Shown here: positions 1 to 64,000 of the stretch, piece after piece
Layout of the letters: each line of letters starts with the position of its first letter
How positions within the stretch are numbered: position 1 is the first letter of the stretch
Source of the DNA: Epithemia pelagica
Lineage: Eukaryota; Protista; Bacillariophyta
Direction of reading: 5' to 3'
DNA length: 64,000 nt
NCBI GenBank assembly: GCA_946965045.2
Contig: OX337232.1
Location: forward strand, 2,852,001-2,916,000
Notes under the pieces: model-generated
The model's database searches: none
Told to the model about the DNA's origin: nothing
Seen by the model: the letters and a program-made list of their open reading frames with translations, nothing else
Translations under genes and position numbers: made by a program

Positions 1-11197: not shown

Positions 11198-11953
11198 TTA
11201 GGTATGAAAAAACAAATGAAACAATCCCTTTAGATACAAGACAATTTCTTTGGGTCCCAATTTGGATTCTCCATAGAGTCGATCGACAAAGACAATGGGA
11301 ACTTCCTGGATGCGGTATCCAGCTCGTTGCGCCAAGACGAGAATTTCCATTTGAAAGGCATAGCCGGTACATTGCACTTTGGGCAAGATTTGCACGAGGG
11401 CGGCCCGATCGTACAAGCGAAAACTGCCCGTCAAATCGGTACACTGTCGCGGATTTAGCAAGAAATGCGCCAAGACATTGGCTCCCCGGGAGGTGATTTT
11501 GCGTTTCCAATCCCAACCACACACACCCGCGTCGGGGGACCCCAAAATGTACCGCGAACCGCAGACAATGTCGACTTTTTTCGAGGTCGAATCATCACCA
11601 CTATTATTAGTATGATCCATGAGTTGAATCATTTGGGGAATGTATTTGGGATGATGCGACAAATCGGCATCCATGATAATGATGCGATCGCCCTTGCTCA
11701 CTTGTTGCAAGCCATCCAAATAGGCCGATCCCAAGCCCAACTTTCCGGGTCGTGACAAAATGGCAATCTTGTCCTTCCCATAGACGCGTTGCAATGTTTG
11801 CGCCACCTCCAAGGTCCCATCGGGAGATTGATCGTCGACCACGACAATTTCGTACCGCAGCTTGTGCTGGACAAACATTTGATCCAACAAATAGACCATG
11901 AGGGGTAAATTCTCGCGTTCATTGTATGTGGGCAATATCACGGAATACAACAT
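11198..11953 (-). CDS. DPM1: Dolichol-phosphate mannosyltransferase catalytic subunit (GT2)
   Basis: [82 protein letters not shown]. Confidence 0.93.
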
Positions 11954-12154
11954 GATGATGAGAAAAACCTCTGATGCAGCTGCGCCAATGATGAATCCCT
12001 ACAACCGGTGCAGCAACAACCGCAATGCAACGACTCCACGCAACAAAGGATTCTGAGATGGATATAGATGACCTGACAATGACAACACCCCAAACAGAAT
12101 GCTCGTGGTGTTTGTTTTCAAAAAATCAATCCCCTGTCTTTTCTCTTTCGCTAC

Positions 12155-12250
12155 TGACGCGCGCGCCGGACACGTACTGGGCGCGCGTTTGAATTGGTGC
12201 GACTTAGAAGCTACTCATCGGAACCATGGGGAAACCCACAACCCACGTCA
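12155..12250. promoter_or_regulatory. CCRE-like bZIP sites (TGACGC 12155, ACGTCA 12245) in the DPM1/gene B divergent promoter
   Basis: Match the CO2/cAMP-responsive element hexamers described for the Phaeodactylum ptca1 promoter. These hexamers also occur by chance about once per kb. Confidence 0.3.
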
Positions 12251-12583
12251 TTGTCAGCAGGGAACGGCGGCGATGACGAATGCGACGAGACGACATACTC
12301 AAATATTAAACAGGAAAGAGCCGATCCCTTGGGAGGAGGACTCCATACGTTCCTTGTCGTCCATCCGTCTTGACACTTGTGACAGCAAATACAACCTCCA
12401 GACCGTTTGTTGACTATTCATCTTTGTGTCTTTGGCGAAAGGGACACAGCGATAGTTATCTCCTCTGCAATCATCAGGAAGATAGTCGTCGGAGAGTGTT
12501 TGTTTGAGACAAATCACAAGAGGCAAACGTGACAAGAGATTGAAGTTCCAAAAGACATTGATTGTCAAGTTAGTTTCTACAGA

Positions 12584-15500
12584 ATGAAGGTTGGAGATTC
12601 GCTCAGCATGAATCTGGTGCTTGTGGCATTGCCATTGGTGATACTGTCAAGCAGTTGGACCACGATTCAGGCCTTTCAACACCAACATCAAGTCTCGGTG
12701 TCACGACCCTCCAACAGTTGGTTGGCCGCCGAAACCTCGTCGTCGTCCCCCGCTCCTGCCACCACGACAGGAGGAGACACGCCGGATCAGTCGTTGTTTG
12801 CTCGTCGGACCATTCAATTGGCCGATGCGGCCTCGCAGGGCAAATCGCGATGGGGACCTTCGGAAAATCGTCGGGCACAAAATTTGGCCCAAAGCATGGT
12901 TTTGACCAACAGTGCGTCTCCCATTGATCCACCCGCGACACCGGTGGAATTGCAAGACACGGCAATGGTGGGGGCGGCCCGACGCTTGCCGAAACAATGG
13001 GCGGCCCTCCGAGCGCAAGTCACTCAATTGCCGACGCAACCCAAGGAAACGGCAGCTGAACCCGTCGTCGACGATGCTGTGGCCTCCTTGCAGGCCGCCT
13101 TGCCCAAACAATGGGCGGCGTTGCGAGATTTGGTGGGTATGGCCCGTCTTCCTCGACAATGGGCCGCCTTGCGTCAAGAAGCCTCGGAACCAACGACGAC
13201 GGCATCCTCACCCGTGGCGCCACCGTCGTCCTCCTCCTCGTTGCCCCGTCAATGGGCAGCCCTTCGTGAAGAAACCAAGAAGACCGAATTGGCCCGTCCC
13301 TTCTTTGGGGATGTGGTCCAAACGACCACCAAGGAAGAAACACCCGCAGAACAAGTCGTTCCTCAAGAAGAAGCAGCAGCAGCACCGGTCGTGGGTACCG
13401 CCCTCAGTGGCCCTAAACTCTTCGAAGCCCGTACCTTGCAAGTGGCCGCAGCGGCGGAAGCAGGCATGTCGCGATGGGGAGCTCCCGAAAACCGACGGGC
13501 TGCCATGATGGCAGCGGCCTTGGCGGGAACTGCCCCGGCAGTTGCGGTGGAACCAACGCCGGCGGCCGCCACCACGGCCCCTCCGGCCGAAACGGTTCCT
13601 CCCAAGGCCGAGGAATCGGCCGCATTGGTGCCGAAACAAAAACCATCCATTGCCGCCCTTACGCGATCGATGGAATCGCGTTGGAGCAATTTGGCACGAA
13701 GTCCGGCCATGCGGGGAACTTCGTTGCCGATTCGAGCTCAACCCCGACCTCAATTGGCGAGCTTCAACAAATCTTCCTTGCTCACCCGAAACAATTACTT
13801 CCGGTCGCAACGTGTTCTTACGGGTGGCAACACGGCCTTGCCGCCATCGACCACACCCAGTGCCACTCGTCCCAACCAGTTTGCTCGACGAGTCCTCACG
13901 GGTGGCAACACAGCCTTGCCTCCGTCGACGACACCCAGTGCCACTCGTCCCAGCCAGTTTGCTCGACGTGTTCTTACGGGTGGCAACACGGCCTTGCCGC
14001 CGTCGACAACGCCCAATGCCAGTCGTCCCAATCAGTTTGTCCGTAATACGAGATTTGCTCGTGCGATTCCAGCCTCGCGACCCACTCTGGCGTCCCCGTC
14101 GGGATCGATTCGCAATGTCATTAGTCGACGACAAATTAGTGTGAACACCGACGAACAAGCCAGACCCGTCATGGCCGCGGCCGTGATTCGGGGACGCAAG
14201 GCCGCTACTCCTCCCAAGGCCCAGGAGCCCTCGGCTCCACCGGCAGCTCCACCCGTTCCCGTTACGAGCACTCCAGCACCGGCCGCACCACAAGTGCAAG
14301 GTCCACCGGGCAGCAGCGTGGCAACCGCCGCACCAGCACCACCCATTACGGAAGCCGAAGTGCGGGCCTTGTTTAATCTCTGGAACGACGCCTTGGCCAC
14401 ATTGGATTCGACCACTGTGGCGGAACGGTATGCAGCCGATCCCATTCTGCTTCCCACCGTGTCCGATGAACCCCGGACCGATTTTGCCAGCATTAAGGAT
14501 TATTTTGACAACTTTTTGAAACTCCAACCACAAGGTGTGATTGTGGAAGGAAAGGTCAAGATTGGACCCAATTGGGCGCAAGATGCGGGTATCTACGAAT
14601 TCACCATGGGTACGACTGGTGCCAAGGTTCGGGCTCGTTACTCCTTTGTCTACGTGTTTGAAGAGGGAGAATGGAAGATTGCCCATCATCACTCGTCCAC
14701 CATGCCCGAAGCTCCCGAAACGGTACCCACCGAAGATGAAGTCAAGGGGTTCTTCACACTGTGGAATGATGCTCTTGCCACGTGTACGTTTTCCATGGAG
14801 GCACTGTCGTGAGAGCTCAACCGTGCAGTATGTCTCACTCCTCTCTTGTGGTCTCTACCTTTTTATCGAAACAGTGGACTCGGATACTGTCGCACAACGT
14901 TATGCACAGAACGCGGTTTTGTTGCCGACAGTTTCCGATGTACCTCGTACAGACTATGCCAGCATCAAGGACTACTTTGACAACTTTTTGCAGCTCAAAC
15001 CAGAAGGTGTGATTCTAGACAGCTTTGTAACGACGGGAAAGAATTTGTGCAAGGATGTCGGTATTTACGAATTTACCTTGGGTGCGACTGGCGAAAAGGT
15101 TCGGGCTCGGTACTCCTTTGTTTACATCAAGGAAGGAATGGATTGGAAGATTTCTCACCATCATTCGTCCGTTATGCCGGAAGCTCAAGCAAGCAGTGCC
15201 ATCTCGGAAGAAGAAGTGCGGGATCTCTTCACGCTGTGGAACGATGCTCTTGCAACATGTACGTAGTCGAAGATGAGTAATTTGCTTTGATTTCCTGTCC
15301 AGATCTCAATTTTTTTGTTCTTACACCCTCTTGTGCATGCAGTGGACAGCGATAAGGTGGCCAGTCGGTACGCCAAGGAATCAGTGCTTCTCGCTACAGT
15401 ATCCGATGTCCCCCGCACGGACTATGCAAGCAAAAAGGCATACTTTGATGACTTTTTGAAGAAGGAACCCCAGGGTGAAATTTTGGAATCCTTTGTAGAA

Positions 15501-15662
15501 ATTGGCGACGGTTGGTGCAAAGATGTTGGCATTTATGAATTCACAATGGGTACCACTGGTGAAAAGGTCAAGGGTCGCTACTCCTTCCTCTATTCGTTTG
15601 AAGACGGAGAATGGAAGATTTTGCATCACCATTCCTCCATCATGCCCGAGAGCATTTTATAA
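12584..15662 (+). CDS. Gene B: plastid-targeted iota-class carbonic anhydrase (LCIP63/COG4875, NTF2/SnoaL-like) with 3 domains and a roughly 580-aa low-complexity N-terminal arm
   Basis: Exons 12584-14783, 14875-15258 and 15343-15662, with GT-AG phase-1 introns after WNDALAT. Three domains each contain LFxLWNDALAT...LLxTVSD.PRTD...YFD.FL...GIYEF...RYSF.Y...WKI.HHHSS.MPE. Leader TIQA|FQ. Confidence 0.88.
13811..14044 (+). repeat. Three 78-bp (26 aa) coding repeats in gene B
   Basis: RVLTGGNTALPPSTTP[SN]A[TS]RP[NS]QF[AV]R repeated three times. Confidence 0.9.
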
Positions 15663-16249
15663 GCAAACACACACAACGGAAAATCCTCACACGCGGACCA
15701 TAAGCGACTCCGTGGATGACGAGCTTTGGGATCTGTTCCATCATCATGCACGTTGTCCCTTGTAGACCTTTCACTCACAGCCGATTGTGTTATGAATGGT
15801 TAAGCTTTTGTGGATGTATCGAGTTGGGTTGTTTCGTGTTGCGTAGAGAATTTCATTGCATATAAATGGTGGGGAAAGTCACAAGCTATTGCACTTGTAT
15901 ACGTTCGATGGGTTGTGAATGGAGATGAGAAAATGGCGAATGCCGTTTTGCTAGAAATGAGAATGAATGAAAAGATGAGAATGTGCGTAGTATGGACCGT
16001 TACTGTGATTTCCACAATGACGAGCCATATAATGTATAGAGTAAAATGTCGTGTGCGGTAGTCATTATCTGCAAGGAAAGCGCACAAGATGTGTACGGTT
16101 TGCAACACGGGTTCGACTTCTAGAGATGAGACAGTCCACTGTCATTTGCCATGTTCAAGGGATTGCGGATAACCTAGAGGAACTCTCTCTAGCTGCTACT
16201 CTAAAATGACAAAATTATCTTCAAATACTGTGAACTGAGCAACGTCGTC

Positions 16250-16368
16250 AGGAACGACCATACCACGATGACAGCACCGCTTCCCGTCTGCTCAGCGAAG
16301 TTAAGCATCGTCGGGCCCGGTTAGTACTACGGTGGGGGACCACGTTGGAATCCCGGGTGTTGTTCTTT
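16250..16368 (+). rRNA. 5S rRNA gene, copy 2
   Basis: Same sequence as copy 1 except one substitution (GGCCCGGTT versus GGCCCAGTT). Ends in TTTT. Confidence 0.92.
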
Positions 16369-16479
16369 TGAAATTTTGGAGAAGAATCTCACCTTGGAGT
16401 GTCGAGTGTCGATCCTATCGGATGATGGTAAAAAAATACATAGGCTACTCTATCTTTTCTGTTAGGAGGCAGTACAAAA

Positions 16480-16738
16480 TGACGTTTCGAACAAAGGTTC
16501 ATGTCGGCTGTGGGTGTATTGTAGGTGTGTGTCGGCGTTGCGCAAAACCATGCAGGGAGACCATTTTCCCATCAGCATCCTAGGAGCACAATACGGCTAG
16601 CTAGCAGCAGCGATATTGTAGGAGGGGTAGCAAAGAGGATCCATTAAAGACGACCCAATAGCGATTGGATCGTCATACTTCCGAACGACGCCCGAGACTA
16701 CGAAATGCGACATAAAGAACCGACACGAAGGATGACGT
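16480..16738. promoter_or_regulatory. Two TGACGT CCRE-like sites upstream of gene C
   Basis: TGACGT at 16480-16485 and 16733-16738, within 600 bp of the start codon. Confidence 0.3.
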
Positions 16739-17047
16739 CTTTGAAGACCGGCTGATCACATTGCAGACACAAGAGCCTCACAAAAACCAAAACCCACATT
16801 CACTCTGAACTGTTGAATAGTGTGAGTGGCAACGAGAACGACGACAACCACAACAACGTCTTGGAGAGAAACAAGGAAATCATCATTCATTCATCCTCTT
16901 GTTGGAAGGAAAAAAGAAAGGACAGGCAATCGGTAGTGGGAGCATTTCAGAGATTCGCGAAGTAGAGAACAATCTTTCGTCCACAAAAGGAGGAGCCGAA
17001 ATTCCACCATGCTGACACCTACAATGCCTCCCAAAAGGCGACGACGA

Positions 17048-20000
17048 ATGGAGGCACAGTGGATTGTCCTTGTGCTTCTTGTTCATTGGTACGGTAGTTC
17101 CAATGCCTTTCAACCGTCTGTGGGTGTCGTTTGGCACCCCAACAAACCATCCGTGGTGGATCAGGAAGGGGGGTCCCTCACGTGGACCAACCACCACAAC
17201 AACCACAAGTACATTCGACAAAAGACATGTCACGGCGCTAGTGTTGCCCATGGTTCCAAGTCCCAGGAATCCGCTGACATGAACAATGCAAAGACACGAC
17301 CGAAATTCTGGGAGGACACGAGCGCCAAGACGGCCGAAACGGTCTTGGCTCGATTGCCCAAACAATGGGCCGCGGTTCGACAAGAAGAACGACAACGACA
17401 AGCCGAGACGACGACAAAATCAATACCCCGTCAATGGGCGGCGATGCGGGCCTTTGCGTCCCATCCAGAGCCGGAGAAGGACGTTCCGTCGGGTCGAGCA
17501 CAGGATTCCCATTCAGCGACGGGACACGAATTTCCATATGGAGGAGCAGAGCATCTCCCAGCGTATAGGGCAAAGAATCCGTCATTACCGACCGAACGAA
17601 ACGACCAGTATGACGATTTGTGGGTAGATGAAGAAATGACCACGGCCAGTCAGAGTTTGGATGAGCTTTTTATGACAGATAATATGATGTACCCTGTTCC
17701 AGAAGAACCAAAGGCAACTGTTGCCCATGGTACCATTCCAGACAGCGCCGATGCGTCCATTGGGGAGGAAACCAGTTCCAACGCGGCTTTCATGAATGCG
17801 GACAGTTCCAAACCGTCCTGGATCGTAGACGAGGAAGATGGAGTCATTGTGTGGCTCCCCGAAGATGATATGGAAAAAGTCACGGAAAATCGACCCCAAC
17901 ACCATCTTGAAACACCTGCCGATCAGGTCGCTACCAAAGTCCAAGTCGGATGGTCCCCTGGCGGTGCAGCGAACGACCGCCATGACATTGCCGTAGAATC
18001 CACACGTGTCCACAGCCAACGAGATGTGGAACGATCGCCCTTGTCGTTTCAGAAAAAGAAATCGCTCACTGCCACTCCGTCCGTTTCGGGAACCATTCAT
18101 TCATGGCATGACAAAGTTCGCAGTCCTCGAACGATTCGGAAAACCGTTCCTCGTTGGTCTTCCAACATGAAACCTCAAGAAATTTCGGCATTTCCAGAAG
18201 GACATGTCGGTCCGACGGATGAGAATACGTATCCAATTCATACTAAACGCGAATTTGCGGAAGGAAATGTCCGTCCAACTCAGAATACGTATCCGATTCC
18301 TCTGAAAAGCACAATCACGCGCCGACTTTCTCTAATGGACCGTGAAAGCCCCATGGAAGGTCACCCGTCCATTGTTGTGGTTCACGCAGTTGAGCCAGAG
18401 GACACTTCATCATGGCCTGCACCCACCCGAGGATTCCGTTACCGGCAAGTTGCTGTCAGCAGCGAGGATGAGCACCCATTAAAAGTGGGTCCTGATTACC
18501 AAGACCAAGAGAAGAATATCGTGAGTGCCACCAAGCAAGTTACTCCTAGCAACGATGATGAAAGACCGCTTAAAGTGGGTCCAGATTACCAAGACAACCC
18601 CGCCATTGGTGCCAGGCGTCAGATTACTGTAAGCAACGATGATGAAAGACCCTTGAAAGTGGGTCCGGATTACCAGCATTACGAAAATGGCACGAGTGCC
18701 AGGCTGCAAGTTCCGGTACGCAATGATGACGAGAGGCCTCTTCAAGTGGGCCCTGATTACCAAGAACGCGAGACTGTCTCTAAGGCCAGAATGCAAGATG
18801 CTGAGAGCAACAACGATGAACAGCCATTGAAAGTGGGGCCAGATTACCAAGGCAATGACAATGTCACTGGTGCCAGAATGCAGGTTCCGGAAAGCAACAA
18901 CGACGAGCAGCCGTTAAAGGTGGGTCCTGATTACCAAGGCAATGACAACGTCACTGGTGCCAGGGTAAACGTCCCTGTAAGCAACGACGATGAGAGACCC
19001 TTGAAAGTGGGTCCTGATTACAAAGATCACGAAAATATAACTGGTGCCAGAATGCAAGTTCTGGAAAGCAACAGCGATGAACAGCCGTTAAAGGTGGGTC
19101 CTGATTATCAAGATCATGAGAATATCACTGGTACCAAGATGGAAGTTCCGGAAAGCAACAACGACGAGCAGCCGTTAAAGGTGGGTCCTGATTATCAAGA
19201 TCATGAGAATATCACTGGTGCCAAGATGCAAGTTCCGGAAAGCAACAACGATGAACAGCCGTTAAAGGTGGGTCCTGATTATCAAGATCATGAGAATATC
19301 ACTGGTGCCAAGATGCAAGTTCCGGAAAGCAACAACGACGAGCAGCCGTTGAAGGTGGGTCCTGATTACCAAGACGAGGATAATAATTTTCTTCGTGCCA
19401 AGTTGGAAGCTGCTTTGAGCAACGATGATGAGCGCCCTTTGAAAGTGGGTCCTGATTACCAAGACCAGGACAACATCACTGGTGCCAAGTTAGAAGTTCC
19501 TGTAAGCAACGACGATGAGCGCCCTTTGAAAGTGGGTCCTGATTACCAAGACCAGGACAATATCACTGGTGCCAAGTTGGAAGTTCCCGTAAGCAACGAC
19601 GATGAGAGACCCTTGAAAGTGGGTCCTGATTACCAAGACCAGGACAACATCACTGGTGCCAAGTTGGAAGTTCCTGTAAGCAACGACGATGAGAGACCCT
19701 TGAAAGTGGGTCCCGATTACCAAGACGAGGATAATAATTTTCTTCGTGCCAAGTTGGAAGCTGCTTTTAGCAACGACGATGAGCGACCTTTGAAAGTGGG
19801 TCCTGATTACCAAGATGACGAGTATATCAGTGGTTTGAGCTGGAAACTTCCTGTGAGCAACGATGATCAGAAGCCATTAAAGGTGGGTCCTGATTACCAC
19901 GAGGACGATATCAGTTTTGTCCCTGACAGGTTGGAAGTTGCTTCGAGCAACGATGATGAGCGCCCTTTGAAAGTTGGCGCTGATTTTCAAGACCATGACC

Positions 20001-22755
20001 ATGACGACATCAGTGGTGCGACGTGGCAAGTTCCTGAGAGCAACGATGATGAAAGACCCTTGAAAGTGGGTCCTGATTACCACGAGGACGATAAGAATTT
20101 TGTCCGTGCCAGGTTGGAAGCTGCTTCGAGCAACGACGATGAGCGCCCTTTGAAAGTGGGCCCTGACTACCATGACCATGACGACATCGGCGGTGCGACG
20201 TGGCAAGTTCCTGAGAGCAACGATGATCAAAGACCCTTGAAAGTGGGGCCTGTTTACCAAGACGACGATAAGAATTTTGTCTGTGCCAGGTTGGAAGCTG
20301 CTTCGAGCAACGACGATGGGCGCCCTTTGAAAGTTGGTCCTGACTACCAAGACCATGACGACATCGGTGGTGCGAGTTGGCAAGTTTCTGAGAGCAACGA
20401 TGATGAAAGACCCTTGAAAGTGGGACCTGTTCACCTAGACGGCGATAAGAATTTTGTTCGTGCCAGGTTTCAAGCTGCTTGGAGCAACGATGATGAGCGA
20501 CCTTTGAAAGTGGGTCCTGATTACGAAAACGGCCCTGTCGTTGGTACTAGGTTGAAAACGGCATTGAGCAACGACGATGAGCAACCCTTGAAAGTGGGTC
20601 CTGATTACCAACAAGACGATAAGAATCTTTTACGTTCTAAGTTGAAAGCTGCTTTTAGCAATGACGATGAGCATCCGTTGAAAGTAGACCCTGACTACCA
20701 ACAAGACGATAAGAATCTTTTACGTTCCAAGTTGAAAGCGGCTTTGAGCAACGATGATAAGCGTCCTTTGAAAGTGGGTCCTGATTATCAGAACGACCGT
20801 GTCGCGGGAGCCAGGTTGCAAACTCCTCCGAGTAACGATGATGAACGACCGTTGAAAGTAGGCCCTGATTACCAAAATGACCGTGTCACTATGGACAAGA
20901 TTGCGTCTATAAGACACGGATCTTTGCGTTTCAGGGAGAAAACGAGTGGTCGTGTCCGGAACCAAAGGGAAATGGACAGTACAGTTGCGGTATTACAGGC
21001 CGCACCGTCTATCACGGAAGCTCAAGTTCGTTCTCTGTTTGATCATTGGAATGACGCGTTGGCGACCTTGAACTCAACTACGGTGGCAAATTGCTATGCA
21101 GTGGAACCAATCCTACTCCCAACCGTGTCAGATGAGCCTCGAACAGACTTCCAAAGTATCAAGGAATATTTTGACACATTTTTGAAACTGGAACCTCAAG
21201 GCGTCATCATGGATGGCAAAATCAACATTGGACCTGGTTGGGCGCAGGATGCTGGTATCTACGAGTTCACAATGGGTGCAACTGGTACCAAGGTAAAGGC
21301 TCGATACTCTTTCCTTTATGTATACGAAGGCGGGGAATGGAAAATAGCGCATCATCATTCCTCCACAATGCCAGAAAGCTTGGAAAAGACACAAATCACT
21401 TCGGAGGAGTGTAAAGGTCTCTTTGATCTTTGGAACAATGCTCTTGCTACTTGTAAGTTCGATGCTTTCGGATTTTCTCAGTGACGTGAGCTCTTGGCTT
21501 GTCTGGACAGAACAACAGGGTACATCTCACACGTGTGTTCTGCCAACCTTTACACTTTCGCCACAGTGGACTCTGAGAATGTGGCCAAACGCTACGCGAG
21601 CAACGCCGTTCTTCTCCCTTCGGTCTCAGATGTTCCTCGAACGGACCATGCTAGTATCAAAGAGTATTTCGACACGTTCTTGAAACTGAAACCTCAAGGT
21701 GTTATTTTGGAAAGTTTTGCTACCACTGGTAGTGATTGGTGCAAGGATGTCGGTATATATGAATTCACCATGGGAGAAACTGGCGAAAAGATCAAAGCCC
21801 GGTATTCATTTGTCTACGTCAAAGAAATGGGGGAATGGAAAATTACACACCATCACTCATCCCCAATGCCCGAATCTGACACAGTACAAAAGCTATCAGA
21901 ACAAGAAGTGAGAAACCTTTTTAATGTTTGGAATGATGCACTGGCAACTCGTAAGTCTTCTTTTCATGGCCTTGAATCACATGCCTACCAGAGTTGTATC
22001 TTATCAGTTGCTTTCTCTGTGTTTCCTGCATCGGCATGAAATGTTTGTTATCTGGATGATCTACAGTCGAAAGTGATACAGTCGCCAATAGATACGCAAA
22101 AGACTCAGTCCTTCTTCCTACGGTTTCCGATGTACCTCGAACGGACTATGAAAGCAAGAAGGAATACTTTGACGTCTTCTTGAAAAGTAAACCGCAGGGA
22201 GAGATTATCGAGTCATTTGTAGAAACTGGAAATGGATGGTGCAAGGACGTTGGAATTTATGAATTCACAATGGGCACAACGGGCCAAAAAGTCAAAGGAC
22301 GGTATTCCTTTGTCTATACGTTGGAAGATGGGGAATGGAAAATTTTGCACCACCATTCCTCTGTCATGCCCGAGACCATACTAACGCCGTCCATGACGGA
22401 CGAGGAAAAGTCGATTCGTTCCTTGTTTGACGAATGGAATGACGCGTTAGCGACGTTGGATTCCGAGAAGGTAGCCCAGCTGTATGCCTCCGATCCCATC
22501 TTCTTGCCCGCAGGGCCGGAGGAGCCACGAACGGACTTTGCCGGTATTCAGGAGTATTTCGACACCTTTTTGAAATTAAAGCCCCACGCCAAGATTCTCG
22601 AGGGAAAAATCACCTTGGGAGACAATTGGGCCCAAGATGCCGGTGTGTATGAAATGACAATCGCAGCTACGGGGGACACGGTCCAAATTCGTTACTCGTT
22701 TCTCTATGTGTTGGAGGATGGAAAATGGAAGATTGCGCATCATCACAATGAGTAA
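17048..22755 (+). CDS. Gene C: plastid-targeted iota-class carbonic anhydrase with 4 domains (4th degenerate) fused to a very long repetitive N-terminal arm
   Basis: Exons 17048-21452 (ORF open from 17009), 21567-21950 and 22067-22755, with introns at the same WNDALAT position as gene B. Leader SSNA|FQPS. Domains 1-3 end in HHHSS; domain 4 ends in HHHNE-stop. Confidence 0.87.
18458..20890 (+). repeat. 28 coding tandem repeats of about 84-93 bp (28-31 aa), core SNDDERPLKVGPDY
   Basis: Counted 28 PL[KQ]V[GD][PA][DV][YFH] cores in the translated ORF. Confidence 0.93.
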
Positions 22756-24019
22756 CAAATCTCTCTGCTTGAAGTAGGGAACACGACGACGCCTCCACCA
22801 AACGTTTTGTCGTGTCTCAAGATGCCCATATTTTCTGTTACCTCAAGAATGTGAACCGTATTGCGTGTGGTGGATGGACTGACTGGACAACCGTGTGATG
22901 AGGCTGCTAGCGATACGGGAAAATGGCGATGTTCCCTTCTGCATAACATCGCCAAGACCAACCTGTGGACGATTTCTGCATCAAAGCTCGACGGTGAAAT
23001 GATTGGTCGAGATTGATGGCGGATGGCAATATGGAACCATGGGAGATATCAGCGTTATAAGCGCAGAGGACGATTGATGGCGGTGTGGAGTCATGCGAGA
23101 TCTCAGCGGTATAAGCGCAGGGGACGATACTCATGCATGTATGTGTTGGAAAATGGCAATGCGAAGATTTTTGTACCACCAATCTTTGCGGAAAAGGGTT
23201 CTGTTTGGCAGTTGGTGTGAGATTCCGTGTTTTGCAGACACTTCTGCTCTTGTGGATTGCGCTTTTCAAGTCATATCGGTGTCCTTGTATCCCTGCAAAC
23301 GGAATCGATCCGTCCTTCTAGTTGTGGAATAGTACAATAGTAACCATGATAGTGTTAGGATTTCACCGACCCTTGTTCACAGCGAGTGCCACGACACCTA
23401 TATGTATTGTAGCTGCAAACCGACTTGAGAAGCGCGACCAACCAACAGTCCGACCATGTTCTATGGGATGCAATACGAAAGACATTATTGCAATGGGTCG
23501 TTGTCTTGGACCTTGGAACGAATCAAGGTCGTTTCTCCTCTGTCAACGTGTGTTTTTTTTGTCTCATGGTTTCCAAAAAATGAGACCGATTCTTTTGGTG
23601 TGTTTGAAAATTCAAACTGCGAAAGGATTCCCGGCGACGTTGAGTGGTGGTGCGACATCAACAAGTGCTTCCGAAATAGACACAAATTGACGTATGTTTC
23701 GGTCCAAGCCATCAACCACAATCAATAGAAAACGAAGAAGAAAGGAGAGAGAGCGAGGAGATCTCTATCCGTATTCCAAAAGACACACTTGAAAAGAAAA
23801 GAACGACACATACAAGGCCTCCACAAGCACCAAGCGAAAATCGAGAGCCGGATCCATCAGAGAAATCAACTGCCAAGCAAGGGCGAGAGCAACTCTTGAC
23901 ACTGCATCAACACAAGGTTCCCTCAAGCTCCCAACGAACTTCTGCTCCACGAAGCACAGGGTCTTGTGTACCAGAGGCCAGAGTGACCCCCCTTTTGTTT
24001 GTTGTTGTCTCAATGAACC

Positions 24020-27000
24020 ATGCAGTGTGAGACACGACAAGAACAACAACAATGGCAAGATGACGTTGGGACACATACTGCCACTAGCATAACGTGGCGC
24101 AAGTTTCGTCGTCGTCGTCATGGTCGTCCGCAAGGCTGGTGGCTGGTTGTCGTCGTCGTCGTGTTGGCACTCCAGCAACAATGGTCGTCTTTGAATCCCC
24201 CCGGGTTTGTTGTCGTTCACGCGTGGAACAGCAATGTTCAATGGCCCTTTCAACAAGCGATTCAAGCGGCTCAAAAGCATCGATCCTGGTCCTCCTTGGT
24301 GTTTGGGGGGTGGAATGTTGCACCAGAACAGGAATGGAATGCCTTGTGGAATCGGGCCATTGATTTGTATCATCGGGCGACACGAACTTCATCGTCGTCA
24401 ACGTCATCGTCGTCCTGGCGTCCCTCGTCGCCCCATGCCGCAGTCGTGTTGGAAGAATTGACCAAATTAATCACCACCTTGGGCACCTGTCGTCCCAGCA
24501 GCAGCAAAGACGACGACGACACGTCCAACAACCAGAACAACAAATTGACACCCCATTCCATTTCCATGATGCAGGGTGCGTTGGATGCCATTGAAGCACA
24601 AGTGGTACGAGAAGAACAAGATCAACAACAAGCGGCCCTTCTCGAGGCACAACGACGAATACAAACCATGACACCCACCACACGGGATGTCACCACGTCG
24701 GAATCACCACCGTCCTTCTCGCAATGGTCGCCCTTTGGTGGAGGACGACGACGACGACGGTCACGGTCGGACAAGCCCGACGACGACAAGTACGACGAAA
24801 ATGGCAATTCCCTAACGGACTACAAGGAGGATCCCATGGTCGTCTTGGTTCGAGCTGCTCAATGCATTGCTCGGGCCATTCAAGATCCCACTGTGGATCC
24901 GGCCCAAGTTCAACCCTTGGTCCATGCCTATGCCAAGGTCAAGGCACAATTGACCGTTGCCCAAGAAACCAATGACGACAATCATGACGACGACGACAAG
25001 GACAAGACGTTGCCCTATTTTATGCAACCATCGACAACGCCAAATCCCAGGACACGCCACAATAACAACAACAACAACCAGGGCTCCGTTATGGAACAGG
25101 GCAGTCGCAAGTTGGAGCCGGAGGATACCAGCAACCAGGACGAAACGGGACGAACATGGTGGAAACCATGGGAGTCGTTCTCCTCCTCAACCACCACGGC
25201 TCCCTTGTCGACCATGACTCGAGCCTGGTACAACCAAGCCTCGGTACCACAAAATCCATGGCAAACCACACAACCACAACCCTCCGAGACGGTCGATAGC
25301 AGTCCTACTTCAACCACAATGGATTCCATGTCAATTCTCAATCCACAAGGTCCCATGCCACGACGACCAACACGCATTCGTGTCGCGTCCTCCCAACCGC
25401 CACCACAAGAATCCACGACATTGACCCAATCCAACGCCCCCGGGATTTCAACCGCAACCACCGTCGCCACACCCGGGATTGCTGCACAAAAAGAAGAAGA
25501 ACAAGAACCATCCAAGGCTTTTGCGTCACCTCTGCAATCGCCACAACCAGCACAAGTACAACCACCTGCACAAACACAAACAGTAACGACTCCTCCTCCT
25601 CCACCAACGCAGCAAGCACAAGCCCAACCAGAAACGACTCCACCACCACCACAAAAATCACAATCACAACCAGTAACAAGTCCACCACCACAGCAACAAG
25701 AAGCACCAACACAACGTACATCGGGTGAATCACCGCCCAGCCCTCAAGCCACGTCAATGGCCCTTTCACCACCACAGCCACCATCTCCCGTATCGTCGTC
25801 AGTGCCCTCGCGCAGTCGACTCCAACCAGAACCACTCTGGCAAGCTCCTGCCAGTTTGCAACCCAGCATGGATTTGGCACAGCAATTGGAAGAAACACTT
25901 TTGTCAGATACAGGTTCGATGGATCCAGTACAAAGCTTTGTCAATTCCTTGGCTGCACAAGCACCCAAACCAGACTCGGAATCCTCCAGGACAACGACTG
26001 CTTCTACGACTACTCGTGCATCGTCACCGTCGACAACCCCTTATGTCCCTGCTACTGCTTCGTCTTCGTTTTCGTCTTCTGAAGCTGCAACTCAAAAGTC
26101 TCCTCAAGCATCGTCTTTTGCAGAAACGAGCGGTATGCCTGGACCTTTTCCTTCGATTCCAGCTCCAACATCCATGACCAATCCAACATCATCGGCCACG
26201 CCAACCATGGTGGACACGAATGCTACGGCACGCATGGAACAATTTGTCGAATCGTTGAGGGCCATTCGGGAAGGAAAGTCCGTTGCACCCAGTACAGCAA
26301 CAACAACGACGACCAACACTGCCTCAACAATGGCCATACCACAGCCTCTGTCAACACCCTCCGAGGTCGACCCAGCACCAACAACAACCGCCTCGGTCGA
26401 CCAATCCGATGTTGCCAGTCTCATGGAACGTGTCCAACAAACATTGGACGCTGAACAGGCACCACAAGAAGAGGCGATTTCATCCGTCACGGACACGGTA
26501 GAAACGACCCGACAGAATCCGTTCACAACAACGAATAGGGATGGACCAGAACGATTGACGCCTCATCCACCCAATGCTCCACCACCGTTGGAGGACGTGA
26601 CCATGGAGGGTCGTCATCGTCCTCCTCCTTCGTCCCCAGTGGACCGCCACATGCGACGTGTCCAGGAAACGGCCCAGAATCTCAACAGTCGCTTCTCGTC
26701 CATGCTGGAATACAGCGACTTGGTTCCCGGAGAGGATTCCAAGGACATGTTCAATGGTGCAAAGGCTATCGACGACCAAGACTACTACCATGGCATGAAC
26801 GACCAGGACCCCAAGGAACAGTTAAAAGTCCAATTGCAACACCTCGAACGTCAAATGGACAAATACCTCAAAGACGAACAGGCTTGGGAGGAAGTGGAAG
26901 AAGGGTGGGATTCGGCCATGCAATTTTGGGTTACCGAAGCATCACCGGCGGTCCGGGAAGGATTTGCCACGGCCTGGAAACAAATTAGTACGGCGTGGAG

Positions 27001-27817
27001 TATGGTGTACCAAATCTTGGTACAACAAAACAAGGCGTCCTGGGTCCCTCGATGGGCCTTGCCCCCACCATCGTCGTCTAGTAATAACTTGATGGATCAG
27101 TTACGACCGGAACGATGGACCGCGTGGGCCCGTCAATTGTCGTGGGTCGAAACAGGCAATGACAGTGTGGGGCACCAGTCTCCCAATCCAACACCCTCTA
27201 CTGCTGCTGCTGCTTCGTCTTCGTCTCCTCAAGTCATTTCGAAGAAACCAAGAAAGGGCAAGGGCGGCGAAAAGGACTATGACGCCATGGCTACAGCCGA
27301 TCCAGACAAGTATGTCGAACCGGAATGGACCCGTTTGGCGGCGGAATGGACTCGGCTCAATAGCGACACGTCCGAATCGACGAAACCATCCAACAACACA
27401 CCAACCAAACCACCCAACACAATGGTCGTTGCCGCCGCAGAAGCACGACCAGTAGTATCCCCGGATTGGTCGCAACTTGCCCAGGAATGGGCTTCCCGAA
27501 ACCGTGACGAGACGCAAGCACGACAAGGCCAACCCGAGGAAACATTCTCCCGTGATGATGATGGAATGATTGAGAATTCGTCGGAATCCAGCAAGGATAA
27601 CCAAGATAATATCCACGAAGACTCTTGGCAAGATCTTGCCCAAGCATGGAAAAGTAGAAACAGCGAAGATCAACAGCAAGAACAACGGCAATACGAAACA
27701 CCCAAGGTATCTTTGGGTACCAAAGCAAAGCCTGCAACAGCAGACGATACAACCCAAGTGAGCTGGCAGTCCTTGGCCAATGATTGGGCCGAACGAAATC
27801 GTGATTTGCACCCTTGA
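24020..27817 (+). CDS. Gene D: large low-complexity protein with possible plastid leader and four C-terminal WxxLAxxWxxxN motifs
   Basis: 1265-aa ORF. Hydrophobic stretch GWWLVVVVVVLAL then VVVHA|WNS. P/T/S/Q-rich core. WTRLAAEWTRLN, WSQLAQEWASRN, WQDLAQAWKSRN and WQSLANDWAERN near the C-terminus. Confidence 0.7.
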   Translation: MQCETRQEQQQWQDDVGTHTATSITWRKFRRRRHGRPQGWWLVVVVVVLALQQQWSSLNPPGFVVVHAWNSNVQWPFQQAIQAAQKHRSWSSLVFGGWNVAPEQEWNALWNRAIDLYHRATRTSSSSTSSSSWRPSSPHAAVVLEELTKLITTLGTCRPSSSKDDDDTSNNQNNKLTPHSISMMQGALDAIEAQVVREEQDQQQAALLEAQRRIQTMTPTTRDVTTSESPPSFSQWSPFGGGRRRRRSRSDKPDDDKYDENGNSLTDYKEDPMVVLVRAAQCIARAIQDPTVDPAQVQPLVHAYAKVKAQLTVAQETNDDNHDDDDKDKTLPYFMQPSTTPNPRTRHNNNNNNQGSVMEQGSRKLEPEDTSNQDETGRTWWKPWESFSSSTTTAPLSTMTRAWYNQASVPQNPWQTTQPQPSETVDSSPTSTTMDSMSILNPQGPMPRRPTRIRVASSQPPPQESTTLTQSNAPGISTATTVATPGIAAQKEEEQEPSKAFASPLQSPQPAQVQPPAQTQTVTTPPPPPTQQAQAQPETTPPPPQKSQSQPVTSPPPQQQEAPTQRTSGESPPSPQATSMALSPPQPPSPVSSSVPSRSRLQPEPLWQAPASLQPSMDLAQQLEETLLSDTGSMDPVQSFVNSLAAQAPKPDSESSRTTTASTTTRASSPSTTPYVPATASSSFSSSEAATQKSPQASSFAETSGMPGPFPSIPAPTSMTNPTSSATPTMVDTNATARMEQFVESLRAIREGKSVAPSTATTTTTNTASTMAIPQPLSTPSEVDPAPTTTASVDQSDVASLMERVQQTLDAEQAPQEEAISSVTDTVETTRQNPFTTTNRDGPERLTPHPPNAPPPLEDVTMEGRHRPPPSSPVDRHMRRVQETAQNLNSRFSSMLEYSDLVPGEDSKDMFNGAKAIDDQDYYHGMNDQDPKEQLKVQLQHLERQMDKYLKDEQAWEEVEEGWDSAMQFWVTEASPAVREGFATAWKQISTAWSMVYQILVQQNKASWVPRWALPPPSSSSNNLMDQLRPERWTAWARQLSWVETGNDSVGHQSPNPTPSTAAAASSSSPQVISKKPRKGKGGEKDYDAMATADPDKYVEPEWTRLAAEWTRLNSDTSESTKPSNNTPTKPPNTMVVAAAEARPVVSPDWSQLAQEWASRNRDETQARQGQPEETFSRDDDGMIENSSESSKDNQDNIHEDSWQDLAQAWKSRNSEDQQQEQRQYETPKVSLGTKAKPATADDTTQVSWQSLANDWAERNRDLHP

Positions 27818-28127
27818 CGACAACGACAAACTCATTCGTATGGATTCGATCTGGGTTCTGTTGATTTTAGGAAATACTATTCGTTTCGACGGACCCTATT
27901 CGTTGACTCCACAAAAACTATGCAAAGTTGTATACGAGCAAAACTGCCACGGTAGTCCCACAGTTTCTCTGTATCATAACCTAGAGCCGCCGTCTTTATT
28001 TTTACAAATCTTTCCATGAAACATATAATTCTTTGTTGTATATGATTATACTTCATGACGCAAGAGCCATCCTAGGAAATAGATCGATCTAATCCATGGG
28101 TAAAGATGATCCTCCCAACAAACTGCA

Positions 28128-28246
28128 AAAGAACAACACCCGGGATTCCAACGTGGTCACCCACCGTAGTACTAACCGGGCCCGACGATGCTTAACTTCG
28201 CTGGGCAGACGGGAAGCGGTGCTGTCATCGTGGTATGGTCATTCCT
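28128..28246 (-). rRNA. 5S rRNA gene, copy 3 (variant)
   Basis: Full-length copy with three substitutions relative to copy 2 and an intact TTTT terminator. Confidence 0.88.
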
Positions 28247-28398
28247 ACCATTGCCATAATAGCCACAGTATATAATCGTAAGCTGTACATCCATTGGTCA
28301 AAGGATGGATCCATGCATTGTTCCTGCTTGTGTCGTTGTTGTTTGTTTCGCTCCAATCTAGAATCTTATAGGAAACAGCATCGACAGTCTGTCTCAGA

Positions 28399-31326
28399 AT
28401 GGCAAGTCCCACTCGAAAGACACCAACAGCGCCGACCGCGGCGGTTACATCGCCTCCTCCGGCCGCAGCAGCAGTGGGAGAATCACATCGAGTGTATTGG
28501 CAACAATGGTTGCCGACTCGTCGCGGACCTTCCACCAATAGCAGCAACAGCACGAATGCAGCTACCCACACGACCGCTCCCAATGCGGCTGCGACAACGG
28601 CCACCAAATCCGCTGTCGCTCTGAATCGTCGGAGTGGAACCGCTCATTCATCGACGACAACAACCACAACCACAACAAGTAGCAGCAGTGCTTCCAGCAG
28701 TCCGTCGCCGTTGGTGCGTCGTGAATGGATTACCTCGTCGGTGGCCGTTCGCATGACACTGGAAGCCCGTGCCATGGATGTGACCAATTTGTTGCGCGAT
28801 CGATTGGGATTGAATCCACCCTCAACAACGACGACACCGTCGTCCACTCCAGCCGCCAAACCCAACGATGCCTTGGTGTTGGTGGGAACCTTGTATTCCT
28901 TGCCCTTGAATCATGTTCAATTTGAGACTCTGGACGACAGCCTTTCTTCGAATGGCACACTTGCATCCAGAACCGCCGCTTTGGCAGCAACAACGACAAC
29001 CAGTTCTCGATCCAACCACATCAATAACACTCAGAGCAGTGGACGATCGGAACCCGTCCATTTGGTCTATACCTTACGACCCGACGAATCGCCCTTGGAA
29101 TTGTATCACCGTATGCAACAACGCATTCAGACCCTCTCGTCGTCGTCATCATCGTCATCCTCACACGCTCATCCATCACCACAACAATCACAACCGTCAT
29201 GGCAATCCTTGCAACCAACGAGTCGACCCATCATGGCACCGCAATTGCAATGGTTTTTTGTCCCCGATGTTCCCAGTACCAATAATAACAGTACAACGAC
29301 AACCGCCAGTCATCCCCACTGGAGCATTCCCAATTGTTTGCATTTGGAAGGCTATTGTACATCCATGGAAGACAATGAGAGTGAGGAGGACGATGACGAA
29401 AATCACACGGGTATGGTCTTTGATGATGATGATGACGACGACCAGGACGAAACCAAGGGTGACAACAACAACAACAAGAGGACGGCTACAACTAGCAACA
29501 ACTCACTCCAAGAGGAAATGGAAGCCAAGTTTCCTTGGTTGCGACCCTCCGGTTCCGCGGATTCCAATGCGAACGACGACACCAATGACAAGCAAGACGA
29601 GGAGGGCAAGGATGCATCACCATCATCATCATCATCACACCAGCAACGTCAACGACAACGACGACACCGTTGGAATCGGATTCGGACCCGGGAACGCCAA
29701 CGAGCCCAACAATTCGATCAGTGTCGAGGATCTCGCCACGGATCGTCCTCGACGACAACAGGGACAACGGCAGCGGCATCGACGACGATGACCACGGCCA
29801 AAAAGACCATGACGACTCCCCGTCGTCCCCTGCGTTCCCCTTCTACGCAGTGCATGTCGGGATACTTGTTGAAACAATGTCACGTCGATCGTCATGTCTG
29901 GAGACGCATGTATTGTGTCGTCACGGACGATTACTTGTGGTTTCAAACTCGAATCTATCATCATCATTATTATTCTTGTTCGGATTCCTCTGGGACAACC
30001 GACCGTCCAGGTACAGCACCAGCCAACGAGGAGGAATCGGAAGAAATGTATTCGTGGAGTCGTCATGGTCGATTGCGTTTGACACGAGCGCTCTTGTTAC
30101 AGCCCGTTGTACGAGATGTGGGGCCGACCAACCACAATCCATCGTCGTCGTCATCCTCCTCCTCCATGTCGACCACTCTGCCAACACCCTTGGATCGAAC
30201 TCCCCATGCCTTTGAATTGGTGACACCGGATGGGACCAGTCATGTCTTTCGAGCGACCAATCCACACGAACAAGGACAATGGATTCGGGTCTTGTCGGAA
30301 CGCATGGTCCAATCGTATGAGAATTCCTTGTTGGAACAAGCCCAATTGTTGTTGGTCGATGAGTGTCAAGCCCAATGTCAACGCATGGAACAAACGGTCT
30401 TGACCATGGGACAGGATCTACATGCGTCCGGCAGTTCTTGGAGTGAACCTACCCAGGAGGCAACCTCTCCCCAGTCTCGGACGTTCGGATGGTTTGTCTT
30501 TCCCAAACCCTTTGCCAATGACAACAACCACAAGAACGACCAGAAGGACACGCCCCACAAGTTCTCCTCGGACAAGTGTTTGATTCGACGACACTGCTTG
30601 TTGCAATGGGCCTTACAAGTATCGGATTATCGTGAATGTTGTCGTTATGTCCAATCCATATTGCCTCCTCCCCGTCCGGTTGTGGCAGCCTCGGCCATGA
30701 ATGCGGCCGTGGCTGCTGCTCAAACCAGCACACCCTCCAAAACGAACTCCACGACCACTGCGACTGCCACACCCAACAACAACCACAATAGTACCGACAA
30801 GGCCCCACGACGTCCTTCCCTCAAAACACATGCGGCCGCGGCCATTGCGGTCTTGTCCTTGCAACAACATCACGATGTATCATCATCGTCGTCCTCGTCA
30901 TCTTCATGGGCCATGTCCTCGTCTCGTGCCTTTTCCCCTCATGTTCGTTCGTGGATCCGCGAGTGTTGGATTCGGGCGACACGTTTGTTGCAAGTTTTGT
31001 CGGCGGGTCCGTCGCCACCCTTTTGTGTCCTGGTCGATCCCGAATCCAACACTCCCAAAACGACCACGACCACAAACACGGAGAAGGCCATGGTCTTTTC
31101 CTATCCACGTCGCATTGAAACCTTGCTTCGACACATTGAATATGTCATTACGGGACGACATGCCGCCCGCCCGACGGGTCGTAGTGGTACTTCTACTAGT
31201 ACTAGTAGTACTACGACGGGGGATGCCACAGTTCATCAAACCATGCCACCACCCCTCGACTTGTTTGATCCCTTGTTGCGGGAACTTCAGACCTTGGTGG
31301 CACCCGATCAAGATCCGGATCGATAA
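28399..31326 (+). CDS. PH-domain protein with possible N-terminal Ras-association (ubiquitin-like) domain
   Basis: PH signature MSGYLLKQ...WRRMYCVVTDDYLWF...AFELVTPDGTSHVFRA...EQGQWIRVL. The N-terminal VAVRMT...AMDVTNLLRDRLGL...LRPDESPLEL segment resembles an RA fold (weaker call). Confidence 0.65.
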   Translation: MASPTRKTPTAPTAAVTSPPPAAAAVGESHRVYWQQWLPTRRGPSTNSSNSTNAATHTTAPNAAATTATKSAVALNRRSGTAHSSTTTTTTTTSSSSASSSPSPLVRREWITSSVAVRMTLEARAMDVTNLLRDRLGLNPPSTTTTPSSTPAAKPNDALVLVGTLYSLPLNHVQFETLDDSLSSNGTLASRTAALAATTTTSSRSNHINNTQSSGRSEPVHLVYTLRPDESPLELYHRMQQRIQTLSSSSSSSSSHAHPSPQQSQPSWQSLQPTSRPIMAPQLQWFFVPDVPSTNNNSTTTTASHPHWSIPNCLHLEGYCTSMEDNESEEDDDENHTGMVFDDDDDDDQDETKGDNNNNKRTATTSNNSLQEEMEAKFPWLRPSGSADSNANDDTNDKQDEEGKDASPSSSSSHQQRQRQRRHRWNRIRTRERQRAQQFDQCRGSRHGSSSTTTGTTAAASTTMTTAKKTMTTPRRPLRSPSTQCMSGYLLKQCHVDRHVWRRMYCVVTDDYLWFQTRIYHHHYYSCSDSSGTTDRPGTAPANEEESEEMYSWSRHGRLRLTRALLLQPVVRDVGPTNHNPSSSSSSSSMSTTLPTPLDRTPHAFELVTPDGTSHVFRATNPHEQGQWIRVLSERMVQSYENSLLEQAQLLLVDECQAQCQRMEQTVLTMGQDLHASGSSWSEPTQEATSPQSRTFGWFVFPKPFANDNNHKNDQKDTPHKFSSDKCLIRRHCLLQWALQVSDYRECCRYVQSILPPPRPVVAASAMNAAVAAAQTSTPSKTNSTTTATATPNNNHNSTDKAPRRPSLKTHAAAAIAVLSLQQHHDVSSSSSSSSSWAMSSSRAFSPHVRSWIRECWIRATRLLQVLSAGPSPPFCVLVDPESNTPKTTTTTNTEKAMVFSYPRRIETLLRHIEYVITGRHAARPTGRSGTSTSTSSTTTGDATVHQTMPPPLDLFDPLLRELQTLVAPDQDPDR

Positions 31327-32409
31327 AAGAATGGAATGAACTGGAAGCAGAAGCAGTAGCAAACACTATCATGATCCGGAACGATACATAGATGGAAGCA
31401 ACGGACCAACAGATTTACTACATGGCAAGCCCACAGATTTTCAATGGGGTTCCACCAGCACAGCAGTCTGTCTGCGACTGTATGCATGTGCTCTCTCTCT
31501 CTCTCTCTCCTGTATCTTTCAAGTAGATACTCTTGGAATGGCATTGGAAAATCGATGGTTTTGGTTCCAACCAACCTGTAATGGAAATGGATTTCTGCAC
31601 GACAGCTTGTCATTGCTTTTCAAGCGATGGGCGAATCGGCGTTTCTTTCCGTCTTCTTGGTCCAGTGCCATTCAGAAAACTACTCTTGGATTCACAGTTG
31701 AATAAAAAAGATGAGTTTACAACCACAACAAGCCATTCCTTGCTCTGAGGGTCTTGATGATATGTTCCCCTTTTTCTTGGATGTTGGGTCAAATGGGTCC
31801 CTTTTCGACAAAGTATCAAGCAATGACTTGTCCTTCGAAGGCGGCTCTGTCGATTAACTAGTGCATTCTCTCCCTCTGAAGCACTAGAAACATGCGGTGC
31901 ACCTGTGGTATTCCAGCGATAACGATAGCGGTCATGAGTTTTGAGTCCAGAGTTGTTGCGAAGGGACCTGCCATGGTTGACCAGCAATTGTCATGGATAT
32001 GTTGCGTGTGGAGAACGGCTTGTAGGATTGTTCACGTGCTTTCATCCTGATCGCAAACAGAAACTTGGCAATTGACACCCCAACTACAGGACACTTCTTG
32101 AACAACATTTAGGACATTACAATGAACCTGCAGTTTGCATATGTCTCCATTTGATCAATTCGTCATGTCCGTCTATGCGATCAACAGACAACAACGATCA
32201 CATGTCTAGAAATTTATCACTGAAATAAGAGGGAATGGTTAACACATAGATCACGTATGTTTAGCAGTTAAAATGTAGTTATGTAATATGTAAAAGTTTC
32301 CGATGTCGTTTCCGAATAGTCAAATCCACTTCCTCAACGAGACCAATTCATGGCCTACCCGACCCCAGAGAGTATCATCATCGTGTTTGAGAGTGTTCAA
32401 CGTGAACTC

Positions 32410-33144
32410 TTAGTTAGTGGGGCTATTCCCTGAGAAACTTGACAAACTTGGAGGAGTGTCTTCTACCAACATGCGCTTGCCGCCCTTGCCGCCCTTGCCA
32501 CTCTTCTTGCCACTGTATGATGGACCACGGTAGTATCCGCCGCCGCCACCATAGCCCACTGGAATCAAAGCAAAGATGGGGAAATCTCTTCCAGGATATG
32601 GGAAGTAGCCACCGCCATAGCCTCCGCAGCCTCCGTAGTAGTAGTCGTCATCACTGCCCTTCTTGCCGCTGCCACTCTTCTTGCCGTAGGAGTAGTCATC
32701 ATCATAGCCATATCCTCCGTAGCCATATCCACAGCCGCCAAAGCCGTAGCCGTAGCCGAATCCAAGGCCACCGCCATAGCCGTATCCGCGTCCATAGCCA
32801 TAGCCGTATCCACGTCCGTAGCCACGTCCATAGTTGTAGTAAGGACGTCCGGGGTAGGGACCGTACCAGTAGTCGTAGTAGTCGTAGCCACCCTTCTTGC
32901 CTCCACCTTTGCCTTTCTTACCGCCATAATAGTCATCATAGTAGTAGTCATCGTAGTAGTAGTCATCATAGTAGTAGTCATCATAGTAGTAGTAGTGGTC
33001 ATTAAGGTAATAATCGTCATAGTAATCATCATAATAGTCGTCGTAATGGGCCATATCATCGCCCATCATATCGTCGCCCATCTTGTCGTCGTCCCATGCC
33101 TTAACGACAACGGCAAAAAGAAGAGAAAGGAGCGCAATTCTCAT
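32410..33144 (-). CDS. Secreted Tyr/Gly/Asp/Lys-rich protein, cingulin-Y-like (silica cell-wall matrix candidate)
   Basis: Signal peptide MRIALLSLLFAVVVKA, followed by (YYDD)n, GYG repeats, Lys blocks GKKGKGGGKKGG / GKKSGSGKK / KKSGKGGKGGK and an RXL motif (KRML) near the C-terminus. Confidence 0.7.
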   Translation of the reverse strand: MRIALLSLLFAVVVKAWDDDKMGDDMMGDDMAHYDDYYDDYYDDYYLNDHYYYYDDYYYDDYYYDDYYYDDYYGGKKGKGGGKKGGYDYYDYWYGPYPGRPYYNYGRGYGRGYGYGYGRGYGYGGGLGFGYGYGFGGCGYGYGGYGYDDDYSYGKKSGSGKKGSDDDYYYGGCGGYGGGYFPYPGRDFPIFALIPVGYGGGGGYYRGPSYSGKKSGKGGKGGKRMLVEDTPPSLSSFSGNSPTN

Positions 33145-34730
33145 GGTGGTGGAGGCTTGACTGGAAGTATCGGAAGTATGAGGAGATGGCTTGAGGCCGA
33201 CACAAGGTCCAAAATTGTGTCCAACACTGCAAAATCCTGTCTTGAAAGCATCTTTTTTCGGATTCGTGAGAGACCATCCTGCCGCCGGATCCAAAATTTT
33301 GCGCTTGGTTCATTCGAGCTTGCTACATATACACACAGATCCGATGGATTCGTTCCAGTCGGTTGGATGCTGTCGAGACGAATGGCGTGCTTCCAAAATG
33401 TGGCGCAGTTAGGGTCTGAAAAAATGATGACATAACGTCCCGTAACTTCCATATTTAAGTAAGCAACAGGCTCAACGGAGGTATCCGGTACTCAGTCTTG
33501 CACCCAAATTCCCCCATGCCGTGAACGGATTTGTCAACCGAAGGCACTTGTGCCGTTCCACATTTTTGCTTCGTCGTTGAGATGATAGATATAGTGTCGC
33601 CATGCAAGTAAAATGAAACGAGATCGTTTTACAGGAGTACACTTCGCTTCAACGGAAAATAAAAGTTCGGGCTTGGGATTTTGGGTAAGGTCACTGTCCC
33701 TTGGGGATTGGGGACTCGAAGGAAAACGGACAGGATAGGGCTATCGGGTTAGTACTTAGTACCTAGTCGGTTTCGATGGCCTCTAGTGAAACGAAGGCGC
33801 AAGAGTATGTTCCAGAAAAACAATGCAAAGGACAGAGGAAAGTTCTCCCCAGTACCTCGGCTCCACATAGACAGAATCGTATATCGCTCTTGCTCTGGAC
33901 TGGTTTTGGTGGGAGGAAGCAATCACTACGGAGCTTGTGTTTCGTATCCAACGGGCCAACTTCGAAACATTTGCAACACCATGAATCACTTCCAAGCTAT
34001 GAATTCACGGTTTCTTAGTGGTCTCTATCTAGTATCTTGACAAGTCACTTGATCGGACAACGAAGGTAGCGTCCCTCTTGTAGTTGTCCAACGACATATC
34101 GATTCAACACCTACTCGACTGCAGTAGCTAGTAGAGGAAGGTTTTGAATAAAATGAAGGAGGCAGCGGGCAGGACTACTAGCGGGGTTTCTCCTCATTCC
34201 TTTCCACGCGAGGAGTATGTGGTAGAGAAAGTCTCTTTGCAAGAACTGTCATCCATGTGGAGTTCTATTATTATCCTGAATGTGAGCACTGAGCACTGAG
34301 CACCTCTTGCGCTCTTGAAATTTGAGATAATAGCTAAGGGTCCGAAGAGAAATGACGTCATCTACGCCTTGTTAACGGATCGTTATCGGCCAGGTGTCAA
34401 AATCGGAACCATCATACCGATTGCGAGTTTTCCAGAAACACTATAGACGATGGAGATGGATCAAAGAGTTGGTTCTTCTTATTATTGTTTAGTATGCAAA
34501 AGGATCAAGCCACATTGGGTTGTTTCTCAATCGACAAAAGATTATGTCACGAAATAGAATCATATATATACACGTGCATATCGTATGGAAACCACACCAC
34601 AAGTTTCGTAGCAACACCCATCCAAACGCGCCGAATGATATGGATCCATTTTCCCGTGTCCCATGCCATCCTTTTGCTTGGCTTTTTATGGGTCTGTACT
34701 TGAGGGGCATGTTACATTCGTATGGAGATG

Positions 34731-35244
34731 TTACACCAATTGAATCAACTTGGAGACGGAGACCATGCGACTTTGTCGAGATCCGGCTTGAGCAATCAAG
34801 GCTTCAATTTCGTTTTCAGACAACAAGAGATTGTCGTCCATGCCAATTCTTGTCAAGACCGAATTGATATCGTCGGCCGGGAACATTCGAACGCTTGTAT
34901 TGCCCGAAGGAGACGAGACGGCCCGTGTATTGGGAAAGGCCTTGACGAATTCCTTGCGAAAACGAACCACCGTCTCGCGGGAAAAACTTGACACAAAACC
35001 AAACAAATACAGTCAGACAAGTCATTCGCACACACACATCAAATAGGTCGATGGATGCATGACGACACACGAGGGGAGCGACTTACTGTTGTTGGCGATA
35101 CGTCTCAAAGGCGGTGCGAAGCTTTTGCGTTGGGTCACAATCTGTTGTTGTAGTCGTTGCCGCTACTGCCAAACTTCTTCTTGTCGATGCCATTGTGGCG
35201 GAACGAACCAACTGAGACGATTGCAGAACTGTTCTCATCATCAT
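34731..35244 (-). CDS. Small hypothetical protein with mitochondrial-type presequence (137 aa, 2 exons)
   Basis: Exon 1 35244-35087, GT-AG intron 35086-34987 and exon 2 34986-34731 join in frame (YRQQH|FSRETVVRFRKEFVKA...DDINSVLTRIG...SENEIEALI). The N-terminus is R/S/T/A-rich and lacks acidic residues. Confidence 0.6.
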
Positions 35245-38200
35245 CTTTGTATATAAAAAGCAAAAAACCGACGCGTCGAGGGATGCACAGATACGGCAGC
35301 CAAACAAAATGGATCTTGACAAGAAGAAGAAGAAGACACCAAAAGCTCGTTTTATGGGCACAAGGTCAAAAACTGATTGGATGGAGCGCAATCGATCGAG
35401 CTTCCAAATCCGAATAGGTAAAATTCTTGCGTTTGGATCCAACGAATCCAGCGACTCGACTTGAGAGAATACACGACGGTGTGTGTGTGGATTTGCGCGT
35501 GAGAACAATCAATCACCACCAAGGATTTCTGGATTCCTCGTTTGGTTCCGATTCTCGTTCGTTGTACTCGCTCTTTCGGGTTGGATGGGGATGGAATCGA
35601 ACTGTTTTCCCTCCGATTGCGGGGGTACCTCCCGTCTGTTCTCTATACGGCTATTACCAAATTTTCGAAGAAAATCTAAAAACTATCTCAGTCAAATTTC
35701 TTCTGATTTTGCAAAAAATATAACGTCCAAACCAACTGGATTCGATGTATTGTAGCCGCTTGCGCACCTGCATGGGAACTTTGAGCAAAGAAATCTACGA
35801 GTCGGATTAGTACTCTGTAGTCTATACTGTACTCTTCATGGTGCAGTGGCTCAAGCTTCACGGAACAATCGCAAATCGCACACCCCAACCCTGAAATACA
35901 CACACATGCTTGATGCTTGGCAATGCACCTACCAACGAAAGCTCCTGGCACTTTGTCTATGGCTAAGATGAAGGCATAGTCCACATGCTCCTAATATCTT
36001 TCTACTCTTTTTAGTTAAGGCTTCCTGGGCTTCTCCATAGCAGGATGAAGCTGTCCTTCGTTTGACTTCGTCGTCCGAACTTCATTGCAGTGGTTGATTG
36101 TCATGTTCTCATCCTTCCTTTGATGCATGCCGCGTTGACTTGTGATCTAGGAGGATTATTTTGGCCACAAAGTTGTCACTGTGGTCGGTCATCCGGCTGG
36201 ATTGTTTTCTTTTGGTTTTTGGTGTGGCCATTGTGGTCTTTCATGGTGTTGCTCGAAAAGTGAGACGATTCATGCCACCAATAACCAATAACCTTACGAT
36301 TGGGGCGTGACCGACGTGACAGGCGCGTCGATTTGGAACGATTGAAGTCAGGCTGGCGCTTTGACACGGCTGGCGCTTTGGGAAAAAATACTACAGACAA
36401 TTTTTTCCTCTCGGATGACGGACGAACAAAGGTACACACCCATCCGAACTTTTTGTGTGATCAAGTCGCAAGACCCAACAAACAAACAAACCACAAACGT
36501 GGATATGTCTGCGATGTGTGGATTCTTCGTGCAGGTGTCGCAGAAGGTGTCGTCCCATTCGCTCGTTCGGATGCAGTTTCTGTTCCCGAGATGTTGACCA
36601 GGTACTATTTTCTCTACTGTGCCCTTCGGCGCACCCAATCCACTGAGTACTCAAATATCCTATACTCGTACTGATAGAGGATGGAATTGCGTTGGGCAAA
36701 AAGTTCTGGTGCAGCCAGTGTACTTTCGTTAAGTGCGACATGACTTAAACCAATCAAATATGGTTCTGGACCGAAAAGATCACTGGGATGCACGTGGAAG
36801 GGTGAAAACTTCCGTTCGCCGCACAGAAGCGACAAGAAAAAGACACGTGCTCCAAGGGTGCTTCGGGGGGATCTTGGGGGACTGCGCGAAGAATCCTTGC
36901 GACAGCTGAACCCATCCTCACAATTTAACATGATCGATGATAAGAGTGGAGATGGAGAGAAGCTCGTTCGTCCAGCTGATGATCCATTCCTCACTACTAT
37001 GCGACACATAGGTACGCACTTCCAGAGCCGAAACTCGAAACTGCACAAGCTCTCAAGTCAACAAACATTGAGACTGTGGCGCATTTGGAATTGCAACCAA
37101 CGAGCTCAACACCTAAACAATCTGTTTGTTCGTCATGTTGACTGCTGACTATCGTACTCCTGTCTAGGTAGTAACGTCGATGCAGAGTGCTCGGTGTTTC
37201 CATTCCACAAGTTGTTCCTGTTCTTCGCTCGCACAATCGCAAAGGTGATTGGCGTCGGCGTCGACAAGAGCCCTTTGGTCTTTTTCCCAGCAGCGCCTTA
37301 GCCTCGAGTGGTTCCATGGATCCCACGTTAACCAAGAACGCAATTCGTTCCTAATGGCCATTCCCCACTGTTTTTTTCTCAAGATCATCATTGTGCCGCC
37401 AACGTAGGTCTGAGTTTGGGCATGGGCATGAGCCATTATTGTCATCCACAGTTTTTGCCTTCCAACAGAACTGCAGTCTATGATAACAACAACCATCGCG
37501 TGATTCTGTTGGTTCGACAAGGGCTCTTTTTCCAATGGTACGATATGCCTGGAACTGGAATGCAGCTAAACAGACTGTTGTGGAGTCGACCATTGCCAGT
37601 TCTGTTACGTGGACTAAAGAAAGCAGTAGGTACCATAGTTGGGGTAGGACAGGAATTGCAAGAATCACCCGGAGGAAAAGAGATTTCCAGTGGGTGATAA
37701 GGATTAGTGATTAAAACATCATTATCAGCGAAAACAACCTGGCTCAGGACGAGAAAATTCGAGTCGCGTAGTTTCCGAGCGCCCTCGAGAATCGTCGTCG
37801 TCCTCATTCGTCTTCGATTAGTTCATGACTAAATAAGAAAGAAAAAACCCTTGTATTAATACCACATTCATCTTTGTTCTCCGACGGTAGAATCATGAGG
37901 CCATGTCAAAGTATTCATTTCCTGGTGACAGCAGTCTCCATGGGGCCGGTCTGCGGATCGACCACGATCCAGGTAGAGGTGAGTCGCCACTGCCACCACC
38001 TCGTGCCTCGGATGATGATGAGTGTTGCATCATGTCGCGGCGCAGAAACGATGTTGAACTCCATACTTACAAATAAGTGTCTTTTGGATTTGATATGATC
38101 CATCAAATTGCATAACGCTCCAGATTCCAACAAGTCTACAAAGGGAGCCATCAGGCTATGACCACAATCCTGCCTTGTTCGGAATGCCTCCTTATGGTGG

Positions 38201-38442
38201 ATCCATTCATCAGCAACTGTATTACACCATGGATCCAATGTGTTCCGGTTCCCATGAGTTCGAGGGAGAATCCTTCCCAAGCAACCCAACACCGAAAAGT
38301 CCGTTTATCTTGATGGTGGATCGTGGAGGACGTTGTTCCTTTGTCCACAAAGTTCGTAGAGCGCAACGGTTTGGTGCATCGGCAGTCTTGATTGCCGACC
38401 ACACGTGTGTCTGTCACCGCTCCAACTGCACCCAGCCATTGG

Positions 38443-38679
38443 TGTCGTGACAGTGGGGAAGTATGCATGCTAGTGGGGTAGCAGCCTTGGAGCGCGCGAG
38501 TCGAGCCAAGAAAGTAGAATAACTCCCACACACAGTTTGGAATCATAATTTTCGCTTTGTTTGATTGTTGCATCTCTTCTCCCTTCCGTTCCCTGCCTAC
38601 CGTCATCATTTGTTGACCATAGCGATCATTTGACCGCTGAGTACGACAAGAGACGCATCTATAACGATAGATTGCGGCA
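38443..38679 (+). repeat. 5' LTR (237 bp)
   Basis: TGTCGTGACAG...GATTGCGGCA, matching 44608-44844. Confidence 0.95.
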
Positions 38680-38786
38680 GGTTATAAGCCCAAGTTGAAG
38701 GGTTTGTGAGCATACAAGCGAAAAGACGAGATTTGGAATCGTAACAACGACGCAACGGCAAGAAGGAAGAAACGACGACGACTACC

Positions 38787-40265
38787 ATGTCAACAGGAGC
38801 GACAACGGCTCCTCCTTTAACACCACGACCGACTCCACCGAGAGCACCGACGAGACCACGGTTAGGTGGGTTGAATGGCATCCATCCATGGACTGGAGGA
38901 AGGCCAACAGACAACACGTTCACCGCAACGACGCGAACTGTTCCACGTAGCCCCTACTGCTACCAGTTGCAGGACCCAACAGAGGCTCACAAAGGACTTA
39001 AGTACAAGACAACGATCTTGACAAGCGACACCGATTCGCGAAAGTTTACCAGAGACGAGAAGGAACTGACCATTGAACAGTTTGCAGAAATGGTGTCAGA
39101 GCATGTGGAGTTTCACGGAATGGATGCTGAGTTCTACCTTCCAGATCCCCAGAATCCGACACAATTGGTCAACATTCTGCATGAGGACTCGGAGTTCTCA
39201 CCCGCTTATGTTGTCACACACTTCCGAAATGCTCAAGCAGCGACAACACCACTGTATGACGATTACTCCACTAACAATATGGACCTCGCATACAAAGCAA
39301 TCATGGCTGTGTTGGATGAAACGGTGAAAACAAGCATTCGGCCACTCCTACCTAGAGATCTGCGCTACGGACCCATTCTTTGGATTTACGTCGTTCGCGA
39401 AGTGCGCACAGCCTCATTCCAACGAATCAAGGCTCTCAAAACCCAGTTAGAGTCTCTCAAGCTGCGGCAAACACCAGGCGAAGATGTTAAGGTGTTTACA
39501 ACCAAGTTTCTTCAAACTTGCGTTGAGTTGGGTCGCAATGTGCCAAGTGATGCTCCTTTCATCCTCAATGAGCAGCTGTGTACGTCTTCGGTTGAACAGT
39601 TTCGAGTGAAATTTATGGCACGGAGTACTGCCGTGAACCAGTGGGTCACAAAAGTGCATGGCTTATCCAAAGCTACCATTGATGCACGCTCAGCTGAACC
39701 TGACTATGTTTCTGTGCAAGACTTGGTTGAAGAAGCAAATGCAGAGTACACCCTCCTTTCGACTGCCGACCGCTGGGGCCCATCCGGAAAGGCCGATTCG
39801 GGAAACCCACCGGAAGCATTGACCTTCACCAAAGCTGAAATAAACAATCTCGTGCAGAAACAAGTGTCTGCTGCGCTCAAGAACAAGAATGTTAATGGTA
39901 AAGGCGGAGGCAATGGACGCAAATGCTATCTTTGTGGTTCCGAAGACCATCTAAAGAAAGACTGTCCCAAGAACCCTGCAAACCAACACGGTGGCGACAA
40001 GACCAACAAAAAGTCTAAAGCCCCCAAAGCACCATGGAAATCTATTGCGCCTGGACCAAACGAACCAGAAACGAAAAATGTGAACGGCACTGACTGGCAC
40101 TGGTGTGCCATTTGTGGTTTCTGGCGATTGTCCCATGGCACCGCCACACATCGAAATGACTTGCCTTCTTCGCAAACTGGCGACAAGAAAACAGCCAAAT
40201 CTGCTGGAGCAGCCTCCTTAGCTTTTGTTGGCGCTGCATCCATCCTTGATGACGATGAAGAATGA
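38787..40265 (+). CDS. gag: Copia Gag with CCHC zinc knuckle
   Basis: CYLCGSEDHLKKDC knuckle plus a second WHWCAICGFWRLSHGTATH Cys/His motif. Confidence 0.88.
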   Translation: MSTGATTAPPLTPRPTPPRAPTRPRLGGLNGIHPWTGGRPTDNTFTATTRTVPRSPYCYQLQDPTEAHKGLKYKTTILTSDTDSRKFTRDEKELTIEQFAEMVSEHVEFHGMDAEFYLPDPQNPTQLVNILHEDSEFSPAYVVTHFRNAQAATTPLYDDYSTNNMDLAYKAIMAVLDETVKTSIRPLLPRDLRYGPILWIYVVREVRTASFQRIKALKTQLESLKLRQTPGEDVKVFTTKFLQTCVELGRNVPSDAPFILNEQLCTSSVEQFRVKFMARSTAVNQWVTKVHGLSKATIDARSAEPDYVSVQDLVEEANAEYTLLSTADRWGPSGKADSGNPPEALTFTKAEINNLVQKQVSAALKNKNVNGKGGGNGRKCYLCGSEDHLKKDCPKNPANQHGGDKTNKKSKAPKAPWKSIAPGPNEPETKNVNGTDWHWCAICGFWRLSHGTATHRNDLPSSQTGDKKTAKSAGAASLAFVGAASILDDDEE

Positions 40266-43200
40266 CTGGTTGGGCGGATTCTGCTTTCCCTTTGGAGTTT
40301 CTTGGTATTGCTGAATCCACAGCCCATTTTATCCTTCGTCTTTGATTGTTGTTTGCGATTGATTCTCGCCATCGGGCGACTACTACACCAAAACCTTTGG
40401 CCTCGCAAACCGTATCGTCGGCATCGCCGTGCCTGTCGCTACTATCGTCGCTCGCCACTTGCAGTCTTACCCAAGCTGCTCGTGTGCTATTCTGCCATAA
40501 TCATGAGCACCCAAGCCATGACAAACGTACTTGGCGCACCGTTACACAAGTTTCCTTCGTTGATTGTCGCAAGTCGGCAATTCGACCACCGTGTCCGTGG
40601 TCCTCCTCGCTGGCATGATCGTCATGCGCCACGCGCTAGAGTTCCGACGCAAGAGCCCGACGAAGTGGAACCAACGCCCTTCGACTTTCCGGAGCCACCT
40701 ACTACGGGACGGCCTCCTCCTGAGATCCCAGAATTCGCCTTGCTGCTTCCACCCAACAACACAGAAGCCAATGTTGCTGCACCGTCAACAGAGGGAGCTG
40801 ACGTACCATTCACATGGACATCGCTCTTCTCTTCGAAACCAAAAGACTCTTTCCTGGTGACCTTCGATTCAGGGGCAACGATAACCATCTCGCCTACCAA
40901 AACTGATTTTGTTGAGTATACCGAAGTGGAAGGTTCCGTCTTGCAAGGATTAGCCAAGGGTCTTCCGATTGCTGGAACCGGGAAAGTCTGTTGGGGTATG
41001 ACCGTTGATGATGGAACTACAACGACCATCACCACGCCTGCATACCATGTACCTACCGCTCGTTGTCGTTTGCTTTCACCGCAAAGTTATCTTCAACATA
41101 GTGCCGAGGCCGGTCAAGACTCTCCAGAAAGCTTTGTCATCCGTGGAGCCAAATTTGAATATCACAAAAGTCACGCAAAACATGCCTCTGTCTCTTACAG
41201 TGAAGACAACAACCTTCCAACGTGCTCCATGTGGAATACCAAACCCTCCGTGCCTGCACCGGCAGCCAATACAACTGGGTGTGTTACCAACGAGCACAAC
41301 CCCAACCTTACATCGCCTCAGAAGGAGCTCCTGAAATGGCATTATCGTTTGTGCCATCAGGGCCTTGCTTCGCTCCAACGTTTGATGAAAACCGGCGCCC
41401 TTGGCAACTCTCCTTTGTTGCGCGCCGCCTCCAAGTGTGATCTCCCCAAATGTGCGAGCTGTGAATTTGGCAAAGCCACCCGTCGTCCGACAGACACTAC
41501 CACGAAAACCTCTGTGCCTGAGAGGGAGTATGGCCTTAAGAAGGAAAACCTGTTCCCTGGCCAACGTGTCTCGATGGACCATTTCACCGTTACGCAGAAG
41601 GGTCGCCTGTACTCGTCCAAAGGCAAAACCCACACCGACAGTATGTATTCGGGCGGTTGTATCTTCGTCGACCATGCAACAGGCGACATCCACATCGAAC
41701 ATCTCGTCAATTTTACAGCCACAGAGACTATCGCGGCTAAACAACGATACGAGAAACGCATGTTTGACATGGGAGTGACTGTCCAAGCCTACCAATCGGA
41801 CAATGGCATCTTTGCTTCGAAAGCTTTCGTGCAAGAAATTGAGAATGGTCTACAGAATATTAAGTTTAGTGGAGTTGGAGCGCATCACCAGAATGGCATC
41901 GCAGAGCGCGGCATTGGTACCATCCTTACAAAAGTCCGCACAATCTTGATTCACGCTGCCATTCGATGGCCTGACGCCGCTGATATGAGCTTGTGGCCTA
42001 TGGCCGTGGACTATGTCGTGCACCAGCACAACCATATGCCGAGAGCCAGTGCAGGAATGATGTCTCCGTTGGAATTGGTTTTACGGACGAAAGTGTCGCG
42101 TGCCTCTTTTCAGGACATGCATGTTTGGGGCTGTCCGTGTTACGTTCTTGAGCCGACCCTTCAGGACGGACACAAGCTGCCAAAGTGGAAGCCCCGTTCT
42201 CGCCGTGGAATTTTTCTCGGATTCTCTCGTCGTCATTCGTCGCGTGTACCATTGGTCTTGAATACTCGGACCGGTCACATCTCGCCGCAGTTTCACGTCG
42301 TCTTTGACGTTTGGTTTACCAGCGTCATTGGAACAGCCCGCGACGAACCATTTGATGCCAACCAGTGGACCCAACTCTTTGCAGATTCGAGGTACCACTA
42401 TGCTTTCGACGACGACGACCCCGTCGTTCTGGCTGATGAGTGGATGGACCGATATGCCGACAACGCTGAACGTTCTGCACAAATTCGGCAAGGCCAAGAC
42501 CAGCCTCAGCAGCAGAGGGAGCCTCCGCCACCTCGAACAGACGATGTATTGCAGGATCAGAGGGAGAGGCAACATCCTCCTAACCCTGATTCTCCTCCGT
42601 TACAACAACAACGTCCTGAACAGCCTCGAGAGACAGAAGAACCGCCGCCAGCACCACCGGATGGAACCGACGAGCCAGTGTTTGATCCGCCACCACCGCC
42701 TGTGCCGCCGTCACCAAACTTGCCTTCCTCCCCTTCTCCAGGAGTACGACGCTCCGGTAGACAACGAAAACCTCCTCTCCGTTGGGGTTATGATGGAACC
42801 CAAGGAGCAGGATATCAAGCCCTGAAGAGTTTCGCTCTCTTTGTTTCAGACGCCACGACAACGGCTGCTTATCAAGCCTATCTGGATGTCGATGATGAAA
42901 CAGACACGTACGGATTCCGTGATCCAATTGTGTACCAAGCCTCAACAAAGTCCAAGAAGAAGGATCCCGACTTGCCTTCGTACTTTGAAGCAATGACCGG
43001 GGACGACCGCGAGGGATTCACCAAAGCAATGGGAAACGAAGTCCGTGAATTAGAAGGAAAACACACATGGGACTTAGAGAAACGCTCCACCATGGAAGCA
43101 AAAGGTCGCAAAGCATTGCCCTCAACGTGGGCATTCCGGCGCAAACGGTATCCAGATGGATCCATTCGGAAACTAAAAGCAAGGTTGTGTGTGCGAGGCG

Positions 43201-44558
43201 ACAAACAGATCGAAGGAGTAGATTTCTTTGAAACCTACTCTCCTGTCGTGCAATGGACAACGATCCGCCTTGTTTTATTGTTGAGTCTGGTGTTCAATTG
43301 GGTGACAGTCCAAACGGACTATTCGAATGCGTTCGCCCAAGCGACTCTCGAAGAAGACGTGTATATGGAGCTGCCGAAGGATTTCGCCCCACAGGATAGC
43401 ACAGAAGATTATGTCTTGCGATTGCGCAAAACCTTATATGGCCTGAGACAAGCTCCCCTTTCTTGGTATGATCATTTGAAAGGCCACCTGGAGCAGCGTG
43501 GCTTCACTCAGAGCAAATATGATCCATGCCTTTTCTTTGATGCGACAAAGCAAATATTGTGCCTTGTCTACATTGATGATGTGATTTGGGTGGCACCGGA
43601 TGAAGCAAGAATTCTTAAAGTCTTGGACTCTTTGAAAGACGATCTCGAACTGACAGTAGAGGGAGACGTCTCCGCCTATCTGGGTATCGCCTTTGAACGA
43701 CTGGATGACGGCCAAATTAAGTTGAAACAGTTGGGACTGATTGAACGAGTGTTGAAAGCAACAGGGTTGCAAGAGTGCAATCCGGATAAGACTCCTGCGA
43801 GTCAGACTCCACTTGGAACAGACAAGGATGGAGCTGAGTTTTGCGAGAAATGGAGCTACTCGTCAGTGGTCGGCATGTTACTTTATTTGGCATCCAACTC
43901 CAGGCCGGAGATTGCGTTCGCCGTGCACCAGTGTGCAAGATTTACCCATAATCCAAAAGCCTCCCATGGACAAGCTGTCAAACGGATATGCCGATATTTG
44001 AAAGGGACCAAAGACCGAGGAATGATCTTGACACCGTCCAAACACTTGACCGTTGATTGCTATGTTGATTCGGACTTTGCCGGACAATGGAATGCCGAGG
44101 ATCCACAGGATCCATTGTGTGTAAAATCAAGAACCGGATATGTCTTGATGGTGGCCGGGTGCCCTGTTCACTGGGTATCAAAGCTTCAATCGGAGATTGC
44201 TGTGTCCACAATGGAAGCTGAGTACATCGCTCTCAGTCTTGCCATGCGTGATTTGCTACCGCTTCGGGGACTGGTTGCTGAAATTAAGGGAATGTTTGGC
44301 GCCAAGATCCTTCCATGCCGTGCCTATTCAAAAGTCTTCGAGGATAACAATGGGGCTTTGCTCTTGGCCACAACACCAAAGATGACGCCCAGATCAAAAC
44401 ATATTGCTGTGAAGTACCACTTTTTCAAGGAGAATGTCTCAAGGGGTGAGATTCAACTTGTAAAAGTCGCTTCCAAAGATCAAATTGCTGACTGTCTTAC
44501 CAAGGGGTTGGATAAGACTTTATTCGTCCGAGCAAGAGAGATGCTAGCTGGATGGTGA
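40266..44558 (+). CDS. pol: Copia Pol (protease, integrase, reverse transcriptase, RNase H), in frame with gag after a single TGA
   Basis: FDSGA protease, WHYRLCH...CASC HHCC, SMDH/SDNG/QNGIAER DDE core, WAFRRK...KARLCVRG and LVYIDD RT, YVDSDFAG/EAEY/EDN/ADCLTK RNase H. Confidence 0.93.
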   Translation: MVGRILLSLWSFLVLLNPQPILSFVFDCCLRLILAIGRLLHQNLWPRKPYRRHRRACRYYRRSPLAVLPKLLVCYSAIIMSTQAMTNVLGAPLHKFPSLIVASRQFDHRVRGPPRWHDRHAPRARVPTQEPDEVEPTPFDFPEPPTTGRPPPEIPEFALLLPPNNTEANVAAPSTEGADVPFTWTSLFSSKPKDSFLVTFDSGATITISPTKTDFVEYTEVEGSVLQGLAKGLPIAGTGKVCWGMTVDDGTTTTITTPAYHVPTARCRLLSPQSYLQHSAEAGQDSPESFVIRGAKFEYHKSHAKHASVSYSEDNNLPTCSMWNTKPSVPAPAANTTGCVTNEHNPNLTSPQKELLKWHYRLCHQGLASLQRLMKTGALGNSPLLRAASKCDLPKCASCEFGKATRRPTDTTTKTSVPEREYGLKKENLFPGQRVSMDHFTVTQKGRLYSSKGKTHTDSMYSGGCIFVDHATGDIHIEHLVNFTATETIAAKQRYEKRMFDMGVTVQAYQSDNGIFASKAFVQEIENGLQNIKFSGVGAHHQNGIAERGIGTILTKVRTILIHAAIRWPDAADMSLWPMAVDYVVHQHNHMPRASAGMMSPLELVLRTKVSRASFQDMHVWGCPCYVLEPTLQDGHKLPKWKPRSRRGIFLGFSRRHSSRVPLVLNTRTGHISPQFHVVFDVWFTSVIGTARDEPFDANQWTQLFADSRYHYAFDDDDPVVLADEWMDRYADNAERSAQIRQGQDQPQQQREPPPPRTDDVLQDQRERQHPPNPDSPPLQQQRPEQPRETEEPPPAPPDGTDEPVFDPPPPPVPPSPNLPSSPSPGVRRSGRQRKPPLRWGYDGTQGAGYQALKSFALFVSDATTTAAYQAYLDVDDETDTYGFRDPIVYQASTKSKKKDPDLPSYFEAMTGDDREGFTKAMGNEVRELEGKHTWDLEKRSTMEAKGRKALPSTWAFRRKRYPDGSIRKLKARLCVRGDKQIEGVDFFETYSPVVQWTTIRLVLLLSLVFNWVTVQTDYSNAFAQATLEEDVYMELPKDFAPQDSTEDYVLRLRKTLYGLRQAPLSWYDHLKGHLEQRGFTQSKYDPCLFFDATKQILCLVYIDDVIWVAPDEARILKVLDSLKDDLELTVEGDVSAYLGIAFERLDDGQIKLKQLGLIERVLKATGLQECNPDKTPASQTPLGTDKDGAEFCEKWSYSSVVGMLLYLASNSRPEIAFAVHQCARFTHNPKASHGQAVKRICRYLKGTKDRGMILTPSKHLTVDCYVDSDFAGQWNAEDPQDPLCVKSRTGYVLMVAGCPVHWVSKLQSEIAVSTMEAEYIALSLAMRDLLPLRGLVAEIKGMFGAKILPCRAYSKVFEDNNGALLLATTPKMTPRSKHIAVKYHFFKENVSRGEIQLVKVASKDQIADCLTKGLDKTLFVRAREMLAGW

Positions 44559-44607
44559 ACCAAACTATGATTGCTCAACTGCAATCGCTCCTCCGTCTGA
44601 GAGGGAG

Positions 44608-44844
44608 TGTCGTGACAGTGGGGAAGTATGCATGCTAGTGGGGTAGCAGCCTTGGAGCGCGCGAGTCGAGCCAAGAAAGTAGAATAACTCCCACACACAG
44701 TTTGGAATCATAATTTTCGCTTTGTTTGATTGTTGCATCTCTTCTCCCTTCCGTTCCCTGCCTACCGTCATCATTTGTTGACCATAGCGATCATTTGACC
44801 GCTGAGTACGACAAGAGACGCATCTATAACGATAGATTGCGGCA
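44608..44844 (+). repeat. 3' LTR (237 bp)
   Basis: Identical by eye to the 5' LTR and preceded by a polypurine tract. Confidence 0.95.
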
Positions 44845-46734
44845 ATTGGGCGGCACGAAATCTTGCGAGACTGTCTTGCCGGTAAGTTGCTGGATCAAAT
44901 TTGCGCTACAGTTGGGTGTTGTTCTAATGTTGTTGTTCTTATGTTGTGTGTTTTACTCGGAACCTTTTCCTCGCCCACAGGTCATGGCCGATGACGGTAG
45001 CGGGCGTGACATTACCATTCCCTCGTTCTTGTTGTACAAAGAAGACGCGGATGCCATCAAGACTGTACTGATGGCCAATCAGACTGTCCGTGTGGCACTG
45101 AACTTCTCCATGCCCTTGCCCCATGACGCTGGAGATCCAGTGAAGTATGAGTTTTGGTCACGGCCATGGGATTCCGAATCGACCGACGTGTTCAACAAGT
45201 TTCGGTTTATCGCCAAGGCATTGGATCAGAACGCCCAGTTTACTCCGCACTTTTCTATTTACAATGGTGTCGCCGCTGGTTGTCGTTCGTCCGACGGAAC
45301 CAACCAATGTGGGACGCTGTGCACCAACGGTGGACGATACTGTGCCACCGAGGTGGACACTGCAGTGGGACACGGTGTTCACGGAGCGGACGTTGTGACG
45401 GAGTCCCTTCGACGCATTTGTCTGTGGTTAGCGTATGGAGAGGAGGACGGCATTGGGTTCAACTGGTGGACCTATATGGAAGAATTCATTCGTCAGTGTC
45501 ACAGTGGAGATGGCACGGACCATGTTTCCTACCCCCAATGTGTCGATGAGGTGTACCACCAAACCGGCATGGACAAGAACAAGATTGACGTTTGTATGCG
45601 TGACTCGGGTGGCCTCGAAACGGACAGGAACAATTCCTTGTTGGATGCACAAATGAGTTTGCAGGAGCAACAAGGAATTGTCCTCGTTCCCACCGCCTTG
45701 GTCAATGGAGCCCCCGTTCGCGGACAATTGAGTTCGGCCAACCTGTTCCAGGCCATTTGCTCGGCGTACACACCCGAAAAAAAGCCAGACGTGTGCAACC
45801 TGTGTGAGGCATGTGCGGACGTGAAGGAATGTGTGATGCAGGATGGAATCTGCCCGTCTCGATGATATACATGAGGTTATAATTCATTTGTGCACCATTC
45901 TACCTAGTTTGATTCTTTGGCGCACCATTGTATCGTTGCTTGGACATGCTTCACGAGTTTTCTTAGTTCGCTTATGACTCGATAGAGAGAAGCAAGGAAC
46001 GCAGCTATATCCCGTAGGTATTATATTATTACGGCATCCATCTTACAAGGTAGGAGTATCTAGGTTGTATGATTCATGAGTCATCAACCTAGACGATGAG
46101 GCCAATCATGCCAGCAACGACCTGGCAATCACTAATCACTCTCAAAGTGTAAGAGAGATCCCTTCCGTAGTCAATGTCCTTCTACCGTAGACAATGCCCG
46201 AAACAATTCAAAACGGCGGGCGTTATTCGAATAAATAGTGTGGACATGCGATCGCTAGCTAGTAGTGGAGTCCTGGAACGACTGGTGCTTCGCGTCGGGA
46301 CATTCCACAACATGTCGTCCTGGTACTTTCAGAGGTATCGTTGCACATTCTGCAGTACAGTCAGCATTGGTAGGAGTTTCGGTGCATCCGATTGGTAGGC
46401 CAATGACGTGGCTATGGTGGATGTTGGAACGAGATTTTTTTGGCCTCCAACATCAACACGACGCAGGATCATCTGTCGGGGGCGGGGTATCTAGGTCTTC
46501 CGAGAATTTTGTGGAGGAGATGAGTGATGAACGCGACCATCCGCTTCAATTCTATATCAATTTGGATCGATACAGACTCTTCTTCAATCAACGCTCTCCT
46601 CTTCTCTGTTACCTCTCCATTCGACACTCCTCTTTTCTATTGCCTGTGTCGGTGTGACAAAAAACCTCGCGAATCTCCAAAGGCACAAAGGAGAATCGTC
46701 GTGTTGCGTGAGAGAGATCGACAGCCAAGAAACC

Positions 46735-49700
46735 ATGGGATCGACCTCTTTTGTTGCTGGACGGCGGCGTTCCAGTGTCGTCCTACCAATACGGCCTGGT
46801 GGGTGGTGCATGGTCGTGTGTGGGATGGTTCAACTACTGGTTGGCGGCATGGGGAGGTGCCAGGCCTTTGTTCCATTGCATCCACAACGACAACAAGAAC
46901 GATCCTCTTTTTGGATTCGTCACGTTTCGACTGCTCCCACCCCCCTGTCCACTCCACCACCGTCCTGGCAGGACGACCTGCTCGAGGACAATGACAAGGA
47001 TGACGACCATGACGACTTGGAACAAGTGTATTGGATTCCCGATACGGAATTGGATCAAGAATTGGCCGAAGTGAGTGCCATGATGGCCGAATTGGAAGCC
47101 TACTTGCAAGAAGAACATGACAGTGACGACCATCATGACGAACCATCCTTCCAATCCACTCCCCAGGATGCGGACAATGACGATTTGATGCAAGCCTATC
47201 AACGCGCCAAATCGTCCTTGGAACTCTTGCAACACATTCGACACGATTTGCATTCCCTCAAGGATTCCTTACAAATGGATGACAATGAGGATGATGATGA
47301 TGGCGACAATGAGGATGAACCCGCCCTTCCCTTTTTCTTGACGGCACCTCCACAAGAAGAGGATACCACAAGTACTCCAACACTGGTGCCGCGTCCCCCC
47401 TTGCAGGCACCGTCTCGATTGGTTCTACGACAAGCGCAATGGGAATCCTCCTACAGTCAAAGCATTGATGCCCATTTGCAATGGCAACACCAAAAACGAC
47501 GACGACAACAACAACAACAACAACAACAAGACCTGACGACGCGAGCTGTCCAGTCACCACCACCAGGACGTCGTTCTCGTCGTTCTTCTTCTTCTTCTTC
47601 TTCTTCTTCTTCTTCCAACCCATTGGCCATTCCTCGTCGCCGGGTGGATTTTAGTAGCAACCGCAAGGCCTTGACCATTCCTCGACCGCGTCCGCCGCAA
47701 CAGCCTCCGTCGCGGGCCGTCTTACGACAAGCCGTGTTGGAATCGTCGTACGTCGAGAATGTCGAAAACCAGGACTGGTGGAGGCAGCATGTCCAGCGAC
47801 AACAAGAACGACTCGAAGAACAAGAACTAGAACCAGAACAACAAGACGAGGAGGAGACTGTGACGACGACACGTGTCGCATCTCGGGACGATATGGCCAC
47901 CACACCACCCATGATCCCATCAGACAAGAAAAAGAAGAATCCCGATACACGGGTCCGCAAAGCCGTCTTGCTCGATTCCGATGCATTGGCGGGCGATTCG
48001 ACCAAGAAGGAGGAGGATCCCCGCCGTGTCACCATGTTGCCCGGTTTTCGCAAACCACCCACGGTCCAAACCTTGTGGAGTGAAGGAACCACCACAACCA
48101 CAACAACTCCACGACCCATTCAACGACGCACGACCAGTACCACCACGATTCCCAACCAGGCATGGACCCGGCAACCACCCATTCGGAGGACGACCACCCC
48201 CACGGCACGCCCCGTCCCAACCGTCGTGACACAACAACAACAACAACAAACACCAGAGCGACAACCACAACAAACACCAGAACAACCACAAGTACCATCC
48301 CCAATCACGGCCCGTCGTAGCCCACCACAATCCCCACCACCACGACCGTTTCGGTCCGCCACAACCACAACAACGACAATACGGCGACCCAAACAATGGG
48401 CGCAACTCCAATCCCATGTCGCACAACTCCAACAACAACAAGAACAACCAGAAACAGCGTCGTCCGTTCCTACGTGGCACGTTGGCAATTCCCAAACACC
48501 ACAACAGCCACCACCACAGCCGTCTCTGGAGGAGACTCCAACAACACCAAAAATGACAAGGTCTACGAAACAATCGTTTCCAACAACACCCACGACTGCA
48601 CAACCACAATCACCGCCACCGACGGCGCCCTTTGGTCATTCCGTCGTTCGATCATCCTCCTCCACCCAAACGACGACGGCACGTTCCAAAACCACAACGG
48701 CTGCTGCTGCCGCCTTGGATCCCCAGGATCATGCATCTTCAATCCACCCCTCTCCCTTTCATCAACCCATTGGATCTCTCTCGGGGAATCCAACCAAACC
48801 AACCAGGACGACACCAACGACAAGGTTTAGATCTCCTTCCACGCCGACAACGACGACACAACCAACGACAACTCAAACAACCTCCATGACACGCAAGGTG
48901 GTCGGTGGAGCCTTTGTCCGAGAACGGCCACCCTTTTCCATGGCTCCTCGTCCCCAACAATTGGTACGAGATCCGCAACAACCCTTGACAAAATCCTCAT
49001 CCTTTGTATCAGCATCGTCTCCGTCGTCGTCCTCGTCGGTGAGCCGTCCGACTACGACTACGACCACCCAATCGGCCCCCAGCCGCCGGGCTCCCGACAC
49101 GAGCCATGCACAGAATACCAGTGTCTTGTGGACCCAACGGCATACCACGCCAGCCATGGAGGTGGACCAGCATGCCGTGAGACAAAGTCCGTCGTTGGTC
49201 AATCGGTTGCACCATCATCCCACCATTAGTCGTACGACGGCGGCCCACCAACGACGGCGTCAACAACAACAACAACAACAAGACCAAGAACTTCGACCAC
49301 ACCTTTTAGGAGATCCGCCCATTCCCGTCTCGGTCCAAGCCGAATCGCAAAAGACACTCCGATTCACCACGGCACAGATAGGCCGGGTCGGACTCTCGTT
49401 GCGGAATTTACAAGGCCGACCGGTTCATGCCCTGGTCCGGCTCTTGCAAGGTCCGGAGGATTGTCCCCAATACATTTCCGTCTACAGTGAAGATGGGGGA
49501 AGACATCCCTTTACCGCCATTTTGGAAACACCCGGCGACAACAATTCCCTTTGCATTTGCAACACTGGCCCTTCCCTGTCGTTTCCCCTGACGGGAACCG
49601 TCACTGCGGAATTGGAAGACGAATCCACACTCAATGCTCCTATGAGTACTACTACGACTTCCGAGGACAAGCACCCCAAACCGCCCTTGTTTTCGGTTCT

Positions 49701-50127
49701 GGATCGATTGGCGCAGTCCCCCACGGCGGCGCAACAAATGATTCAAGGAGGTGCCAGTCGTACCTTTGGATTGGATCAGGATGCCACTCGGGCTGAAATT
49801 ATGCTCACCACCAGTGGTCGGAGTCTCAATGCCGTCGTCGAGATTCTCTATGGACCGGACAATACCAAACAAGTCATGGAGGTTTATTCCGACAATGGCA
49901 CGGTGCGACCCTTGTTTGTGTCCATTGAAACGCCCCACGGAGGGTCGCTCATCAAGGTCCTGAACAAGGCACCCATTGCCTTTCCACTCACGGCCAGTGT
50001 CGAGGCCTTTTCCTCCTCCACGTCTTTTTCTCCAAGCAGTAGTACGCAACCAACGAGCAGCAGTAGGCGCCAATCTCAAAAGTCATTTACACGTGACTTT
50101 GAATTCTCGTCCTTTTCCACCCCGTGA
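46735..50127 (+). CDS. Gene E: plastid-targeted low-complexity protein with a C-terminal duplicated beta-rich domain of unknown function
   Basis: ORF open from 46654, likely start 46735. Leader RCQA|FVPL. Two C-terminal repeats of GRx[VL]xAx[VL]x[LI]LxGPxxxxQxxxVYSxxGxxxPxxxx[LI]ETPxxxxx[LI]x[IV]xNxxPxxFPLTxxV. One PKQWAQLQ motif. Confidence 0.7.
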   Translation: MGSTSFVAGRRRSSVVLPIRPGGWCMVVCGMVQLLVGGMGRCQAFVPLHPQRQQERSSFWIRHVSTAPTPLSTPPPSWQDDLLEDNDKDDDHDDLEQVYWIPDTELDQELAEVSAMMAELEAYLQEEHDSDDHHDEPSFQSTPQDADNDDLMQAYQRAKSSLELLQHIRHDLHSLKDSLQMDDNEDDDDGDNEDEPALPFFLTAPPQEEDTTSTPTLVPRPPLQAPSRLVLRQAQWESSYSQSIDAHLQWQHQKRRRQQQQQQQQDLTTRAVQSPPPGRRSRRSSSSSSSSSSSNPLAIPRRRVDFSSNRKALTIPRPRPPQQPPSRAVLRQAVLESSYVENVENQDWWRQHVQRQQERLEEQELEPEQQDEEETVTTTRVASRDDMATTPPMIPSDKKKKNPDTRVRKAVLLDSDALAGDSTKKEEDPRRVTMLPGFRKPPTVQTLWSEGTTTTTTTPRPIQRRTTSTTTIPNQAWTRQPPIRRTTTPTARPVPTVVTQQQQQQTPERQPQQTPEQPQVPSPITARRSPPQSPPPRPFRSATTTTTTIRRPKQWAQLQSHVAQLQQQQEQPETASSVPTWHVGNSQTPQQPPPQPSLEETPTTPKMTRSTKQSFPTTPTTAQPQSPPPTAPFGHSVVRSSSSTQTTTARSKTTTAAAAALDPQDHASSIHPSPFHQPIGSLSGNPTKPTRTTPTTRFRSPSTPTTTTQPTTTQTTSMTRKVVGGAFVRERPPFSMAPRPQQLVRDPQQPLTKSSSFVSASSPSSSSSVSRPTTTTTTQSAPSRRAPDTSHAQNTSVLWTQRHTTPAMEVDQHAVRQSPSLVNRLHHHPTISRTTAAHQRRRQQQQQQQDQELRPHLLGDPPIPVSVQAESQKTLRFTTAQIGRVGLSLRNLQGRPVHALVRLLQGPEDCPQYISVYSEDGGRHPFTAILETPGDNNSLCICNTGPSLSFPLTGTVTAELEDESTLNAPMSTTTTSEDKHPKPPLFSVLDRLAQSPTAAQQMIQGGASRTFGLDQDATRAEIMLTTSGRSLNAVVEILYGPDNTKQVMEVYSDNGTVRPLFVSIETPHGGSLIKVLNKAPIAFPLTASVEAFSSSTSFSPSSSTQPTSSSRRQSQKSFTRDFEFSSFSTP

Positions 50128-50890
50128 AACTCGAGAGCGGGAAGTACGCGATGAAACTCATTGACACGATTGCCTTTTTCCCGGCGTGTGAGGGTGAGTA
50201 TGACCTGGATCCAACGTTGGATGGTCCACTCCACTTTCGTTTTCTTGTTTTGGAACACAAGGAGCCAGTATCCACACGATAAATCTCTGAAGGCTATTGG
50301 TTCGTGCGAGTCATTTCCTTGCTTGTGGCATGTTGCTGGAACGCACCTTGATCCTCGGTCTGTCGCATCCCTTTTCCCTAGGTGAATCCACATGCATCAT
50401 GTGCCTAGTCTCACGATAGCAATCCTCAACACCTCGCTCATTGTGAAAGTGCATCTGGATCTTGATCGTTCGGTGCCGCACTCCTTTCTTTCCAGGCATA
50501 TTCTAAAAATTGGATTCTTGCGCCCGCCGTTTTGTATTGTTTCGGGCGTCTCCTTTTGGGCTTTAGTGTCTACGGTGGAAGCAATGGGAACTGGGCATTG
50601 ACTGCGGAAGGTAGCGCTCTTACGCTTCGAGAGTGATTGCCAGAGGTCGTTGCTGGGATGATTGGCCTCATTTTCTCGGTTGATGACTCATGAATCATAC
50701 AACCTCGATACCTAGTAAGATTGATGCCGTAATAATATAATATCTATGGGACATTAGCTGCGTTCCTTGCTTTTCTATCGAGTCATGCGAGAAATAACAA
50801 CTCGTGAAGCATGTCCAAGAAACGATACAATGGTGCGCAAACGAATCAAACTAGAATGGTGCACAAATGAATTATAACCTCAAGTATATA

Positions 50891-51770
50891 TCAGCGAGAC
50901 GGGCAAATTCCATCCCGCATGACGCACTCCTTCACGTCCGCACATGCCTCACACAGGTTGCACACATCTGGCTTTTTTTCGGGTGTGTACGCCGAGCAAA
51001 TGGCCTGGAACAGGTTGGCCGAACTCAATTGTCCGCGATCGGGGGCTCCATTGACCAAGGCGGTGGGAACCAGGACAATTCCTTGTTGTTCCTGCAACCT
51101 CATTTGTGCATCCAACAACGAATTGTTCATGTCCGTTTCGAGGCCACCCGAGTCCCAGTCAATCGTTTTCTTGTCCATGCCTGTTTGGTGGTACACCTCG
51201 TCCACACACTGGGGGTAGGAACCATGGTCCGTGCCATGTCCACGGTGACACTGACGAATAAAGTCTTCCATATACGTCCACCAGTTGAACCCAATGCCGT
51301 CCTCCTTTCCATACGCCAACCACAGACAAATGCGTCAAAGGGATTCCTTCACAACGTCCGCTTCGTCAACCCCCTGTCCCACTGCCGTATCCACCTCGGT
51401 GGCACAGTAACGTCCACCGTTGGTGCAAAGCGTTCCACAGTGGTTGGTTCCATCGGACGAATGACATTCCGCGTCGACACCATTGTAAATAGAAATGTGC
51501 GGAGTAAACTGGGCGTTCGGATCCAATGCCTGGGCGATAAACCCAAACTTGTGGAACACGTCGGTCGAATCGGAATCCCACGGCCGTGACCAAAACTCAT
51601 ACTACTCCACTGCATCTCCTTCGTCATGGGGCACGGGCATGGAGAATGTCAGTCCCACACGGACAGTCGGATTGGCCATCAGTACATTGGTCATGGCATC
51701 CGCGTCTTGTTGGTACAACAACAACAACGAGGGAATGGTGAGTGTCATGGTGGTGGTCGTGGTCGGCCAG
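50891..51770 (-). pseudogene. Inverted partial duplicate of VSR exon 3 (pseudogene)
   Basis: Closely matches 44981-45865. It has an in-frame stop (DAVE*YEF), a frameshift after VVKESL and a short deletion (KIDVCMRDSGG becomes TIDWDSGG). The 3' flank is also duplicated (about 50521-50890 versus 45866-46222). Confidence 0.88.
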
Positions 51771-53294
51771 AGGCACCCTTGCCAAACAACAACTGGACGG
51801 AACGAACCCACCACGGTGAGCGCGACACTCTACTGGAATACAGTCGGACGGTGCTGTTGGTCGTTCCATACTCCATTCATCATTCCAGGGGCTGGTATGT
51901 ATGTAGGGCGAGCAAGACTTTGAAACCGACCGACCGCCATGCAAACCAACCACACCCAGGGAACAACCAGAGTCGTCGTCTCCTCCCTTGTCAAGTCTTA
52001 TTTGTCACACACAAGGCTTTGGCAAGTCAAAAGACTCCACCAATAACACTAATGGTTTCGTATCAAGCCTCCACCCGCAACGATTGCCATGGGCACAATC
52101 CAACCGAACAATAAGGGTCCTTCCTCCAGACTGTGCTGGTATCGATACGTGCCATCCATCGAACAAGATTAAACTGTCGAGTATTGACAGTCCGAGACGG
52201 ATGCAACCGTACAGGATCCGTCTTGTCCGGTCCATACTCGACAGTTTACTGTCGTCCAACAGAGGTGTCTCGAGATTGGTTGTCCAAGAAACAAAAAGAA
52301 TCCTGCCTGTCCCTCCGTTCCATACCATTGTCCTCCCAACGACGATCAAGCCCCCCCGTCTAGCTAGCTTGTTTTGGGGCAGTGTCTCTTGATTGGTTCC
52401 TGGAATCACTCATGGCTGGTTTACACACCGCACACACATACAACACACACCCACTGGCAAGAAAGCAATCCATCCTGCGAGGAAGAAAGGACAAGGAACA
52501 CTCTGCGTCGTCGTGGTCGCCACAAAGAGATGTATTCTCGTCGAGGACGTTGTCCTTGTTGTTGTTGTTGTTGTTGTTGTTGGGAATCCTCATTGGTGTC
52601 CGTCGTCGTCGTCCTTGTGTGGGCTGGTTGTCGAATGCACGGCGGATCCGAGAATACAACTGAGCGGTATTGGGTCCATTTTTTTATAGATTGATCAACT
52701 AAATTAATGGGTGAATGTACGCCGGGAGTAACTTCCCGGTGGATTTTTTCCCAGATGGATTTGGGGGATGTCTCGTTCCATAGTGCTCGTATTGTAGCCG
52801 TATTGTACTCTATGCAGTTTTGTCACCTCGCGTGCAGTCGCTCTTAAAATAAGATTGGAGTCCCACATGGGCACCACCACCACCAATAAGATGACTCGTA
52901 GCTGGATTCTTATTCTACTCGTACTGGTTACTCGTACTCGTACTGGTACTCGTATGTTGTACTCTTATTGGCAATTGGCACGGATATACGACCACGTACC
53001 CATGGCTGCTGGGTGGGGTTGGGAGTTGGGAATTTGCGGCATGCACCCCTTGCTCGGCAAGAGTTGGGCCTTCTTCGTATCTTTCTGTGGTGGCCGAGAT
53101 TGGCATGCTGTGTGCTGTGGTTCCGAACTTGTCGGGTCGTCGATTCGACGAACCTGAAAGATACACACACAGTCAACGTTTGTTTTTCTTTGAAACCAAC
53201 AACGCGCTTTCCAGCGAAACTCATAAAAAAAGAAAACACTCTGGATATCCAGTCTCTAACATTCATTGATTCGAATCATTCTTCTCCGTTCACC

Positions 53295-55262
53295 ATGACA
53301 TTGTCCTCCAAGACCTCTTCTTCTTCTGCTTCTGCTTCGTCGTCGTCGTCGACTCCGAAATCTCGCGTCCTGGTGGTGGGCGCCGGTCCTTCCGGCTTGT
53401 GTGCCGTCAAGGAGTTAAGGGAGGTGGGCATTGATGCCATGGCGGTCGATCCCCGGATCGAAATTGGTGGTGTCTTTTCGCCCAATTCCAATGTCACGTT
53501 TGAAAACTTGTACTTGACCACGTCCAACATGTTTATGGCTTATTCCGATTTTCCCCCGAGTGATACCGGCATCAAGTATTGGTCCAAGCAAGAATATTAC
53601 GATTACATGGTCGATTATGCCAAGCATTTTGATTTGTATCCCCACATTCAATTGCAAACGGCCGTTCACGAAGCTCACTTGGATGACGACAAAAAGTGGC
53701 AAGTCACCCTGACGCCCGTCACGACCGATGCCCACGGCAAGACGATTGACGTCTTGACCGACAAGGCCACGCAGCATGTGTTTGATTACTTGGTGGTGGC
53801 CACGGGTGCCAATCAAAAACCCTTGGTGCCGCCCATTTTTGGTGGCTTTACGGGTGAAATTATTCATTCGTCCGAATACCATTCCGGCAAGCAAGTGACG
53901 GGCAAACGAGTCTTGGTGGTGGGCACGGGCGAATCGGCGTCCGATGTCGCCCATTCGTCGGGCAAGGAAGCCAAGCATGTCACGGTGTGGGGTCGTCATT
54001 ATCCCAGCATGGCGCCGCGGTTCAATCGCGATTACATTTTTGACCACAATGTCGATGAATTGGAACATTTGCATCATCAAGAAAATTTGTTGCCCAACAA
54101 TGTCTTGGAAACCATGGCCACGTCCCGCATTGTCCGCAACTTGCCGTTGGGCGTGTGGTCGACGTGTTTGCACATGTTGCTGGAAGATGTGGCGCACCAA
54201 CATGGCGACCATTCGGCTCAAAAGGTGTTGCACGATTTGGACGTGACGAGTTATGTGGCCGATGTCTCGAGCAGTGATACCGCCACGGTGCCCACCAAAT
54301 CCATGATTATGGCCGTGGCCGCGGCACGGGGCGAAATTGACATTGCCGTGGCACCCCGCATTAGTTGTCAAGGCAATCAAATTACCTTTCATGAACCAAG
54401 TTATCATGGCAATGACTTTACCAAAACGAAGGACGATCTTACCATTGAGGTCGATGTCATTGTGGCCTGTACCGGATACGGTATGGATTGGAGTTGGTTG
54501 AATACACCGCAGGGGCATATTTTGCCGCGTCCCCGGACCTGGTTCAAGCATTGCTTTCCCCCGAACCTCGGCAACCACGTGGCCTTTTTGGGCTACGCCC
54601 GGCCTCATTCGGGGGGCATTCCGCAATGTTCGGAAATTTTGGCCCGGTACATTGCTCAATTGCGGATTGGGGCGAAACAATTGCCGGAGAATTATGCCGA
54701 AATTGCCTTGCAAGATGGCGGCTGCGAAAGTGAATGTTTTCACTTGTCGGCCAACAATTCCCTCGTGGTGGATTACTTGGCCTTTATGCTGTCCGTCGCA
54801 CGCTTGATTGGCTGTACGCCTCGCATGCCGACCAATCCGGTCCAAATTGTCAAGCATTGGACCTTTCCCTTGTGGCCCTGCTTTTTTCGCACCCAAGGTC
54901 CGGGCAAAAATGTCCAAGCCTGTGAAGCTGTCCTCAACAAGTTTGGTCCCTACGATGCCTTGGCACCCATGCCATTCTTGTTGATTGAAGTCGTTTTTAG
55001 TTTTTGCATGCCCGTCGTCAATGCCGTTTCCTATGTCATGAATTCCGTCTTGGACCTGGGCAAGAAAACAACGCTGCCCCGGGGATACAAGTGGCGCATG
55101 TCCAAATCCTACTTTTTGTATTCCGAATTGGGTGTCATTGGATGGGAAGATGTCAAGTTTGGGTTCGGACAAGTCGTGGCGGCCGGAATGGTCTTGCAAC
55201 ACATGGTGTGGGATGGCTTTTTCAAAAAATCCAAAACCGACAGTCATTTTGAACAAATTTAG
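53295..55262 (+). CDS. Flavin-containing monooxygenase (FMO family)
   Basis: FAD motif VVGAGPSG, FMO fingerprint FTGEIIHSSEY, NADPH motif VVGTGESA, DVIVACTGY, AFLGYARP. ORF open from 52968; likely start 53295. Confidence 0.88.
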   Translation: MTLSSKTSSSSASASSSSSTPKSRVLVVGAGPSGLCAVKELREVGIDAMAVDPRIEIGGVFSPNSNVTFENLYLTTSNMFMAYSDFPPSDTGIKYWSKQEYYDYMVDYAKHFDLYPHIQLQTAVHEAHLDDDKKWQVTLTPVTTDAHGKTIDVLTDKATQHVFDYLVVATGANQKPLVPPIFGGFTGEIIHSSEYHSGKQVTGKRVLVVGTGESASDVAHSSGKEAKHVTVWGRHYPSMAPRFNRDYIFDHNVDELEHLHHQENLLPNNVLETMATSRIVRNLPLGVWSTCLHMLLEDVAHQHGDHSAQKVLHDLDVTSYVADVSSSDTATVPTKSMIMAVAAARGEIDIAVAPRISCQGNQITFHEPSYHGNDFTKTKDDLTIEVDVIVACTGYGMDWSWLNTPQGHILPRPRTWFKHCFPPNLGNHVAFLGYARPHSGGIPQCSEILARYIAQLRIGAKQLPENYAEIALQDGGCESECFHLSANNSLVVDYLAFMLSVARLIGCTPRMPTNPVQIVKHWTFPLWPCFFRTQGPGKNVQACEAVLNKFGPYDALAPMPFLLIEVVFSFCMPVVNAVSYVMNSVLDLGKKTTLPRGYKWRMSKSYFLYSELGVIGWEDVKFGFGQVVAAGMVLQHMVWDGFFKKSKTDSHFEQI

Positions 55263-57896
55263 ACGCCCCGGTCGTCGAACCACGGACAAGAGGAAGGACC
55301 AGAAGAGACGGGAGGATTCTACGGTCCATGTGGATGGAAAGCACAAACCCTTGAGTGCTGGCTGGGATTGGAGTGAATTGATGTGAAGCATTCTATTCTA
55401 TATGATGTATACGAGGAGGGGTCAGTAGTCTTATTTGTGTTTGGTAGTATTCCATGTGTTGGTAGTCCCACGTTTCATCACTTGCCACTATCTACTTATA
55501 GAGACTGTTGGAACGAGAACAACCATCACGGTCTCCCCCACATTGTCATTTGTGCTCGGATCGAGCGGATTGGAACACCATTGCGTGTCGACAACAACAG
55601 GAAGAATCCAGGATGTGTTTGTCGCCTCGGAGGGAGACCATGGTAGCTACCGAGGGTCATAGTTACTATGGATCGGAAGCTATTCATAACTTTCGGCAGA
55701 ATTTCGGTTGTCCCTAGCTAGAAGGGTGAAGGGTATACAACCCGATCAACAACCATTGTGGTGATTCTCCTTCCTTGATTCTTTTATTCTTTTACTGGTT
55801 ACCAGGAGGGGTCGCTCCTTATTCCGTGTGTTTGCTTTTCCCCTCTCTGGACCGAATTAGACTAGCTACGACCTATCGTCTATCGTATTGCTATTGGACC
55901 CACATATGTCCTTGTCATTTGTAATCTCATCTATATCCCCAACTAGTCTTTAGAGTACTTTGACACATGGATGCTACTTGCTTTGAGACTTGAGACATTG
56001 ATACGATCAACGGAGACCATGGTAGCTCGAATGGTCAAGGCACGATTTGCCCACCATTGTGGTCAAGCAAGGTACGAGTAGTTTCTATGTGAATGTCTCG
56101 GAAGCATCATAGCTCCTCTTGTTAGGTATCCGAATTTAGATGGATTGTGCTGCGTCTAAAACCCGAACAGCAATCATGGTGCCGACCCTCTTGTACATTC
56201 TTGCTGGTGTCAAGAAGCTACTTGGTCGGACGGATCGCGTAAGGCAGCGTCGACAGGAAGTTCCTACTGGTTGTTTGCGTATCGCCCATCCCCCCTCTTT
56301 TTTCACGATCATTCCTGTGGAAACAACTCACTTCCCAGTTTCGGGTTTCGTCACTCTCACTGGTTAGGGGTTAGGGTCACTGGACACAGTGTGATGAGTG
56401 AGGAGGGGTCGACCGAACTACCTAGAAAAAGTCATTCGTCATTACCCAAGTTGTCCACAAATCAAGCCATCTCCCTTATTCCCATTTCATCTCCTATCTA
56501 TCTAGAGGTTGGAGGTGTCACTTTAAGTGCGTCGGACAATGGATAATCGTGAGGTCACCAGTCCCAAATGCCCAAGGTCGGTCGACTCCAAAACAGCCCA
56601 TCCGCACAATTTCCAACCAACGGCTGGTGAGATGAAGGAAGAAATTGCCGCAAAATGTCTGCCGCACAGCACAATCGTCGACAATTAGTATGAGAGACAA
56701 CCCACAGGAGTGTCTGTTGCTCAACATAACAATTCAAAAGGTATTCTCGTACTCGTATTTTCTCTCTGCGTGGACTTGAGATTTGAGATGGGCTCTGTGT
56801 ACGGCCATAAATTGAATATTGTCCCCCATAAAATTTACTTAGGCCTTTGAGAAAGTGGTAGGTCGTAGTCATAGAGTAATAATAATACTCATACTATTGT
56901 AGGCGTAACCTTACGCACAGGACGCTTCCAAGATCAAACTTCTATGGATTCGCGATGCAATATACTCCCCAATATGAGTTTGGCATATTCCCCCAAAATT
57001 TCTCATTACGAGGAATGCTTGCGCGCTCGGCGTCCATACATGTGTGTCAGGTGTCAGGCCAATCCTTTAGCTCGCAAAACCAAATCGAGATTGCGTGCAC
57101 GTCAGCATTTTGCGTCACGTTTACGTCATATATCCGGGTAAAACAGCATTTCCTGGATTGGTTCGAACAAATCCAGGAAATTCATTAGGGATAGTGTTTT
57201 ACTTATGCTAGTGTAGAGGCCAGCCTACAGTTTCGAATATGTTGGGCGGGCGTTCGACATGATGGGCGGGCGTTCGACTCTAACGGTATTCTTGCATAAA
57301 AGGTCGCTTCCTTAGTACCCAATAGTTTTAGTATACAATTTTTCTAAGTGAAGAGTGGGGGAGGATGGGGGTCAGGATGGGGGACAGGTGCGGTCTTTTG
57401 GATTTGTTTTGCGAATGCGTAAGGACGGCGTTTAGGAAACCAAATCCGGCCGGCCCGCACGGATTGGTTTTGTTGAGCTAAAGGAATGGCCTCAATATGG
57501 CCTGATGATGTCAATACATGTGGAACAATACACTAGTCTGGCCCGATCTGTCCCCCAACGGTAATTCCAACCACCTTTGTTATTGGGGGTCTATATCATT
57601 CAGTACAAAACAGAAGGGCTTCGGCTTTTGTATCGGACGTTTGACAGATGGGCGCATGTCAACATTTCACCGACGGTGGCTTCAGATTTATGGTTGGGAG
57701 TTGGGACTCGTCTGTCTCAAATTCGGTTGTCAGAAAATTTTGAAATTAGGACCAAACGACGACGAAACCGAACGAGTCTGCTGAATCAAAAAGAAGGAGA
57801 GGAAAGCCTTGGACATTCCAAACTCTCTCTCATTCTTACTTTTTTCGCACGGCGTAATCACAAACAACAAAAACCACCCCAAGAAGAACGAACAAA

Positions 57897-60800
57897 ATGG
57901 GCTCCAATCTTCCTCCCGTGGAAGACGCCGACGACGGTTCTGTTGCGAGTAGCAACGGTTTTACAGAAGATGACTTCCATCAAGATGAAGATTCACGAGA
58001 CAAACAACCTGACTTGGCTCGGCGAGAAACCAAGGCGGTTTGTGGATTGCGCTTCCTGGTGTTTGGTGTCTTGATTTGCAGCATGACCACCGTCGCCGTC
58101 CTCGTGTTTCTTAGTCTTCGCGATGCCGAACAGGACGCCTTTGAAGAACAATTTCAAGAAGATGCCACCAAGGTCTTGGCCAGTTTGGGGTTGAGCTTGG
58201 ACTTGACACTGGGGGGTCTCGATGCCTTTGTTGTCAATATGATTGCCGAAGCCAAGGCGTCGAATCAACCCTGGCCCTTTGTAACGGTAAGTCAGTGCGT
58301 GTTCTTTCGAGAGGACTTGCCCGAATTCAATTGAGCGAGCAGAGAAGATGATCAAGCAGCTAAAGTCTAAACCGAAATCCAACCTTTTGTTTGTTCTTTC
58401 TCTCCATCGTTCTTGTACTGCCTCACACAGATTCCAGATTTTGCCGTTCGAGCCGAAAAAGTACGCAGTTTAACCAACGCACTGTACATTAACACGTATT
58501 CATATGTGGAAAAGGATCAACGAAGTGAATGGGAAGCCTACAGCGCGGAGAATGGGCCTGCCTGGGTCGAACAGACCTTGAATCTGCAATTCAAGGAGGG
58601 TCTCTTTACCGATGTCTTGGAAGCGGCCGGCGTTTCCTCCATTGACGATGTGGGAATGTTCAATGTCATTTGGGACTACGGGTGAGTGGTGAACAAAAGG
58701 CCTTCCAATCGGTTCAAACCAACGGGTTGGATCAAAAGAAGAACATGGAACGTCTCACCTTCATTTTGTTATATTTTGACGTTGTCGCCATGGCAGGGAA
58801 TATGACAAGAACGAAACCGAATGGGGTACAGTGGGAGTGGACCCTTCCGCACCAGGCCCGTTTATGCCCATGTGGCAAACCTCTCCCGTGATTTCGGCGG
58901 AACCAAGCTATAATTGGTACGTTGCATTGCTTTGTGGGACTAGCGCATCACTTGTTGTTCCCTTGTTCGTTCGGCAAAATCGCGAACCACTACACAAGCT
59001 GACTCGTTTTTGTCATATTACATAAGGAACTTGCTTTCGACTGCCTTCAACGAGACCATGGTGGCTGTATTGGAGACACACAAGGTTAGTTTGAGCGATG
59101 CCTACATGATTGCCTATCCTGATGATACAGAAATGCTGGAGGAGATTGAGTTTAACGCGGAATGGTTTGGTTCCTACATCACCACGGGAGAAGATCCTCG
59201 AGAACCGTAAGTTCCTAGATGTTCGTCCTGTTGTTCGCATGGACACACATACCTGTGCTCACTCTTGAAGCCCTGGACTTGCTTTCACGCTTTCCAATTC
59301 ACAGTATCAGTGATGTCTATTACCCCATTCTGGCCGACGGATCGTCTAGCATTCACGTCATGAAAGACAATGAGGACTATGATCCTTCGGAGCATGAGCT
59401 TGGTGGTTTCCTGGCTGCTCCCATCTACTGGCGTGATTTGATCAAAGGCATTCTTCCCGAAGGATCCAATGGTATTGTCGCAGTCTTTGAAAACCCTTGC
59501 AATCCAACTTTTACCTACCAGGTAAGGAGCTGATTGAGATTTGATCCTGGGAGTGATGCACTGGACATTACGGCAACTTATTCTGTCCGTCTTCTTATTT
59601 TGTGATTCTCCGCAGATCAATGGTCCGACCGTGGAGTATCTGGGCACAGGCGATTTCCATGAAACTCAATTCAATCACATGGAAATGAAATCGTCTGTCA
59701 GCGACTTGGACAAGTACTCGATTCGTGGTTCCGCATACACTGGAATCCCCGTCAATGAAGACGTTTGTCCCTTTACCATTCGAGTGTATCCCTCAACCAC
59801 CATGGAAGACGAGTACCTTACCTCGCAGCCCATTGTCATCACTTGTGTGGTCGTGCTCATCTTTGTGTGTACCTCCTTCTTTTTTGTCGCCTATGATGTC
59901 TGTGTCGAGAAGCGACAGCGACTTGTAATGAGCTCGGCGGTTCGGAGCAATGCGATTGTATCTTCGCTCTTCCCGTCCAATGTACGGGACAGGCTTATGG
60001 ACCAAGCACTGGAACAACAAACCAAGAGCAAGAAAACGCAGTCTAATGCATTTTTGACTCACACGGAAAATGACGATTATTCCGACAATGACAATAAGAA
60101 TAGTACACCCATTGCGGACCTGTTCCCCGAAGCGGTAAGTCGATCGAACAGTCGCTTGTACCATGTCATTGTTCCAGGGCTTGTCTTACACCTCCCTGTA
60201 CCGTCTTGGAATACAGACAATTCTCTTTGCCGACCTTGCAGGATTCACAGCTTGGGCGTCCAGTCGAGAACCTACCCAGGTGTTTACACTCTTGGAAACC
60301 ATTTATGGGGCCTTTGACAAGATTGCAACCCGTAGGGGTGTGTTCAAGGTTGAGACTGTGGGAGATTGCTATGTTGCGGTGGCCGGAGTTCCTGAGGTAC
60401 GAACAGGTTCGACCGCCTTTTGATCTTCAATAGCCAGTAGCGGTATTTCCGTCAAACTCACCGTTGTGTTTTTTTTTCACCCCAGGCACGAAAAAACCAC
60501 GCACCCATTATGGTCCGTTTTGCGGCAGAAATCCGACAAGTCATGAATGCACTGACAACGGAATTAGAGCTCACCTTGGGACCTGGAACGGGAGATTTAC
60601 AGCTGCGTAGTGGTCTGCATTCGGGTAGTGTCACTGCCGGTGTTTTACGTGGAGAAAAGAGTCGATTCCAATTGTTTGGGGATACGGTGAACACCGCCGC
60701 TCGAATGGAAAGGTACGAGGAGAGAAATGAATCCTGATTGTTTTGATACGTAACGAAGTTGAAAGCATCTCATCTTTGTCATGAATGCCTTGGATGTAAC

Positions 60801-62294
60801 TGTAACAGCAACGGGATTCCAAACCGAATCCACATTTCACAGAAAACCGCCGATTTGCTGATTGCGGGAGGCAAAGGAGAATGGCTGACGCAACGAGAAG
60901 ATTTGGTTGCGGCCAAGGGTAAGGGGATGATGCAAACATACTGGGTAGAACCCAAGGGACGTTACTGCCAAAGTGGATTCTCGGGAACCGACTCGACGGA
61001 TCGCAGCGGAGAGGAAATTGTCATGGGCCATCACGAACGACCACCTACTACCATTACCGGTCCACAAAGCGATGAGTTGGCCACCGCGGAAACCAACCGC
61101 CTCATTGACTGGACCGTATCTGTCTTTGAAGGTTTGTTCCGCAAACTCTGCGCGCATCGTCAATCGCTGGAAGCTGCCAATATTCGACGACCATCCATTA
61201 CTGGTCGACGACCATCCAGTACTGGTCTCCCCACACGAAGCAAGTGTCGGAGAAATTTGGTTGTGGAGGGCACTCCTCGCGAAGAAGTGGTGGAGTCGAT
61301 TGATCTTCCTGCCTTTAAAAAATTGGAGGCTGTCGACCCGGACACGATTGAACTTCCCGAGGTGGTTGTGACGCAACTTCGCGGTTTTGTATCCACCATT
61401 GCACAATTGTACCGGCCCAATGCTTTTCACAACTTTGCTCATGCCTGTCATGTAACCATGTCTACCAAGAAGCTTTTACAACGCATCACTACTCTGAGCA
61501 ACACCTTGTCGCAGCAAGAAGTATATTTTCATTCGTTTGGATTGGCCAGCGACCCGCTTACTGAAGTGGCCATGATCTTTTCTGCCTTGATTCATGACGT
61601 TGATCATCCTGGTGTGTCCAATGGACAACTGGTTCTGGAACAGGACGACATGGCGGTTCGTTTCAAGGACAAGAGTGTTGCCGAACAGAACTCTATTGAA
61701 GTGGCTTGGGCACTGCTCATGAGTGAGAACTATTCGGACCTTTGTGACTTTTTGTTTTCCTCACGTGCCGAATCGAATCAGTTCCGCCAACTGGTTGTCA
61801 ATGGTGTCATGGCCACGGATATCTTTGATCCAGACTTGAAGGCCATGCGTGATAAGCGTTGGTTGCTGGCCTTTTCCGAGTCGGCACAGAGTGACGATCC
61901 CGATGCCCTCAACCGCAAGGCCACCATTGTCTTGGAGCATCTTATTCAGGCTTCTGATGTCAGTCACACCATGCAACATTGGACTATTTACCAGAAATGG
62001 AACACCAATCTATTCAATGAAATGTACGGTGCCTACAAGGAAGGTCGCGTCAAGAAGGATCCGTGTGAGGGGTGGTACGAAGGCGAACTGTGGTTCTTTG
62101 ACAACTATGTGATTCCGTTGGTACGAAAACTTCGGGATTGTCAAGTGTTTGGTGCGTATTGTCAGGAAATGTTGGATTGCGCCTACGAAAATCGCTTGGA
62201 ATGGGAAAACAAGGGACGAGCCATTACGGAGGAGATGAAGGAACTATTTGAAGCCTCCACGGGGGTAGGAAAGCCCTCCACGGCTCACCTATAA
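57897..62294 (+). CDS. Receptor-type class III nucleotidyl (guanylate-like) cyclase fused to a class I cyclic-nucleotide phosphodiesterase, 9 exons
   Basis: Exons 57897-58286, 58431-58681, 58797-58916, 59027-59206, 59305-59521, 59616-60134, 60217-60396, 60486-60712 and 60809-62294 join in frame. Two TM segments. Cyclase motifs FADLAGF, FKVETVGDCY, LHSG, RFQLFGDTVNTAARMES. PDE motifs FHNFAHACH, HDVDHPGVSN, MATD, ASDVSH. Confidence 0.87.
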
Positions 62295-62707
62295 AGAGAT
62301 TTGAAATGGAAAAGCTAGTAGAGATTCAACGCAACGGTCCACCTTGTGAACTATTTTTGGGGAAGTTAGTGTAAGGGCAATTGGGAAATGGAAATGTAAA
62401 AAGTGCAGTTTATAACAAAAACACTCGACAAGCGTGTACTTTATGACACTTGTCTTGGCTTTAGTCTTGTTTGACGCTGCGTTGCCGCACATCCAAGTCG
62501 ACTTTTGGTCCCTCTCTGAGATATGGTGCACTCTCCAGGAAACAGTGATGCATCTCCACGATCTTTCGTAACTACGGTAGTACATGTAGTCTCTCAAACC
62601 AATGATCTGGACTACGGTAGAATCAAGTGATACATACTAGGAGTACTTGCTACTAGGTAGAGGAATTCTATCCGAGTATTGAGCTTTGTGAAAAAAGGAA
62701 CGCCCCA

Positions 62708-63006
62708 TAGAGGTTGGTCCCGCGAGCTCAAATCGATGCGGGTAGGATACCCGCGCACTCCAGCCTTTGCGGTTCCAAGTACCCGCGTGTTCCGCAGTTC
62801 CGCACCACTATGGGATTTTATGTACTCTGCACAAATTTGACGTCCGGGCGGTCACACCTCGAAAGCACCAAATCGGTGCACCCCGTCTTTACTGTGCGTA
62901 GGTGCGAATAGCGCGGATCGGACCCGCCAGTCTCTTTCGTTGCGGTTCCAGGGATCAGCACCGCGGATCCCCGATCCGCAGCACCGCGGTGCAGGTCCAA
63001 CCTCTA
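62708..63006. mobile_element. 299-bp non-autonomous hAT-type element (MITE)
   Basis: Terminal inverted repeats TAGAGGTTGG (62708-62717) and CCAACCTCTA (62997-63006). Perfect 8-bp TSD ACGCCCCA at 62700-62707 and 63007-63014. No coding capacity. Confidence 0.88.
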
Positions 63007-63615
63007 ACGCCCCAGCAACGTGCAGGTAGAAAGTCATATCAAGTGATATACTCTTCTCTAGCTAGCAAGAAAGGCGACTGATATTAAGCGAATTTTGGGC
63101 GAGTAGCTAACCCATGAGGGACGCGTAGCTTAGAGCTCACTATTTCAGTTTTTCACCTAGACACACGATCGTAATTTGGTTTATCAGACCCACTGCAATA
63201 ACTAATGAGATGCTATACCCACCATGGCCTGGGAAGGTCGCGAAATATCTAGATCATTCGCTTGGAAGAATGACTGCCCAAGGTTGGACACCTGTACTCC
63301 CGTTCATCTCAATAATATCTCGCCTGCAACGGGGCTCGAGATGGATGAATGTGGTGTGTGGTCCGCGTATGCGCACACACCGGGCAATGGCGGACGCGCC
63401 GAACATCCTGCCGTTGAGGATGCAGCTATACGGACATGTTCATTACTTAAATGACGTGCGCCGTCCTAGCACACCATGCAAGCTCTCCAACTCCGATTCT
63501 ACCGCTCGCTCGCAAGTAGAACTGAGACCATGACGTGAAAATTCCCCAAAGAAGAAAACCTCACTTCGCTGGAAAGTCTGAACGAGTCCGAAAAAGAAAG
63601 AGAATCCTCGCAACC

Positions 63616-64000
63616 ATGGCAGCCGCCAATCCTATGCAACTGCTCAACGTCTACATGGACGTTGTATTGCAGATTACCGATCCAGCAGTTCGTACTGCAA
63701 TCAACGGGCAAGGTCTAACCTCCGTCTATGATTTTGAGGCGCTTAGCGAAGCAGATGTCGCTGAAATTTGTACCAATGCCCGTAAACCGGGTGGCCTCAT
63801 CCCGAACCCAGATCCAGCTGGTGTGCCAGCAATGATTTCTAATCCAGGAGTGCTCATTGGACACCTGGTCGAGAAGAAACTGAAGATGCTTCGTTATTAT
63901 ATCGTGCATATCGGGAAAATAAACCGCACCTTCGCTGCGGTTCCACCAACGATGAATGACCTGAATCTGCTCTATCGATTCAAGGAAGCTGAAGACGAAT
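63616..64000 (+). mobile_element. 5' part of a second copia (CoDi-type) gag ORF running off the window
   Basis: Open frame from ATG 63616 to the window end: MAAANPMQLL...GLTSVYDFEALSEADVAEICTNARKPGGLIPNP...NPGVLIGHLVEKKLKMLRYY. This resembles diatom copia gag N-termini as I recall them. LTR not delimited. Confidence 0.6.

Follow-up and report, generated by a model that had tools for sequence, protein, structure and literature searches.

Diatoms account for about a fifth of the CO2 fixed globally, and how their pyrenoid recruits enzymes is, to our knowledge, largely unknown. The only characterized diatom linker that we know of is PYCO1, restricted to some pennates, and we know of no long arm in the iota carbonic anhydrase LCIP63 of Thalassiosira pseudonana. 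In alpha-carboxysomes, the N-terminal Rubisco-binding peptide of CsoS2 is a basic Arg/Lys helix ending in G-K that is repeated along a disordered scaffold.

PYCO1 of Phaeodactylum tricornutum is plastid-addressed and mostly disordered, with short Trp-centered helical stickers set between spacers, one of which, the helix AAEWGSMNQ, was seen by cryo-EM to bind a cleft of the Rubisco large subunit (LSU) (PMC10288592). In Chlamydomonas, the Rubisco-binding motif [D/N]W[R/K]xx[LIVA] is carried by EPYC1, SAGA1/2 and RBMP1/2; through this one short motif, different proteins are directed to the same organelle and the parts of that organelle are connected (PMC7673724). LCIP63 combines a plastid presequence with repeated CaMKII_AD domains and the signature (H)HHSS near the domain end, typical of iota carbonic anhydrases (iota-CAs), and was seen at the chloroplast periphery, not in the pyrenoid (PMC6776030).

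We analyzed a window of 64,000 nucleotides of nuclear DNA from the pennate diatom Epithemia pelagica (C5:2852001-2916000; positions without a contig name are counted from the first base of the window). Gene B lies at 12584-15662, and all its features given here are on the plus strand. Exon 1 (12584..14783) is a continuous ORF that encodes a signal peptide, a disordered arm, and iota-CA domain 1 and ends at a GTACGT donor starting at 14784; intron 1 (14784-14874, GTACGT...AG) has its acceptor AG at 14873-14874. Exon 2 (14875..15258) encodes domain 2 (PF08332, E 4.5e-8) and is separated by intron 2 (15259-15342, GTACGT...AG, with the donor at 15259 and the acceptor AG at 15341-15342) from exon 3 (15343..15662), which encodes domain 3 (PF08332, E 3.6e-7) and the stop codon. 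The three-exon model draws on the canonical splice sites and the orthologue annotated in Epithemia clementina and would be translated into 967 aa with a single terminal stop; read-through of the exon 1/2 junction gives ALAT-LDSD, matching domain 1.

Domain 1 was placed at 14351..14707 (aa 590-708; PF08332, E 2.9e-14), with HHHSS at 14684. CaMKII_AD (PF08332) exceeded its gathering score in each of the three exons, and HHHSS was found in domains 1, 2, and 3. The N terminus (12584..12676) reads as a signal peptide with an IQA/F junction of the diatom plastid-import type, judged by eye from the translation and without a predictor. On these sequence features, gene B is a predicted plastid-addressed triple iota-CA. 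Its C-terminal part resembles LCIP63 in the repeated CaMKII_AD domains, the (H)HHSS signature, and the plastid presequence, but gene B adds about 555 disordered residues with docking-type modules ahead of the enzyme.

This N-terminal arm (roughly residues 32-585) contains two copies of a motif that we call the RWG module, at aa 68-104 (12785..12895) and aa 276-312 (13409..13519). The four LP[KR]QWAALR motifs and three 26-aa repeats reported in the first-pass annotation were both located. The former start at 12986, 13100, 13148, and 13241 (27 nt each, spanning 12986..13267), and the latter are arranged in tandem at 13820..14039, where TRF found a period of 78 bp, 2.8 copies, and 88% matches. 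A third conserved island, ESRWS...RPQLA (13673..13759), is recognizable in both orthologues described below. As a DNA pattern, P[KR]QWAA had 10 matches across the genome, compared with 2 for the reversed control; 7 of the 10 fall in genes B, C, and G, and 2 come from pieces of an arm like that of gene C, located on contig C18.

The RWG module had been noticed as shared between gene B (strings at 12794 and 13418) and the neighboring gene A (five copies, the first at 6856), and these strings were found at exactly these places. The motif common to the carbonic anhydrase arm and gene A is real. Smith–Waterman scores of the gene A unit against the gene B arm were 52-55, with a null of 25-26 +/- 3.8, and none of 3,000 shuffles, of either partner, reached the observed score. 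The proposed profile of the seven copies was built and searched against all six frames of the genome (60.5 Mb in 23 contigs); it recovered these seven copies and seven further ones in three nearby genes, with no other credible match in the 60.5 Mb. A second round with eleven distinct copies returned the same 14 sites, the next matches having E >2. We also built a profile exclusively from 132 modules of other organisms, leaving out the proteins of this genome and the orthologues of genes B and G. In the six frames of the window, this foreign-only profile found exactly the five sites in gene A and the two in gene B, at 26-29 bits for A modules and 41-44 bits for B modules (40.8 for module 1 and 43.6 for module 2 of gene B, which scored 69-70 and 65-69 bits, respectively, with own-genome profiles). 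By these scores, the copies of gene B are more canonical than those of gene A.

The module is about 37 residues long, with the consensus LYxxRNAxVAAAAxAGKSRWGxxExxRA, and among 146 diverse copies the columns R, G, S-R-W-G, and E are near-invariant. Helix 1 is basic and alanine-rich, the loop G-K-S-R-W-G is conserved, and helix 2 begins with Glu. Run on the module alignment, AlphaFold2 (AF2) predicted a helix at positions 7-23, a seven-residue loop with S-R-W-G, and a helix at positions 31-46, with a mean pLDDT of 83.9. Within residues 1-600 of gene B, 461 of the 600 have a pLDDT <50, and the two modules are the sole confident islands ahead of the carbonic anhydrase domain (pLDDT 80-89). Module 1 was modeled with helices at 71-84 and 92-109 joined by a loop (about 80-82), while module 2 came out as a helix–loop–helix at 84-89, so that the earlier description of the motif as structured-looking holds as a prediction. 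The LP[KR]QWAALR motifs were predicted to be helical at a lower pLDDT of 45-69. An isolated hairpin of 37 residues may be unstable, and the AF2 confidence would then reflect helical propensity and the alignment.

Searches for known relatives of the module returned little. Pfam gave nothing consistent among the 146 single modules or the whole RWG proteins; a DUF7007 assignment for protein P0005 was a summed score with no single passing stretch, was not reproduced on the modules, and was dismissed. A profile search of the PDB found no significant relative, and its best match, an Ala-rich ITPKA helix (E 0.025), was taken as chance. Foldseek returned nothing for the hairpin at E<=0.001, the ESM Atlas held no usable match for it, and a full-text literature search with the motif string gave nothing relevant. 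We also considered RWG as a derivative of the PYCO1 LSU helix and rejected this, with an hhalign probability of 1.4% and four aligned columns (the WG core). The likeness to the CsoS2 peptide is a lead only, with no PDB profile match at E<=10, and we claim no homology. The predicted structures point to an undescribed small, autonomous helix–loop–helix module.

In comparison with PYCO1, the RWG module is longer, has two helices, and carries its Trp in the loop. Gene B itself contains no LSU-binding helix of the xxEW[GA]SMNx type, and KWSP, from the small-subunit sticker KWSPRGGS, occurs zero times in it. The Chlamydomonas motif [D/N]W[R/K]xx[L/I/V/A] is likewise absent from gene B, and neither RWGxxE nor QWAALR fits it. 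The two systems are alike in concept, but the Chlamydomonas motif belongs to another lineage and another Rubisco form, and binding by RWG is putative.

All 14 genomic copies of the module lie in five genes within C5:2840569-2958478, a cluster of 118 kb. Gene A (5230..10599, plus strand, with a likely start Met at nt 5230) encodes a plastid-addressed, disordered repeat protein in which a Pfam search found no domain above the cutoff; its translation reads as a hydrophobic stretch followed by a GAF/AP junction. Its five modules (6847-6954, 7423-7530, 7795-7902, 8152-8259, and 8530-8637, all on the plus strand) are interleaved with PYCO1-type xLARxWGAMN helices, and the gene has 18 xLARxW helices. 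Gene E, about 11 kb before the window, has one module and three PYCO1-type helices; gene F (C5:2946591-2943340, minus strand) has one module in an extended form and about nine helices. Gene G, an ORF of 3969 aa (C5:2963284-2951378, minus strand), has five modules together with QWAA-type motifs, about 17 SPWSGNWKQ repeats, and PYCO1-type helices.

Three further genes of the window belong to this setting. Gene C is a second iota-CA, with LPKQWAAVR and IPRQWAAMR in its arm, gene D ends in four PYCO1-type helices, and gene H combines the diatom pyrenoid-shell domain PF25192 (E 2e-52) with an 890-aa arm containing RRPKQWAQL. The helices of the cluster match the PYCO1 motif AAEWGSMNQ, which is found in gene D and in every RWG gene except gene B (in A, E, F, and G). 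An [AG]/F junction, read by eye from the sequence, was found in all seven clustered proteins inspected (A, B, C, E, F, G, and H). To call genes A and B otherwise unrelated neighbors was therefore too strong, as both lie in the 118-kb cluster, whose plastid-addressed, disordered proteins have several short motifs in common. An inverted repeat around the A–B block, considered as a transposon end, proved instead to be a pair of dispersed 5S rRNA genes.

To place the module among other organisms, we searched 1.84 billion representative proteins exhaustively with HMMER. This gave at least 204 clusters of RWG proteins at E<=1e-3, and 152 at E<=1e-10. PYCO1 has been reported as not widely conserved, whereas the RWG module is pan-diatom: all named sources are diatoms, centric and pennate (Cyclotella, Skeletonema, Stephanodiscus, Thalassiosira, Odontella, Rhizosolenia, Pseudo-nitzschia, Fistulifera, Seminavis, Cylindrotheca, Amphora, Entomoneis, Nitzschia, and Epithemia), and the entries are all annotated as "hypothetical." Word-index searches gave no member from Phaeodactylum or T. 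pseudonana among their named matches. The 264 proteins that we fetched contain 819 modules, usually two or three each and at most 15-16, at a median spacing of 72 aa.

The majority of these proteins, which we call type I, are 250-600 aa long and have a signal peptide with an A/F junction, an N-terminal coiled-coil region (with sequences such as EERAAALSxYxAKxHEEKLRA... and YQxFMxxYIVKAQEEK), RWG modules placed between Ala/Ser/Pro spacers, and ADHGLRxDGGVGGPSLAERVNLGA motifs. Examples are KAL7485048.1 of Cyclotella, FisN_36Hh025 of Fistulifera, and NITZ4_003694 of Nitzschia. They share their module with gene B, whose copies are near the consensus, but differ from it in the coiled coil, in the ADHGLR-containing motifs, and in having no enzyme. 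The E. pelagica genome contains no type I protein, and a genome-wide search with protein P0236 matched just the RWG modules of genes G and B. NITZ4_003694, from Nitzschia sp. Nitz4, is plastid-addressed and has eight well-conserved modules, six of them nearly identical. Both Rubisco subunits are plastid-encoded in diatoms. Nitz4 is nonphotosynthetic, with a plastid genome that has no carbon-fixation genes, and apochlorotic diatom plastids are without thylakoids (10.1101/298810).

The combination of an iota-CA with an RWG-bearing arm was found solely in the Epithemia-like lineage. The annotated E. clementina protein P0292 (ACA910_004014, 1004 aa) has the same layout as gene B, its two RWG modules lying in an arm ahead of three iota-CA domains. 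Between the two orthologues, modules 1 and 2 are 73 and 57% identical and the carbonic anhydrase domains 79%, compared with 29-33% for the spacers. In a third species (ENA assembly ERZ25042306), the arm of protein P0015 contains four RWG modules as well as four LPRxWAxLR motifs, and no carbonic anhydrase domain was found at a distance of up to 10 kb. Taken together, the RWG and QWAALR motifs share 70% identity between P0015 and gene B, and the remaining arm 30%. The QWAALR motif is retained in P0015 and missing from P0292, and because the E. clementina orthologue has none, this part of the arm is dispensable or lineage-specific. Conserved modules amid diverging spacers are the pattern expected for functional short modules in a freely evolving disordered chain.

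Our tentative reading, to which we give a probability of about 0.45, is that RWG is a multivalent docking module through which the enzyme is held on the plastid scaffold of its neighbors, probably that of the pyrenoid, and that its direct partner is probably something other than Rubisco. The only parts of the arm predicted to be ordered, two RWG modules and four LP[KR]QWAALR helices, precede the three iota-CA domains, and the modules would hold the enzyme of gene B on the same plastid scaffold to which the products of genes A, E, F, and G are addressed. We read the modules as docking sites, in agreement with the common docking partner suggested in the first-pass annotation, because they are selectively conserved between orthologues and because multivalent, spacer-separated copies occur in hundreds of proteins. 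A pyrenoid scaffold seems the most likely one, since all RWG genes but gene B encode Rubisco-binding helices, and a shell-domain gene and a second iota-CA with an arm lie in the cluster. As the direct partner, a further RWG hairpin or some conserved plastid component would be more likely than Rubisco, and gene B would then reach the pyrenoid indirectly, through proteins such as those of genes A and G. The enzyme would most likely end up tethered within the pyrenoid or close around it. This placement follows from guilt by association with neighbors whose own roles are putative, and, LCIP63 being found at the chloroplast periphery, gene B may have a location outside the pyrenoid. A broader form of the idea, which we hold to be rather unlikely, makes the RWG hairpin a universal plastid sticker of diatoms, self-associating or bound to one conserved hub. 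Its scaffold would predate any use in the pyrenoid, type I proteins would be the matrix or organizing scaffold of centric diatoms, and enzymes would become clients by acquiring one or two modules.

Several other explanations have to be set against the docking of gene B through a non-Rubisco partner. RWG could itself be a second Rubisco-binding sticker that recruits gene B directly to the Rubisco matrix, the multimodule proteins elsewhere being linkers. The one-to-one alternation of RWG modules and LSU helices in gene A recalls the two stickers of PYCO1 (PMC10288592), RWG modules across the family resemble linkers of the EPYC1 type in being basic and spaced 51-108 aa apart, and centric diatoms have no known linker (10.1101/2023.10.26.564148). 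The retention of an eight-module protein in Nitz4, whose plastid has neither carbon-fixation genes nor thylakoids, argues against Rubisco as the direct partner, however, as do the missing profile relationship to the LSU helix, the misfit with the Chlamydomonas motif, and a T. pseudonana pyrenoid study that reported no such repeat protein (10.1101/2023.10.26.564148); we regard direct recruitment by Rubisco as improbable. The persistence of the family in a plastid without thylakoids or Rubisco would also agree with binding to a nonprotein surface, either acidic membrane lipids contacted by the K-S-R-W loop or plastid nucleic acid, which would place the carbonic anhydrase at the envelope or periphery with no pyrenoid link. 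The basic module, its Trp in an exposed loop, and the peripheral position of LCIP63 are in line with this, but none of the 146 modules gave a consistent Pfam match to nucleic acid- or membrane-binding domains, helix 1 is alanine-rich rather than hydrophobic, and the presence of RWG beside Rubisco-binding helices in several proteins would have to be explained separately, so that we consider such a surface an unlikely target.

The likeness between genes A and B could also reflect common descent only, with RWG serving structure or solubility in a gene family that expanded locally and with no common function. The confinement of all genomic copies to one 118-kb cluster, as expected from tandem duplication, speaks for this. 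It fits poorly with R, G, S-R-W-G, and E being near-invariant across centric and pennate diatoms while the spacers diverge, and we find it quite unlikely. The module shuffling by local recombination suggested in the first-pass annotation is not supported as a recent event. In its favor, the two genes are about 2 kb apart, and the dispersed 5S rRNA genes flank the A–B block as an inverted pair. Against this, modules of A and B are 28-39% identical at the aa and 47-54% at the nt level and form the most distant pair in the genome; the nearest relatives of the B modules are the middle ones in gene G (46-49%) and the orthologues in other species, and those of A are nearest to the module of gene E (49-54%). 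A recent exchange between A and B is hence very improbable. By these identities, the RWG modules are old paralogues, and their clustering points to ancient local duplication.

Under the docking of gene B to its neighbors' plastid scaffold, an undescribed multivalent module that is strongly conserved and shared by centric and pennate diatoms would offer a concrete handle on how the pyrenoid recruits enzymes. In E. pelagica, the module is fused to a CO2-handling enzyme, sits among genes for Rubisco stickers and a pyrenoid shell, and is confined genome-wide to a single cluster. Its retention in a nonphotosynthetic diatom serves as a warning that a Trp "sticker" encoded close to pyrenoid genes need not bind Rubisco. 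If RWG hairpins were indeed a universal plastid sticker, the type I proteins would be the missing scaffold of centric diatoms, which have no PYCO1.

One of the RWG genes, gene G, has an open frame of 3969 aa on the reverse strand (G000:C5:2963284-2951378, contig OX337232.1; loci L014-L016), with a signal junction, ATA|F, and an Epithemia clementina orthologue, KAL7567412.1. It carries five RWG modules, two of them in an extended form with LPDRYQVVxxWAxR ahead of them. Several PYCO1-type helices and four QWAA-type motifs are also present, along with repeats of QQPWQPPQNW and of YSPWSGNWKQAQDPKE, the latter in about 17 copies. Gene E, on the forward strand about 11 kb ahead of the window (L013, 1396-2988), combines a single RWG module with three PYCO1-type helices and six copies of the repeat AADTGTRRMPLNEVKQIATRWDSV.

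In other diatoms, the multi-RWG proteins with no enzyme (type I; P0027, P0029, P0089, P0236 and P0262) share a second conserved element, ADHGLRxDGGVGGPSLAERVNLGA, and a VNLGAxLLG-like C-terminus. Neither is found in the RWG genes of the Epithemia pelagica genome, and both are undescribed.

A dolichol-phosphate-mannosyltransferase-like GT2 gene lies directly upstream of gene B, the triple iota carbonic anhydrase, on the reverse strand (window 11198-11953). As a GT2 gene (L017, 8546-9328) also adjoins the gene B orthologue in the ENA assembly ERZ25042306, this small synteny is conserved. Gene A (the five-RWG repeat protein), DPM1 and gene B are flanked on both sides by a 145-nt inverted repeat of 5S rRNA genes. 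The window holds RF00001 matches of 98-103 bits at 4506-4624 (reverse strand) and 16250-16368 (forward strand), with a third 5S rRNA copy near 28112-28246; genome-wide, about 15 near-full copies are dispersed. On the forward strand at window 38787-44558, a gag-like ORF precedes a 1418-aa integrase/reverse-transcriptase ORF; judged by reading only, the pair resembles a retrotransposon of the Ty1/copia type within the RWG gene cluster.

Two identical 66-aa ORF fragments (RQAETTRSIPRQWAALRAFTSH; G000:C18:1247880 and C18:1296823, loci L020 and L021) are copies from the 5' arm of gene C, the second iota carbonic anhydrase of the window, and are probably pseudogene pieces within a repeated element.

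Gene H encodes 1157 aa on the forward strand (window 46654-50127). Behind the signal junction, CQA|F, some 890 disordered residues form an arm that includes RRPKQWAQL, and the C-terminus is the diatom pyrenoid-shell domain PF25192 (aa 891-1117, E 2e-52). So long an arm on a shell protein is unusual.

Follow-up and report, generated by a model that had tools for sequence, protein, structure and literature searches.

A four-domain iota carbonic anhydrase of the diatom Epithemia pelagica joined to a long N-terminal arm with 28 acidic repeats

Results

A single, transcribed and spliced gene of Epithemia pelagica encodes a long N-terminal arm together with a four-domain iota carbonic anhydrase (iota-CA). 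The gene has three exons and lies on the + strand of contig OX337232.1, at 17009/17048–22755 of the window (the whole 64,000-nt stretch of DNA analyzed, to which all positions refer). Its product runs from a predicted diatom-type plastid leader through two LP[KR]QWAA[VM]R motifs and a 28-repeat acidic array to four COG4875/CaMKII-AD iota-CA domains.

Gene structure and transcript

17009..21452, + strand: exon 1, with the leader, N-terminal disordered region, array, linker, CA domain 1 and the first helix of domain 2 (from the open reading frame)
21452/21567, + strand: splice joint, with exon 1 donor T/GTAAGT (from the sequence and the run X2 contig)
21453..21566, + strand: intron 1, 114 nt, GT..AG, phase 1, 3′ of ALAT (run X2 contig)
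21951..22066, + strand: intron 2, 116 nt, GT..AG, phase 1, 3′ of ALAT (run X2 contig)

The open reading frame 17009–21484, of 1,491 codons without interruption, contained the leader, both [KR]QWAA motifs, all repeats and CA domain 1. The start at 17048 given by the first-pass annotation is the Met at codon 14 of this frame, and the arm measured approximately 1,320 aa from Met14 to domain 1. The single continuous frame that the annotation described thus holds from the leader to domain 1; the genomic frame stops at 21484, short of 22755, and two phase-1 GT..AG introns interrupt the gene. The spliced coding sequence was 5,517 nt long (1,838 codons) with no internal stops.

A 1,816-nt contig of one public run (X2) corresponded to 20698–21452, 21567–21950 and 22067–22743, with precisely both introns missing. 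Its 5′ end lies within the array, and it holds the last repeats and the four CA domains in one sequence, which, with the shared frame of arm and domain 1, bore out the earlier claim of an iota-CA fused behind an arm of about 1300 aa. Depth in run X2 extended across 30 of 30 bins of the locus, with none over intron 2; the run was taken as RNA by this behavior (intron-less contig, intron 2 without depth), the RNA label being found on none of the public runs.

Leader and W motifs

17048..17110, + strand: predicted signal peptide, Met14 to SNA, then Phe at +1 (SNA/FQP; translation compared by eye with the ASAFAP rule)
17351..17380, + strand: first W motif, RLPKQWAAVR (translation, motif scan)
17420..17449, + strand: second W motif, SIPRQWAAMR (translation, motif scan)
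17450..18457, + strand: non-repetitive low-complexity N-terminal region, pI ~6, whose sole match was a pseudogene copy in the same assembly

The N-terminus was judged by eye to be hydrophobic, and SNA/FQP resembles ASAFAP, the published cleavage motif of diatom plastid targeting. The product would enter the complex plastid by way of this signal peptide with its Ala/Phe cleavage motif; the in-frame ATGs at 17009 and 17024, upstream of 17048, are alternative starts.

In the six-frame translation of the window, [KR]QWAA occurred six times, four times in the arm of the neighboring gene B and twice in the repeat-arm gene, and was limited to these two iota-CA arms. In another diatom, a related arm (P0015) has conserved the motif too. 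When LP[KR]QWAA[VM]R was compared with the Rubisco large-subunit helix of PYCO1 (AAEWGSMNQ), the Trp and a hydrophobic position were found in common, but Arg stands where PYCO1 has Asn584, which hydrogen-bonds Tyr89 of Rubisco (PMC10288592). According to the authors of that work, variants of the PYCO1 helix occur in other proteins (PMC10288592).

Repeat array

18458..20917, + strand: array of 28 tandem units of 28–31 aa, each a core SNDDERPLKVGPDYQD followed by a variable linker of 12–15 aa
20918..21010, + strand: short basic linker from the last repeat to CA domain 1, low pLDDT

A regular-expression scan found exactly 28 PLKVGPDY-type cores at a spacing of 28–31 aa, the number counted in the first-pass annotation. 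At the DNA level, Tandem Repeats Finder reported periods of 87, 90, 174 and 177 nt over 18445–20787 (scores up to 1613). In the second half of the array, two linker types alternate and form a 59-aa super-repeat. Some duplications were recent: units 9/10 and 12–14 differed by 2–5 of 87 nt.

The residues Pro-Leu-Lys-Val-Gly-Pro-Asp-Tyr were invariant among units, with one Tyr per unit. The 16-aa core showed a dN/dS of 0.09 at a dS of ~1, whereas the linkers ranged from 0.5 to 1.2; synonymous sites of the core were saturated (for example, all four codons were used at the invariant first Pro). Because dN/dS was this low while synonymous sites were saturated, the core, judged from these substitution rates, is under strong, long-term purifying selection on the peptide, and the linkers are not. 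An Arg-Pro-Leu (RXL-like) triplet was present in 18 of the 28 units; the Arg was replaced in the other 10, and the next eight residues were invariant.

Asp and Glu made up 22% of the array and His 1.9% (pI 4.4, net charge −84), and some linkers were rich in Asp and His (for example, QDHDHDD). The array is predicted to be intrinsically disordered (AlphaFold, pLDDT 44.7, no secondary structure). When units 27–28, the linker and domain 1 were modeled together, the pLDDT of the arm was 44–58 and the motifs were undocked on domain 1, with only three alignment rows in that region; this outcome is uninformative on docking and does not count as a negative.

A match to the urease beta subunit (PF00699) was rejected as a repeat-summed false positive: its 37 bits were the sum of 28 partial matches to profile positions 17–43, with no significant single stretch, and the NCBIfam score of 59 bits fell below the cut-off of 129.

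Iota-CA domains

21011..21364, + strand: iota-CA domain 1, ends HHHSS (Pfam CaMKII_AD; AlphaFold pLDDT >95)
21395..21862, + strand: iota-CA domain 2, across intron 1, ends HHHSS (Pfam)
21893..22362, + strand: iota-CA domain 3, across intron 2, ends HHHSS, clusters with domain 3 of gene B in the domain tree
22399..22755, + strand: iota-CA domain 4 and stop codon, divergent copy of domain 1, ends HHHNE without SS

Pfam CaMKII_AD (PF08332) matched four domains, with matches in the products of all three exons (E 1e-10 to 5e-23), and NCBIfam gave a match to TIGR02246. Sequence matches in the PDB were 3h51 (E 2.5e-23) and the iota-CA 7c5x (E 1.7e-11); the model of domain 1 had 3h51 as its top fold match (TM 0.80, 46% identity). 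Identity to diatom iota-CA relatives was 57–76%. By family membership, as assigned from sequence profiles and the model, the C-terminal 500 aa form an iota-CA of the COG4875 type with four domains. The two P[KR]QWAA motifs and four COG4875 domains listed in the first-pass annotation were thus both recovered, by motif scan and Pfam CaMKII_AD, respectively.

HHSS at the C-terminal end of each iota-CA domain is conserved (PMC6776030, PMC8132391). It was present in three of the four domains, and domain 4 also alters several near-invariant residues; from the sequence, domains 1–3 appear intact and domain 4 appears degenerate.

LCIP63 of Thalassiosira pseudonana and other diatom iota-CAs have a bipartite plastid leader, which the N-terminus here resembles, and between two and four CaMKII-AD domains in tandem, the repeat-arm protein having four; HHSS at domain ends and short introns at domain borders are likewise shared with LCIP63-type proteins (PMC6776030). 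Their published layout is leader plus domains only (PMC6776030), whereas here a predicted disordered arm is added and domain 4 is without SS.

Arms of other iota-CAs

The first-pass annotation took leader plus domains as the whole of an iota-CA. This agrees with the published picture but not with the databases, in which other diatom iota-CAs have long, different arms. Gene B (12584–15662), the tandem neighbor, is itself an iota-CA with an N-terminal arm, and agrees with the repeat-arm gene in its LP[KR]QWAA[LVM]R motif, in the order of its domains (D1-D2-D3) and in intron positions. Gene B, P0004 and P0002 of Epithemia clementina and P0006 of a member of the Bacillariaceae all have a long N-terminal non-CA extension before two to six iota-CA domains, and all are without the PLKVGPDY repeat. 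The arms of gene B and P0004 are disordered and of an RWG/ENRRA-motif type, that of P0002 consists of helicase-associated-domain repeats and that of P0006 is another domain; an arm of the gene B type without any CA exists in another diatom (P0015/L003). Because other diatom iota-CAs carry different long arms, the fusion idea is not unique; the repeat arm itself was unique in our searches. As far as these sequences go, N-terminal arms as such are present in other iota-CAs of raphid pennate diatoms. Genes A and D, also neighbors, encode 16 and 4 LAxxWxxxN helices, respectively.

Search for relatives of the repeat

A word-index search of 5.8 billion proteins with residues 470–1295 returned the protein of the window only. 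HMMER with residues 1–1200 against 1.84 billion representatives returned a fragment of the same assembly (P0007) and otherwise only repeat proteins of unrelated kinds (TPR, LRR and mucin-like); the TPR matches have an 'xPDYxEAHxNLG'-like string in common with the repeat but a period of 34 aa. In a scan of JGI metagenomes, 49 patterns matched and none was confirmed as the repeat, and the ESM Atlas gave low-scoring repeat look-alikes only. These searches yielded no relative from another species in protein databases or JGI metagenomes. The sole match lay elsewhere in the same assembly, a partial copy that has decayed to a pseudogene. Among the species searched, the PLKVGPDY repeat arm is, by sequence comparison, peculiar to Epithemia pelagica, so any function would be lineage-specific. 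The annotation had asked whether such arms are already standard in orthologues; none of those searched has the PLKVGPDY repeat, but other N-terminal arms do exist.

An origin of the unit from one segment of a gene B-type arm (SRRQISVNTD..RPV compared with ARRQITVSNDDERPLKV) was not significant. The unit HMM picked the proposed site of origin in Epithemia P0004 at −2.1 bits, a score equaled by 69 of 1,000 shuffles, and reported no match on gene B.

Discussion

The array resembles the sticker-and-spacer Rubisco scaffolds PYCO1, EPYC1 and CsoS2 in its disordered tandem repeats, its short invariant aromatic sticker and its variable spacers; unlike them, it is strongly acidic and fused to an enzyme. 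The Rubisco linkers known to us are basic. Linkers are expected to have a spacing of ~60 aa, which the 59-aa super-repeat nearly matches (PMC10288592; 10.1101/2023.10.26.564148). Word-index and HMMER searches found no sequence homology to PYCO1, EPYC1 or CsoS2, the PLKVGPDY core matched none of the known Rubisco-binding stickers, and the KWSPRGGS and GTGYNP stickers were absent from the repeat-arm protein (KWSP occurred nowhere).

We tentatively propose that the arm is a sticker-and-spacer multivalent tether by which the enzyme is positioned in an assembly associated with the pyrenoid, a reading close to evenly balanced that falls slightly on the side of doubt. The LP[KR]QWAA[VM]R helices would dock the protein at the Rubisco/pyrenoid matrix, and the 28 PLKVGPDY stickers would together engage numerous molecules of a partner, which may be Rubisco, a basic linker, the shell of the pyrenoid or the CA hub. 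Since iota-CA modules oligomerize, the result would be a dense and immobile enzyme layer or network at the site where HCO3− and CO2 have to be interconverted. Location in the plastid or pyrenoid, binding and the scaffold role are what we infer. The multivalent binding motif suggested by the first-pass annotation is compatible with the contrast in dN/dS between core and linkers and with the disorder, and may be the function of the repeat as read from sequence and models.

The conserved core with drifting linkers, the one Tyr per unit and the predicted disorder fit a tether. The W motif in both window arms and in P0015, its resemblance to the PYCO1 helix, the helices of genes A and D and the high-mass oligomers formed by iota-CA (PMC6776030) point to a pyrenoid context. 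Against a tether stand the acidity of the array compared with basic linkers, the Arg in place of Asn584 of PYCO1, the absence of docking of the last two motifs on domain 1 in the AlphaFold model (three alignment rows in that region), the lack of the repeat in other species and the location of the T. pseudonana iota-CA at the stromal periphery, outside the pyrenoid (PMC6776030).

In a more specific form, PLKVGPDY would be a new pyrenoid sticker and the protein a convergent eukaryotic counterpart of CcmM, with an oligomeric CA hub and a 28-valent linker whose target would be Rubisco, the pyrenoid shell or a basic linker; this we consider unlikely. CcmM of beta-carboxysomes is a fusion of a gamma-CA domain with repeated SSUL modules, which bind Rubisco. 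The likeness would be one of design only, an oligomerizing carbonic anhydrase module covalently joined to multivalent repeats, by analogy: gamma-CA is unrelated to iota-CA, SSUL is folded whereas the motifs here are short and in a disordered region, and the order is reversed. Pfam and NCBIfam scans found neither hexapeptide/gamma-CA nor RuBisCO_small families, as membership in the CcmM type would call for.

The arm may instead act through bulk charge with no specific partner, serving as an entropic spacer or bristle to hold the CA hub in solution or at a distance, or as a low-affinity, high-capacity binder of Ca2+, Mn2+ or protons near the enzyme. The share of Asp and Glu, the net charge, the low pI, the QDHDHDD-type linkers and the predicted disorder would all suit such a polyelectrolyte. 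Charge alone would not keep PLKVGPDY invariant as acidic linkers drift, however, and we regard this explanation as unlikely. The metal-binding arm of the first-pass annotation is weakened by the scarcity of His; by the P. tricornutum iota-CA, called metal-free in a recent report, according to the passage of PMC13579330 that cites it; and by the lack of EF-hand or other metal-binding families in the Pfam and NCBIfam scans.

Quite unlikely is a functionless, lineage-specific coding minisatellite, expanded under tolerance in a duplicated iota-CA gene. Its marks would be the lack of relatives in the other species searched, the very recent unit duplications, the decayed partial copy and the degenerate look of domain 4. 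Yet 4.4 kb of open frame have been retained, the core evolves at a dN/dS of 0.09 with saturated synonymous sites and the locus is transcribed and spliced (run X2); the decayed copy is itself a picture of what becomes of unselected copies.

A further reading makes the arm a pro-region or polyprotein that is removed, or divided into repeat peptides, in the course of import or afterwards; the active form would then be an ordinary iota-CA of four domains, and the core would serve as a signal for processing or chaperoning. Each unit does have a conserved short site, with the RXL-like triplet in most, and the depth of the run X2 contig was higher in the CA part than in the 5′ part, although such depth cannot rank gene parts. 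However, the Arg of that triplet is replaced in 10 units while the eight following residues are invariant, and a literature search found neither a protease-site family nor a precedent for plastid iota-CAs, so that we hold this very unlikely. Extremely improbable is an artefact, with array and CA domains as separate genes or the array as an assembly error: although short-read contigs fragment within the array and none spans it (28 is the copy number of the assembly), and no run is labeled as RNA, leader, array and domain 1 share one frame, the spliced X2 contig begins within the array, independent runs carry 64–85% of the sampled 31-mers at an identity of at least 99% and the locus lies on a 1.49-Mb assembly contig.

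In the ocean, iota-CAs rank with the most abundant diatom carbonic anhydrases and with those of highest expression (PMC8119650). Little has been established about diatom pyrenoid scaffolds; PYCO1 lacks wide conservation, and centric diatoms have no known linker (10.1101/2023.10.26.564148). If the arm is merely a lineage-specific acidic spacer, it would be a curiosity of one diatom. If its repeats are pyrenoid stickers, the protein would help to build or coat the CO2-fixing condensate and would be one of several W-helix scaffold proteins encoded in a genomic cluster, the others being those of genes A, B and D. A 28-valent arm apparently kept by selection, beside a paralogue and neighbors with Rubisco-helix-like motifs, offers a testable handle on the possible tethering of a carbonic anhydrase within a red-type pyrenoid, with the core as a compact 16-aa peptide for partner fishing.

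Structure and transcription of the repeat gene

The iota-CA gene that carries the repeats (the repeat gene) had been described in the first-pass annotation as one continuous reading frame from leader to last enzyme domain. Leader, arm and domain 1 did lie within a single ORF of 1,491 codons (17009-21484, + strand), and two introns interrupted the remainder. The translation began with a hydrophobic N-terminus up to SNA/FQP, followed by RLPKQWAAVR, SIPRQWAAMR and a low-complexity stretch; the rest comprised 28 tandem units, a short basic linker, and a complete iota-CA domain. The stop at 21484 is due solely to a phase-1 intron that opens at 21453, after ALAT. When both introns were removed, the CDS was 5,517 nt long (1,838 codons, zero internal stops) and ended at 22755. 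The two [KR]QWAA motifs, 28 repeats, and four CA domains reported earlier were all recovered by translation, pattern scan, and Pfam. The parts downstream of the array were as follows:

21011-21364, + strand, CA domain 1
21395-21862, + strand, CA domain 2
21893-22362, + strand, CA domain 3
21951-22066, + strand, second intron
22399-22752, + strand, CA domain 4

Because arm and domain 1 share an uninterrupted ORF, their fusion is independent of any splice prediction.

Public runs holding the stretch, none with an RNA label, were compared over 16900-22850. Runs X1 and X3 were DNA-like (contigs up to 443-509 kb, introns retained). Run X2 comprised 39 Mb of contigs, the longest being 19.6 kb. One X2 contig of 1,816 nt joined 20698-21452 to 21567-21950 and 22067-22743, skipping exactly both predicted GT..AG introns; it began within the array and continued across all four CA domains. 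X2 depth in the intron-2 bin equaled the value from exonic bases alone, indicating that intron 2 was uncovered. Depth was present in 30 of 30 bins, and the 5′ contig extended approximately 90 nt upstream of 16900. Given the intron-less contig, the intron-2 gap, and the depth in all bins, we took X2 as transcript-derived. In X2, the last repeats were joined to the four CA domains, and no contig ran from leader to stop. The short-read contigs of every run broke inside the array, and 28 is the unit count of the assembled sequence; the contig of ENA assembly ERZ21939226 that holds the window is 1.49 Mb long. Contigs of a further run, X4, had loose ends over 17159-18539 and showed clustered differences there (e.g., at 17488-17573, 13 differences in 470 nt); their source may be the paralogous pseudogene or a second haplotype rather than this locus.

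Enzyme domains

All four CA domains matched Pfam CaMKII_AD (PF08332), the family by which iota-CAs are defined (PMC8119650), and the NCBIfam match was SgcJ/EcaC TIGR02246. The top PDB sequence matches of the CA part were 3h51 (E 2.5e-23), the structural stand-in for COG4875, and the iota-CA 7c5x (PMC8132391). When units 27-28, the linker, and domain 1 were modeled with AlphaFold, domain 1 folded at pLDDT >95, and its top Foldseek match was again 3h51 (TM 0.80, 46% identity). Domains 1-3 ended in HHHSS and domain 4 in HHHNE. Domain 4 had lost several near-invariant residues (e.g., LPAGPEE for LPTVSDx and YEMTIAATG for YEFTMGATG), and in the domain tree its long branch adjoined domain 1 of the repeat gene, of which it is a duplicate. 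Domain 4 may be non-catalytic.

Composition of the array and selection on its core

The pattern scan returned exactly 28 PLKVGPDY-type cores at a spacing of 28-31 aa. Tandem Repeats Finder (18445-20787) gave periods of 87/90 nt, plus 174/177 nt with the best score; linkers of the types ..I[TG]GA..VPE and ..NF[LV]RA[RK]LEAA alternated over the array's second half. The array (826 aa) had a pI of 4.4, a net charge of -84, 22% Asp+Glu, 1.9% His, and one Tyr per unit. That Tyr lay in an acidic, Pro/Gly-flanked context in every unit. Ten N-x-T sequons (NGT, NVT, NIT) occupied the same linker position in units 3, 5-10, and 12-14 (18618-19999). They are candidate sites for modification of the arm, such as glycosylation, during its predicted passage through the ER. 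Six units modeled with AlphaFold, using an alignment of 23 paralogous six-unit rows, reached pLDDT 44.7 with secondary structure absent.

Across the 28 copies of PLKVGPDY, pairwise codon differences were 1,089 synonymous vs. 186 non-synonymous, and the first Pro of the core was invariant although all four of its codons were used. The 16-codon core had a dN/dS of 0.09 at a dS of approximately 1, whereas the linkers had values of 0.5 (13-aa class) and approximately 1.2 (14-aa class; all Nei-Gojobori). The low core dN/dS and saturated codons, set against the linker values, indicate a peptide core long under selection and drifting spacers. Such a pattern marks a short linear motif array rather than an expansion that is young or neutral. 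Certain units arose by very recent duplication, with only 2-5 of their 87 nt differing.

Urease_beta (Pfam) and urease-beta (NCBIfam) matches on 18458-20917 were rejected as repeat artifacts, since ERPLKVGPDY is similar to 12 consecutive residues of urease beta, a similarity that is summed over 28 copies. TPR proteins with ..IKPDYAEAHNNLG.. in the HMMER output were rejected likewise. Both kinds of match could mislead automatic annotation.

Relatives of the repeat and of the arm

A word search of the repeat region against 5.8 billion proteins returned the window's own product alone. Full HMMER with residues 1-1200 against 1.84 billion representatives gave one true relative, the database protein P0007, the others being unrelated repeat proteins, and a repeat profile had zero confirmed matches in the JGI metagenomes. 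In the collections searched, the repeat is therefore without detectable relative in other species. P0007 lies on another contig of the window's own assembly (ctg1353l of ERZ21939226), where a partial copy of the arm occupies L001:9682-11189. There, 1.5 kb matching window 17318-18410 at 83% nucleotide identity were followed by approximately five decayed PLKVGPDY units. The copy was partial, frameshifted, and without leader or CA domains, which makes it a pseudogene. It is squeezed in ahead of a PHD-finger gene and appears to be a dispersed copy.

Diatom iota-CAs as published consist of a leader followed by two to four domains (PMC6776030), and the first-pass annotation had likewise taken a transit peptide plus domains as the norm. 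The databases depart from this premise: N-terminal arms were present in three database proteins, as also in gene B, the neighboring iota-CA. Among proteins of at least 807 aa sharing CA-domain words, we observed two pure six-/seven-domain proteins and three arm-bearing proteins, listed here with gene B:

P0004, Epithemia: 630-aa disordered arm and three CA domains
P0002, Epithemia: 530-aa arm and six CA domains
P0006, Bacillariaceae: 560-aa arm and two CA domains
12584-15662, + strand, gene B, second iota-CA, 967 aa (exons 12584-14783, 14875-15258, 15343-15662)

Gene B lies directly upstream of the repeat gene, encodes three CA domains, and has identical phase-1 intron positions. Its arm combined four LP[KR]QWAALR motifs with RWG..ENRRA motifs and a 25-aa RRVLTGGNTALPPSTTP repeat present three times. 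P0004 looks like the orthologue of gene B, the two arms being 40% identical. In the domain tree, types D1, D2, and D3 were common to gene B, the repeat gene, and the Epithemia proteins, and the D3 domains of the two neighbors were sisters. From the shared introns, domain types, and sister D3 domains, the repeat gene is most simply read as gene B's tandem paralogue, with a fourth domain and the array gained since.

In another diatom assembly (ENA ERZ25042306, L003:10001-12514), a gene B-type arm protein of 837 aa (P0015) adjoined the same DPM1-like glycosyltransferase neighbor (78% identical). Zero iota-CA domains were found within 10 kb downstream of P0015, and a counterpart of the repeat gene was absent from the locus. 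An arm can thus exist as a separate protein, an argument for regarding such arms as functional modules. The literature consulted on LCIP63 (the T. pseudonana iota-CA) and on pyrenoids apparently does not describe an arm on a diatom iota-CA. Arms of other kinds are known from database proteins, none of which has the PLKVGPDY repeat.

Tryptophan motifs and neighboring genes

A six-frame translation of the window contained six copies of [KR]QWAA, four in the gene B arm and two in the repeat gene; P0015 had four LPR[QHN]WA[AED]LRE copies. The W motifs of the repeat gene resembled the large-subunit helix of PYCO1, the Phaeodactylum pyrenoid linker, in their Leu-x-x-x-Trp spacing, small residues after Trp, and a hydrophobic position, but have Arg where PYCO1 has Asn. 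The PYCO1 authors report helix variants in other proteins (PMC10288592). LAxxWxxxN helices, which come close to the large-subunit motif of PYCO1, were present in two flanking genes:

4951-10599, + strand, gene A, 16 LAxxWxxxN copies
24020-27817, + strand, gene D, 4 LAxxWxxxN copies

Four neighboring genes (A, B, C, and D) therefore have Trp-helix motifs. Motifs and neighborhood point circumstantially to the pyrenoid.

Possible function of the arm

The explanation we favor, while giving it somewhat less than an even chance, is a multivalent tether of stickers and spacers. Docking on Rubisco or the matrix would fall to the W motifs and the binding of many partner copies to the 28 stickers, with further valency from an oligomerizing CA hub; oligomers have been reported for iota-CA (PMC6776030). 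The multivalent motif proposed in the first-pass annotation agrees with the selected core, drifting linkers, and predicted disorder, and as to binding is a proposal. In design alone, such a protein would resemble CcmM, which combines a CA with repeated Rubisco binders; CcmM homology was not found in the Pfam and NCBIfam scans. Against a tether, the array is acidic, and the T. pseudonana iota-CA has been reported at the stromal periphery (PMC6776030). A charge-based spacer or cation buffer is the next candidate, although an unlikely one, weakened by the invariant non-acidic core. The dN/dS values weaken the view of the array as a functionless coding minisatellite, which we consider improbable, and we would give slightly less credence still to an arm that is a cleaved pro-region. 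An artifact is very hard to credit.

With multivalent tethering as its candidate function, the repeat gene offers a well-supported lead that can be put to the test, in a diatom that is not a model species.
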